A stretch of DNA of 63,521 nt, the filler included, from Licmophora abbreviata (lineage: Eukaryota), in assembly GCA_900291995.1 (NCBI GenBank). It is 14 parts of 14 records of this genome, joined end to end, with 100 filler letters (N's around TTAATTAATTAA, not from the genome) between each part and the next. Parts side by side here need not be neighbours in the genome. Positions count along the whole stretch, not along the records: positions 58,118 to 62,158 come from OLMU01004279.1; 13 more parts are not named here. One strand, 5' to 3'. Positions 1 through 63,521 of this stretch are shown here, piece by piece. The stretch's first letter is position 1. Every line of letters starts with the position of its first letter. The notes beneath the pieces were generated by a model, which was not told the origin of the DNA, searched no databases, and saw only the letters and a program-made list of their open reading frames with translations. Both the position numbers and the translations under genes were made by a program.

Positions 1-40
1 CCCTTCTTCCGCGCTACTCGTGTTCAGAAGACTGTCTTCG

Positions 41-2097
41 ATGGCCTACGGTCGGCGTAATTTCATTGCGTACCAAAGAAGCGTCAGCGGCGCTCTCCCC
101 CTTCCGGCTTCCGCACGATCCTACCGTGGCAAGGTCATTGCTTTTTGCATCGTGACTTGTTTCTACACGGCCTTTCTCTATCGATCGGGTGTGTCTTTCC
201 TTTTTCGGGTGAAAGCTTTCTTGCACATGAAGATTCGCATCCGCAGATTTCTCATTTTTTACCCTTCCATTCCTTTTTTCAGGCGGCGCGGGTAGCTTCT
301 TGGGCAAGAACACGGTCGCTCCGGATCCCGCCGTTGCCGCGGCTGCCAACAAGGGCATGCTGTCGATGGTCGCTGCGGGTCGCCGCATGGCCGTGACGAC
401 GTGGAACATTGCCGCCATCAACAACAATCCCTTCGAGTACTGGATCACCATCAAGGACAATGTCGACTATGAGCGCTTGATGGTTAGCATTGAACAGTTT
501 TTGGAAAGTCCGGGAGACAAGGATGTGCCCGTTTCGCAGGTCTTTACAGAGGATATGTTCAAGCAGCTTGACGCGAGACTGACAGCGGTCGGATGGAAGA
601 GTGTGAAGGAATACTGGGATGATGATTTCAAGAGCCGCAAAATTGTGTCTGGATTCATGAAGGTGCGTGATTGGCCAAGATTGTGTGTGTGACGGACAGA
701 AGCGCCGATGAACACACGCAAGCTCGTGGTAGGATCTTACGCTTTCACTTTGCATGTTTTGTTCGATACTGCAGGACCCCTTGTTGGGAAGCAAGCGTCT
801 CGCATCCATGCCGGACCGCATCACCAATACCATTAACGTGCAGGACAGTCCGGACCCGGTTTGTCGTCCCACCGTCATCAACATGTACGAGGGAGACTTG
901 AGCACGATGGACAAGTGGTGGGCAGAGTGGCAGCGATTCATGTTTGATTCTCCGCTTAAGATCAGCGGTAAGGAGGGCGTCGAGGAAAGGATTCCGTACT
1001 CCATGCTGCAGCCGATCAAGAAGGCCAAGTATCCGGATATCACCGAGCAGGAAGAAAAGGACTCGCTTCCGCTTCAGACCATGTGCGGCGCCATTTTTGA
1101 CGCCATCCTTGTTCACAGTAAGTAGTTGACACCTGTCGTTGTACGCTGGTGTGTTCTCCTTACCTTTTGTCGCTCACCACAACCCTTCGCGCCAATTTAC
1201 TCAGTGATGAACACGGTATCGACGCCAGACACGTGGCAGCCGCTCAAGCGGACCATGGTCGACTCGCTAAATCGAAAGAAAGTTCCACATACCATGCAGA
1301 TTCTTGAAAGCACCTATATCGATTCCGATGTTATCACCCTTCAAGAAGTATCGGCAGCTTTCATTGACCAAGCGCGGGGCAGCGCTCTTGGCAAACAATT
1401 CCATATTGTGGCACCGCGCGCGTTGGATGCCGTCCGCGACCAGAACTCTGTCATTTGCCTCAACCGCAAGACTTTCCCGGGCGGAGCAAGTTCAGAAATC
1501 ACGTCCAGCGTTGAAGCCGCGTTCCCTGAGGGTGTCGCGGTCCCCGTCGCCAAGGGCGATATCCTTGCCATTACGACGACGAACTCAGACGGCGTGCCTT
1601 TCGTCGTTGCATCTTTCCACGGTGATACCAATGGACTTGCTACCAAGCCCGTTACCGACGCGATTGTGAAGACCATGGCGTCCGATAGCAAGCTGGTGAG
1701 TCACCGTCTCGTGTTTGGTCTCGACGCCAATACGTACGAGCACGCGACGCCAGGCAAGACACAGGACGTCCTTGACTTTGGGAAGCGTTACGTGTCGCAT
1801 GGCTTGACAAGCTGCTGGGGTGACGTACCAAAGGCCAACAACTACACGACGTACAATGCGCGCACCTATCTACAGCCGCAGCTCAACAAGGCGTGCAAGC
1901 AGAGCGAAAAGCGGCAAAAGGGCGATGTCAACCCGAAGGACTTTATCTTGTTTGGAAAGAAGGATTTCAATATTGTGGAGACGTGGAAAGACAATACTGG
2001 CGAGAAGAAGTACATTGAGGACATGGCATTCCCGACTCTTGACTTTCCAAGTGATCATGGCATTCTCGCTACGATTGTCAAACCAAAGAACCCATAA
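41..2097 (+). CDS. Endonuclease/exonuclease/phosphatase (EEP) superfamily protein with N-terminal membrane anchor; exons 41-188, 283-662, 775-1117, 1205-2097
   Basis: Three GT-AG introns join the ORFs in frame. EEP motifs: TWNIA, VITLQEV, SFHGD, FGLDAN and C-terminal PSDH. Hydrophobic segment VIAFCIVTCFYTAFL. Confidence 0.8.
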
Positions 2098-2225
2098 ATT
2101 TGAATAGCGTACTGGTGGTTTAGAAATGTACTAAGGCCTAACAAAAGCCCTCGGAACATATCCAATCCCTATGAGTGTTGCTCTTTCGTAGTGGCGAACC
2201 GTGCAGCAATACGAGAAACGATGTA

Positions 2226-3452
2226 TCACTCAAGCTCAGTCTTCAGGTGCTGTCTCAATGGAGCGAGATGAAGAGTAAACAGCTTGAAGCCCTCTGTGTG
2301 AACTTCATCCGGAAACTCACTTTTGATTTCTGCTACCATGCGTAGGTGATGCGTTAGACATCGCCTCATTTCGGTATACGACACATTCAAAGGCAGCCCC
2401 CGAGTTAGACACGCGTCTAGTACCTCAAGGTCTGTAAGCGAATCGCATCCATCCTGATCGTTTCCTTCTTCTATTAGCAGCTCGTCGTCATCCACAACAT
2501 CCGATGCTTTACGGAGAATCTCGTTCCGATTCCATCTTGATGGCGACAAGTGAGTTACAGGACCAGAGATCCAGTCAGGCCAGTTCTGATTTACTCCAGA
2601 CGCCAGTGCCAATGTCACCACATACTCTCTTGGGTACGTATTAAAATGCGCCAAAGTGCCCATTGGAAGCCGAACAGCATCAACCTCCGCCATATTTTGA
2701 CTCGCAAAGGCTTGGTAGAGTAATTTTCCGTCGAATATGGGCCCAGCAGCATCTTCACCATGCTTGTGAACCTTCAATCGAGCATGTTTCACATGGATCG
2801 TGACTGACCCCCAAAAGAACTTGGCAAGTTTAGAATATTGCTGTCGACGCTGTCCATATTCTATGTTTGCAAAATCTTCAATGTCTCGACCGTTTAGAAA
2901 TTGCCGTGTCAGGACCTGCCGTGGGCACGCGACGACAAGTATCATTGGAATGTACCCGATTCCAGGAATGGCCCAAAAAGCGAGCAGAGGCAACATGGTT
3001 CGCAAATCTTCTTGTATGAACCTTCGCTGCTCTTCATGCTGTCTTCTAGGAATCCGACCAGGTCTTGCTTCGTTGTCGTAGATACGCCAGAGCAATGGCT
3101 CCTTAGCATTGTCACCATGCTGCGGCGACTTGATCGTCCAAGCGTTTCTTGACGTTCGCGAAGCGGCATGAATGTTTCTGTAGCGGAGCAGGTCCTCATA
3201 CATCGCCCTGACCCCTTTTGGGAAGTTCTTAACACGCTCCCACGGCGTGCTCGGCCTGTGTTGTTTAGAGGAACCCGATGTCTCATTCTTGACCGATGCA
3301 GTTGTCTTGAGACGTGCGAATCTCATCTGTGATGGCAAGAGCATTCTCCGCTGATGGAAGCTCTTCATCAGTGAACGAGCCCCCATCGCCCGACTTAGAC
3401 ATGTGATTTTCCTTCTAGAGAAACCTGAAATCATGCTGCCTGCAAGATCCAT
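2226..3452 (-). CDS. LETM1-like (ribosome-binding domain) mitochondrial protein
   Basis: Basic presequence, DLRTMLPLLAFWAIPGIGYIP...PRQVLTRQF transmembrane motif, and DDELL...LTDLEVLDACLTRGL C-terminal motif typical of LETM1/LETMD1. Confidence 0.7.
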   Translation of the reverse strand: MDLAGSMISGFSRRKITCLSRAMGARSLMKSFHQRRMLLPSQMRFARLKTTASVKNETSGSSKQHRPSTPWERVKNFPKGVRAMYEDLLRYRNIHAASRTSRNAWTIKSPQHGDNAKEPLLWRIYDNEARPGRIPRRQHEEQRRFIQEDLRTMLPLLAFWAIPGIGYIPMILVVACPRQVLTRQFLNGRDIEDFANIEYGQRRQQYSKLAKFFWGSVTIHVKHARLKVHKHGEDAAGPIFDGKLLYQAFASQNMAEVDAVRLPMGTLAHFNTYPREYVVTLALASGVNQNWPDWISGPVTHLSPSRWNRNEILRKASDVVDDDELLIEEGNDQDGCDSLTDLEVLDACLTRGLPLNVSYTEMRRCLTHHLRMVAEIKSEFPDEVHTEGFKLFTLHLAPLRQHLKTELE

Positions 3453-3888
3453 GAATTTTAAGGCTGGTTCATCGCGAGGACATGGAGCATCAGTTGTCTG
3501 GACATTGAAAATGGCTTCCTCAACCGCCCGCCGACGACGAGGATCGCGTCTCTTCGCACAATTTTCAATTTTCGGTCACGAACGGTGACGTCACTCGTGA
3601 TGGCTGTATGCTTCTGTTCGCCTACAACAAGTTTTTTTTCGTTGCGTAGTTGTAGTGGCTCTCTCTCTGTCTTCAGCTCCCCATGCGTATACAGCAACAA
3701 TAGCAAGCAGACCTCTAGCAGAGACCATCATGAATTGCCGACGTGACCAGAGCAAGGTACCCACAGACTGTTGGGCTATATATGTGCAAGTTCTGCGAGT
3801 CGACATCTACTATAGTACCAAGTGAAGGGGAGAGTGACCTCGCATATTCCGATGCCTGTATACCCTTGCCTAGTTCAGATTATCCTTT

Positions 3889-4521
3889 TTATTTCCATCG
3901 ACCTATTCGTTGCCACCAGTCAAGCTGATCTCCGTACTTCTGTGTCTCTGGCTGTTGCTGCTTCGGTACACGGGCGCTGTCATTGTCGCCGCTCACTTGC
4001 AATGGCTCTCCGATCGGGAACTTTTCCATTACGAATCGATGATTGTTCACAATGAAGCCAACAGCTTGTCGGTGAACCATAAGCTCCCATCTGGCATGCT
4101 TGGCATCGTCTCGGTACTGGTTGTGTCGTTTCGCACATTCCCGGAGATCCTCCGGAGAGCAGCTGGGAGATTTCCGCAAGACGTCATAGCGCTCCTTTTG
4201 TTCTTGCATGCACCTCATCGCATATAGAATCTTTTCACCTTGTCTACCTAAGGCCTGGCCCATGGTCGAACGTAATTCGTCCTCGAGCGATTTCAGGTGC
4301 AGGGCCGGATCATGAGTCTCTCGAATGTGCTCGAGATATTGATTGGAAGTGTCCGTATTCTTGACCAATTTCGCACTTCGTTCCCAGGATTGTGTTGGGT
4401 CAGATGGTCCCGTAGCCGAGTACACCGAAGCGTTAATGCCGCGAAGAAGTCTTGTTGAATCCAAAAGACGCCGACGACCTTCGTACACCACCGATGGTTG
4501 GATGCAAGCCATTCGGTACAT
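3889..4521 (-). CDS. Conserved hypothetical helical protein, probably mitochondrial (DUF6665-like motif)
   Basis: Clean ORF with Arg-rich N-terminus and LEDEL...ALGRQGEK...RWELMVHRQAVGF motif. Confidence 0.55.
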   Translation of the reverse strand: MYRMACIQPSVVYEGRRRLLDSTRLLRGINASVYSATGPSDPTQSWERSAKLVKNTDTSNQYLEHIRETHDPALHLKSLEDELRSTMGQALGRQGEKILYAMRCMQEQKERYDVLRKSPSCSPEDLRECAKRHNQYRDDAKHARWELMVHRQAVGFIVNNHRFVMEKFPIGEPLQVSGDNDSARVPKQQQPETQKYGDQLDWWQRIGRWK

Positions 4522-4680
4522 CTTGCTCTCCAAGAACACCCAGAAAATGATTCACAAAACACTAACTTTCTTCGTCTTTATGGAAACAGACAACATTTAC
4601 AAATCCGGCAAAACTACCACAGGTACAACAACAACATGCCTCGTCAACCCACCGCCGGCGTCGAAGGTGCGTCGTCGTCC

Positions 4681-4737
4681 GTCGTCGTCTCGCTGTGGCT
4701 TTTTCCTCGTCGGTCTGTCGTCGTCTCGCTGTGGCTT
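4681..4737. repeat. 21-nt direct repeat (GTCGTCGTCTCGCTGTGGCTT) x2 in a divergent intergenic region
   Basis: Identical copies at 4681-4701 and 4717-4737. Confidence 0.85.
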
Positions 4738-5057
4738 GTCATGGTCGTCTCTAACAATGGAATCCGGAATGTTCGATACTTGTTGAACTCAATTCACATC
4801 GAATCCATTCTCCACCACCGGGTCATTCCATATTTGACCCCTTCGACTCAGAAAGCATACTGACGTGTACACTTGCAGCAAATTTGATGACGACAGCCTT
4901 TCCAAAAATGCCGATCATCGCAAGAAGCTGATGAAGAACGTGGCGAAATGAGACGAAGACGGACATCCTGCAACGCGTGGAAACAGATTCCACTCATCTT
5001 TTACTTGTCCTGCACCTCTTCGTGCGCAGCCTTTCTTCTACTTCTCTCTCCACTACC

Positions 5058-6534
5058 ATGCCTCCGGATGCCGACAAACTTCGCCAGCGTAAGGTTCATG
5101 CCGAGCAAGACAAGCAGGATGAAGCCGCTACTACGCAGCGCATTTGTTCTTTGAAGAATCTCAAGGGCACCGAAGTCTGTATCGATGGAGGAATTTACGA
5201 CATTGCGGACTTTGATCATCCCGGAGGAGACACGATTCTAATCTTTGGAGGAAACGACGTGACGGTTCAGTACCGCATGATTCATCCTTACCATACCTCC
5301 AAGCATCTCGAAAAGATGAAGCGTGTCGGCACTGTCGCGGACGCTACGTGCGAGTACGTTGCTCCTGTAGTTTCTTTTGTGTTGAGCTTGTCCGGTTTCC
5401 ATGGCTGTAGTCTGACCTGATCTTCTCTTGTGGTCTTTTAACAGATACAAGTTTGATACCCCATTCGAACAAGAAATCAAGCGAGAAGTCTTCAAGATTG
5501 TCCGACGTGGACGCGAGTTCGGCACATTCGGCTACTTTCTCCGCGCCTTCTTTTACATCGGACTCTTCTTCACCTTGCAGTTCCTGTGGGTGACGATGGG
5601 ATCGTCCCTTCTTCTCGCAGTCGTCTATGGTATTTCTCAAGCCTTTATTGGTCTCAATGTGCAGCACGATGCCAACCACGGAGCGGCCTCCAGGAAGCCT
5701 TGGGTCAACGACCTGCTGGGACTTGGCGCTGATTTCATCGGAGGCTCCAAGTGGCTCTGGTTGGAACAGCACTGGACGCACCATACGTACACAAACCATT
5801 GCGAGAAGGATCCTGACAGCGTTGGAGCCGAGCCGATGCTGTTGTTCAACGACTACCCTCTTGGTCATCCCGCTCGTACGTGGATGCACAACTTTCAAGT
5901 TTTTTTCTATGCCCCTGTTTTGGCGGGGTACTGGATTTCGTCTGTGTTTAACCCTCAAGTGCTAGATTTGCAGCAGCGTGGGGCACAGAGCGTGGGCATT
6001 CGTCTTGACAATGATTTCATCGTCAGCCGTCGCAAGTATGCCATCATGTTGCGTATCCTGTACATCTTGACCAATATCGTTTCACCATTCATTCACCACG
6101 GCTTGACTTGGGAGCCGTTGATGCACATCATGATCATGGGCGTGGCCGAAAGTCTAACTTTGGCCATTCCGTTCAGTCTGTCGCACAACTTTGAAGACTG
6201 CGATCGCGATCCGACTGTGGATGTTCGCAAGACGGGAGAACCCGTGTGCTGGTTCAAGAGTCAAGTTGAAACGTCGTGCACGTATGGAGGATTCATCTCG
6301 GGTTGCTTGACCGGTGGACTGAACTTTCAGGTGGAACATCACCTGTTCCCTCGCATGTCGAGCGCTTGGTATCCGTACATTGCTCCGACCGTGCGTGAGG
6401 TGTGCAAGAAACATGGTGTCAAGTATGCCTACTATCCGTGGATCCTACAGAACCTGGTTTCAACCCTCAAGTACATGCATGCCACTGGCACGGGTGCTCA
6501 CTGGATCAAAGACCCCCTGTCTGGAAAGAACTGA
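5058..6534 (+). CDS. Front-end delta-5 fatty acid desaturase (cytochrome b5 fusion); exons 5058-5353, 5445-6534
   Basis: HPGG haem motif, His boxes HDANH, QHWTHH and QVEHHLFP. N-terminus MPPDADKLRQR resembles the Phaeodactylum delta-5 desaturase. Confidence 0.92.
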
Positions 6535-6734
6535 AATGGGTCGGCGTGCACTTGCTTTCTTTGCTAGTAAGTATCCTAACGATCTACACTTATTTGCGAG
6601 TGTGTTACATAATATAAGGACTTGCCCTGGATAAAGTTATTGAGTATATCAGTGGCTAGCTAGGTACAGTTGATGCGGTTCCTAAAGCTTGAAGTGCCAA
6701 CTCCTTTTGAGTAATTGCAATGCTTGTTCACTTT

Positions 6735-7070
6735 CTATAGGTTGGGGTTCAAGTCCGGCAGCAGTAAGCCAGCCCTGGCCGCTGCTCGCCGACTCATTTC
6801 TTTTGGAGACAGTTTAACTTCCGCTCCTGTATCGAGATCATAGAGTATTTGTCGCTCCTTCAAGTCGTGTCGTAGCATAGAATATTCATAAGCTATCTTG
6901 CGCAGTTTGTTGGCTTTGTCCAGCGGTGCCGACTGTGCTGCTCGGTATTGCTGAACTACAAACGTCCGTGTAGGCAGTGAGGAATCACCGACCAAGTCAG
7001 TCTTGGTTTTGAGTCGCCGCAGAATCGATCTTAGAACGTGTAGAGGAGGTATTGACTTGTAGGATGCCAT
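6735..7070 (-). CDS. FMC1-like / LYR-family mitochondrial assembly factor
   Basis: LRSILRRL LYR-like start and C-terminal RRAAARAGLLLP resembling the FMC1 tail. Confidence 0.6.
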   Translation of the reverse strand: MASYKSIPPLHVLRSILRRLKTKTDLVGDSSLPTRTFVVQQYRAAQSAPLDKANKLRKIAYEYSMLRHDLKERQILYDLDTGAEVKLSPKEMSRRAAARAGLLLPDLNPNL

Positions 7071-7388
7071 GGAAGAAACAAGTGTGGAGTAGCCACAGAA
7101 GCCGGTCTGAGCAACGGGGAACGACCGCCGAGTGACGAGGAAGGAGGGACACTGCACCATCTTGCGAATCGATGTTTTCGCTTCAAGGAAAGCGCGCGAA
7201 AAAATGAAACCTGAACGACTCGTTCGACTCAGAAGCGTCGCGCGGCCTAACACACAGACGAGAGTTCGACCAGCATCGTCGCATCACACACATCAAGCTG
7301 ATCGGCAATGGCACCCGGTACCCGGCATATAGTTTCGTACTCCATTCACACTGCACTTGGCACCCCAACGCTACTTTAAAATACTATA

Positions 7389-7616
7389 ATGGTGGACATA
7401 AGATCAGATGACAAAGTTGTGTGCGAGGACTGTGACAAGAGCACTCAAAAAGATCTTCCAGAGCGCGACCCAACGTCTGCTTCGGGAATGCCGTGCGAAC
7501 AGGCCTACGCGGCCGTTAGCGACTGTATGAGGCAACACCAGGGGCAGATTTCTATGTGTACAATACAATGGGATCGTTTCAAGCAGTGTCATGCTGGAGC
7601 TAAAAGTCGTTCTTGA
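7389..7616 (+). CDS. Small twin-CX9C (CHCH) mitochondrial intermembrane-space protein
   Basis: C-EQAYAAVSD-C and C-TIQWDRFKQ-C in a 75-aa ORF. Confidence 0.75.
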   Translation: MVDIRSDDKVVCEDCDKSTQKDLPERDPTSASGMPCEQAYAAVSDCMRQHQGQISMCTIQWDRFKQCHAGAKSRS

Positions 7617-7656
7617 CTACTTTCGCAACTCTTTAAAAATAAGCTAAGAGTGTACA

Positions 7657-10020
7657 TCACAAGGCAACTGACTCATCGAACTCAACTCCAGCGAACAGAC
7701 CAGTCTCGGCTCTTGGGGGTGTCCGCGTCACTGGGGGAGGAAGAGCAGAGTAGGGAACATACGAAGGCGCAGAATGCGGAGCTCGTCTCGTGTACGCTCG
7801 CTTTTGTCTTCTCTCTGTTTTCTCCCTTCTCTTGACAAGTTCCATCACCTCCTCGTCAAGTTCGCTGACAATGAGATGTATCTTCGATGGTTTCACGTTG
7901 GTCTTGTAAGACATGTATTCAATCAGAGTCCCATAGTGCGGATGAAATGGCTCTGGGGTCTCGAAGGCAGGAAGTCTGTTGTTCTCGTGTTCCACTCGCA
8001 GTCGTCGCGACGTATGGCTCTTGCGATCTGAATACGCCACATAGTGCCCCAAAGCGTTCGCATCGGCCCATCGAGCTCGCGAGTTCTCCAGACGCATGTA
8101 CCAGACATGAAGCTTCTGCTTTCGCCACATCGTTCGCGGCTGATTGGGATTTCTACCACCGAACAGAACGGGGTTAGGTCGAACAGCAGTCGTCGTGGTG
8201 CCATTGTTCGGGGTTTGTGAGGAGGCAGTTTGGTGCTTGCTATTGTCGTTGTTTCTGTCGTCGTCATCGTCGTCGTCGTCGTCGTCTAGCAATGCAGAAA
8301 ACTTGGGGAAAATCGGCGCACTGTCGTCAAATAGAGTCTCTTCCAAGTAATCGAGGTATCCCTCAAGACGTGGGCCGTTTGCCACGAGACGAACGTGCTC
8401 ATCGTTGTATGGCACGAAACGATCCCTCTTTGCTTGATTCGCCCGTCGCTTGGCTGTTCGTGCTTCGATATCTCCACCCCTCGAAGTTCTATTTGCTCGA
8501 ATACCTTTCTTCACCACCGAGCTAGGAGGGGTATCTTGATCCGTCGACGAGTACGCTCTCGTTTCCCACCCGGGCACCATTTTGCACGCCACTGCGATGA
8601 CCGCTAAAACATGCGCCGAGCTCCATAGTTTGTCGGGGTGTGCAAGTTCGAGGGCCGCTGGCAGCCACGCGCGTGGGGGAGCCATTGTCGGTAATCCCAT
8701 CAAAGAAAGAGCGTAGTCCAAGACGCGGTTTCCGAAACCCAAGTCACGAACAAGTCGTCTCGTCATCAACGGGACCGCTTCGGTTGTCAGGAACGAGAAC
8801 TCAGGCCGCGAGCCGAATTTCACGTTCTTTCGATTCTTACTAGCCGTAGCTCCAGCGATTCTACAGTGATTGCTCACTTCTCCATTATGATTTCCATGGA
8901 GATGAGCAAACGCTTTGAGACGACACGCCACCGCAATCTTGCATGCAAGGTCTTCCATTGCGATCGACGTGGGCAGCTTTGTCAGTTTGAATGCTGATGA
9001 TACAAAATTGAGTACGACCTGGTGTTCTTCGTCCAGACAGTGTTTGAAAGCATTCTGAAGAGGAAGAGCGCCGTTGGCAATCCAACCAAGAACTTGTTGG
9101 ATCGTCACTCCAGCGCGAGATGTCGCCATCCACAAGAGGCAAGCCACAAGCCGCATGGAAGGTTTGATCACAAGAGCACATTCCAGTCTGCCGCGGTCAC
9201 CGCGATCCCAGTACATTGCCATTAACGAATCAATGGAGCGATATCTGGGGCTCTGTCGCTCCACATTCTTTATGAATGTCTTGTCGACCATTGTAAGCTC
9301 CTCGGACGGTACACGATCAGGTTGATGCCGCTCATCCTCCGAGTCATCGCTACTTATTGACCCGTCCTCAGCTTCAAACTCCTCCTTAACTTCCTTGGCA
9401 ATCGTGTAAGACAAATGCCTGAGTATCAACGCCCTCTGTATAGGCTGGAGGAAGTAATCTCGCAAGCAGAAACGAATTTCGGGGTGTAGCTTGCCGTAAA
9501 ACTCTGCTCCGTCTGCCCACGACTGCAGATAGGCTTGCCAGAGGGAGCGTACCGTCGTTTCGACTGCTTTGCACTGCTCGTCATCGTCCAAGCCAACCAG
9601 GTCACAGATACAGACTATGCAGTGCTTCAACACTTTCTGTATGCCATGCAAGCATGTCTCGAGATCCGGAAAGGGGACGCTGGTATCATATTCTTCCAGC
9701 GGTCTGCGCCTCTTATGTGCTGGGAGCTCGCCCCTCCCTTTGCGAAGGCGGGCAGCGGGGAGAATAAGTCCTTTCCTTGTACGGCCTGCCAATGCTTGCA
9801 CCTGCTGTATATCCAATTCAGTACTTTCCGCAGTCATGGCTTGGGACTGTGTAAAACATGATGAACAGCACAGAGTCCCCGCCACATCCTCGTAGGAATC
9901 GGTGCCTCCGCAATTGAGGCAGACAAAATGAGCGTCTTCATCGTCGTATAACTCGTTACGAGAGGGCTCTCCCAGTGATGGTCCATTATGATAATGATCA
10001 TCGTCTAGGTAAAACGACAT
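7657..10020 (-). CDS. RNA polymerase I initiation factor RRN7/TAF1B-like protein
   Basis: N-terminal Zn ribbon (CLNCG...CSSC), LWQAYL, and LLWMA...QVLGWIANGALP cyclin-fold motifs seen in TAF1B/Rrn7. Confidence 0.6.
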   Translation of the reverse strand: MSFYLDDDHYHNGPSLGEPSRNELYDDEDAHFVCLNCGGTDSYEDVAGTLCCSSCFTQSQAMTAESTELDIQQVQALAGRTRKGLILPAARLRKGRGELPAHKRRRPLEEYDTSVPFPDLETCLHGIQKVLKHCIVCICDLVGLDDDEQCKAVETTVRSLWQAYLQSWADGAEFYGKLHPEIRFCLRDYFLQPIQRALILRHLSYTIAKEVKEEFEAEDGSISSDDSEDERHQPDRVPSEELTMVDKTFIKNVERQSPRYRSIDSLMAMYWDRGDRGRLECALVIKPSMRLVACLLWMATSRAGVTIQQVLGWIANGALPLQNAFKHCLDEEHQVVLNFVSSAFKLTKLPTSIAMEDLACKIAVACRLKAFAHLHGNHNGEVSNHCRIAGATASKNRKNVKFGSRPEFSFLTTEAVPLMTRRLVRDLGFGNRVLDYALSLMGLPTMAPPRAWLPAALELAHPDKLWSSAHVLAVIAVACKMVPGWETRAYSSTDQDTPPSSVVKKGIRANRTSRGGDIEARTAKRRANQAKRDRFVPYNDEHVRLVANGPRLEGYLDYLEETLFDDSAPIFPKFSALLDDDDDDDDDDRNNDNSKHQTASSQTPNNGTTTTAVRPNPVLFGGRNPNQPRTMWRKQKLHVWYMRLENSRARWADANALGHYVAYSDRKSHTSRRLRVEHENNRLPAFETPEPFHPHYGTLIEYMSYKTNVKPSKIHLIVSELDEEVMELVKRREKTERRQKRAYTRRAPHSAPSYVPYSALPPPVTRTPPRAETGLFAGVEFDESVAL

Positions 10021-10503
10021 CAAATGATTTGTAACCTGGTGATCGTTCGTAGATTGACGGCGGTGAGAGATGGCATCATCATGGTCGCGACGGGCGACGA
10101 CTTCTTATTGTGATCACACCCGCCGCGCGCGCTGTCAAACAAACGCGAAGTCTGCAGCAGAAGAGTGCTTCCGTTATCCCTATCACACCATGAGCTCTCT
10201 ATTACCTACACGACTACAACAAGAGTTCACTATACTGCTCGTACTGATCCAATCCATGAGCTTACTGTTTCATCCTTTGTTACTGCTAAAAAGTGCAGCA
10301 AAGAAGCCCACTCATATCCTGAAAGTGGACTCTGCCGGTGGTCCTCCTCTCACCCAGAGTTAGACACAACACTACCCGGTTCTACAACAATGTCGTAGCA
10401 CGCAGCCAGCTGATGCGCACGTAGATTTGCAATTCAAGTCTGACGACATGAGGCGCGACTCTCCCTTCTCCACAAAGAAACATATAGGGACAGCACTTGC
10501 GAG

Positions 10504-11817
10504 CTAGTCTCTCCAAGACTCTTCCGTGTTGAGATAGACATACTCTTGCAGGGCCTTGTTCCATACTTGACCAGGTTTCGCCTCGTGTTCGGTCTTAACC
10601 GCCGCATCTAGAAGTCGCTTTCGTTCCTCTTCCTCCCTCTTCTTTCTCGCTTCTTCGCTTTCTCTCGCAAGGCGCTCAGCCTCAAGCTGGCGCTTTTCCT
10701 CTCTCGCCGCTCTTGCCGCTCCATGGACTACCGTCAGTTCCTGCAGTGTGGCAGCCAGATCGCGACACAACGCAGCGTCTTCGTCGTCTTGCACCAAAGC
10801 ACGCTGCAACCACGGAATGTACCTCACAGCCTGTCTCTCCAAGCCATATCGATCACTCGCGATCCCATGCAAGGAACGTCGCGATCTTTCTAACTTCGCA
10901 AGTTGATCCATTACAAGCTTGAATTGATCGAGAAGTTCGTCACCGACCAACTGATCGACATTGTTCTCTGTATCCAAAGACGTACCGATCATTTGCAACA
11001 CACTCTTTGAATTCTCCATACGCTGTTGAAGCGACTCAGCTTGTGTCCAAAGCTCCATCAGAGACGTAGTGGACAAGACGGTCTTGCGACGTGGCGTTCC
11101 GCCTCCGCTATTGCGTCGACGCTTCTTGACCGGGGGTGACTTGCCAGTTCCCTCCAGTCCAGATGACTTGGCATCGATCGTCAAATTTATGTCCAAGTGA
11201 CCCAGACCTTCGGATTCACCCCGTGTGGACCCCCCGATTCCCCCAAAACCGAGCGAGTCGTCATCACTGCTCTCATCATTGTTGGTGCTCGACGTCGACA
11301 TTGCCAGATCTTCCTTGAGTACGGGCGTCGGCGCCGCCGTTTCGGCTTTGTCTTCTGGCTGCGCTATGGGAGAGAAATTGACATCCTCTTGTGACTCAGA
11401 CTGACTGTTATCCTTATTACGATACCTTTCGACGCCATGCAGTAGTTCTGAAATGAACCGCGTGGAGTACACTTGCCGATCGCCCCAAATTTTGGCTGTC
11501 CTTCGTACTCTTTCTACCGTTTCGGCATCACTCCTAGAACAAATAAAAACCAAGCCTTGCCCCAGAACAGGCGAAAAGGCTTCTAAAAACTTGTTGCCAC
11601 GATTGCGCTTGGAGTTTTGCAAAACTTCATTGGCCACGTACAAGAGGGGCAAGAGCTGAGGCTGTTGTACCGTCTGCAAGGCGTTCCGCCATTCCGTGAC
11701 AGCAACGCCCGCTGATTTATCGTAATGCTTCATCATAGCACCCGCTGCACGATGAATTCCCGGCGCCGACATGTCGGTCGAGGTGAGAATCGAACGCAAC
11801 GCGGACGAGTCCGACAT
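10504..11817 (-). CDS. CID-domain protein (RPRD1/Rtt103-like, binds the Pol II CTD)
   Basis: LLYVANEVLQNSKR and RTAKIWGDRQVY CID motifs, followed by a coiled coil. Confidence 0.85.
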   Translation of the reverse strand: MSDSSALRSILTSTDMSAPGIHRAAGAMMKHYDKSAGVAVTEWRNALQTVQQPQLLPLLYVANEVLQNSKRNRGNKFLEAFSPVLGQGLVFICSRSDAETVERVRRTAKIWGDRQVYSTRFISELLHGVERYRNKDNSQSESQEDVNFSPIAQPEDKAETAAPTPVLKEDLAMSTSSTNNDESSDDDSLGFGGIGGSTRGESEGLGHLDINLTIDAKSSGLEGTGKSPPVKKRRRNSGGGTPRRKTVLSTTSLMELWTQAESLQQRMENSKSVLQMIGTSLDTENNVDQLVGDELLDQFKLVMDQLAKLERSRRSLHGIASDRYGLERQAVRYIPWLQRALVQDDEDAALCRDLAATLQELTVVHGAARAAREEKRQLEAERLARESEEARKKREEEERKRLLDAAVKTEHEAKPGQVWNKALQEYVYLNTEESWRD

Positions 11818-12103
11818 GGTCAACGATGAGAGGAGTATTGAGGTGTGTGTTTGTGTGATGATTACAGCATGAACTCAAAAAGTGAATCGAAAGTTAGGAA
11901 GTTTGTCGAGCGGTGGACTGACGTTGTAGAAGCTGGACTAATTCCTACGTAGACGGCGTGACGATGCTCTCAGAACCACGAAATCTTGTCGGCGGCATAA
12001 ATTTGTCGTTTCGAATTTCTCGCTGGCATCTCGAACACAAAACTGGACAAAGACAGCCAACAATCAGCATCATCGTCGTTATTGTATCGGTTCTAAAGTA
12101 GTA

Positions 12104-12628
12104 ATGGGAAGGAAACTTCAGGGAGCTACATTGCGTGCCAAGAAACGTGCCCTAGCGGCACAAGAGGAGCTGGTAGAGCAGACAGCACAGCAGGTCGAGA
12201 CACAGAACGTCGCCGAAACGCCGAACGAACAACTCTTTGTACTGGACACCACAGCCAAGACAGTACCGAAGGCGGCGCTGCCGCCGCCTAAGAAGACTAG
12301 CAAAACTCGCGGCAAACAGGACAAAGGTTTGCAAGAAAAGAGGAATCGTCAGGTTCAATCCTTGCTGGTGAAGCATGGACACGATGCAAAGAAGCTAGCT
12401 AACTTGGCGATCGAAAAGAAGCCTCGTCGGAAGCGTCCTGCAGCAGCGTTTGATTTGTGGGGAGACGCTGATCAGAAGCAGACTTCTGTATCAAACGATA
12501 TGTCCAATCCAAGACCTGGGATCGGTTCTAGTTTAGCAGGAACGGCTCCTTCCTATACAGTGACCAAGGCCCATGCCATCACGCGCAGTGTGAAAGAACC
12601 ATCTGTTGCGGTTGAGGTCGCACACTCC
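12104..12628 (+). CDS. NOP53: Ribosome biogenesis protein NOP53/GLTSCR2, 3' truncated by gap
   Basis: LFVLD Mtr4-arch-interacting motif, FDLW, and AVEVAH, the start of the conserved AVEV.HPG.SYNP motif. Confidence 0.75.
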
Positions 12629-12728
12629 NNNNNNNNNNNNNNNNNNNNNNNNNNNNNNNNNNNNNNNNNNNNTTAATTAATTAANNNNNNNNNNNNNNNN
12701 NNNNNNNNNNNNNNNNNNNNNNNNNNNN
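12629..12728. other. Artificial contig linker N44-TTAATTAATTAA-N44. Same linker at 17825, 24898, 27609, 29919, 31583, 39517, 43706, 48182, 50076, 53951, 58018 and 62159 (100 nt each)
   Basis: Identical 100-nt spacer with stop codons in all six frames, present 13 times. Confidence 0.99.
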
Positions 12729-12801
12729 ATCGACGCTCACTGAATATCCAAATCCGCGAGGGTCTATAGAGAGTGCGGTCTCTGGCTTGGTTGAAGTTCA
12801 T

Positions 12802-14511
12802 ATGAAAAAATCAGGCTCAGACAGCCGAAAACGGAGACGACCGACGTGTCCTTTCAGTTCCAAATTCTGTGGTGGCAAAGTCTCCAGCCTTCACAGAGCT
12901 TTGCTTTCCTTCTTGGTCACTATGCTAGTTTCACTCTCAAGACCGTGCCGATCCTGGATGCCGGGGAACTTTGGAAGAACAGGGCGTCAGCAGCCGATAC
13001 TGAGAAGTCAAACCTTTTGGCGAACATGGCCAAAGCTGACACCATCAGCCTACAGAATATGCAGACAAGGATCTTCGCTAGGACAAGGTCGACCAGGTTT
13101 GTACTCTTCTTTGAAGCCGCCCGACAATTCTTCTGCTACCAGCGCATCAAATAATGGTCAAGAGGACTCGTCGCACCCCCACGGTTCTGTGGTCGATGAA
13201 AACGGGTCCCCGCGGTCGGCACGAAGATGGAAAGAGCATCCTGCGCTCAACTCAGATTACGAGTTGGAGACGTGGATTGTGCCCAAACAGCACTGTCATG
13301 CAGTTCTCTGCGAGCCACAGCTACAAATTTACCTTGCGTCCCGATTCTTTGATAGTCTACCACTGAGTCAACGGACTCCCAAGCTAGTGCGACCGCACAA
13401 CGACACGCACCAGCTCGTGCTGCGCAACAACATCTCGGGCAATAGCAGAGAGAAAGGAGACCCCACCGCTATTGAACGATGGCTACTTGCACACGCAGTT
13501 CAAGAAGGACCGCGGTATACGGTCCACCTGCAACCACAGCACTTAACGACATCTCACATTTTTGCAACACTTGGCATTCCGCCATTGACTTCGTTCGAGC
13601 AAGTGGGAAATGTAATTCATCTCAACTTGAAAGACCACCACATACCCCACCGACACGTGATCGGAGAAATCCTGTTGGAGTGTTTAAAACCAGCCGTTCG
13701 AACAGTTATCAACAAGGTGGGAGAAGTCCAAGGAGACTTTCGTACGTATGATATGGAAGTTCTAGCAGGTGAAAACTCGACCAAGGTAAAGGTCAACGAG
13801 CGGGGTGCATCGCTGCAGTTTGATATGTCCAAGGTATACTGGAGCAGCCGATTAGCGGGTGAGCGCGAGGTCATTATGTCAGAAATATTACGGGATTCTG
13901 CTACGTCGAATGAGACAGTGGTGATTGCGGACGCCTTCAGTGGCGTCGGAGCGTTGTGTGTCTTGTTGGCCCAGACAAACCTCGTCAAGAATGCAATGGC
14001 ACCGCAGATCAAGATTTTGGCCAATGACTGGAATCCAGATGCCGTGGATGCGCTCCAAAAGAATGCAAAGCAGAATCGTGTTTCCAAGTTCATAGATGCT
14101 CGATGTGGCGATGCGTACGACTTCATGATGGACCTTGGGATGGCGTCGAAGCAGCTACCGCATCACGTCATATTGAACTATCCTTTGGAGGCACCCACCT
14201 TTCTGAATGTGCTGCGGTGGTGGAAGGTGCCAAAGAGAAAATCGGACGTCGTGCCACGGATTCATGTATATACATTTGCTCGACGGGAAGGTAAACAGAC
14301 AGCAGCTGATGTGGCGGTGGATGAAGTGGCTCATCGGCTACTCCCCGAAGCGAACCAACCGACGCCAAATCGCTTGGAGTATCTTCAATCGCTGGACTGT
14401 CGCGTCAGAGTACGTGAAGTGCGAGATGTGGCGCCGGGAAAGTTGGTTATGTGTGTCAGTTTTCGGGCTACAGCTTTGCTTCTTCGGCATGTGCAGGGCG
14501 ACTTCGTGTAG
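12802..14511 (+). CDS. TRM5: tRNA (guanine37-N1)-methyltransferase, Trm5/Met-10+ family (possibly organelle-targeted; start uncertain)
   Basis: SFEQVGNVIHLNL, VINK...FRTYDMEVLAGE, FDMSKVYWSSRL, SAM motif DAFSGVG and ANDWNP. Confidence 0.88.
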   Translation: MKKSGSDSRKRRRPTCPFSSKFCGGKVSSLHRALLSFLVTMLVSLSRPCRSWMPGNFGRTGRQQPILRSQTFWRTWPKLTPSAYRICRQGSSLGQGRPGLYSSLKPPDNSSATSASNNGQEDSSHPHGSVVDENGSPRSARRWKEHPALNSDYELETWIVPKQHCHAVLCEPQLQIYLASRFFDSLPLSQRTPKLVRPHNDTHQLVLRNNISGNSREKGDPTAIERWLLAHAVQEGPRYTVHLQPQHLTTSHIFATLGIPPLTSFEQVGNVIHLNLKDHHIPHRHVIGEILLECLKPAVRTVINKVGEVQGDFRTYDMEVLAGENSTKVKVNERGASLQFDMSKVYWSSRLAGEREVIMSEILRDSATSNETVVIADAFSGVGALCVLLAQTNLVKNAMAPQIKILANDWNPDAVDALQKNAKQNRVSKFIDARCGDAYDFMMDLGMASKQLPHHVILNYPLEAPTFLNVLRWWKVPKRKSDVVPRIHVYTFARREGKQTAADVAVDEVAHRLLPEANQPTPNRLEYLQSLDCRVRVREVRDVAPGKLVMCVSFRATALLLRHVQGDFV

Positions 14512-14592
14512 TAGGAATCATTTCTATATATCTCATCTTATTGGATAATGTCTTTCCTATACTAAGCGCTTTCACTAGGAATCTCACGGTTA

Positions 14593-15273
14593 TCACACAA
14601 TATTCTCCTCGGTAATGGCCAAGCCCTCGACCTCTGTATCCTCGGCAGCCGTTGGCTCGTCGCCATCGCTTGCTTGCGGCACAGTGTTGGCTTCGATTGC
14701 CTCTGTCGGCTGATCGTTAACTGAAATGGGGATCTTCTTGACAATCTTCTCTTTCCTTGGGGCTGTCACTCGAAGAATTCCTGCCGAAAGTGTCACGGAC
14801 AAGTTTTCGACATCGGCATCGTCGTCCATACGGAACATCTGATCAAATGTAGATTCGACTGTCTTCCCCTGCTGGGTGATTCGACGGGTCCCGCTCACGT
14901 GTAGCATGTGCTCATCCTCTAGCTCGACACTCAGATCGCTAGCCGCCACTCCAGGCACTTCCACAACAAGCTCGCTTCCATTAGGACCCTCATCGACGTA
15001 GTACCGAGGTGTAGAATGATGGAGTCGTTCCTTCTGGGTTTCATGCTGCTTGATAAGAGAGTTAAAGTACATAGGCATACTGAAGATATCTCCCATGAGG
15101 TCGAGGGTGGTCGGACGACGATTGTGATGGTAGGCTCCTCCAGGTGCAAGCAGACTCGCGCCTCTAGCTTCCGCAGAATTTGCAAGGCTTGCAGTTGCAA
15201 GGCTTGCAGCTGCAAGACTTGCAAAGGCATAATGCCGCCACCTCGTCGTTCTTTTCTTCATTGTCTTTGTCAT
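14593..15273 (-). CDS. Small heat shock protein (HSP20/alpha-crystallin) with signal-peptide-like N-terminus
   Basis: VEVPGV..SDLSVEL...LHVSG...F.QMF...L.AGILRVTAPR alpha-crystallin pattern. Confidence 0.85.
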   Translation of the reverse strand: MTKTMKKRTTRWRHYAFASLAAASLATASLANSAEARGASLLAPGGAYHHNRRPTTLDLMGDIFSMPMYFNSLIKQHETQKERLHHSTPRYYVDEGPNGSELVVEVPGVAASDLSVELEDEHMLHVSGTRRITQQGKTVESTFDQMFRMDDDADVENLSVTLSAGILRVTAPRKEKIVKKIPISVNDQPTEAIEANTVPQASDGDEPTAAEDTEVEGLAITEENIV

Positions 15274-15385
15274 GGTAACAGGAATGGCACGGGATTGAAG
15301 GTGTGTTCGCTTTTTCGAGTGTCTTCGAAATTGTGAGCCCAGTTTGGCATTTTTGGCGTGCCTCAGTCGTGTGCTCGGAGGAGCG

Positions 15386-15442
15386 TCCACGTGGAATATG
15401 ACACGTGTCAAAAGCACATTCGAGAGCGACGTACCGGTACGT
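15386..15442. promoter_or_regulatory. Three perfect palindromes (two with CACGTG cores) upstream of the sHSP gene
   Basis: TCCACGTGGA 15386-15395, TGACACGTGTCA 15399-15410, ACGTACCGGTACGT 15429-15442. Confidence 0.45.
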
Positions 15443-15813
15443 ACGGTGGATCAGCATCGAAAAGCACGACTGAAAATCGATCGCCGCGCATCGGAGAGAA
15501 GGCACAAGGTATCGGCGGATATTAGACAGACCTGCCGTACTATGAAGATGCTCGAGTAGCAGTCTGCAAAGCTAGTCTTCGTATGATAACGAGCTTTAAG
15601 CAGAGCACTTTCAACAGTCTATAAATTTGAAGGTTGATCCCGGCACAATCGATTGTGGGTTGCCGCGTGCAGAGCCCAACCGAGAAACCGAACATGTGAC
15701 GCTGATCATAAATGCACAATCTCCATCGCATGGATAAGTAGAACAGTAACTCTATGATTAAGATTGCTTTGCTTGCACTGCGCATTACTTCTGGTCTCTC
15801 CCCGCCAAGCCCA

Positions 15814-17001
15814 TCACATTATGGAACATCCTTCGCCGTACACTTTGTTGAGCTTCTTCATATCAACCCAAGGCGTCATCTTCTTCTTCATCGGATTCCA
15901 CTGCTTCTTTTCCTTATCGACTAACTTTGAAATACTTTCGATGAAGCCCTTCCAGTCGGCTTGTGCATCTGGCACACCGTCAAACGCCCTTTCTCCAAAA
16001 ATCAAATAGAAGAAATCGCGCAGTTCGTCCTTTGTTAGCTTGCGCTCGTCCAACAGATCAAACAGACGGTTGTGATATCCCATTTCGCGGCAGCGATGCA
16101 ACGGAAGTGCATAATTGAGCCACTTGTTGTGTTCGTTAACTTCCTTCGCCTCCCCAACGAAGTCGTCAAGCACCTCCAGATTCAGTTCCAATTGAGCATC
16201 TAGATCGTTGTAAAAATCAACTACGTCATCATCATCTGTGCAAAGTCGAATGACTACCCAGACGGGAAGGCCTTCTAATGCGCGCAAGGCATTGATGCAC
16301 TCTCTCTGAGAGTTCAGGTCGGCAACCCCACGACTATCCGTCGGGAGGCCGTCAGTCGCGAGTATCACCGCAACTTTGGTTCCTTCGTTTCGCAATGTCG
16401 GTGTCATCGCTAGGATATTGTCAGTAATTTCACGAATATGTGCCGTCAAGGGCGTTACACCGCCAGGAACTGAGTTGCGCATTGTTTTTTGCGCAATCTC
16501 AAGGTCCTCGCCAATGTAGGCTTCTCCTCGTTCGGCGATGCTAAACTGCTGCGGGCCATTGACCCGTCCGGGATCATTGAGCATGCGAAAGACAGTCGGG
16601 GCTTGAAGCAAAGCTGCCATTTGGGCATGATAGTTCACAGTTTCCTGAATTTCGGTCCATCGTGTGCAACTGACGATCTTGACGTCGTCCTTCTTGTTCG
16701 TTTCGACAATCCGATGACCATCGCTCTTGGCCATACTTCCGGAATTGTCAACGACCCACATTCTCAAGGGGAAGGCTGCATTATTTTGAGACATTGCTTC
16801 GGCGAGTCCTGTCGTGAAACCTTGATCTTTCAGGGCCCGAATTTCGGGCTGCTCCATCTTCTTGGACGATTGCTTGGGCAACAAGACACGACTGCTGCGG
16901 CCGCGAAGCGTTTCGATGGTCCTTGCCGCCGTTGGAGCCGTGGGAGCTGTCATCGGCGGAGGCATAGTGGCGTATGCAATCGGAATATCAGGATCATTCA
17001 T
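15814..17001 (-). CDS. von Willebrand factor A domain protein with C-terminal CaaX box
   Basis: MIDAS motif VVDNSGSM, GVTPL, ILATDG. The protein ends in CSIM*. Confidence 0.85.
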   Translation of the reverse strand: MNDPDIPIAYATMPPPMTAPTAPTAARTIETLRGRSSRVLLPKQSSKKMEQPEIRALKDQGFTTGLAEAMSQNNAAFPLRMWVVDNSGSMAKSDGHRIVETNKKDDVKIVSCTRWTEIQETVNYHAQMAALLQAPTVFRMLNDPGRVNGPQQFSIAERGEAYIGEDLEIAQKTMRNSVPGGVTPLTAHIREITDNILAMTPTLRNEGTKVAVILATDGLPTDSRGVADLNSQRECINALRALEGLPVWVVIRLCTDDDDVVDFYNDLDAQLELNLEVLDDFVGEAKEVNEHNKWLNYALPLHRCREMGYHNRLFDLLDERKLTKDELRDFFYLIFGERAFDGVPDAQADWKGFIESISKLVDKEKKQWNPMKKKMTPWVDMKKLNKVYGEGCSIM

Positions 17002-17546
17002 GATGAGAGGATTTCAAGGAGGGAGAGGGGATCAACCGCTGACACTGATGCTGTGTGAGGTTGAGAAGCTTCGAGTTGTGTCAAGGTCGCCGCGCCGACA
17101 ACACGCGACGCGACAAAGTTCTTTCGTGTGTTGGAAGTGGAACAGATCGACGCCGTCGCGCACAAACCCGGGACTACCACCACGTACCGCGCCACGCTAC
17201 AATCAGTCCTGAGTCCCGCGAGAGGAGATTTTGGCTGGTTTAGAATAAACGTTTTCGCCCAAAATATTCGAATTTGATACATTCTGGTAGGTCCTCTTTG
17301 ACATATTCTTTTGTCTGCAAGAGCCCGCATCATGATGACTCTTTGCTCTTTAGGCTCTCACAAAATGGCTTGTCGCCGCGTCGCCGATCTGTCGTCATTT
17401 TCCCATACCTTGGCCTAGTCTATCGCTGACCAAGTGAGTTTCATAAGGCCGTATCGAAATGACGATGATAGCCACACATCGATAATGAGAAAACTCGTAT
17501 TGGCGTATTCGTCATTATTTGTGGCGCCAACAACAAAAGAAAGCGG

Positions 17547-17824
17547 TTGATTTGCCTTGCCGCCGGTCTTTTGTTCGGAATTTCTTGCGGTATCCTCTTG
17601 TTACATCATTCAATCAACATAGATTGGAAGGATTCGATTGAAGCGAGAGTCCCACTCGAGTCCCTATCTATGACTACCGATCGTCAGATCGAACCTCCTC
17701 AGCGTGGCATTGTGCTGTCGTCGCAGTGTTCGGGAAGCACTTGGTTTTGTCTGAAGTTGAATAGCAGTGTGCACGTTGTATGGGGAGGAGAAGAAATGGT
17801 GAAGTACTCGAGACTATCTAATAC
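17547..17824 (+). CDS. Type II membrane sulfotransferase-like (Stf0-like) protein fragment; start unclear, 3' truncated
   Basis: Transmembrane segment followed by IVLSSQCSGSTWF...LN, resembling the 5'-PAPS-binding loop (RSGST). Confidence 0.5.
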
Positions 17825-18143
17825 NNNNNNNNNNNNNNNNNNNNNNNNNNNNNNNNNNNNNNNNNNNNTTAATTAATTAANNNNNNNNNNNNNNNNNNNN
17901 NNNNNNNNNNNNNNNNNNNNNNNNGTAGCGAAGTTTGCGACGCGAGAGGAATTGAGGGCTTTAGTAGAGCTCGCGACCTCGTGGCGATACTGGAAACCCG
18001 GAAAATGACGTGTTTTTCGCGCTCGCTTTTTCCTTCTCTTTTTTCCTCTTTCGGGTTTCGAATTTGCTTCGACGGCTGACGATGACGGCGGCGACGACAT
18101 CGGTCACTTCCTTCCTCACCGCATGCCACGAGCAAGCTGCACC

Positions 18144-18905
18144 ATGAAATCCTTGCTAGCGTCCCTGACGTTGCTTCTCAACGGGGTCGCCACAGGTTTC
18201 TCTCCTTCCTTGTCATCCTTATCGCGTCCATCATACTCGTCGTCATCAGTTCGATCATCGTCACAACTGTCCGCCGACGCGACTGCTGGCGACATGTCAC
18301 CCATCACTAACATGGACCCCAAGGAGGCCGTAAAGTTGTTTGGAAGGCTTGCTGAAAAGTACATTATGCTAGATCCTACGGCTGGCATGTGCTGCTATTC
18401 GGGCTGCACGGACTGTGAATTCAGGTATGTGCATTTTATTTTGGCACATGAAACATGGAACACATCATTGTCGCGTTTTTACATCAGTTTCTTACTTTTA
18501 TGTTCCCCCAGACTACCGGATGGTGGTTATCGCATGGCAGATCAGAGTGCGTCTAGACCAAAATGGATTCCGATCTACGAGCATCGTTCTGTGGAAGTTA
18601 CTGGCAGGGAACATACGACCAAGTGGAGTAGTGAGATGTTTGCCAACGGACCGGCTGTCAACAAGGAGGAGTTTGTCGCAACCATCACTGAACTCGAGTA
18701 TTCACCCCCTCTGGGCGGTCCGTATGTTTCGGCATCAGCGGCGACGCTAGAAGATGCCTCCACTGCCGAGGCGCTCTTTGCCTTGCTAGCGGGTGACAAA
18801 GAAAAGCTGACCAAGCATCGGATGGGTACTCGACTAAAGGAGTTGGCGAACGGAGAGGAAGGACTCAACTGGGCTACTTTCCAAGCTGCAGTCGGTGCTT
18901 CATGA
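18144..18905 (+). CDS. Plastid-targeted protein with CCxSGCxxC (oxidoreductase-like N-terminal) motif; intron 18425-18511
   Basis: Signal peptide ending ATG|FSP, Ser-rich transit peptide, CCYSGCTDC motif, in-frame GT-AG intron. Confidence 0.75.
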   Translation: MKSLLASLTLLLNGVATGFSPSLSSLSRPSYSSSSVRSSSQLSADATAGDMSPITNMDPKEAVKLFGRLAEKYIMLDPTAGMCCYSGCTDCEFRYVHFILAHETWNTSLSRFYISFLLLCSPRLPDGGYRMADQSASRPKWIPIYEHRSVEVTGREHTTKWSSEMFANGPAVNKEEFVATITELEYSPPLGGPYVSASAATLEDASTAEALFALLAGDKEKLTKHRMGTRLKELANGEEGLNWATFQAAVGAS

Positions 18906-19205
18906 GATAGATGACATGGAGAATGGTAGTTGGCCATAAGATAGCATTTTGGTGAGACTTCCCTGTATCATGTATCACATCATGTTCGATGGACTTTATC
19001 GTCGATTCTTCCTTCATCACTCCTCAGCGTGTTTTTAACATCGTGAATGTTGGTAGTAACAGTATTGAATTCAAAAACGATCAGTAGTAGTGAAGGCGAC
19101 ACACCCATCATGAACCTGTACCGGCGGCATGAGCCCGCACGACGACCACCATCACATTCCATTCCATCACGATGGGCTGAACCGCGACGGCAGCACTGCA
19201 TCATC

Positions 19206-19836
19206 ATGACGGACGACAACGCCGAAGAACCGACGCTACAAAAGTACAATGTATTTCGACACTCTCCCCTGAGATACATGGGCTACGCAAATGAAGTTGG
19301 AGAGAGTTTTCGATATCAGGTAGGCGCCGTTCTGAGTTCTCTCTCTATTTGGGCAGCAGCGCGGCTGTGCGTTGTGCTGTCTGTGCTTACTTGTGTGTGG
19401 TCTATACTCTAACTTATTCTTCCAGTTTCCGAGGCTGGTCATGCCCTCTTATGTTTTATCGTTTGGCTACTGCTTTATGGACGCCGCAACGAATGGATAC
19501 GAGACGTGGACTTCCTCCAAGGAACCTTCTTCTTCGAAAGATGAACGATCGAGACAAGTCAAGACCTTGATTGCCGCATCGGATACATTACTATGGCAAT
19601 CGCTCGCCAGCGTCATGATCCCAGGTGCGACGATCAATGTCATTGTCAAGATGTCGCGGCTTGTATTGAGCCGACCGCCCATTCCGACCATGGTGGCGGG
19701 GTGGGGGCCTACTGCGATCGGGCTCGGTTCGATTCCTCTTATCATTCACCCGATCGATGAGATGGTAGACTATCTATTGGATAATACGACGCGTAAAGTA
19801 CTATCAGACAGCTTCGATTCTGACACAAGGACCTGA
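19206..19836 (+). CDS. MTFP1: Mitochondrial fission process protein 1 (MTP18); exons 19206-19319, 19426-19836
   Basis: RYMGYANEVGESFR, DTLLWQSLASVMIPG and GLGSIPLIIHPID signature motifs. Confidence 0.92.
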
Positions 19837-19965
19837 TTTTCAACTTTCGGCTGCCGGGATCAGGCGATTCATCAGCACCAAGCACACGGAGGGGACCAGA
19901 TCTTCGTACACTATCGACGTCGTGGTAGTACAGGCTTGCATGATGTAATCTCCTAGAGTAAAATG

Positions 19966-22527
19966 TTACCGCACAGCTGGCGTTAATCTCTGTGTGGCCC
20001 ATGTCAGGCCGCGAGACAGACTCTTTTCCGTCAGCCGTGTAATGAGCATGGTACCGAACTCTCGTAGTTGAGGAGCGTACTCCCGGGCGACCGGAATGAG
20101 TTTGCGAAGACGTTCGTTGCTTTGACGAATTTGCTGCCCTCGACTTGCGTTGGTGCCTTCTGGATTATCAAGGGCTCCTTCAAAGTCACCAAAAAGGAAC
20201 TGGACCAACTTTCCAATCTGTTGAACAACCTTCTTGTCTTCTGGGCTGAGTTCTGGATTCAGAGCGCGGAACAGCGACGGTACAGGAAGATTCCCAAGGC
20301 CTAGGGTCCGTTGAAGCTCCTGCAAAGCATCGCGAGATGATGCATCTACGACCGTCACAACCTCTTCCGACATGAACTCTCGGAAAACTCTGCCTTCGGG
20401 GCTAAAGAAGAATCGAAGCGCCTCACGTACTGTCTCTTCGTCCCGCTGTGTCTGCTCCCGCTGCTCGTTGGATTCAGCGGACAACGCGCTCATCGACGAC
20501 ACTCGGAATCGTCCGTCACCAATATCCGTTTCTCGATCAGACGTGTCGACCTTCTGCGACCCCGAAAAGTCACCGGCCGAACCAACCACCCTAGATCCAC
20601 GCATACCATCCACCTTGAGCGGACTGCCATCACCGTCGTCTCTTACGGCGCTAAACTTTTCGAGCGCTTCCAACAAGTCAATAAGCCTCTCGGCGTCAAA
20701 GCTTCCCTCTTGTCCATATACCATGTATCTTAGAGCCGCACGCAGCCGCGGAGAATCGTCCGTCATGAGGCGTCGAGCAATGTAGGGGTAGGCCTCGTCG
20801 ATTATGGCAAAGTTTGGGTTACCAACCAAGGCAATGCCTTCAAGCACAGAAATGGCCCGAATGACAAGAGCTGAGCGCCAACAAAGCATATACAAGGTAA
20901 GCTAATGATGAGGAGCAGATCTGCAGCTGGTTACAAAGCCCTTGTACGTACCAAAGTAAGGAGGAATGCGGAAATCGAATTCAAATGTAATCTCGGCGAG
21001 ATCGGCGGCGAGCTCTTGAAAGTTAATACTCTTGGCACCACCCCCGGCTAGAGCGACATCGAACACCTTCGTGAGAGCCGGAACAATCGGCGTTGTATCA
21101 GTTCCCTTGGGAATGAAGTCCAAATTGATAAAATCTTGGCCAATCTCAGAGTAGTCACGGTTGATGAGATGGGCAATTGCTTCTATCATTCCGTACTTTT
21201 GGTCATCGGTAATCGAGGTCATAAGTCCGAAGTCAAGAATAGCAAGCTTCCCATCGTTCGTTCGCATCATGTTTCCTGAAAACACCGGGAAGGAAAAGAT
21301 GACTGGTCAGTAGGCTGTTCGCAATTTGGACATCTATGGCAGTGAAGACATACCAGGGTGCGGGTCCGCATGGAAGAATCCAGAGTCAAGAAGCTGGGTC
21401 AAGTAGGTGATCACCCCTAGATTAACCAGTGCGCCGACGTCATCTGCTTTGCTCTGCGAAAGCTTTTCTCCTTCTATCCACTCCGCAACGTGGACTCGTC
21501 TCGAGGTAAACTCAGGATAGTTCCGGGGGATCACCACCATGGGCAAGACTCTCATTTCCTTTTCGATACGCAGTCCGTTCTCACATTCTAGATTGTAATC
21601 AAGCTCCTGGTAAAAGCGATAGGCAAACTCGTCCAACAGTGCCACCGCATCCAATCGTTGCACAATGGCGGGAAAGTTCCGCATAAAAAGTCCAAGCTCT
21701 CGAGCTAAATACAAGTCCAAAGAGACAGTCTCCAACACGCCTGGTCGCTGCACCTTGACCGCCACAGTTTCTCCTGTTGTGGGCAACTTGGCCTTATAGA
21801 CTTGTCCAAGACTGGCGGCCGCCACGGGCTCCGGAGTAATTTCCGAGAATAGCTCGTCGACAGGCTTGCCAAGCTCGCGTTCAATGGTCGCAAAAGCAAT
21901 TTTCGAATCATACGAAGGAACCTTATCACACAACTTTTGCAGTTCCACCATACTCCGAGGACTCAAAATGTCGGGTCGGATGCTCAAAGCTTGTCCTACT
22001 ATGATGTAGAAGGGACCCAGGGAGGTGATGGTATTGCGGAGCTGCACCGCCCGCTTGACCTCGAGCTCCGGAGTCATGCGTCCGAGCAACGTATCAATTG
22101 CCAGATTGAAGAGTATGCCACCACCTACACCCAGAATCTGGAAGACTCGGGTGACAACCGCCAGCGGGCGTTTCCCAAAGAACTCTTTCAGAGCGACAGG
22201 ATCGTAGTCATACGGGAGCAAAGAAGTGTTGTCGCCTCCGTCGACATCTACGAGTCGCATCTCCAGTCCTGCCACGGCGGCATCGTCATCGTTCAAATTC
22301 TTGCCTCGTAGCGCTTGAATCACCATATTGGCATCGTCGTCGAGCTGGATTTCATCTCGCATCTTCTTCATCATTTCCGAAGTTTCCGAGACGGTCGAAA
22401 ACAACGCAGTGTCTGCGGAAGTAGTGTGGCGGCGCGCCATCACAGAGGGTCGGGGAGGAGCAAAACTGACCCCATACTGCGGCACAGCGCAAGCCGATAG
22501 TACTATCAGCACTCCACACGACCTCAT
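19966..22527 (-). CDS. Plastid ABC1/aarF atypical kinase; exons 22527-21354, 21275-20952, 20870-19966
   Basis: GVS|FAPP bipartite presequence, LGP...GQALSIRPD, AAASLGQVY, VAVKVQRP, FFHADPHPGN and LDFGL. Introns splice in frame. Confidence 0.93.
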
Positions 22528-22766
22528 GATGATGCGTCAACGAAGTTATGAGGACGACGGCGACGCGAACGGCGCTGGAACAACGACGAGAAGCATCATG
22601 GCGCCGCTGACGAAGTTTCGCACCCGCAATTTCTATTCTGTGAGTCAGAAGTACCCGGATATGACGTTTTAGTCACGGTTTGAGGAGTCCCGTAGCGTCT
22701 GCACGTCGTCATCACCCCGAGAGGAGAGTGCGGAAAGTGAGTAGAACCGGTATCATACCATCACAC

Positions 22767-23729
22767 ATGACCATGAAAAATGCTCTGAAGCTACCGGCCC
22801 AAACAAAAGGAAAGAAGCGCCCGCTCTCGGTTTCTCACTCGTCAGATGGACTGAAACACCCCCTATGCTCAGTGTGTCAACAAACTCCGGCGGTCATGGA
22901 GGTAGAAATGCCCAAGAGACCCTCCGAATCATTGCCTTCGAAGAAGCTTCTGTGTTTGCTGCACTATTACACGACACGAGCCGTTCGCATGGATAAAGTC
23001 TCGGTGAAAAACAAGGAAATACTGGAGACGCAGCTAGAAGACAGCAATCTTCAAGAGCTGTTTGCCGAGGCCTATACGGAACTGCAACAGGAACTGGCAC
23101 ACGAGGTGGCCGCATCGTTCCAGAAACAGCAATCGGACCCTCTCTCCATCCTCCACAGTCTGCATGGCACGCCCAAGAGAAAGAAGCCGCCTCTTGCCGC
23201 GAAACGAAAACCTAATACACAGCAGGACGGAGGATTTCTTCGTCATGTCCCGCTGCCTGAACGTCTGTTGAGAACACAGCAGGACCAGGCGAAATTGCAG
23301 GAGCAGCAAGTGGCACGAATGACAAGCCCTGCAGGCAGCAGCAGGAGGGCCCCCAGTGCAAATGGAGAGGAAATGGCGATTGCATCTTTCAATGACTCTA
23401 CGCCTCCACTAGCCAACCCCTATCAGCGACGAAAATCATCTCGAAAGTCAATTTGGAACTTGGCCATGTCATCTGAAGTCAAGAGTGTCCACGTTGACAC
23501 CTCTGCGGACACTGGAATCAACAACACATCACCGACTAGCAATACTGCCATCGACAATGATGTGCAGTGCTCGTGCGGCAGTTCCAATGTCGTCGTGTCG
23601 GGCAGCGTTACCAGTCGGAACAGTGAAATGACCAAGGGAGAAACGTGGGGATTCAAGGATCGCGGTGACGTTAACGTAGTTCGATATCAATGTCATTCGT
23701 GTGGCAAGACGTGGAACGAGGAAGAGTAG
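22767..23729 (+). CDS. Hypothetical nuclear protein with N-terminal C/H zinc finger and C-terminal TFIIS-type Zn ribbon
   Basis: CSVC...CLLH at the N-terminus, basic NLS-like stretches, and C-terminal CSCG...YQCHSCGKTW. Confidence 0.65.
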   Translation: MTMKNALKLPAQTKGKKRPLSVSHSSDGLKHPLCSVCQQTPAVMEVEMPKRPSESLPSKKLLCLLHYYTTRAVRMDKVSVKNKEILETQLEDSNLQELFAEAYTELQQELAHEVAASFQKQQSDPLSILHSLHGTPKRKKPPLAAKRKPNTQQDGGFLRHVPLPERLLRTQQDQAKLQEQQVARMTSPAGSSRRAPSANGEEMAIASFNDSTPPLANPYQRRKSSRKSIWNLAMSSEVKSVHVDTSADTGINNTSPTSNTAIDNDVQCSCGSSNVVVSGSVTSRNSEMTKGETWGFKDRGDVNVVRYQCHSCGKTWNEEE

Positions 23730-23850
23730 CGAATTGAAGAACAAGCAAAATAGTTCAGAGGGATGCGGCGTAGTTCTAGAGCTGGGAGGAAAAGCTTATG
23801 GATGAGCTACTCGTAGATTCAGCCGAACGCTAGCTGGACGGCTACCTTTC

Positions 23851-24897
23851 TTAACTTGTAGCTTTGATATCATCCATGTGGCCATTCAACCTGGACCGAG
23901 TGTGCAGTGCCCGATTGAGCCCTCCTGCCATTGTCACAGAGTCGCGACCTTCTTCATCGATAGTCCAAAACATGAAGCCGCGAGGAGCGAAATTCGCCTT
24001 GTCCAAATTCTCGTACGCCCCTTGCGCACTGGTTGGATCTATGGAGATTGTCTTCGTGTTGTCGGCACATCCGTTCGCAAGGCCAATCACGAGCTTGTCC
24101 AAGGGCATACCCACAAGTTGTGATTCCAGTTTCAGATCGGAATCTTGCTCAAAGTCTACCCAAAAGCTGCTCGATCGCAATGCCAAATCCGTGACATAGT
24201 TCTCAATATACGACTGGGACGGCACGCCCAGATTCAGCATCGCGTACGCAGCTCTCGAATTGCTCTCGTAGAGCTGCACCGATACGAAATCGATGGACTC
24301 GCCATACTTGGCTAGCAGGTACGCATAGACGTTGCGACCCATGTTGTGAAAATCGGGGTTCCGTGTGTCATACGGCCTTGTAAAGTCGACGCGTCGACTA
24401 AAGAGAGCCGTACTGAAATCGAGATAGGACTGGGGCGGAACCATGGATACAATGTAGCCGTCTGTGAGGAGAGAGGCATAAAGGGCTACGTGAGAACGCT
24501 TGAGATTCCATTCCATATGTCTGAATCTCCTTTGACATACCTTCTTTGGCCAAGCGACTGAATTCCCCCATTCGATCCAGGACCTCCACTGAAAATTGAT
24601 TCGTAGGGCTGGTGGAGTCGTCGCTGCCCTCAAAGTCCCAGTCGATTCCATGGAAGATGTCTCCACCAAACGCCAAGAAGCTCTCGTAGAACTCCTTGCT
24701 GGAGTATTTTGGGTCCAAGTGTTTCCCGCCCCACCCTCCAAAACTCACCAAATGAACCGTGTCGTCAAAACCTTCATCATCCAGTGCCTCGATCTGGCTC
24801 CGGATGCACTGCAGATCCAAGTGGGTGTGGATCTCCGGAGAGGCATTCGAAGACAGATTTCGTCTTCGAGACGTCGTCTTCGTTTCGGCAGTTACGG
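23851..24897 (-). CDS. Glycoside hydrolase family 18 (chitinase-like), 5' truncated; exons <24897-24541, 24461-23851
   Basis: LVSFGGW, intact catalytic FHGIDWDFEG (DxDxE), VQLYE and GFMFW. A GT-AG intron joins the two ORFs. Confidence 0.85.
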
Positions 24898-25363
24898 NNN
24901 NNNNNNNNNNNNNNNNNNNNNNNNNNNNNNNNNNNNNNNNNTTAATTAATTAANNNNNNNNNNNNNNNNNNNNNNNNNNNNNNNNNNNNNNNNNNNNGTA
25001 TCGTAATAGACTGAAATCGTATTGCTCATCCTCGTGACGTAATGGTCAAAATACTAATTTGAATCAAAAGCATGAAGGTGAGTTACTGAACTGATTATGA
25101 TATATATTGATGCCATTTTATTCATACAAAGATGAACCTATGCAAACCAATTTTTTTATTCGTCAATATTAACGAAAGTCCGAAAAATTTAATTCTTGAA
25201 TCAAATGAGTCCAAAAAAATTAGTTCAAGAATCAATCAAATGACATGCCTGCCGCCGGAAGGTGAGTGATGGGTGGCTACTACTAGCAGAGATTATCGAT
25301 TATATATTATATGGTATGTGGGCAGGAGGGCGGACCATTTCGAAACGTGACCACAGTTGCAGA

Positions 25364-25437
25364 ACGGAAAGGTAGTCTACACTGAACATTACAGCCTGGT
25401 ACGGAAAGGTAGTCTACACTCAACATTACAGCCTGGT
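25364..25437. repeat. 37-bp tandem duplication (1 mismatch)
   Basis: ACGGAAAGGTAGTCTACACT(G/C)AACATTACAGCCTGGT at 25364-25400 and 25401-25437. Confidence 0.9.
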
Positions 25438-25686
25438 GGTACCGATACCTCGGGCCCTGCGAAAGACCTTCTAGACGAGAAGCTAATCGTACTATGGCTC
25501 ATAATCTCCAATGGCGCGTGAGAGAATAAATGATAAATGTGGACAGAAATACCAACCCAAACGTAGCTATGTGCAGAGATCAGCATGACAAATATGGCTC
25601 CCCTCAAATATCGCGGACCGCGATATTCAGAATACGCCAACTTTGCACGAGTGCATTCACGAGCACGGATCATATTATTCAGCTGC

Positions 25687-26547
25687 CTAGTGGCTTTGTT
25701 TTTGTTGTCTGCGCATGTGAAATCCAGATGTGTGGTGTTCATTGCCTTCGAAGCCAGTCTTCTCTTTGCGTTGCCACTTCGGTTTTCTTCTGTTTGCCCG
25801 TCGCCGTTCGCTGTTGAGAGGGTGTCGTTTCTTTACACCACTTGGAAGTGAGCCTTCCTTCTCACGTCGCTCTGCCGCTTCCTGCTGCATTCGACGCTGT
25901 TCTTCCCGTCTAACTCTTTCTTCGGGTGGCAAGTCTGACCAATCCGCTTTTCTTTTGCGTTTCTTGCCTGGGGATTGGCTGGCAGATGCGTCGATCTGAT
26001 CTTCCACTTTCTTTGCCTCGGAGGCCTGATCCTGTTGAAGAAGGAGAGTTGCCTCTTCGAAAACCTCTGACAGGACAGAACTTCCTTCTCTATCTAGTTT
26101 TCGCGTGAGTGTTCGTCTTTGTTTCGAATTCAACTTCGCCAAGGTATTCCTGACAAGCTCTTCGTCCAGCCCTGACCCTTCAACCACCGCAGCCTCACTA
26201 TTCTGATTGTCCCGGCTTTCTTGGTCTGCCGTCGCGGCTGGCTCTGCCTCGCTGGTCTCTGGAAGGCCCGCCGAAGACACACCTTCCTGTGGCTCGCCTT
26301 CCGTCACCTTCGAATGTGGGCTAGAAGCTGCGGGTTCGTCGCCGTCTGAACGCTGTTGATACCTCTTAACCATACGACGCTGTTTCGCATTGAGATCCGT
26401 CGGATCAAGTTTTAGAAGCTCCTGGAGTGCTCGTTCTGCTTCTTTTTTCGCAGCTGCGGCTTCCGCGGCATCTTGCTTCTGTCGTATCTTTTCGGCCTCC
26501 TCCGGATCTACCACTATTGTTCGCGTTCGCTTGGCAAACAATTTCAT
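25687..26547 (-). CDS. Hypothetical charged protein, probably nuclear or nucleolar
   Basis: 286-aa ORF with repeated LN(A/S)KQRR / LNSERRR motifs and basic clusters. Confidence 0.7.
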   Translation of the reverse strand: MKLFAKRTRTIVVDPEEAEKIRQKQDAAEAAAAKKEAERALQELLKLDPTDLNAKQRRMVKRYQQRSDGDEPAASSPHSKVTEGEPQEGVSSAGLPETSEAEPAATADQESRDNQNSEAAVVEGSGLDEELVRNTLAKLNSKQRRTLTRKLDREGSSVLSEVFEEATLLLQQDQASEAKKVEDQIDASASQSPGKKRKRKADWSDLPPEERVRREEQRRMQQEAAERREKEGSLPSGVKKRHPLNSERRRANRRKPKWQRKEKTGFEGNEHHTSGFHMRRQQKQSH

Positions 26548-27068
26548 CGCTTCAGTGCTTTAAACAGAAGGTTCTATTTAAGCGGCAGGTTATACCGTCG
26601 AGACCATCACCTCTATTGTGGCCACCTGGTACATTCACGACGGATCCTCGCCGCAGTTCCTCAACCGATGTGCAAGAGAAGAATATTTCCAATTTGGTGG
26701 TCGTCGAAGCGGGAAGGTCGTAAGCCCATAACCGCTTCGGATCTGAGAACCCGGAGCAGTTGTGGGACTGAATCACGAATGAAACCAAAGCCAGCCGATG
26801 CGCGCTACAACGTTCTGAACATACAAGGCGGGATCGATCTACGCTCAACACAAATGTGACGCCCTTCCAGGACTTGGAACACGATTGCTGATCCTACTTT
26901 TTCATCACACATTCAATTCATCATCCTTCTTTTCAATCCAAGAAAAGCTACGTGTATGATTAAGGAAAGATGTCGGCAACGACCACCTGTCGTGTCCGCA
27001 GTCTTGGAACTCCAGCTCATCAACAAACAAACATTCAAAAAGATCGACTGCGACGGAGAACAATAGCC

Positions 27069-27608
27069 ATGCCAATATTCCGCCGTTCGCTTCTGCTTCT
27101 ACTTACGATTCAATTGCTGCGCTCTGTGAGTGCACAGGTGTGTGAGCCTCTTTCTGAGAATACATGGACCGGCTTGACTCAAGCCATAGACGTCTCGTTC
27201 GACTTTGCGATCCTGTGCCCTTTTCGCATTAGCGGAGATGGCTGTCCTGCTGACGGCGAGGGATATCAAGTCAAGTCGACAGACCTTTACATCATGTGCG
27301 AGACATTTTTCGGACCCGCCCAAGGCGACGGCATGGAATGCGTCATTGACTGCCCAGGCACTCATTTCACCGTTTTCTCGGGAGCGTCATTGACGTTGGA
27401 TGGCATCAAACTGAGTGGTTCGAAAGAGTCGGCCGTCCATGTAAAGCGCAAAGGAACTCTTACAACGTACAACTCAATATTTGAAAAGTAAGAACTGGCG
27501 GATTGTTGTAACCTTGGTCAAAATGCTTTGAAGCGGTCAGGCTTACGCGTATCGTCTCGCCCCTTCGTGTCCACGTGGCAGCAACTCAAACGGCTCAGGA
27601 AACGGCGG
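27069..27608 (+). CDS. Secreted beta-helix (Pmp-like repeat) protein, 3' truncated; intron 27488-27581
   Basis: Signal peptide, LCPF / CVIDC motifs, and spliced FENN...NGG start of a GGAI-type repeat. Confidence 0.65.
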
Positions 27609-28115
27609 NNNNNNNNNNNNNNNNNNNNNNNNNNNNNNNNNNNNNNNNNNNNTTAATTAATTAANNNNNNNNNNNNNNNNNNNNNNNNNNNNNNNNNNNN
27701 NNNNNNNNGCGTGAGGTGACAGCCTTGCTGGACGGGCATCATGGACGCACATCGCGCTGCTTGGATCTCGCTCGACACCTCCAGAGATCTGAATCCATGG
27801 TGATGATTGCAATGAGGCCTGAACACTGAACCCTCGGATCTTTTTCTTTTCGGATCGCGCTCTTCGATCCGACTGATTCGACTCATGATCACGAGCCTTC
27901 AGAATCACCGGAGCACAGGACGGACTGCGCCCATTTTTCTACAATTCCAGTACAAAAATCACGTACAAGTCCCGTGGCGCCGCTGCTTTCTAGCCTTGTT
28001 TTCATTGAACTCTCTCATGACACGCTGCAACAACAGTCGGTGTTTGCAGAGACCCTTTGACGCAATATCTCTCTAGATTGACGCTCCAGTTTTCTCTTAA
28101 ATACCCATTTGAACC

Positions 28116-29884
28116 ATGCCTGGCATTTCCATGATTGGAGATAGCCGCATGGCGGCAAAATCGCGTCCAACGTCATTGCCGGCCGAGTCAAGGAGTCTAG
28201 CTCGCACGTTGCGTCTCCTGCAGTCTCCCAAGTTGGCTTCCGAGGCTGTCTTAGAAAGCCTCGATCGCATTCCGAAATTTCCACAGACGGACATTGTGAG
28301 GGCCAACCTGGTAGAAACGGTCGATTCGATTCTCGACTTTCAAGACGATATTCCTGCCAAAATGGCCGAACACCGCCTGTCTCTCACGATGGACTTGGCC
28401 GTTCAGAATGCGTTTGCCAATGCCCCCTTGGGAGGCAGCGACGATGAAACCAGTAGCATACAGTCCCTTCCTCCCTCTCCTCCTTCTTTGGGCCCATCCC
28501 AGACCGAAATCAAGCAAGCGAAAACGCTTCGCTCGCGATCCGCCGCCTTGGTCAGCGACAGCAGCACTGTCTCGAGCACTGCCTACCAAGAGGAGAACAA
28601 CGAGGCGACAACACTAGACTCGGTGGAGCGAGCGGCTACTATGCGGAAATTTTGGGCGCTCATGCTCGAATCGGTTCACCTGCAGGTCACCTCCCAGACA
28701 ACAACAGTTTGGGGGCGAAAGAAGAAGTACGAAATCTACCGACTTTCTGGTATTGCAACATTTCAGCGGGGCAGCAGTTTGGATGCGCTGCGCTCAGAAG
28801 TGGAACACGAGTTTCTATCGATCTTTTCTGGTGGCGACCAGGAAGATAAGGGGGCATGCCGTGCATATGCCTTGATGCGGGATGGCATTGTCTATGTTCA
28901 ATTCAACATTGGCAAGTGGTACGATTTGCAGGATCCCAACAATCGGGGTCCATCGGGCGAAAAGAGAAAGAAGAAGGACAATGAGTTTGTCGCCATCCTA
29001 ACACCCGGCGATGAGACGATTGCCCTGACGGCCAGTCGTGCGCCGTCCAATTCAAGTTATCTCGATTACGTCCTGTCGGCTTTGGATGCTGTCTTTGTGA
29101 AGAGCGGGGATCGAAGTCTAGGTGAGTCGCGGTTGATGCCCACCAACTGTCTTCCGTCCAGCATAACGCATTCTCACCTTTTGCAACTCTTCCTCTGTTT
29201 GTAGATGCCAAGCCTCAACAAGTAGGAGATTGGGTGGGCGACAAGCCTCATGATCTGCTGAAAGCTGCGCGTGCTACTCAGACGGGCAGGGCTGTGGGTC
29301 GCTTTGCCCATTTTGCCTCTGAGGACGTTTCCGATCCTCTTCTCGAAATGAACAAGGTCTCCACTAGAAGTATACTGGATCGTACCGCCGAGCGACAGCG
29401 CCTCGAGCGAGCTGCGAAACACGGCCGTGCCTTGGCGATGTCAGCGGCCGTGGTGGAGCGTCACATGGAGGGTGCTGTCTTGACCGCGGCCAACTCGAAC
29501 GGCCTACTCGTTGACACGTCTGCCGCTCTCCATAGGAATCGCAAACGTTCCCGCGATCAAGAATTAGGCAAGGAAGGCGACTGTCCTCGTGTGCAGAGAG
29601 TCTGCTGGAAGTGGACTGGGGAGACCACAGCGGCGTCGGCATGCTGGCTCTCCGATGACGAACTCCAAGAGAAGTCAGACGACTTGCCCAAGACCAAGTT
29701 CAAGTGCGGTCTCGTACTGGAAGGTACCAACGTCATGGAAGGGCTACGGCAGATGATGGCAAAGGGATATGCCAATGCACCTCTTCCCGACTTTGTGCGG
29801 AATGCGCCTACACTGGGTTCGTCGTCCATTACCGTGTCGGACGGGGCCTTTGCTGCCACCGAAGATTCCTTTGCCGCCGTTTGA
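28116..29884 (+). CDS. CENPN: Centromere protein N (CENP-N/Chl4/Mis15)-like inner kinetochore protein; exons 28116-29121, 29205-29884
   Basis: Colinear motif matches by eye to CENP-N: KKYEIYRLS, IVYVQFNIG, GRFAHFASEDVSDPL, PRVQRVCWK and CGLVLEGTNVMEGLRQMMAKGYANAPLP. In-frame GT-AG intron. Confidence 0.72.
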
Positions 29885-30018
29885 GTGAAGGAATAGGATG
29901 TCTGTTGTGGGGATGATANNNNNNNNNNNNNNNNNNNNNNNNNNNNNNNNNNNNNNNNNNNNTTAATTAATTAANNNNNNNNNNNNNNNNNNNNNNNNNN
30001 NNNNNNNNNNNNNNNNNN

Positions 30019-30385
30019 AGGTGGCACGGCCATCCCGACGTCGAGCTCAGCCCCCACACTGCCAGGGGGAGACGGAACCGCAACCCCTACGTCGAGCTCA
30101 GCACCCACGTTGTCAGGTGGAGATGGCAGCGCGCCCCCCATAGCGATCCCCGCGCCAACGGAGCCACCATCGAGTGCTCCCACTTTTGCACCTACAAGTC
30201 ATCGCGTTGACGATTGCGTCGATTCAAGCAATGGGACCTTTCCGGTCGACATTACCGAAGGCGACCGTGACTGCGCCTGGCTGGTTAACAACTTGGAACG
30301 CTTCTCGTACCTCTGTCTCTTTGTCGATGTCGCTTCCGTGTGTCCCATGACGTGCGACGTGTGTGAGCTATTTGCGCGAATGTGA
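30019..30385 (+). CDS. C-terminal fragment of an extracellular protein: PTSSSAPT linker repeats plus a Cys-rich module
   Basis: Repeated GxA(I/T)PTSSSAPTLxG units followed by CVDS...DCAWL...C...CPMTCDVC. Confidence 0.7.
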
Positions 30386-30965
30386 AAGAGCCAATTTTTC
30401 ACTTTTATATCAAACAATAGACTGTACCCGTCCCGTAGCAGGAGAGAATAGAGTATGATTTTCTAGCAACAACTGTGTTTCTGCCAGCGGTCAGTCTTGG
30501 AACAATCGTTCGGTCTCATATAGTTTCGTACAGAGTGTTCCTTTCGTGCTTATCATCGTCATAGTGTATAGAATTGATCAACAAACATGCCATTCCGAGT
30601 GAATCCTGAAACGACGAGAAATGGCGTCGATAACCGCACTGCCATGGCTCGAGTGAGGTTCTCAATATCCAAGAGAATTGAAACCCACCAAAATTGATTT
30701 GAAATGGAGTTGGTCACAATCGGATCGACTGGCGACGGGCAGACAGAAGCAAAAGCTCGGAGAGGGAGCCCATCGAGGTTTTTCGCTTAGAAGAGTCATT
30801 TTCATTTATGAAACAAGTGACCTCTCTGCTCAAAAGCGCCTTGTTGGGCCTAATCGAAACTTGTGTCACTTTGTTGATTGACGAGCTTGATCGTGTAGAA
30901 GTCTCATCAGCCGGCACCTCGCAACGGTGTCCCCAAACCCGACGTTTACTCAATCCATCAAGAAG

Positions 30966-32322
30966 ATGAGGTTCCAGATCCAAGCGTTTCTCACCCTTTC
31001 CGCTCTCGTGCCGCTCGTGTCGAGCGACTCGCTCCCGCAATGCGAGATAATGACTCCGGAAACTATCCCGCATTGTGAGTCATGGCAGATGAGGTTGAAT
31101 TTGTTGCTGATTCTTTTCCTAACGCAGCTAATCTTGCCCTCTTTTTGTGACTCCTTAGACCACACTGATGGGCATTGTGATAGGGATGCTCACAATGGAG
31201 ATGCGAAACGCACTCTACGCGCATCTCGTCATCGTGACCTTATCGATCAAGGCGGAGTCGCCCACATTCCCAATCAGCACACGGTCGTGTGTCCAATAGA
31301 ACCGCAGTTGCTGGAATCGTACCATGGACACGACACCAAGTGGATTGTAGAAAACAAGTCGAGCGGACCGGTCGTCCTTGTGCATGTTAGAGATGGTGTG
31401 GAGTATTCCGCCATGACGACGACGATTACACCAGCGCAAGCCGACCCCGACGCCATCCTCTCCCCCGGTCACTGGACGGCCATCAATACGTTTGAGGGTC
31501 ATGCATTTTATGCAAGAGAGGTTCGGGCAGATGGATCCACCGGAAATATTCTGCTACAGCACCGTCCCGGCTTGATTGGATTNNNNNNNNNNNNNNNNNN
31601 NNNNNNNNNNNNNNNNNNNNNNNNNNTTAATTAATTAANNNNNNNNNNNNNNNNNNNNNNNNNNNNNNNNNNNNNNNNNNNNGATTGGATTCACCAATCG
31701 GTATGGAAAAGTGCTCAACTGTGAAGCGGCGAATCTCGTCGAAGATCCAGAACCTGTCGTGGAGACTACTATCGAGCCGCCCCCCGAGAAAAAGCACATC
31801 CAGCCACCGAGAAAGGTCATTGAGAGGGCTCCTGACTTTCAACGGTCGCCCAACCATCGAGCGGAGAGGTGCAACATTCAGTACCAAGGTTTCCGTAACA
31901 CGCTCCCGAATTGCCCGTTAAATGTCTACTACGCCGGCATGGAGAAAGTCACCGATGGTCCCATGACGTGCAATGAACGATTCAAGTTTCACTTGGGTCT
32001 ACAGGACACGGGCTTAAGAGATTATATGTTCGACTGGGAATCTCGGACCAAGTTCGAAGGCACGTTTGTTGGACACACATTTGTCGCTCGACTGGCCAAC
32101 GATCCAAATGTCCTAGTGGACCACTTTACACTACAGCCAACCGAAATTCATGACTGCCCTGGACTGAAGCAGAAGCCAATTGCGCTCCACACGGAGACTG
32201 TCATTAAACCAGTGGGCGTTATGGACGGTATGCTGGTAAGCAACAACAATGCGACAGACTTGTCGGAGACGACTAACGATACTGGCTATATTTGGTCCAG
32301 TGTCGGATCGTCGGCAAAGTAA
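30966..32322 (+). CDS. Secreted protein with two VHL-beta-like domains; intron 31075-31158, reads through the 31583 gap
   Basis: Signal peptide and two modules ending TFEGHAFYAR and TFVGHTFVAR. The gap flanks overlap by GATTGGATT and merge in frame (PGLIGFTNRYGK). Confidence 0.7.
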
Positions 32323-32435
32323 AGCACTTTGCCTCACAGCTGTCCTTTTGTAGTTGAGAGCGCTTGTTAACAAAAATTAGAGGAATAATTTTACATGAGA
32401 GTATCTTGACACGCATTCGGTGGAAAGAAACCAGA

Positions 32436-33888
32436 CTAGACTTTGATAGCAAACTCCGTCGTCAATGTTCGGCCATGGAAAACCCTTTCCATCATATGCC
32501 AGCTTCTATGCCGCGTCATGGCTACTCTTCGTCCTTCGCTTGAAATAGAGTCTCTCTTCTTCTTACTGACATGCCACAAGTAATGCTTGATCTTGTCAAC
32601 CAGATCCTTCACACCATCGTAAATCACAACATTCTTGCCATCCTCCAGTCCTTCTGGTATCATCAACATTCGATCCATGAATACCAAGGCCCCGCTACAT
32701 AGCGCCTCCATTAACCGATAATGGTCTTCCCAGTGATCCTTTTGAGCCACAACGACGATTTTGTATTGTAATAGTGCTCGTGCATATTCGTACTGGACCT
32801 GCAACCGACCTTCATTGGCCGCTGTTCCCGTTAATCCAGCGACGGCCGTGATGTTCTGGTACGTTTGACTCAACGTCAGCAAGGATTCACTAACGGCGTC
32901 ACGCAACTGCGAATTGTTATCTCCTAGTACGCCCTTGCGGCTTACTGCGACGGTGCTATTGTGCTTCGACGGCGCTGGCCAGAAGTGCACCACATCCTTG
33001 GGCCGAGGCAAGGACGACCACACGTCCGATTCTGATTCTGATGCCCTCGCTGGGTACGTCTCCCGCAAGATGTTGTCGATTGCATGCACGAGATCGCTTC
33101 GAACCCCATAATTGACATGTCGCACTGGCGTACTAGACCAGTACGAGTAGTTTCTCGTCCACGCTGGATTGATTTGTCCAAGTTCGATCGATTGACTGGC
33201 AGTGTTCCAATGTCGACCACTCACAAAAGATCTCTTCAGATAATGAACGTTATGTCGTCCCAGCATGTCGTAGAGAGAATCACAATGTTGATATTTCCAC
33301 GGAAGATCTGGATCATCGCTCCAGTCCATGATATAGATTGGCCAAGTAGTACTCCTCCCTTGCGAACTACTGGCTTGCGCGTCTTGCACCGCTCGTTCCA
33401 GCGCGCCGCACCACTTCGATGGTCGTTTGCCCTGATTGGTGTCGACAATCCAAATGAGATCTGGATGCGTATACGACGGGTCGTAGATGCGTCGCAGATA
33501 TTGGGATCGATCTATACCTTCCAACGTAAAGTGTTTGAACTCTTGCCACCAGGTACTGTATCCAAGACTATTGTCGTCAAAGTTGGATTGATTAACATTA
33601 GGCCAAACGAAGAACAGGTACAACAGCAGGTGCGATGACTTAGTCATTTGGAAACTTTGTTGCTGTCGTCGTCGTTTCTCTTCTCCGAGCCGTCGTCAGA
33701 GGCATCCAAGATGAGTGCGCCAACGAGCTATCTCCTATTTCACCGACGATTACTATTCTGTGAACAGTCACGACCGATCGGAGCGAGACAGCCCCGATGA
33801 ATACCAACGCCAACACCACGCAGAGTGTTCGCACCGTGAACGACTTCCGTGTTATCTTCCGTCCCATTTCGATACTTTTACCAGTCAT
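32436..33888 (-). CDS. Glycosyltransferase (Glyco_trans_1_2-like C-terminus), paralog A; 5' TM region out of frame with the catalytic ORF
   Basis: YKIVVVAQKD.WE.HYRLMEAL.SGALV motif. The TM-containing ORF 33640-33888 and the main ORF 32436-33647 are in different frames. Confidence 0.75.
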
Positions 33889-34175
33889 CGCCGTGGGCGT
33901 TCTCTCTCCTCATGCTGGTGGTGGTTTCGTCCTTGTCATCCTACTGGCGGTCATTTTATTTTGTGAGAGGATGTGCGGGATGAAAACATCTGAAGGAAAA
34001 GTCTTTGGGCCTTTTTCATAAGTAAAATAGACGCATGGCACTAGAAAGCTCGCAGCAAGTCTGCAGGCCGATTTTAGATTTATCCGAGAGCAAGAACGGG
34101 TTCACTCACGAGTCGACTTGACGATGACCATGACGGCAAGAGACTCTCTCTCGACTGCCACAGACAGCTAGTATC

Positions 34176-35681
34176 ATGAGCCCACCTCCCCGAATAAGGC
34201 GGAAGAGAGTCTTTTGGATCTTAACGACGTCTCTCTGCGTCTTGTCGGGAAGCGGCATCTTGCTATGGAGCACGACGGTCGTCGTGACGGAATCAGGATG
34301 GATCCCGAAAAGTACCACTAGTACAGAGACAGAGCAAAACAAAGTTGAGCAGTCTTCCATACAGGAATCGAAGTTTCCCTCTACTTCTCCTCGTGTTACA
34401 GTTTCTCCCTCTTTTGCACCGCCTAAGTTTGTTCCGACTGCCGCTACAACTAGTCTTTTGCCGACATTGGCTTCATCTTCGGCCACCCAAACTCCCATTC
34501 CAGTCTACCTTTGGCCCAACGTGAACCAATCCAACTTCGACGACAACACGCTCGGGTACTCTACATACTCCTTTGAATACAAACACTTTGTCATTGAAGG
34601 GATCGACCGCAGCCAGAATCTGGAGCGAATTTACGATGCCTCGTACTCGCACCCCAAACTCATTTGGATGACGGACTTGTTCCAAGGCAAACGACCGTCC
34701 AAATGGTGTGCAGCACTCACGAGTGCTGTCAAGGACGCGCAAAAGAGCAGCACCACAAGCACCACACCATGGCCTCTGTACATTTTGGATTGGAATGACG
34801 ATCCAAAGTTGCCTTGGACCTATCAACACTGCGATGAGCTATACGAACTGCTGGGACGACACAATGTGTACTATTGGAAGCGCAGTATGGTGAGAGGTCG
34901 AAGCTGGAATGAGAGTACGAGGAGCATCAATCCAGGAACCATTGACTCCACCTTTTCATGGAACTACTCGGACTGGTCGGCGGCGCCCATTCAGCACCTG
35001 TCCTATGGTGTTCGAACCGATATACTTTGTGCGATGCAGGAGATCATTCAGAGAGATTACGCGGATCTACTATCATCTCACGATTCTTCTGGTTCCATCA
35101 AAGACTGGGATTTATCTTCCTTGTTGCCCCGTCCATTCGATGTGGCCCACTTTTGGCCTGCCCCTGAACAGCAAACGTCCGCAACACAAGTCAACCGGGG
35201 AGGGTCCAGCAGCAACAATTCACAGCTGCGAGACGAAGTGAGTCGCGCCATATATGGTTGGAATCAGACACACTCGAATGCCACCGGCTTTGCGGGCTTG
35301 ACGGGAAGTGCAAAGGAGCAGGGGCGTGTGGAGGCACAAGAAGATTATGCGCGTGCACTATTGGAATACAAGATAGTGGTAGTAGCGCAGAAGGACGAGT
35401 GGGAAGGGCACTATCGCTTGATGGAAGCGTTGAGTAGTGGAGCATTAGTCATGACGGATCGTATGTTGGTACCTCCGGAAGGCTTCCAAGATGGAACGAG
35501 TATTGTAATTTATGACAATGCGACGGACTTGTTGAACAAAATCGAACATTACTTGTGGAGCGTCAGTACTGAAAGGCGAGAGGCCATTGCACGTGAAGGA
35601 AGGAGAATCGCCATGACACGGCATCGAAGCTGGCATATTATGGAACGAATCATCCATGGAAAGGCACTCTCTGCAGCGTGA
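34176..35681 (+). CDS. Glycosyltransferase (Glyco_trans_1_2-like), paralog B, intact type II membrane protein
   Basis: N-terminal TM helix, S/T/P-rich stem, RLMEALSSGALVMTD and EAIAREGRRIAMTRH. Confidence 0.82.
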   Translation: MSPPPRIRRKRVFWILTTSLCVLSGSGILLWSTTVVVTESGWIPKSTTSTETEQNKVEQSSIQESKFPSTSPRVTVSPSFAPPKFVPTAATTSLLPTLASSSATQTPIPVYLWPNVNQSNFDDNTLGYSTYSFEYKHFVIEGIDRSQNLERIYDASYSHPKLIWMTDLFQGKRPSKWCAALTSAVKDAQKSSTTSTTPWPLYILDWNDDPKLPWTYQHCDELYELLGRHNVYYWKRSMVRGRSWNESTRSINPGTIDSTFSWNYSDWSAAPIQHLSYGVRTDILCAMQEIIQRDYADLLSSHDSSGSIKDWDLSSLLPRPFDVAHFWPAPEQQTSATQVNRGGSSSNNSQLRDEVSRAIYGWNQTHSNATGFAGLTGSAKEQGRVEAQEDYARALLEYKIVVVAQKDEWEGHYRLMEALSSGALVMTDRMLVPPEGFQDGTSIVIYDNATDLLNKIEHYLWSVSTERREAIAREGRRIAMTRHRSWHIMERIIHGKALSAA

Positions 35682-36110
35682 AGGATCTTGGACTACCGTA
35701 GGTATGAACTACTAGGAGTACGATAGCCAGCTACTGGGTGGGTCAGTCCACGGGTAGACTTGGTACCGGTACGAGTCTGGCATGCAAGAACCGGGTAGAT
35801 AGTCTCACGCAACAGCGTTGTTCAATCTCCACATTGCAGTAAAAAGTGCCATAGTCTCTACCTCCTTGGAACGAGAGGTCCTGTGTGTACCTAGCTAGTC
35901 TAGACGACGTCAACATCCATGTAGTTTCACAGCACACTGCTCGACATCAGGAAGCGGCTATCCTTATCCCTAACTCGAATCTGTGGATGTCAGCGACATT
36001 CCAAACCGGCGGGAGGTCTATGATATTGCATCTCACGCACTCCACACACACCACGCCAGCGAACCTCGAGTGAACCCCTGCGAGTTTGGAATTATCTTTG
36101 GAACTAAATT

Positions 36111-37697
36111 ATGTCACCCAGCGGCGTAGCAACGGCAAAAGAGAAGACTCAAGGCTCCAAAAGGGCTGTTCCAGATTTGTCAGAGTCAGTGAGCAAGACT
36201 GCGTGGGCCGAGGACCAAGCTCCCCGCAACAGACTGCCGGTTGTCTCCAAGGACCCCCAAGGATCTCTCAAAGAAACAACAACAGCAGCAGCAGCAGCAG
36301 ACACGCAGACGACACGCCGGGTAGACTGCTTGAAGCTCTCGGAAGACAAGCGAGGATCCACGTCGAATAGAGAAGGTGAGATGCTGGATTCAGATGCGAT
36401 AGTGATGGAGAATGATCCTTCGCTGCAGCACGATGATGCCTTCATGATCCGTCCTCCATCCGGATGGACGTCGGAACAGTATCGCGCCTTGATTTCCGCA
36501 ATCTACGACGAAGGACTCAAGCAGGCGTCGCCGTCGGTGATCAAAGAAAACATGGCAGTGCAGGATCCCATGATCACGAGCGAACGAATCAAGAGCCACC
36601 TTCAAAAGTACCGCCTCTTTAGATCAAAGAGTAAAGCGGAGTTCCTGACCGCGTACGACAAGTGGATGGCAAGAGTTACTCATGCGGTTGGGGCCAGTGA
36701 TCTTGCAATGAGCAGCGCAACACTCCCTTCGCCCCGGGACACGCTGAGCCTCGCTTCCACGGAGGTACCTGCTTCAGGAGAGCTTGCGGCATATTTGACC
36801 TATTGCGTGATCGTCGATGAGAGAGCTGCAGAGCAGGGATTCGCGACGGAAGGAAGTGGCGCCGCTGCCGCACTTGATACAAGCGGATTTACCCATGGCT
36901 GGCTGAGGAGTTCACTTCCTAAGAATGATGACCAACGGCGTTTCCTAGCCAAGATGATCACCACATCGACGGTCGTCTTCCCCACGCTCACCGAAGAGGA
37001 GAAGAGATCTCCTCTTGGTCGAATGATGATGCATGTCATGGCCCTTTGTATGGAATTAAACGATCACATCTTGTTGCTCCGTCGAGAGGACTTTGAGGAG
37101 ACCAAACTGGCTGGGCAAGGGGCTGCACACCAGGAGGAATACCAAGCGCCTCCTCGGTCACACCAGGAGCAAGAAGCCCCAGCGGCTGCACATGATGATG
37201 ATGATGATGATGATGATGCATCTGCGAATGAAAATCATCGCGAACGCAAGAGGCCCCGCCATGACAATCACCCCTCCTCCGTCCAAAGCGTTTTTCAGCC
37301 TCCTGCACCTCACAATCGTTTCTTCGGCGCCCCGTCCACCAGTGACAGTCTTCGTCAGTTGTCGCAGAACTACACTCGGGTTCAATCTCTTCAGCAACTC
37401 TTTGGCTCTTCTTCGACACCGATCTCGTCGAACGCCTCAATGCCGATCCACCCGCAGAATCCAGCCTTGTCGGATCCTTCCACGACGGCGTCGTCTCAAC
37501 AAACGCACTCTTCGATGAGGCTTGGGGAAGCTAGTCGCATTCAATACGGAGCTTCGGTTCCTCCCCCCGGAATTCACCACGAAGACCAGTCTATTGCACC
37601 AATGAGAGATCAAGCCAATCAATCGCCGGACGTAACTGACCCATCGACTCTGTACTGGAGAACACCGCTAGACGATCTTGACGGCAGCGGTGGATAA
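36111..37697 (+). CDS. GARP/Myb-like SHAQKYF-class transcription factor
   Basis: WTSEQYRALISAI..G...ASPSVI...TSERIKSHLQKYR, plus a low-complexity C-terminus. Confidence 0.85.
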   Translation: MSPSGVATAKEKTQGSKRAVPDLSESVSKTAWAEDQAPRNRLPVVSKDPQGSLKETTTAAAAADTQTTRRVDCLKLSEDKRGSTSNREGEMLDSDAIVMENDPSLQHDDAFMIRPPSGWTSEQYRALISAIYDEGLKQASPSVIKENMAVQDPMITSERIKSHLQKYRLFRSKSKAEFLTAYDKWMARVTHAVGASDLAMSSATLPSPRDTLSLASTEVPASGELAAYLTYCVIVDERAAEQGFATEGSGAAAALDTSGFTHGWLRSSLPKNDDQRRFLAKMITTSTVVFPTLTEEEKRSPLGRMMMHVMALCMELNDHILLLRREDFEETKLAGQGAAHQEEYQAPPRSHQEQEAPAAAHDDDDDDDDASANENHRERKRPRHDNHPSSVQSVFQPPAPHNRFFGAPSTSDSLRQLSQNYTRVQSLQQLFGSSSTPISSNASMPIHPQNPALSDPSTTASSQQTHSSMRLGEASRIQYGASVPPPGIHHEDQSIAPMRDQANQSPDVTDPSTLYWRTPLDDLDGSGG

Positions 37698-37923
37698 AGG
37701 GGTGAAGAGAGTGAACACACATGGGGATGAAATTGCGGAGACGGTCGCCGGTATGATAGAATTGCATGTTGGGAGAGTATGACATTGGGGTTACAACGTA
37801 CACAGAGAAATTGGGTCTGGGCACATGGTAGTGCCATGCTACAACAACAGGGAGTACACTCAGTAGCATACTACTGATACTTCCGCCGTCCCGATACTTC
37901 TATTTAGTAATACTCTTCTCTCG

Positions 37924-39398
37924 TCATGACGACACGACACGTCCGAAAAGGACTCGTTCCATTATATGCCAGCTACGATGTCTCGTCATGGCAATCCTCC
38001 ACCCCTCCCGTGCAATCGCCTCTCGCTCCTTCCTCGGGACTCTCCAAAGATAGTGTTCCACTTTTGTCAGCATATCCGTCACATTGTCATACACAACAAT
38101 ACTCTTCCCGTCGACGAGGCCCTCGGGAAGGAGAAGCATCCGATCGGTCAAGACTAGTGCTCCGCTGCTCAACGCCTCCATCAATCGATAGTGTCCCTCC
38201 CAGTTGTCCTTTTGCGCTACAACAACAATCTTGTAGGACAACAAGGCCCTCACATAGGACTCCTGCACATCATTCCGTCCCATTAAATTGGCCGCTCCAG
38301 CAAGTCCCGCAAATCCCGTAACATCCGGATACCGCGTCGCATTCCAATCCCAAATGGCTTGACTGACGGCATCCCGCAACATGGAGTTGTGCTGAAACCG
38401 TCCCCCTCGATCGACCTTGCCGTCCACGGGTATATCCGGAGGCGGCCAAAAGTGCGCCACGTCGTTGGGACGGGGCAGTATCGACGCAAGATCCACATTG
38501 CCTTTGTCATAATCGTAATGTTGCATTCTTCTTGTAAAAATGCGGCAATCCCCTCGACCGTATCACTCCTCACTCCATACGACACATGCTGAATCGGCCT
38601 TCCACTCCAATACGAGTAGTTCGACTGATAGTTGGGATCGATCCTACCCAATACAGTGGTATTGGTCGTTGCATTCCAATGCCGTTCCACCACCATGCTT
38701 CGTTTAAAGTACCGAATATTGGAAAGCCCCAGTAGGTCGTAGAGTGCATCGCAGTGTTGAAACTCAATGGGCATGTAAGGATCATCGCCCCAATGACAAA
38801 TGTACAAGGGAAATTGTTGTTGGTGTGTTTGCTTCAAACGCTCTTGCACAGCTTCCACCAAAGCCTCACACCACCTCGATGGTCTCTTGCCTGTCCCAGT
38901 GTCGGCAAGCCACAGAAGTTTGGTGTTGTTGTTGTTGTTGTTGTTGTTGTAGTGAGTATCATTGGAATATACGCGTTCCAGGTAGGGAGAGCGCTCCACA
39001 CCATCAACGACAAAATGCTTCATTTCATTGTGGATGGCCTTGTCGTTGGTCCAAATATAGACGGGCAGTTTCTTTGGTAGTAGGTGTGTGTGTTTGTTAG
39101 AAGAAGGTAATAATAGTAATGGTGAAGGAGTAGTAGTCATGGTGGGCGTCGTGCTAGTAGGAGTGACTGTGGGTAGAGTCCATGATGTAGTAGCGATCGC
39201 CGCAGTAGGCCTCGTTGTCGTGGAAGGTGACAGGCTGTTTGGATCATCCGATGCGCCAACGCTATGGTTGCCTCGCAGTACAACAACATCCGCCCCTTCA
39301 CTCAATGTGTGATTCAATTCGGTACCCAAACATCGAAGGTATATTCCAGCGCCAATGAGGACAGTGAGGAGAATCGAAAGAAGAAAAGTCCGTCTCAT
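37924..39398 (-). CDS. Glycosyltransferase (Glyco_trans_1_2-like), paralog C; 1-nt frameshift near 38527
   Basis: ORFs 38283-39398 and 37924-38526 together match paralog B end to end. Confidence 0.8.
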
Positions 39399-39442
39399 TC
39401 TTTTGCAGAAAGAGAAGAACGAAAGTGTGGAACAGATCGTTC

Positions 39443-39516
<74 letters not shown>
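39443..39516. repeat. (TTG)n microsatellite running into the gap
   Basis: About 24 perfect units at the contig end. Confidence 0.97.
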
Positions 39517-39616
39517 NNNNNNNNNNNNNNNNNNNNNNNNNNNNNNNNNNNNNNNNNNNNTTAATTAATTAANNNNNNNNNNNNNNNNNNNNNNNNNNNN
39601 NNNNNNNNNNNNNNNN

Positions 39617-40334
<718 letters not shown>

Positions 40335-40445
40335 ACGGAAGCATGAAGGAGTCTCACAACACTGATTCGTGCTTGACAGCTGTACGGTATACTCACAATA
40401 CTTTTAATAGTAGTAGAAGTACTAGTACTAGAAGTCTACTCGTAT

Positions 40446-41603
40446 TTAGTACATTGCGAGTGCAGGCTTTCGACGCTTCGCTTCTCTCTCGATCTCTTCT
40501 GGTGACGCCTCGTCGTCCTCGAATTCGCGCTGGACGCATTTACACGATTCATACAAGTCCAACAGGGAAAGCACATTTGTTTGAAGAGCCCAGTGAGGGT
40601 TCGTCCAAAGGTATTCCAGAACGGTCGACGGATGCTTCATTGGTTCTTCTTCTATTCCACCTCGAGGCGGACAATAGCAGTAGTCCGTGGCACCGGTTGC
40701 CCTGTGTCGCGTCCCTACATACCAGCCCATGGCCTCTAGACGAGGCCACACAATGTGCGAAAAGAGCGTGTCCTTGCATGTCATGTTTGCAGATCTCTTG
40801 GCACGACTGACGTTCGAGCCACGAGGCACGGATGACTCGACTCGGCACACACCTGTTTGAAAGAACTCGTGCCCCTGCACTTGACGTATGCGACTCGTCT
40901 CACGTGGAAACAATTCTGCTCCCACTGCCAAGGCCAACCCCGTGGCATACTGGAGTCCCGGGGATGTCCACAGATTGGCATGTTCCTTGTGTAGAAATGG
41001 TACAGTAGTTGTAGCGCTGCTGCTTGTACCGCACCAACATGTGGGTCCCAAAAGATCGACACCATGCCCTACGAGTTCCGGAAGGAGTCGCGTCGCACTG
41101 GCCCCACAGGCTACCACTAAAGAGGAAGAAGAAGAAGACTGTAGTAGACAGGATGCTCCAATGGTAGTGGTGCTTTCAAGCTCTTGTCGCACGTACTGTC
41201 CAAAGCAGTCGCATTCCAAGAGTGCCGTGACACCCCGATCGCCGCCCGGAAGCAGCAGTACATGGTACTTGTGTTGTTGTTGTTCCAACACGAGTTCTTC
41301 AAAGGACATGTTGTCCGGCACGAGAGAGATACCACCCGTCAGTGCTGTGGTGCAAGATGCAGTGTTGTTGTTGTTGTTGTTGTTGTTGGTGGTGGACACC
41401 ACATCGACCGCCATGCCCAATTCATGCCAAATTCGATGACAAATCATGACATCAATGGCTTCACTGCCCGGTGCAATTGCAATCAAGGCTTTTTTCGGTA
41501 GAGTAGTAGTAGTAGTAGTAGTAGTATTGGATGTATCAGGAGTAGTAGAGAATGACTCTTTGTCACCATCCTTGTTGTCGTCCTCCTCAACAACAACCAT
41601 CAT
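40446..41603 (-). CDS. DJ-1/PfpI-like domain protein with an unrelated C-terminal module
   Basis: KALIAIAPGSE, VLLLPGG..G, VVACGA and TSPG motifs. The C-terminus contains WPRLEAMGW...YCPP. Confidence 0.65.
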   Translation of the reverse strand: MMVVVEEDDNKDGDKESFSTTPDTSNTTTTTTTTLPKKALIAIAPGSEAIDVMICHRIWHELGMAVDVVSTTNNNNNNNNTASCTTALTGGISLVPDNMSFEELVLEQQQHKYHVLLLPGGDRGVTALLECDCFGQYVRQELESTTTIGASCLLQSSSSSSLVVACGASATRLLPELVGHGVDLLGPTCWCGTSSSATTTVPFLHKEHANLWTSPGLQYATGLALAVGAELFPRETSRIRQVQGHEFFQTGVCRVESSVPRGSNVSRAKRSANMTCKDTLFSHIVWPRLEAMGWYVGTRHRATGATDYCYCPPRGGIEEEPMKHPSTVLEYLWTNPHWALQTNVLSLLDLYESCKCVQREFEDDEASPEEIEREAKRRKPALAMY

Positions 41604-42117
41604 GGTAAGCACTTTTGTTTTGGATTCATGTCATGTCAGACTACATACGACGAGAGCTGGAAACAGGAGTCGTAGTGCAAGCGGGCGATGGCATCCAGAC
41701 GACGGCATCCAGACGAAAGGAATGCAAGGAATGCAACAGGAAACGCCGTCTCTGCAAAGACTAGACTAGCCTAGTTGGAGAGGAGAGTAGTACGATATGA
41801 GAGATCAAACGAGTGTGTGTGTGTGTGTGAAAGTGCCATGTTTTGGATTTTGCAAGTGCGTAAGAAAGATACAGTTTTTATCTCGACACGGAGCTCAAGC
41901 TGGATCACGCATGATATCGTACTAAACACACACACACACTACTCGATCTTGAGACGAAAGCATCATTGCAAGCACCACAAACCAAGCAGGCACATCCTTG
42001 CAGTCTTCCCAACAGACGAAGGGCGAGAGTGTGTGTGTGTGTGTGTGTGCTGTCATGACGAAAAGGACAAACATTGTACCGGTATGCATACGAATACTGG
42101 TACCATCATCACCGCGG

Positions 42118-43447
42118 ATGCTACTGCAAAACGCACTGCTGGTACGAATAGTAGCAGTCGTTGTAGTAGTACTAGTAGGAGTAGTACTCCCCCACAGTCA
42201 CCTCGTGGACAGTTTCACAACGACCCCCGTCCCTAGTCACACCACTGCAAGCATTCGAAACCGCAAGCTACTACTCGCGTTGCGTGCACAACAACAACAA
42301 CAAACAACTGAACAACAGACCCTCGGTCTCCTCACCTTTGATCTCGACGACACGCTCTACCCCATCGCTCCCGTCGAGGCGGAAGCCAACGAGGCCGTCG
42401 TCAAGGCCATGGAACAATTCGGCTTTCACGGCTTGCAACGAGATGATCTCATTCAGACGGCAAAACTCATTCGAGAGGAAATTGGAGCGGAGGATCCGCA
42501 ACGGGCTGCTGTACTGACCTATCGGGAAATTCGGGAATTGGCGATTCGGAGGGAAATGGTCAAGGCCACGGCCAAGCGAAAGTTAAAGGCATTGGCAGAA
42601 GATGAGGCAACGACGGTCGAATCGCTTGCCACTCTCGTCAAGGTCAATGCGGAAAAGTAAGGCATGACGTATCTTTGACCAAAAATGCAATCACTCATTT
42701 ACTCATGTACTCACTACTACTACTACTACTACTATCATCACCAGGTGGGCCAACGCTGCTGTATCCGACTCTCAAGTCAAGGCCGTCTCGACCGCTTGGG
42801 AACGCGAGCGCCATCACGCTTCGGAACGCCACTTGTACCCCGAAGTACTGGATGTCTTGCAACGCATCAAGGACCAGCACCCATCGGCCATTATTGGTGC
42901 CGTCACGGACGGACGCTCCAATCCCCTCTTTATGACCTTCACCCTCGCACCCTTCTTTGACTTTGCCTGCTCGTGGGAAGACGACCAAGGAAATCGCCAA
43001 AAGTTCTTTCAAGACTTGAGTGACACGGGGGGTGACAGCAGTCAGCTGACGTGGATCTACGATGAAGCGCGGTACAAGTATGCAGTATTGAAACAGGCAG
43101 CAGACGGCATGACGACTACCACTACGGAGCCTCCTCTTGTCTACCCCGACACCTACGACGATCGCGTGTGGATTCACGTGGGGGACGACTTGGCCTTTGA
43201 CGTGGGTGGGAGTGCCGCGTGCGGGGCCAAGACGATTTATGCGGCACTCTCGGACGCGCAGTACAAGCAAACGGCGCGTCATCGGTTTGATAGTAAGGAA
43301 CAACCCTCGTGGTCGACGGCGTCCATGGAGGAACTGAAAATGAGGTACGAAATCATGAGTGAGGCGGCGAATGATAAGGTCAATGTCAAACTGAACTTTT
43401 TGACGAGACTGCCCGAGGCGATTCAAGATATTCTGGAGGGAGCATGA
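42118..43447 (+). CDS. Plastid-targeted HAD-like hydrolase; intron 42657-42744
   Basis: VDS|FTT presequence, motif I FDLDDTL, motif II AVTDG and motif IV HVGDDLAFDV. Confidence 0.88.
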
Positions 43448-43805
43448 TTGTATGCTGGGAACAAACACGCTATGATGAGACTTTTAAGAGAATGGAGGTA
43501 GATGATAATGAGTGATGATTAATGAGTGATGATTGTAAGGGTGAGACTGATGCTAGACTCATCATAAAGAGGAGACGAGAAAGGTTACGAGTGTAATCAT
43601 ATAGTCTTGCACATCTATCTACTACTGTATGCCATACCTGAGGGGAGAGCCATGCTCTGTTCTTGCCATCAGCAATCATCCTCTCTACTATTCGTATGTA
43701 CTTTTNNNNNNNNNNNNNNNNNNNNNNNNNNNNNNNNNNNNNNNNNNNNTTAATTAATTAANNNNNNNNNNNNNNNNNNNNNNNNNNNNNNNNNNNNNNN
43801 NNNNN

Positions 43806-45940
43806 AATCAGGAGGATGGTGATTGGATTGTACAACTCTCACGGCTCCTTCCACAAGAATCGACAACAACAACAAGGAAGAATGACTGGAATGTGCTGGT
43901 GGTGGTGGGATATCGTCCATATTACAAGTGGTTGCCGCTTGTCAAGCAACAGTGGGAAACCTATTCGACCGCCAAGCGTTTCTTGGCAGACTGGCCATCC
44001 ATGAATGGGAGTTTAAGCGGTCTCGGTCGATGGATTGAGCCCTTGTTTCCGTCCTTTTGGAGGGCTGTTCCAGTACCGAGCAATGTCTTTCCCTTTGTGT
44101 TTACAGATTTGATTGTCCAATACTATCGAGACTTTCGTGTACCGGTGCGGATACTGAATGTGGAGGAAGCAATATCACCATTGTCGTTACGAAGCCATCT
44201 CTTGTGTCGCGTTCTTCCCAACACACCCAAGGCGTGCGAGCACAGTCGTGATGAGTTGGATCTTGGAGAACAAACACAAGATGACGATGAGTCACTGTCG
44301 TTTTTCTATTGGTACGACATGTTGGTCTGTCGAGCCGCGGAACTGGGATTGATTTCGAATTTGCGTCGGATCGAACGACGTGGTGCTGCTCTGGCGGCAC
44401 AAGATTACCATGAGCGCATTTTGAACTTGACTTTACAAGACTTTCCGCAAGAGTGTCCCAGTGTGATCGAGTTGGAAGGCTTTCTCAACAAGTCTGTGGA
44501 AATGGAGGCAAACGTAGTGTCGTTGTCGTCCTCATTCGGTGGTGGTGGTCCTGCAGAAGCGAAGCATCGAGCCGACTACTGGAAGTTTGCAAAGGCTGGA
44601 ATGTTTTGTTCGATTGATGTCGATGCAGCACTTCAGGAAGAACGATGGAAGACCTTTTTTGCAAATCGCATGCGTATCGATCCGATCCACAATGACAAGA
44701 AACCCTACTTTATCGTTCACGTCGGCCCGCCCAAGACAGGCACAACGACGCTTCAGAGCGAGCTGACGGGCCTCTCCGATGTGCTGGCACAGGACAAGTA
44801 CACGTTTGCCGGAGCCATGGTGACGAATCATGAGTGGAGTGGACAGCTTCCGATCTTTGATGTGTTGGCCAACACGAGTTGCTCTCGCGAGGTGGAAGAA
44901 GTTCGCTTTCGGTATTACAACTCCTTGAAGAGTTCAAGATCATCGACAGACACTTTGACACTCTTGGATGCATTGAAGGCAGTGGACTGTTGGCGGGCCC
45001 TACAAACAGAGCTCGACTCGTTTCGGCAACGGGGGCACTCTGTCATTATCTCGGACGAAACTCTGAGTTTCCGTCGATCCATGTATCGCGACATTGGTCG
45101 CGCCCCCTTCGACTGGATCGCCTTGAAGGAAACGCTTTCCAATGATTGGAATCTCCTCGTGGTAGTAACCTACCGACCATTCTTGAGTGGCTGCCGAGTG
45201 CCAAGCAACAGTGGGAACGCTACACTCCCGCCAAGCCAACCGTTTCTCAGTGGCCCGGTCCCAAGTCCAAGGGCATTCACATTCAACCGCTCTTTCCTGA
45301 CTTTTGGAAGATCAAGCTGCAATCCAACGACCTCCCGTACGCCTTTACGGACTACATCTTTGACAACTACTGGCCGCACGTTCCTGTCATCCTCATGAAC
45401 ATGTACGACCACAACACTGTCAACACTACTGCACTTTCTTCTTCTTCTTCTTCTTCCATACGAACCAACTTTGTCTGCAACATTCTTCCAAATGCAGCAA
45501 GGACGTGTCGCTACAGTCGAGAACGAGATGAGAACGAACAGGAAAGCATCATTAACAAGTCCCAACCGCCTCCCTACTACGACATGCTCGTTACAAGAGC
45601 TGCCGGGAAGGGTTTGTTCGACACGACCACCATGAGCCGGCACGACGCTGTCGTGTCTGCCACCACCTTTCAAGAAGAAAGCTTGAATTTGACAATACAC
45701 GACTTTCCCTTGACTTGTCCAGGATCCAAGGAACTACGAGCGTTTCTAGACACGTCGTTGGAGAAAGAAGCTTGGTTGCTTCCAGACTTTCATGCATCTC
45801 GATCAGGAAAGGCACTGCACCAAGAGCGGTTCATGACATGGGTGGAAGAGGGCAAGTTTTGCTCGATCGATACGGAACGTGTACTTGGAGCCGACGAACG
45901 ATGGCAAGAATTCTTTGCAAATGGCATGAAAGTGGATTGA
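43806..45940 (+). CDS. Sulfotransferase-like P-loop protein with internally duplicated domain; 5' truncated, frameshift near 45183
   Basis: HVGPPKTGTTTLQ and IISDE motifs. Two homologous units (YRP..WLP..KQQWE ... YDMLV.RAA ... FCSID...ERW..FFAN). Confidence 0.7.
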
Positions 45941-46105
45941 TTCTGTGGAACGTGGTGTTGTTCACGACGAGCCATAAGACTACTACTACTGCTACGAAAG
46001 TGATCAATGATATCTAGCGTATCACCATGCTACGTACTGTAGACTGATGAACTATTCTACTTGTCCGTGTCGGTATTGCCTCTCGCGCTCGCTTCTTTGG
46101 TCGAC

Positions 46106-46966
46106 TCACTCATTCGCACTGTCCTCACCATCACCACCCTCGCTACTACTAGTAGTACTACTCGCATCCTCCGAATCACTTTCTTCTTCTTCTTCTTCTT
46201 CTTGAAACCACGGCGCCACTCCCGCCTCCTCCTTATCCACTCCCAGCCTCCTCGCCTGCCACTGTCCCAATACACTCGCGGGCGTCAAATACGTCCATCC
46301 TCGAATGGTACCTTGCAAAAAGTAATAGTCTTCCGCCGTGGTCGCCCAGAGCTGCTTGCCACCCAAGATGGATTCCTTACTGACACTAAAGTACTGCGAG
46401 GCCCGGTCCATACTCCACGTGCCCTCGGCTCCATCGCCCCAGACGGCAACATTCTTGCCGGCCTTGTCCACCACCAATCGACACCAGGTTTCTTCAATCT
46501 TTTGGTTCTTGTTGTTGTCAAAGACGCTCCCCACGAGCCATTCGGAATTGACCATGTCGGCCTCGGTGAGTTCTTCAAAGTCTACATATTCCCATTCGTC
46601 GTCGTCGTTGCTGTTGTTGGTTTCGTCGTCGTCGGATGGTACTGAAGTAGTGGTGGTATCTGCTGAAGTAGTTTCCGTGTTGCTGGCGTAGCAGCGTGTT
46701 GATTTTGGGGGCAGTCCTGCTACTTCTACGAGTGAGGTTGTCAAGGATCGTCGCGTCGATCGTGTCGTAGTAGTAGTAGAAGAAAACGACAACGACGAGG
46801 AGGACGAGGAGGATAGCCATCCGAGGACGGGAGAAGTCTTTTCCAGTACCACTCCAAGCAGTAGTAGTAGTAATAGTAGTAGTGATGGCAGTCGAAACTT
46901 TCGGGTTCGAACGGAACAGGCCGCAGGATTCTTAGTTCGTAGTATTGCTGCGGAAGAACTCTTCAT
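46106..46966 (-). CDS. Hypothetical plastid-targeted protein
   Basis: Signal peptide ending VLG|W, S/T-rich transit peptide, and a Trp-rich beta domain. Confidence 0.7.
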   Translation of the reverse strand: MKSSSAAILRTKNPAACSVRTRKFRLPSLLLLLLLLLGVVLEKTSPVLGWLSSSSSSSLSFSSTTTTTRSTRRSLTTSLVEVAGLPPKSTRCYASNTETTSADTTTTSVPSDDDETNNSNDDDEWEYVDFEELTEADMVNSEWLVGSVFDNNKNQKIEETWCRLVVDKAGKNVAVWGDGAEGTWSMDRASQYFSVSKESILGGKQLWATTAEDYYFLQGTIRGWTYLTPASVLGQWQARRLGVDKEEAGVAPWFQEEEEEEESDSEDASSTTSSSEGGDGEDSANE

Positions 46967-47306
46967 TTTTGAAACGAAACTAGGTTCCGGTCAATGATAC
47001 AATGGAACAACGCACGCAGAGTAGAGTAAAAAGTACGACAATCATGGTTCTTGTTGGGATGCGACAGAACGTCAAGATCGAACCTCTCGTTGTCGTATGG
47101 GACCTTGCACATGCGCCACGTGGAAGAGAGCCAATTTGCTCGGATTCCATACAAGGACGTTTCAGTCGTGCTTGAGATGTGAAGTTCCAAAAACGTGAAG
47201 TTCCAAAAGCATGCAATCATCGCAATATCAACATACTTCACCATGACGAGGATGCAAACGCCGGTGATACAGTGCGCCTCGTAGACATCTATACTACAGT
47301 TGAAAA

Positions 47307-48181
47307 ATGCCTTATTCCGAAGAGTCTTCTCGTCTTCCTGCAGATTCGCCCGCTGCTGCTGCGGAAGTTTCCTTGGCCGCGAGTACTACTACTACTACTA
47401 CTGCCACTGCCACTCCTGCCAACCTTCGCAGCTGGACAATATCTTCTTCTTCTTCCTCTTCTTCTCCTACTTCTCCTTTGGAATGTTTGTTTACACTCCT
47501 TGTCCTCGTAGTTTTGGTCCTTCCCATTTTCTTGTTCTTGTCGGTCGTGTGTTTTATTCCCTTTTTGTCCATGTGTCTTTGCGGAGTCTGCTATCGGTTG
47601 GAGGGTGCTACTACCGGTGGTACGAATAGTACCGAGGAGGAGGAGGATGTTGCAAGGATGATACATGCTACTACAACAAACAACCATGGACCGCTTCTAC
47701 GCTCCGATTTGGCATTCTTTCGGACACTGGCGGATCAGTATCTCACTGCTACTACTACTACTACAATCACTGGTATAATGATGATGATAATGATGATGCT
47801 ACACGGATGGCACGAGAGCAAGTCTGTCAACAGATTCGACTCAAGCGAATCCAAATACAATTACCATCTGTGGGAGACAAGACAGAAGAAGAGTTGGATA
47901 CTGACATTGAAACTGGACATGGTGATGATCCTGCTTCTTTGGAAGGCCTGCCCATTCATCGACTCGATACTACTTCGACTACTACCTTTCCACACTGTGA
48001 CATTTGTCTCGAGGCCTTTCAAACGAACGATGTTCTTGGAACGTCGGATGCATGTCGACATATCTTTCACAAGGACTGTATATTGGACTGGTTGTGCAAT
48101 CAAAAGACCTCGTGTCCGTCGTGTCGAAGTGTCTTTGTCATACGAAAAGACGCACAAGAACCAACCTTGCTGTTGGAGCAA
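47307..48181 (+). CDS. Membrane-anchored RING-H2 E3 ligase; frameshift near 47766, 3' end in gap
   Basis: TM helix in ORF 47307 and CDICL...CRHIFHKDC..W...CPSCR in ORF 47807. Confidence 0.8.
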
Positions 48182-48282
48182 NNNNNNNNNNNNNNNNNNN
48201 NNNNNNNNNNNNNNNNNNNNNNNNNTTAATTAATTAANNNNNNNNNNNNNNNNNNNNNNNNNNNNNNNNNNNNNNNNNNNNC

Positions 48283-49356
48283 ATTGTCATCAAGGGCCTT
48301 TCCGGTACTGTCAAGGCCGACAAGAACAACGACTTTCTCTTTGATCCAAGGAAGAATCCTGAAGCCTTCGATGCCGTTCATACCTTTGTCGTTGTGAGGC
48401 AGGTTCTGACCATGTATCAACGAGCCATGCGTCGCATGGGGCACAGTAGTAGCAAAGAGGAACTCACCTGGCAGTGGAAGAATGGCCCGATTCAAGTCTG
48501 GCCACGTGCAGGAGTGGACAAGAACGCATATTACAGTCGAAATGAGAAGGCCATCAAGTTTTTCTACTTTCACGACAGGAACACCAAGCAGCAGGTCTAT
48601 ACGAATCGTTCCTTTGACGTGGTGGCGCATGAATGCGGCCATGCCATTCTGGATGCATTGCGTCCAAACTACTGGAACAGCTGGCATCCACAGACTGGAG
48701 GTCTACACGAAGCCTTTGGGGACATTACGGCAATACTGACTATGCTGTCCCAGCTCGATCAATGTGAGGCAATCATTACCTATTCCAAGTCCGACCTTCA
48801 CGTCAAGACCTTCTTCAGCAGTGTCGCCGAGCAGTTTGGTGAGGCACTCTATGGTCATCGACAGGGTCTGCGCAACGCTGACAACAACCTGACGTTATCC
48901 GATGTCTCGGAGCAGGTTCACGACATTTCTCAAGTCTTCACCGGAGCCTTCTATGACATCCTTGCCGATCTCTTCGAGGACTTGCGCGACCCCCTGTTGC
49001 ACGACGATGCCAGCGTGCTCTTTCGCGTCGGCGAACACATGATGGATCTCATTATCGAGGCACTCCTCCGAGGACCCGCTCAGAATGCAACCTTTGCCGA
49101 CATTGCCAACAAAATGATTGGCGTAGAAAGCAACGCGTCATGGAAGAAAATTATTCGAAAGCACTTTGAGGTTCGCAAGGTACTCGGTCGTGATATGGTC
49201 AAGCCGATTCGAAAGCCAATAGCGGCAGGTGTGATGAAATGGCAAGCATGCCACTGCTGTCTCGCAACCAAAGAGCATGTGGAAGCCGTTGAGACGGCAA
49301 TCAAGGAACAGCAGAGCAAAGGATGGTTCCGAAGAAGCGCCAAAGCATCGGTGTAG
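48283..49356 (+). CDS. Gluzincin zinc metallopeptidase (M4 thermolysin/M36-like), 5' truncated
   Basis: NAYYS, DVVAHECGH (HExxH), GGLHEAFGD (third ligand) and QVH. The frame is open from 48283. Confidence 0.88.
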   Translation: MVIKGLSGTVKADKNNDFLFDPRKNPEAFDAVHTFVVVRQVLTMYQRAMRRMGHSSSKEELTWQWKNGPIQVWPRAGVDKNAYYSRNEKAIKFFYFHDRNTKQQVYTNRSFDVVAHECGHAILDALRPNYWNSWHPQTGGLHEAFGDITAILTMLSQLDQCEAIITYSKSDLHVKTFFSSVAEQFGEALYGHRQGLRNADNNLTLSDVSEQVHDISQVFTGAFYDILADLFEDLRDPLLHDDASVLFRVGEHMMDLIIEALLRGPAQNATFADIANKMIGVESNASWKKIIRKHFEVRKVLGRDMVKPIRKPIAAGVMKWQACHCCLATKEHVEAVETAIKEQQSKGWFRRSAKASV

Positions 49357-49492
49357 GAGCGACGAGGCAATCACGGCGAAGGCTACATTCTGAAGTTTTA
49401 GCATGCACGGTTCGATGTCACAATGTACTCCTACCTTCATTACAGATAGTGTAGCGTAGCTCGAGTCGTAATTAGGTATCGTGTTGTTCTAG

Positions 49493-51001
49493 CTACTTGC
49501 TCTTCTGCGCGGCGCTCTCTACTGTCGTTTTCTCGAACTCCTTTGCTTGTTGCGACAAGTTTTCAAACGCCTTGGAGGCTTGTCCCAATTCCTCATTGAC
49601 GAACAGCACTTGCGCCTTGACACCATTGACCACATTGCCTCGCAACCGTGTCGCTTGCGCTTGTACCTGCTGTTCCGTCTGCAGCGCCACCTTGCCCGCA
49701 AACTTTTCCCGCAGCAACAAGGCCTCTCCGCCACCCGCGGACGGAGGACACGTATTGTCGGTCAGGGCAAAGTCCTTGTCAAAATCGAATCCCACCTTGT
49801 TCGCTGCCACACGCAGTCGCGGAAGCAATTCCTCTGGCAGTTTGCTCGCTCGCGAGTAGACTACCACACCACCGTAGCCCTCCCACGCATCGTTGTTACC
49901 ACGATAGTACACAAAGGCAAAGGGTGGAGTCTTGGAGGGGTTGTTGTCATACTCATAGTCCAGAATCCACCAATCGTCTTCGTAATGCAAGTACTCATTG
50001 TCGTGATTGATGAGATGCGCCGGCTGTTTGGGATCCTGGATGAATCGTTGCACTGCATCGCGCGTGAAGAATTCANNNNNNNNNNNNNNNNNNNNNNNNN
50101 NNNNNNNNNNNNNNNNNNNTTAATTAATTAANNNNNNNNNNNNNNNNNNNNNNNNNNNNNNNNNNNNNNNNNNNNAGTTTGCCGTAGAACTTGCCCGGTT
50201 CCGTGTTGGTGAAGAAATGAACCTGACACGGAAAGGTGTCGAAGAGCTTGTTCTGTCCCGCTGTAATGTACCACTTTCCGTCAAAGAGTTTCGTATCGAA
50301 ATTTTGTACCAACTTTTCGTTCGCGGGCACCGGGTAGCTCCCATCGTCTGCCTTTTTCGGAACACAGTCCATGTCACTGACCGCACACTTGTTGAAGTCT
50401 CCCACGACATCATTTTCGAAGAGATTCCCGCATTCGATTTGGCATCCCGTTTCGTCTTCCTTTCCATTGCAAGAGTTGATGCAAATAACGTTGGCCATGC
50501 AAAAGGGGTTCGAGATACATTTGGCAAGGGGGAGTCGACACTTTTGCAGCAAGCACAGTCCAATGGCGGCCCCGTCAGCGGCGACTCAGGGAGAATAGTG
50601 TTGGCGGTGGTCCACGTGCCGACTGTCAAGGCCAAGGCAAAGAAAGTAGACTTGCATGCTTGCTGAAGCGTCTGGACAAGAGGGTTCGTCTTGGAAAGGC
50701 TGCTGCTGCTGGGTTCCACAACACTAAAAGAAGAATGCCGATCGTCTTTACTGATGCTGTCGTCGTCATTCGGAAATGCTTGCAGCTGCACACATGATGC
50801 TTCACTCGAAAACGCTCTTGACAAAGGTGCTGACGGGCGAACAACAGCAGCAGAGTGCCTACTACTGCTGCGTACCGGCGAATGTGGTCGAAGTACCCAC
50901 GCCAAGGCTGACGAGGGAAGCATGAGGCAGCAACACAGGTAGAAAACTGCCAGTACCACCACCGACAAGCATCGACTCGATGGACAAGATGATCGCATCA
51001 T
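49493..51001 (-). CDS. VDE: Violaxanthin/diadinoxanthin de-epoxidase; spans the 50076 gap, frameshift near 50587
   Basis: Cys-rich domain [13 protein letters not shown]...CMANVIC, lipocalin GKWYITAG and [35 protein letters not shown] and TDNTC. Confidence 0.93.
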
Positions 51002-51675
51002 GATGGGCGATGATGTTTGTTTCGAGCGCGATGGATGATCTACACCGGTATGTTTCGACCCAATTTTGAGTGTTCTTCAATTCTCGAAAATCAAGCAAAA
51101 CAGAAATCAAAACTCTGCTGTGTTGAGACGGTAAATATGAAAACGAACGGCCCTTTGATCACACACTCGCGCAGAAACACTCTGAGAAAGCAACAGGTAT
51201 GCTGTGTAGTATGAATGAATAGTCCTTGATGGCGCTGTGATGGCATCATCATCCTCTTGGATCGCGTCGTTGTCCTGATCTTTCTCTGTGTTTGTGGCTG
51301 TGGTACGTCATCGACCAGTTGAGTCGAACTTGTCGACATACATTTAAATGTATTAAACGTTGTTTATAATGAAATGATCTTAGATTCCTTAGCTGTGTAA
51401 ACGATAAAACCACATACACTCTCTTGTCAATATTCCATTTTCAGACGCGTGGATTTAACACGCACTTTGCCGCCAAATCAGCATGCTTCGCTTTCTCACA
51501 ACACAATACGAGAAATTGCTTCGGTGGCAGACATCTGCCGTCATTCCGTCTTCTGACTCTCGGTCCGGTGCACACATCTGCTCAATTCCGCTCACAGTTT
51601 GAAGACTTAGGACTGCAGCTTAGTCTGGTCGTCTCTTAGAAGCAGTAGAGACCAATAGGCTACAATACAGTGACC

Positions 51676-53626
51676 ATGACGACGAGGAGACTACTTGTCT
51701 CAGTTTTCGCAATTTTGCTAATTGCCCTCAGTATTCCGGCCACGACCTTTGGTTTTGCTCCGGTTCCTCGGACTGCAAGGTACGGCGCTGCAATCTGGTT
51801 TCAGCATGCCAGTTTAGTCACTGGGAGGACAAAACGACGGATCGTTCGATTCTTTGCCAGCGTGTATGCTTGGCCTCTCTCTCTCTCTCTCTCTCCCAAT
51901 TGTACTTACACAACCTTCGTCCGTTCTCTTGCACACTATTCTCTCTCTCTCTCTCGCAGTTTCTCTCGTGTTTCGTCCTCCTCCACCACCTCTCCTACTG
52001 CTGCTTTTTTCGCTGCCTCTATCGAAGGCAACAGCAATGGGACTCCTGTAGAAGTATCAGAAGATCTTCTCGTGGACGACATTTCGGCAGAGAATCCGCT
52101 GCGCGTCATGATTGCCGGTGCCGGCGTGGGCGGCCTGTGTTTGGCCAGCGTCTTGAGGGACAATCCCTTGATTGACGTGACCGTCCTCGAACGGACGGAC
52201 GAATTCAAACGCTTCGGTGGTCCTATTCAGCTCGCGAGCAATGCTCTGGAAATATTGAAAACGGCAGATCCGACCGTCTTTGAGCAAGTCATGCGCAAAT
52301 TTACATTTACGGGAGACAAGGAGAATGGTATCAAGGATGGGATTCGGGATGAGTGGTATGCCAAGTTTGATTTGGCGACTCCGGCGGAGAATAGGGGTAT
52401 GCCGTATACGGGAGTGATTGATCGACCGGATTTGCAAGATGTCTACTTGAAGACCTTGTCGGAGCATACGGTCCGCAATGGCGATGGCGTCGCATCGTAC
52501 GTGCAGCACGACAATGGCAGTGTCACGGTGACGACTCTCAAGGGAATGGAACACACTGGAGATGTCTTGATTGGTGCCGATGGCATCTGGAGCTCGGTCC
52601 GGGCCACGATGCGCGATGAACCGGCCAAGGGCGATGAGAGCGGTGCGACCTATTCGGGGTACACTTTGTTTGCGGGAGAACTTGCGTATGACTCGTTCGA
52701 TCATGGGAAAGTCGGATACAAGGTTTACATTGGTCCTTCTCAGTACTTTGTTATTACCGATGTGGGCAACGGAAACTACCAATGGTACGCCTTCTTGGGA
52801 AGGGAACCAGGAAGTGCGGATACGATTGAGAAGCCCGAGGGCACGTCGCAATACATTCAAGACTTGTTTGTGGGATGGAGCAAGGATATTCATCATATAT
52901 TGCAAGCGACAAAAGAAGAAGAGATTCAGCAACGTGATTTGTATGATCGTCCGCCGAGTGTCATGAAAGAGTGGACGAAAGGCAATGTAGCGTTGCTCGG
53001 CGATAGTATCCATGGTGAGTCGTGAAATGATCGTGTGTTGATTCCGTCGTTCGATCAAATTCTCACCTGACGTTTACCTACTTGTATTAGCCATGATGCC
53101 GAACCTGGGTCAAGGAGGCTGTCAAGCTATGGAAGATGCCATGGTATTGGCAGAGGAGCTGCAGTCGGCCACGAAACGGTCGCAAGTCGAAAAGCTGTTG
53201 GTCGAGTATCGTCAGCGACGACTGATTCGCAGCGCCGCGGTCCAGGGCCTCTCCCGATTCGCAAGCGACATTATCATTCGCGGCTTCGACACACCGGCCA
53301 AGATTGTTCGAGACGAAAAGACGGGTGCGATTCGATTTGAGAATTTCAATTATGCAGGTGTTGTGACCCGACTGCTGCAACCGATCCTTCCGCTCTTCTT
53401 CAATGTTCAGTTCAACTTTTTGTACGAGGGATGGAGGAATGAAATGATTGTGGACTTGCGAGCGGCCGTAGGATTGGGATTGCTAGGTAGCCTGATTCTG
53501 GCGGTGGCATTTTTGGCACTCGAAGAGGCTGGAATTGGACTTGCAGGGCTGGTGGAAGTGCTTTCGGGTGGAGAAGCCTTTGAAGCGGCTCTCGTGAGCA
53601 TTCGAGAGCTGTTGGGATTCATGTAG
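51676..53626 (+). CDS. ZEP: Zeaxanthin epoxidase, ZEP3-like; exons 51676-51779, 51960-53014, 53091-53626
   Basis: TFG|FAP presequence, GAGVGGL FAD motif, GGPIQLASNA, GADGIWS and LLGDSIHAMMPNLGQGGC. C-terminal TM segment. Confidence 0.93.
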
Positions 53627-54145
53627 CGAATCATAGTAAGCGTTTCATCGTACAAGCCTTTGGAAACACGTTCTGGTACTCGAGCGGGTTCTAGACTAGC
53701 TCCTCTGGCGAATTGGCGTCTTTCTGCCCATGAGACAGATCAACTTGAATGCGTATCATACGAGACGCACGTTTGACATGAGTCACGAGTGAGATCAGAA
53801 CAACAAGTCACGAGTCGAGAACAAACATACTCGTACACTCGTCACTGAACATTCCAAAACTGATGTCACGTGTCATGTTGAATGTGTCACTCACGTTGAT
53901 GTGCTCGCCTGTTGACAGTACCATTCATCTTTCGGGCCTCAAAGGAGGAGNNNNNNNNNNNNNNNNNNNNNNNNNNNNNNNNNNNNNNNNNNNNTTAATT
54001 AATTAANNNNNNNNNNNNNNNNNNNNNNNNNNNNNNNNNNNNNNNNNNNNTGTTGAATGTGTCACTCACGTTGATGTGCTCGCCTGTTGACAGTACCATT
54101 CATCTTCCGGGCCTCAAAGGAGGAGCTGAAATATACTGATTCACG

Positions 54146-55962
54146 ATGACTTTGACGGTTTGTGTGGGTACGTGCTGGGCTGATGAAGCGTCCTCTTGCG
54201 GACTTCCTTCTTGCTTGTGTCTTTTTCTTTCGCTCACCCGCCTGTATCCTCTTGTTTCGCCCGTATCTTTGAAAACCTGTCACCCTCCCCCAGGAGCTTC
54301 CGGAAGCGGGAAGACCACATTCTTGAATGACGTGCATAGGCAGCACAAGTGCACCTACATTCGTCAGTATCACAGTGTGCGACCGTACGTGGTCGTAGCC
54401 AAGATCCCCAACTTTCGTCCGGCGGAGCTCCCCTACTGGGATGTTTACGTCAAGGAAGGCAAGGACCAATCGATTCCCTGCGGTGGGACCATGGCGGGAG
54501 AATTCACGGCAGGTTTGAGTGGAGGACAGCGGAAGCTACTACTCTTCGAGCTCATCTATCAGCGTACTCTGGATCAGACCGAACTTTTGATCTGTCTCGA
54601 TGAGCCCTTCGCGGGCGTCACGGATGACTTTGTGCCCTTCATCGTGGGACGGCTCAACGAGATGCGCCAGAGGCACAACATTCTGCTCGTCACGAACGAT
54701 CACGTACAGCTCCTGACGGAAATGAGCGACAACACCATTACGGTCAGTGCGATCGACCGATCCACTGTGAAAATCAACGACCATCTAGCCGTCGATAGGG
54801 ACAAGGCCCTGCTGTCCATGTCAGTTGGCGACGACTATGCCTACAGCGCCAGCAGTGACGACCTCAAGTTCTTTTTTGACGTGGAGGTTGTGAGGAATGG
54901 TAATCTGATTGGCGTTGCGGTATTCACCACTATTGCGTTTGCGCTCTTCCTCGCCACTTTTTGGAACTCCAACGAAGAGTCTGCCGCACTGGTGCTGGTG
55001 GCCGGTGGGATCATTTCGTATTTCTGTGTCAACCCCTACTTGCTCGCTCTTGTGGATTGGAGAAACTTTATGCAAGAGGAAGCAGAAGCCTTGATGCATT
55101 CCAGCAAAGCAATGAATAAGGCCTTGAAAACGGCGTTGACCACCTTGATCATTGTCATCATTTCATTGCTCGAGTACGGATGTGTGAATGGCGTCATGTA
55201 AGTGGTGTGCCAAGCACTGGACCTGGAATAATTGAATAATATCTGTCCTCGCTAACGCTGTCTTTGATCTCTGTTTCATTGTATGCGAAAACAGCAACGG
55301 CTTGGAGTCGTCGTATTATCTTGCAGCCATGTTTTTCGATTCCGGTAGCATGACGTTTCCGATGATTTGTCTAGGATTGTACTCGCCGCTGCCATTCCAG
55401 GCCGTGCAGATATTGGGAAGTTTGCCTTTTCTCATGATGATTTTCTTTAGTACGACCTTCAGTCCAGGCTCGGGAGTTGAGTTCTTCAAGGAATTTCGCT
55501 ACCTGTTTAGTCGATTCTACTTTGTGAGTTAAAATGGCGATGGGGCGTTTGTGGTGCTTCAATCTAGAATTCGGTATGCGTTGTGTTGTTGATGCGCGCG
55601 CACTGACTTTTCTCCTTCTCTTTCCCCGTCCACAGTGGTGCAAGGTGCCTATTGTTGAGGATGACATGGAGGGCTGTCCTTCGGACGACCTCAACATACT
55701 CTTTCTCATTCTAAGTGGTCTCCTTGGTCTCTTCCTTTTCATGTGCGTCAAGGTCTTGTTGTATTTCCGCCACAAGACGAAACAGGCAGCTAGAGAAGAA
55801 GAGAAACGACTCTCGATGCACGACAAGGAATTCCATGCTCTTCAAGTTGAGCTGTATGGCGGTGAGAAGGATCTGCGTCGTCTCCAGCACCTTCAAAGCT
55901 CCAAGATGTCGAAAAGTGACAAGATTGAACCGGAACCAGTGGGCGACGAGCCGGAGCCGTAG
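54146..55962 (+). CDS. ABC half-transporter (NBD-TMD, ABCG-like topology); exons 54146-54167, 54294-55197, 55295-55523, 55636-55962
   Basis: Walker A GASGSGKT, LSGGQ, Walker B ICLDE and about six TM helices. Three in-frame GT-AG introns. Confidence 0.85.
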
Positions 55963-56233
55963 GCATGAGCATATCGAATCGAGCAACATTGCTAGACTAC
56001 CGGTACTTCGTATGATATAAGCAAAAAGCTAGCAAGACATTAGTGCCAGACCGAGTGTAACTTAGCATCAGGTTTGATTTATCGATAGTTATCTATTATG
56101 TTCAAACAGACCATTGGAGAGGCAACGGCATGAAGGGCTGTGTTAATATACATTGCAGTTCAGTTCGGGGATGCGTATGTCGCTGTGAGCACTGGCAATG
56201 TTAGCTCGCTCTTTAGAGACATGCTTGTAAGAG

Positions 56234-58017
56234 CTAAAACGCGCTGTGGTCGGGGATTCGAGCAAAGACGAATATCGTACCGCGATGTCCACGGCACACG
56301 CGCATCGATTGGTCCAAGTAGAGCACATCCATGTAAGCGACTCCGTGACCGCCGAGCGGTCTCGAAAAGGTAAATTCAAAGCTACCGTCCTCAGGATTCA
56401 TCTCCTTTGGCACTTCAGCTCCCATGAGTAAGTTGGCTGCCAGCACTCGAACCTTCTCGCCCAAGGTCCGTTGTGGCTGATGGGCGCCAAATAGACGTCT
56501 CCATTCTTGCTGGTCGTCGGGATCGTCGTTCGGTGCAATCTTTCCGCCCGTGAACCAAATGGATAGCCGGTTCGGCACGGCGGGATCGGGTAAGACATAG
56601 CCGTACGTCGTCATGATACCCTTGATGGGACGGCGGACCTTCTTGTTGGGTGCGTCAGGAAAGGCAGCCATGTGCGGCTCAATCGTAAATGCCGAGACGA
56701 TGCTATAGTAGGGACAATGAATAACACAACCAAAAAGAAGATGTGCACACGTCAGAAGAATTCTCAAGGCGTAGCAAGTCAACCCTTAACGACACAGAGA
56801 ACCACAGCAAGCAACTTACTTGTACGTCCTAAGAACATGGTTTCCCATCATGACCTCGTCGACCAAAGCTTTCGGTACCTTGTTTTCTAGAGTGTGTTGT
56901 CGTTCCGCCTCGGGGACGACATGTACAGGATTAAAGTTACCTTGGAGACTCACCACCAACTGCGTCGGTAGAAACATGTCAAAGGCCATGCGCCCCAGCG
57001 TGTACATGGGATCCCCTTCATTGTTCTCGCCCAAGTTCCCAAAGAAGGTAGGCTTGGACAGCGTGAGCCACATGCCCTCGACCTGCAGCTCGGCGTTGGC
57101 ATGCGGCTGCCGGGCATCCCATCCGAGCTCGCGGTAGTGCTTCCAGAGCGGCACCAGAGCACGCTTGAAGGGACGGCTGTTGACGTCGCCACCTGCAACG
57201 GCAAGGAGTTCCAACAATTTGTCCTTGGCACCTTCAATGTCATAGCAGGGAGCTGCTGAGACGGTACTGGGGAGCGATACAGCCGAGACGCTGCCGGTGG
57301 AAGAAGAGGTTGTGCTTGTACTACTTTCGTAGCCCGACTCTTCTGCTCCGGCGATGCGTCGACGGTGTGACACGATCGACGAAGAAGCAGATGGGAGAGT
57401 GAGAGGTGACGGTGATTCGACAAAGTAGGACGGCGAGTCATGACGACGACTGCGTTGTTGTGGGGCGGGAGAGTCGGGACGAGACGAATGCTTGGGAGCT
57501 TCAAAGTCATTGTTGTTATCGGGAGGCAAGACGCATTCTGGAAGTTGTAGCGGAGAAATGTCTGGTTGTGCTTCGACATACTTTGACACGGGACGTAGTA
57601 GCGGTGTCCCTGTAGGCTGGCGGAAGGTAGTACGATGCGCAGGTCCTTCATCCTCCGAAGTCGTCAAGCTCCATGCGTCGTCTTGGGCACCACCACTTGT
57701 ACATGGACTGCTCTCGTTGCTGCCACGCAAGGAGGGGTTCTTGGCTCCTCCCTCTCGATCGAGTAGAAAGTCCGACTCTTGAGAGTCAAAGTGCTGCCAG
57801 TCGTTGGCATCGTGCGGCTGCGTATGTCCCAATTCGCCTTGAAGCGTCCAGCGACGATGCCATTCTTCCGATTGCTGCAGGGCAGCTCGATGCGCCTCCG
57901 GGGGCAGTTGCTCTTGGACACACTGTTCTTGGAAGTCTCGCAAGAGACGAGGGTGGATCGTAGTAGCTTTGAGAGCGTGAGGTTTGTATAAATGATGAGG
58001 AGGAGGAGGAGGATGTG
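56234..58017 (-). CDS. PAP/fibrillin-like lipocalin-fold domain protein with disordered N-terminus, 5' truncated; intron 56819-56703
   Basis: VEGMW and C-terminal MDVLYLDQSMRVCRGHRGTIFVF fibrillin-type motif. Confidence 0.7.
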
Positions 58018-58117
58018 NNNNNNNNNNNNNNNNNNNNNNNNNNNNNNNNNNNNNNNNNNNNTTAATTAATTAANNNNNNNNNNNNNNNNNNNNNNNNNNN
58101 NNNNNNNNNNNNNNNNN

Positions 58118-59208
58118 CGGCGGGTCGAACTATGGAGGGAGTACTTGCATGGACGTGAAAATGAATGACGATCGGAACTCCTACCCTACATCAAGTTTAA
58201 TACCACCAGTACGCCTCAAGTGCGTCTTCGTCTTTGGGCCTATACAGACCGTCGGGCGGATACAAGTTTGCATGAAGTTTCCTCGGACTGGGAGGAAACG
58301 ACATTCACGTGGGATAACAAGCCAGCCGTGGGTGCGCTCTTTGAGACAAAGCCCTATCCTCCGCAGTACGAGTCTGTTGCGTTTGATGTCACAGACTATA
58401 TCAACACACAGGTCGGTGGTGTCGTGTACGTTTCCTTTGCCATGCATTCTGCCACCGACAATTCTCTCGTCAAGTTCTACTCGCGCGAGTGGCCCACGCC
58501 CGACGTGTGGCCCATGTTGGAGTTTGGCGAAGCGCCTCCCCCTCTCGTTCCGCCCTTTTCGTTGCCGAACTTTCAATCGGCCCTGTCTGGGTGTCGATTG
58601 CAGTGGCCGGACTCGTCACCGCAGAAAGTGAGCAATTGAGCATTCGAGGGATACGCAGTCGATGCATTCCAGCTGGTCGAAGATTCGTACATGCAGTTCA
58701 CCATGTCGGGAGAGGGCAATCGTTGCGAGCTTCGACACAACATGGAATGGCCCGCCATGGCAGTGTGGAACGGCGACTGACGGCGCGTGTTGCGATTCCT
58801 TCTCCAGCCGCATCTTCGGGTCAGTTCACCTTTCTTCAGGTGCACAACAAGGACTTTCTAACGTACGACGCGGGGCCGCTGTTGCGGATCAACTGGCGTC
58901 GAGACACGCGGGGATATACCGATCATATCTGGGCATCCTTGCGAGTGTCACTGGATCCCAAGGATGTAGACTTGTTCCCGCTCTTTCCTCGTCCCGCTGG
59001 ATTCTTTGATATGGAACTGAAGCTCGTCAACAGCAAGCTCACCATTTTGATTGACGGTGTCGCTCCTCCGCTTTCACCGGAAGTCGTCGATTACGACCTA
59101 AGCTACTGGGACCCCATGGTGACCAACCATTTCAAGGCTGGAGTCTATCTGAATGACGGAGGTGAGGCTGCGGTCACTTTGTTTGAAGAGCTAGAGATTG
59201 TTGTTTAG
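58118..59208 (+). pseudogene. DNRLRE/CBM96-like module plus PL7 alginate lyase, disrupted by a 5-nt duplication, an in-frame TGA and a 1-nt frameshift
   Basis: CBM motifs NYGG, YIKF, WEETTFTWDNKP, FDVT and FYSRE. PL7 motifs RLQWP, RCELR, FLQVH, PLLRI and HFKAGVY. Lesions at 58180-58189, 58637-58639 and about 58756. Confidence 0.78.
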
Positions 59209-59630
59209 AGCAGACAAGTAGACTACGAGTAAGCAGTCTATGAGCTACTACTTGGTCGTACCGGAGATGCTGCTTTTCCGGCATCGCAGTCTCATCCCTT
59301 CCTACAGTAACAGTCTATAAACCGATGCGGGGATGAAACTGTGTTGCGGTCTGGTGCACACAGTAGATTGCTGTGTCAAAGTTGACGTCCAACCAACTCG
59401 TCGCCGTCTTCCAATGGCATTTTTTATTTTTTACTAGTAAACGTTTATGAGCCACTGATTCGTTCATTAGCATAGAGATATTTAGTACACCATCGCATCT
59501 TGTTTCAAATTCCTAATTCCTGTATGAAGACAGAGCGCACGCGCGCCAAGACAGATGCCGATCAAAATTGAGAGGATTGGAAGGAGGGAACATCTTCTCT
59601 TTCGTCGAAACTGTACACAGCCTTTCAGGC

Positions 59631-62158
59631 ATGGGAAAGCAAGGAGTCACACGACGAGAAACGACGAGACGACTTCTTCTTACGTCACGACCCTGGTCGG
59701 TCTGCTCGTCCCTTATTCTTGCTTGTTCCGCGATGATGAGTAGGACCTGCAACATTCTCGCGCTTATTCCGTTTACAGACAAACGAGACGGGCCACCGGA
59801 CTTTTTGCAATGTCCCAACAGACTGAACGACGGCTCCAGGGAGTCTTCTTCTTCTTCTTCTTCTTCCGATGATCGTCGACGACGAACCGAGGAGGAAGCT
59901 GTATGCGAGGGGGTCGACGAGGACCTGCACTATGGATCTGGTGAGTGGCCTTCTGCCGAAGCTCTGGGGCGTGCTGCCTACTCCCACTTGGCCGTTGCGC
60001 AGCTGGCTGTAGAACACTTCAATTCGAGAAATTCCTCCGTCGTGTCGCAGCTTGCAGATCCAATCTACTTTCAATGCAATGTGACATTGACGATTCAAGT
60101 TCGAGACAGTGAATACAGTAAATCAACTTCCTTTGGACATGCTCTAGAGGCGACACGTGCCTTGACTGTCAGTGGTGGTGCTGAGGAGGGTGCGGACGAG
60201 GATGCTCAAACTCTCTGTGCCGTGGTAGGCCCTGCCAATGCCAGAGTAGCCGAGGGAGTCAATGCGCTCTTGGGATACCTAAGGATACCGCAGTTGATCT
60301 ACTCTTCCATTGATGACAATTTGAATCGACGCTTCGAGTTTCCGTCCGTGGTACGCCCCATTGCCAACGTGAGGGCTTTTGCAGACGCCATTATGCTCTA
60401 TTTCCAGCGCCCTGGTCGGGAACGCCTCTTTGTTTCGGGTTTTTATGACTCGACGGATTACGCAAATCAGTTCAAAAGTATTATTGGAGACGGCGATGAA
60501 GAGACGGACCTCGAAATTGACGGGGAGAGTTCGGTAGAGTTTGACTTTGCAAGCATCAAGGATGTGGTGAAAAGTGGAGTGCGGGAAGGGTATAGGACTA
60601 TCTTTCTCGCTACCGACCGATTAGCTTACGTCCGAGCCATTGCCGACTTGGCTGATGAAGAAGGTCTCATTGGAGATGGCTGGTTCTGGACCATTACGGG
60701 TGCGGCGTTGTCCCCCCGCGACACTTGCGGTTCTGGAGGAGCCAGAGGATTCGCCACTCGATCGTCTCCTTCGAGGCGCGGCCATCTTTACCAACTATGA
60801 TCCATTCCTGTTGTACAATGACGACGACGAGGAGGCGCCCGAGGAAAGCAGATTTCTCAAGGTATGGAGGGATCAGGATGGAGCCTTTGCGGAGCGGGTG
60901 AATGCACTACATCCCCTGAGAAATCAGACGGATCTGCCCCAGTACAAGATTCAGACCGATGCGTCGTACTTTCAACACAATGATCCCGCAGAGTATGCAT
61001 CGTACTTGTACGACTCGTTCATGCTCACTGGAATGAGTCTGTGTCGACTGCAAAAGTCAAAGAGCGATGAGGATGACGAGGATGCGAGGGGCATAGACGG
61101 CGAACATCGTGTCCGCCGACACATGGAAACCGGGAGGGATTCTATGGATGATGAGAGTGATATTGGCGGTCAGCATGTGGACGAACTCTTGCGAATGGAA
61201 ATCGACGGTGCATCGGGGCGTCTTATGTTTGAGGAAGATGGAAACAGTCGAGACGACGACGGTGCCTTCTTTGGGGTTTACAACATTCGGCCTGGGGAGG
61301 TCGACAACATGACGAGACTACGTGGTTACAGCTCCGTTCTAACAGCAGTGTATGAAGATGGCTGGTGGCGTGATGTCGAGGAATTTGTCTTCTTCAGCGG
61401 CTCGTCGGAGCAGCCCACACCCCTCCGGACTATCGGGGATGCGAACTATTTGACCAACGGGATCCAAGCGTTCGGTCTCGCATTGATGTCCATTGCAATT
61501 CTCATCGCACTTGGGACTGGCGCATGGGTGTGGTGGATGAGAGAGAAGCGGCTTGTCAAGGCGGGCCAACCAGAGTTTCTTTGCCTTTTGTGTTTTGGCG
61601 CAGCAATCCTGGCGTCGTCCATTCTATGCGTATCGTTTGATGATAGCGACTGGTCGACTAGTGCGCTTGATGCGGCCTGTACGGCGCTTCCTTGGCTCTT
61701 TGTGAACGGCTACCTCATCATATACTGCGCGTGTTTTAGCAAGGTTAGTAATGACTTGCGCTAACGCTGGGACCGTTGCCATTGTCTTCGCTGGGTATCT
61801 CACTCTTCTCGCGTTCTCGCTCCCTTTTTCGGAATGGCACAGCTGTGGAGAATCAACAAGGTCATGTCTAGTCAGCGACGCCAAGTCAAGATCCATCACG
61901 CTCTTTGGTCATTCTTGATTATGATAACGGCTAGCCTGATTGTTTTGATTACGTGGACGGCAATCGATCCCTTGCAATGGGAACGCATAGAGATCGACGA
62001 TCGTCCCGCGTTGATCACGTACGGGGAATGCAAAAGTGGTGACAAAGGCTTACTTCCGTTCCTCTTGCCGATTGGGTTACTCCTCGCCACCATCACTGTT
62101 ATGGTCATGGTCGGCGCATGGCGCGCGAAGCACCTCCAGGCCGACCTGGCGGAGTCCA
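59631..62158 (+). CDS. Class C (GABA-B-like) GPCR: ANF/Venus-flytrap domain plus 7TM; frameshift near 60716, intron 61744-61842, 3' truncated
   Basis: AVEHFN, AVVGP, IPQL and YLYD in the ectodomain. LVKAGQPEFL, FSKLWRIN and WTAIDPLQW in the 7TM region. Confidence 0.88.
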
Positions 62159-62260
62159 NNNNNNNNNNNNNNNNNNNNNNNNNNNNNNNNNNNNNNNNNN
62201 NNTTAATTAATTAANNNNNNNNNNNNNNNNNNNNNNNNNNNNNNNNNNNNNNNNNNNNCG

Positions 62261-63521
62261 GAACGGTTCGTGGTCGGGAATGTTGAACGATACTTGAGCT
62301 TTCAGCAGGAGCGACACCAGCAACACTCGGCTACAAGTGTGGAAGACCCTGTGCAGCTCAGTTCTCCCCAGGAGGTTCTTGGAATTTACGAAGCGTGGTA
62401 CAGTCTACTGCAGCGTCAGCTCGATGATCGAGGACTGCCGTCACTACTTCCGGAGGCTTCTTCTTGTCAGTCTTCTGATGTCGGTAGCCAAAGCAGTCAC
62501 TGCGAGGATGAACGTTCAGTCCATTCGGGTCATTCCAATTTGAGTGGAGGCGAAAAACAAGCGCGCCGCCAAGAGCGAAAGAATCGTAGGGAACGTCGAA
62601 CACAGCGACGTCGACAGCTCCAGGAATCTCGTCATCGCAAGAAACGACGTGAAATACTTGAGAATCCTTTACAGATTCTAGTCCTAGGCAGGGCAATACA
62701 CGTACTGTCGGAATCACTCATGGAAAGCAGTTTCGTCGTGCCAAATGAAGGCGCTGTAAACTCTACATTGTGGAGTCGCGAAGCCGAGTACCTATTCCAA
62801 GCAATGCAAATTTTCTCGGTCGTCATGATTGATCAGTTGGACGGAGATGCGGATGATGGCGAAGACGACAAGGATGAAGATGAGAGGACGAAGATTGATC
62901 TAGCGCGACGAGTAGGGACACTTCTGTGTGCTGATAGCTGGGTGGCACAATCAGAATGTCTAGGAACAATGCAGGAGAACAAATGCACAGTGGACGAGAT
63001 GCAACTACTATCTTTGAGTGCTTTGTTTGCGCCCTGCATTAAAAGTCACGTCAGCGTCGATGTGACTGATCCGCGAATGAATTGTTTGGAAATGGCACTA
63101 GCTCTGCTTGAAAATACCATGAAGAGGAGTGTCCCAAGCAAGAAGCTCAGAGCGGCGGGAAGGTTGAATCTGTTCCGTGACACTCTTCGTGGTGACATAA
63201 ATGATGCTATTGGGCGGCTTCATTTTGACCGAAAGCTGTTCGATCTGGCGGTAGACCCTCTTGGTGAGGCAGTGCGACGAAAGCGTAATGTCCTCACCCT
63301 GCTTCGAGACTCGGAGGATCCGGGTGAGTCGGGCCTTCTTTCCCTGTGGCCTTCAGCTCAAGCAGACTCAACAGAAGAAGAAGGACCGTCCCTTGCGCAA
63401 GAGATGTTGACAAAGCTGTGCATGTACCGTCCCAGCGAGAGTTTGGACGAAGAGGTCGCACAGGCCGAGCTTTCGCTGTCTCAGTCGCTGGAACACACAG
63501 CGATAGTAATGCATGAGCGAG
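62261..63521 (+). CDS. Hypothetical helical (possibly TPR-like) protein, open at both ends
   Basis: Hand translation shows no stop from 62261 to the window end. It is absent from the ORF track, presumably because it has no stop codon. Confidence 0.7.

Follow-up and report, generated by a model that had tools for sequence, protein, structure and literature searches.

The window analysed here is a stretch of 63,521 bases from Licmophora abbreviata. It consists of 14 contigs (1.3 to 12.6 kb) set apart by 13 identical spacers, each of which is artificial and has the composition N44-TTAATTAATTAA-N44. One real contig of 4,041 bp (58118-62158) carries both a polysaccharide lyase gene and a class C GPCR gene. 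The DNA to the left of 58018 belongs to a different contig and has no bearing on the lyase. Within 58119-59208 on the plus strand, a CBM96 module is followed by a PL7 lyase domain, and the coding sequence is spread over three frames. The features of this region are:

58018..58117, no strand: artificial spacer marking a contig boundary (one of 13 identical spacers between 14 contigs)
58119..58181, plus strand: N-terminal fragment of CBM96 in frame 0, GGSNYGGSTCMDVKMNDDRNS, aligning with the N-terminal part of the relative P0163
58180..58189, plus strand: tandem duplication of CCTAC giving a +5 nt frameshift, seen in the sequence, kept in run X1 and absent from run X2
58187..58636, plus strand: rest of CBM96, Pro-rich linker and first PL7 strand in frame 2, from PF24517 and P0163
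58622..58624, plus strand: CAG (Gln) codon, which is TAG in run X2 (58622 C>T)
58637..58639, plus strand: in-frame TGA replacing a Gly without variation among relatives (T in run X6; G, hence GGA, in X2)
58640..58756, plus strand: PL7 segment with RCELR in frame 2, from alignment to relatives
58756..58758, plus strand: site of a 1-nt deletion (A for AA), probably a homopolymer error, with the extra A present in X1 and X6
58759..59208, plus strand: C-terminal 149 residues of PL7 with QVH and FKAGVY in frame 1, from PF08787, ending in a TAG stop at 59206-59208
59631..62158, plus strand: class C GPCR gene with ANF_receptor and 7tm_3 domains, from domain matches and homologues, running off the contig end

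The reading frame of the lyase opens at the first bases of the contig, and the gene is cut at the 5' edge (58118). This edge is technical, since the corresponding contig of a public marine metagenome run, X1, continues 62 nt upstream of it. Because of the truncation, the start codon and any signal peptide lie outside the visible DNA, and the unassembled 5' part also includes the first part of the CBM. When P0163 and two other relatives, P0001 and P0006, were searched by tblastn over the 63-kb window, this copy was the only one found.

Both modules are recognised by Pfam above their cutoffs. CBM96 (PF24517) is matched in frame 2 at 58169-58636 (E 7.8e-16, 58.8 bits against a cutoff of 26), covering positions 43-154 of the 164 in the profile; the start of the module falls in a different frame and is truncated where the contig begins. 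Alginate_lyase2 (PF08787), the profile against which the first-pass annotation had proposed to check the protein, is matched in frame 1 at 58759-59205 (E 1.3e-11, 45.2 bits against a cutoff of 29.7). The order that had been read from the frames, a DNRLRE-like module and then PL7, is therefore borne out by profiles. With an X set at each break, the translation can be aligned over its full length with the related proteins, and the closest one, P0163, matches the window by tblastn at E 1e-84 with 67% identity. One structural study (PMC9345997) lists the conserved regions of PL7: RxEL(V)R, QI(V)H and YFKxGxYxQ. In the alignments with relatives, the window has RCELR, QVH and HFKAGVYLN, which are the three regions that had been noticed earlier and correspond to those listed. 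In the third region the first Tyr is replaced by His and the final Gln is missing, as is also the case in P0001 and P0005.

The bacterial protein P0006 is colinear with the window over 58187-58753 and 58756-59205, and thus the visible part of the lyase gene has no intron. This agrees with the first-pass annotation, and the relatives are likewise colinear through the site of the TGA. The three lesions are also found where that annotation had placed them: the CCTAC repeat at 58180-58189, the TGA at 58637 and the change of frame at 58756/58757.

The neighbouring gene identifies the contig as eukaryotic. The first-pass annotation had noted an intron-containing class C GPCR about 420 bp away, and this holds: the two genes are on the same real contig, and the in-frame ATGs of the GPCR are at 59631, 422 nt past the stop codon of the lyase, and at 59733. 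The GPCR gene is interrupted at 61744-61842 by 99 nt that start with GTTAGT, contain CTAAC, end with CAG, include an in-frame TAA and are skipped by the homologues. This segment is a spliceosomal intron, by its sequence. A search of proteins longer than 611 residues gave five relatives of the GPCR, of which the named ones are from the diatom Cylindrotheca fusiformis (39%) and from an MMETSP diatom record with a name beginning 'Tric' (35%). Because its second gene is a GPCR with an intron and with diatom relatives, the lyase contig is taken to be eukaryotic. The GPCR gene also has a frameshift in a run of six C (60712-60717), where the homologues switch frame without a gap.

Elsewhere in the window, contig 1 carries a front-end desaturase ORF (5416-6531) with 2,699 relatives, the best of which is 85% identical. 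Among the 120 of these that are listed, nearly all named matches are from diatoms (Mayamaea, Fistulifera, Pseudo-nitzschia, Cylindrotheca, Nitzschia Nitz4 and a Bacillariaceae MAG), with one Alexandrium tamarense label; further diatom records among those listed have names cut short as Rhizoso-, Odontel- and Staur-. Compared with its homologues, the desaturase, the one further gene so checked, has a clean frame and an 85-nt intron at 5358-5442. The lyase gene has a GC content of 0.54 and a GC3 of 0.62, and these values and its codon use fall among those of 11 further ORFs in the window, although this is a weak test because the gene of the bacterium Cerasicoccus also scores inside the diatom range. 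Our verdict is that the lyase is a real PL7 gene of a diatom on a diatom contig.

Evidence on the lesions comes from public sequencing runs. Eight runs share part of the stretch, none of them with half of its words, and four were compared. The evidence consists of assembled contigs at a depth of 2-3.5, not of raw reads. X1, which may be the sample from which the window was assembled, has no substitution relative to the window over 58118-58550 and 58722-58919, and four different letters in 59381-59531. It retains the 5-nt duplication, has an additional A behind 58756 that restores the frame, and has a frameshift of its own at 58340, where one T is missing (TTT to TT). X6 is a run from another study, with a named organism, and spans 58592-58868 of the lyase. 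It has T at 58637, hence the same TGA, as well as the additional A behind 58756, and at 58743 it departs from the window, encoding Thr like P0163. In the GPCR, X6 has one C fewer in the run at 60712-60717. X2, from another metagenome study, lacks exactly the five duplicated bases. Behind 58201 it is 12 bases longer, in frame, at a point where P0163 likewise has four additional residues. It has GGA (Gly) at 58637 instead of TGA; this Gly is invariant, being found in nine of the nine filled rows of relatives. At 58622, five codons upstream, X2 has T instead of C, changing CAG to TAG.

The TGA at 58637 is most likely a real base change, found in two technically independent data sets. The 5-nt duplication is probably also real, since it is not a homopolymer change and is common to X1, which differs from the window elsewhere. 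By contrast with these two, the A lacking at 58756 most likely reflects a sequencing error in a homopolymer: X1 and X6 contradict it, it falls in a run of A, and the GPCR on the same contig has a frameshift of the same kind (six C against five). The extra C in the GPCR and the missing T of X1 are probably errors as well, each of the three 1-nt indels being private to one data set, located in a homopolymer and the sole blemish of the frame there. Accordingly, of the three lesions that the first-pass annotation had read as decay, the last is retained as a change of frame in the assembled sequence and is most likely not a mutation, given the AA of X1 and X6. Its claim that the gene is broken is supported, as X6, from a separate study, has the TGA too, the duplication recurs in a second run, and X2 has a different nonsense codon. 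One of the lesions that break the gene is well supported, and a second is probable.

Two other explanations of the TGA were rejected. One is a tiny intron beginning with GTGAGC at 58628 that would remove the codon; the relatives are colinear through the site and have Gly at the position of the stop, and the TAG of X2 at 58622 lies upstream of the GT, so that such an intron could not remove it. The other is a reassigned TGA; there is no in-frame TGA in the exon ORF of the desaturase (5416-6531) or in the reading frames of the GPCR.

Between the window and X2, there are only two substitutions in 58582-58732, and both touch stop codons. Of the 450 possible single changes in this interval, 27 create a stop, giving a p of about 0.004 for a post hoc comparison at a depth of 2. 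The pattern fits independent null alleles.

The rest of the protein appears little changed. We compared the window at those columns that show no variation in six or more relatives with intact catalytic residues, with leave-one-out controls. The window differs at one of 24 such columns, which is the stop itself, and the other 23 are unchanged. Intact relatives treated in the same way differ at 2-7 invariant columns. The set of catalytic residues is complete in the lyase of the window. Any inactivation must be recent because the 23 other columns are unchanged, and the gene would have been lost only lately in the strain behind the window. To call it decaying, as had been done at first, is an overstatement: apart from the stop, 0 of the 23 remaining columns have changed.

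We favour, at a probability of roughly 0.6, a diatom nuclear CBM96-PL7 gene that encodes a mannuronate-type lyase when intact, that has recently been inactivated and of which null alleles are segregating. The intact form would have two modules, a polyuronide-binding CBM96 and, after a short Pro-rich linker, a PL7 lyase with a beta-jelly-roll fold. The predicted lyase would work by beta-elimination on alginate rich in mannuronate or on a comparable polyuronide, with the His of QVH as the base and the Tyr of FKAGVY as the acid, and the Arg of RCELR and the Gln of QVH are predicted to hold the carboxylate. Inactivation would have come about by the change of GGA to TGA at the invariant Gly, at the start of the lyase domain, together with the 5-nt duplication in the CBM. 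Near-identical copies in other ocean samples have neither of these two lesions and carry another stop codon; since such copies with another stop exist, null alleles seem to be segregating.

The predicted activity rests on comparison with solved structures. The last 149 residues match PyAly best (7w13, E 1.4e-10), followed by Paradendryphiella salina PL7C and PL7A entries (E 6.6e-8 to 1.3e-6) and AlyC3. In total, 11 solved sequences match at E<=0.01, namely ten alginate-lyase chains and a mutant of one of them. 7w13 is PyAly H125A and 7w18 is H125A/Y223A, both with mannuronate oligomers (PMC9345997), and a His and a Tyr of the window align opposite H125 and Y223, the mutated catalytic positions. 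Since the PL7 domain of the window spans two frames, fold matches were taken from a model of P0003, a relative with the CBM96-PL7 layout and 48% identity (mean pLDDT 87.4). This model matches PL7 structures with TM 0.84-0.90; the matches to its N-terminal half are a module that binds chondroitin sulfate (8wab, TM 0.83) and the alginate-binding founder of CBM96 (7vbo, TM 0.74).

According to PMC11890756, QVH goes with polyM and QIH with polyG as the preferred substrate. Judged from sequence and model, the intact protein would most likely act endolytically by beta-elimination, prefer mannuronate and carry a module that binds polyuronides. DNRLRE/CBM96-type modules are also found on hyaluronate and pectate lyases, according to PMC9971899. 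Because such modules occur on these other lyases, and one of them binds chondroitin sulfate, alginate is the presumed rather than the established natural substrate.

An HMMER pass over 1.84 billion representatives found 169 related proteins at E<=0.001 and four at E<=1e-30; those nearest to the window are nameless products of metagenomes or run assemblies. P0163 is a fragment of 310 residues with CBM96 and PL7 and is 72% identical in the PL7 part. P0001 (371 residues, 59-61% identity) has PL7 only and a signal-anchor-like N-terminus; in the Atlas it is labelled 'PL7, bacterial clusters'. Among 30 relatives whose records were consulted, five have a name that types the source: Cerasicoccus frondis, an Opitutaceae MAG, a Planctomycetota MAG, an 'uncultured bacterium' and a transcript of the euglenid Jenningsia; a few more bear just the label 'hypothetical protein'. 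In the phylum of Cerasicoccus, two of 301 sampled genomes match at E<=1e-5. No DNA locus of a close relative was confirmed in two metagenome scans, and a scan of genome contigs with P0006 returned only Cerasicoccus itself and one weak match in Anaerolineales.

In a careful tree of 32 PL7 domains, with which a quick tree of 63 rows agrees, the window pairs with P0163 (support 94/84) and next with P0001 (87/78). It lies inside a clade of 20 rows (100/98), in which the only other typed member is the euglenid transcript and there is no typed bacterium. Cerasicoccus is the sister of this clade (99/96), and the other named bacteria are across the root. A subclade of P0003, P0004, P0009, P0013 and P0017 has lost the catalytic residues (RCALR; QIQ, QID or QMD; FMAGVF or FQAGIF).

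The gene had been described as of bacterial type, and indeed the CBM96-PL7 type is otherwise named only in bacteria, here on a contig with a eukaryotic gene. Horizontal acquisition, which had been proposed along with it, is less secure, and the suggested tie to an epiphytic or biofilm way of life is conjectural. A bacterial origin is plausible because the architecture is the same, there is no intron and the sister is bacterial, and the transfer would have been from a Verrucomicrobiota-like bacterium. Against it, the two typed members of the clade, the diatom gene and the euglenid transcript, are both eukaryotic, and the nearest solved structures are eukaryotic PL7 lyases. A wider eukaryotic PL7 lineage is a live alternative to bacterial import. 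In its full form, an older lineage spread among eukaryotes would act on the acidic extracellular polymers of the cell itself, there would have been no recent import, and the diatom would be losing the gene. Besides the composition of the clade, this is suggested by the best solved matches in both sequence and fold (PyAly and Paradendryphiella PL7A and PL7C), by membrane anchoring in some relatives and by the sister subclade without catalytic residues. However, 18 of the 20 members of the clade are untyped and could be bacterial, some relatives carry Big_7 'bacterial Ig' domains, and the euglenid transcript could derive from prey or bacteria. Moreover, PMC11960938 reports no PL7 gene in five photosynthetic and two colourless diatom genomes. 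We consider this full form unlikely, yet the one to be taken most seriously beside the recently inactivated diatom gene.

It is distinctly improbable that the gene is intact and working and that each of the three lesions was introduced by an assembly of low coverage and prone to error. Errors do occur in these data: two runs contradict the 1-nt deletion, the homopolymer frameshift of the GPCR is absent from another run, and X1 has its own frameshift at 58340. That no conserved residue except the stop is changed would also be expected of a working gene. Still, the TGA is a substitution, not an indel, and occurs as well in X6, which comes from a separate study and has a different base at 58743, and the duplication is no homopolymer error and recurs in X1, which is different from the window elsewhere. 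Note that, as there is no decay at the conserved residues, a working lyase gene may be present in most cells, and that in an assembly prone to indel errors the other lesions could in principle be errors too.

That bacterial DNA was chimerically joined to the diatom GPCR, or that the contig was misbinned with the diatom, is very improbable. In favour of it, no independent contig among the four runs compared covers 59198-59332 between the two genes, the lyase has no intron, and its nearest named non-eukaryotic relative is a bacterium of the same architecture. Against it, the composition of the lyase and its codon use match those of the other genes of the window (the weak test above), P0163 (67-72%) and P0001 (59%) are much closer to it than Cerasicoccus (47%), the N-termini of P0001 and P0005/P0160 are eukaryote-style (signal-anchor and Ser/Thr-rich), and a functional bacterial gene would not be expected to have two frame-breaking lesions.

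Taken as a recently inactivated gene of a diatom nucleus, the lyase can be compared with known systems. The only published diatom case of PL7 lyases is the colourless diatom Nitzschia sing1 (PMC11960938), the seven other diatom genomes considered there having none. It has 91 PL7 genes, mostly CBM32-PL7, which group with Vibrio; their acquisition was read as gene transfer unique to the lineage, and the copies are described as active or neofunctionalised (same source). Like those genes, the gene of the window is a bacterial-type PL7 in a diatom nuclear genome. Unlike them, as far as the published description goes, it has CBM96, its nearest bacterium is verrucomicrobial, it is broken, and there is one copy in the 63-kb window. 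No match to CBM32 was found in the lyase at E<=1. Because both the binding module and the nearest bacterium are different, the gene is outside the Nitzschia sing1 family as described, and it is a second, separate case of a PL7 gene in diatoms. A search of the literature outside subscription journals yielded no description of a diatom CBM96-PL7 gene.

If a second diatom has a CBM96-PL7 from a separate lineage, diatoms would have encountered the PL7 family more than once. It would also provide a natural contrast, in which one diatom lineage expanded PL7 into a new mode of feeding and another is discarding the gene. If the untyped relatives are eukaryotic, the gene bears on the role of PL7 in protists, that is, on whether they eat alginate or remodel their own acidic polymers. 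A broader proposal, which we put forward tentatively as possible though not probable, is that the gene represents a second PL7 lineage in diatoms and perhaps other protists. This lineage would be independent of that in Nitzschia sing1, kin to the mannuronate lyases of red algae and fungi and sister to verrucomicrobial CBM96-PL7. It would have diversified into active, membrane-anchored and catalytically dead forms and, in this oceanic diatom, would now be in the course of being lost: two or more nonsense alleles of independent origin (TGA at 58637 and TAG at 58622) and a frameshift allele would be segregating in natural populations.

PyAly of the red alga Pyropia yezoensis (7W13, 7W18) is eukaryotic and, like the window, has the QVH, FKAGVY and RxELR regions and the catalytic His and Tyr. 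Unlike the gene of the window, it is intact and active and has a single domain (a chain of 241 residues) without CBM96, and the resemblance is remote, its chain being 30% identical to the P0003 model. PL7A and PL7C of Paradendryphiella salina (6YWF, 7NCZ, 8BJR and others) are the top fold matches to the P0003 model (TM 0.84-0.87). Their host is also eukaryotic and their structures were solved with mannuronate oligomers; they differ in being fungal, single-domain and intact.

Among named relatives outside the eukaryotes, WP_309384198.1 of Cerasicoccus frondis (Verrucomicrobiota) is the nearest; it shares the CBM96-PL7 architecture and is colinear with the window. It is bacterial and intact, with 47% identity in PL7 and about 35% in the CBM (47 of 135 columns). 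TM6-N4 of Defluviitalea phaphyphila Dp0100 (7VBO), the founder of CBM96, belongs to the same Pfam family as the module of the window. Its alginate-binding residues are Lys10, 22, 25, 27 and 31, Arg36 and Tyr159 (PMC9971899). The sequence match of TM6-N4 to the window is weak (E 0.2), and the chondroitin-sulfate-binding 8wab is the better structural match to the N-terminal half of the P0003 model.

Within 58582-58732 of the broken CBM96-PL7 lyase gene, the window and run X2 (a metagenome) differ by just two substitutions, and each of them creates or removes a stop codon. Codon 58622 is CAG in the window and TAG in X2, while 58637 is TGA in the window and GGA in X2. The chance value for both being stop-related is about 0.004, a post hoc figure at depth 2. 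Upstream, 12 in-frame bases (four residues) are absent at 58201-58202 in the window and in X1, a marine metagenome run, relative to X2 and the protein relative P0163. Directly before the missing bases, the CBM has a conserved FD/FN motif. The window also carries Asn at a position that is Asp in X2 and the relatives.

Among relatives of the lyase outside the window, the CBM96-PL7 proteins P0003, P0004, P0009, P0013, and P0017, each about 415 residues long, form a sister subclade. The catalytic residues Glu, His, Lys, and Tyr are gone from these proteins (RCALR, QIQ/QID, and FMAGVF/FQAGIF). Members of this subclade may be binding-only pseudo-lyases. P0005/P0160 and P0001 are catalytically intact, and in place of CBM96 they have a signal-anchor, hydrophobic in character, and a stalk rich in Ser/Thr. 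Such an arrangement looks like that of a type II membrane protein of the eukaryotic secretory pathway.

The frame of the neighbouring class C GPCR gene (59631-62158, +) is shifted by a C6 homopolymer at 60712-60717. Run X6, from another study, has C5 at this site, and the alignment of GPCR homologues continues straight through it. The C6 is probably an assembly error. Close to the GPCR N-terminus, a (TCT)n microsatellite (59837-59878) encodes a poly-Ser run. The X1 contig over 59644-60176 has three gaps against the window, with the (TCT)n stretch left out of the comparison as a repeat.

Artificial spacers split the window into 14 separate contigs of 1.3-12.6 kb each, and adjacency across a spacer carries no meaning. 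The spacers and other genes are as follows.

12629-12728, 17825-17924, 24898-24997, and ten more sites: artificial spacers, N44-TTAATTAATTAA-N44
5058-6531: cytochrome-b5-fused front-end desaturase, in which an 85-nt intron separates exon 5058-5357 from exon 5443-6531
32439-33695 (-) and 34134-35678 (+): two ORFs in divergent orientation, each with a Glyco_trans_1_2 domain

The top database identity of the desaturase is 85%. Glyco_trans_1_2 E values are 1e-10 for the 32439-33695 ORF and 8.5e-14 for the 34134-35678 ORF.
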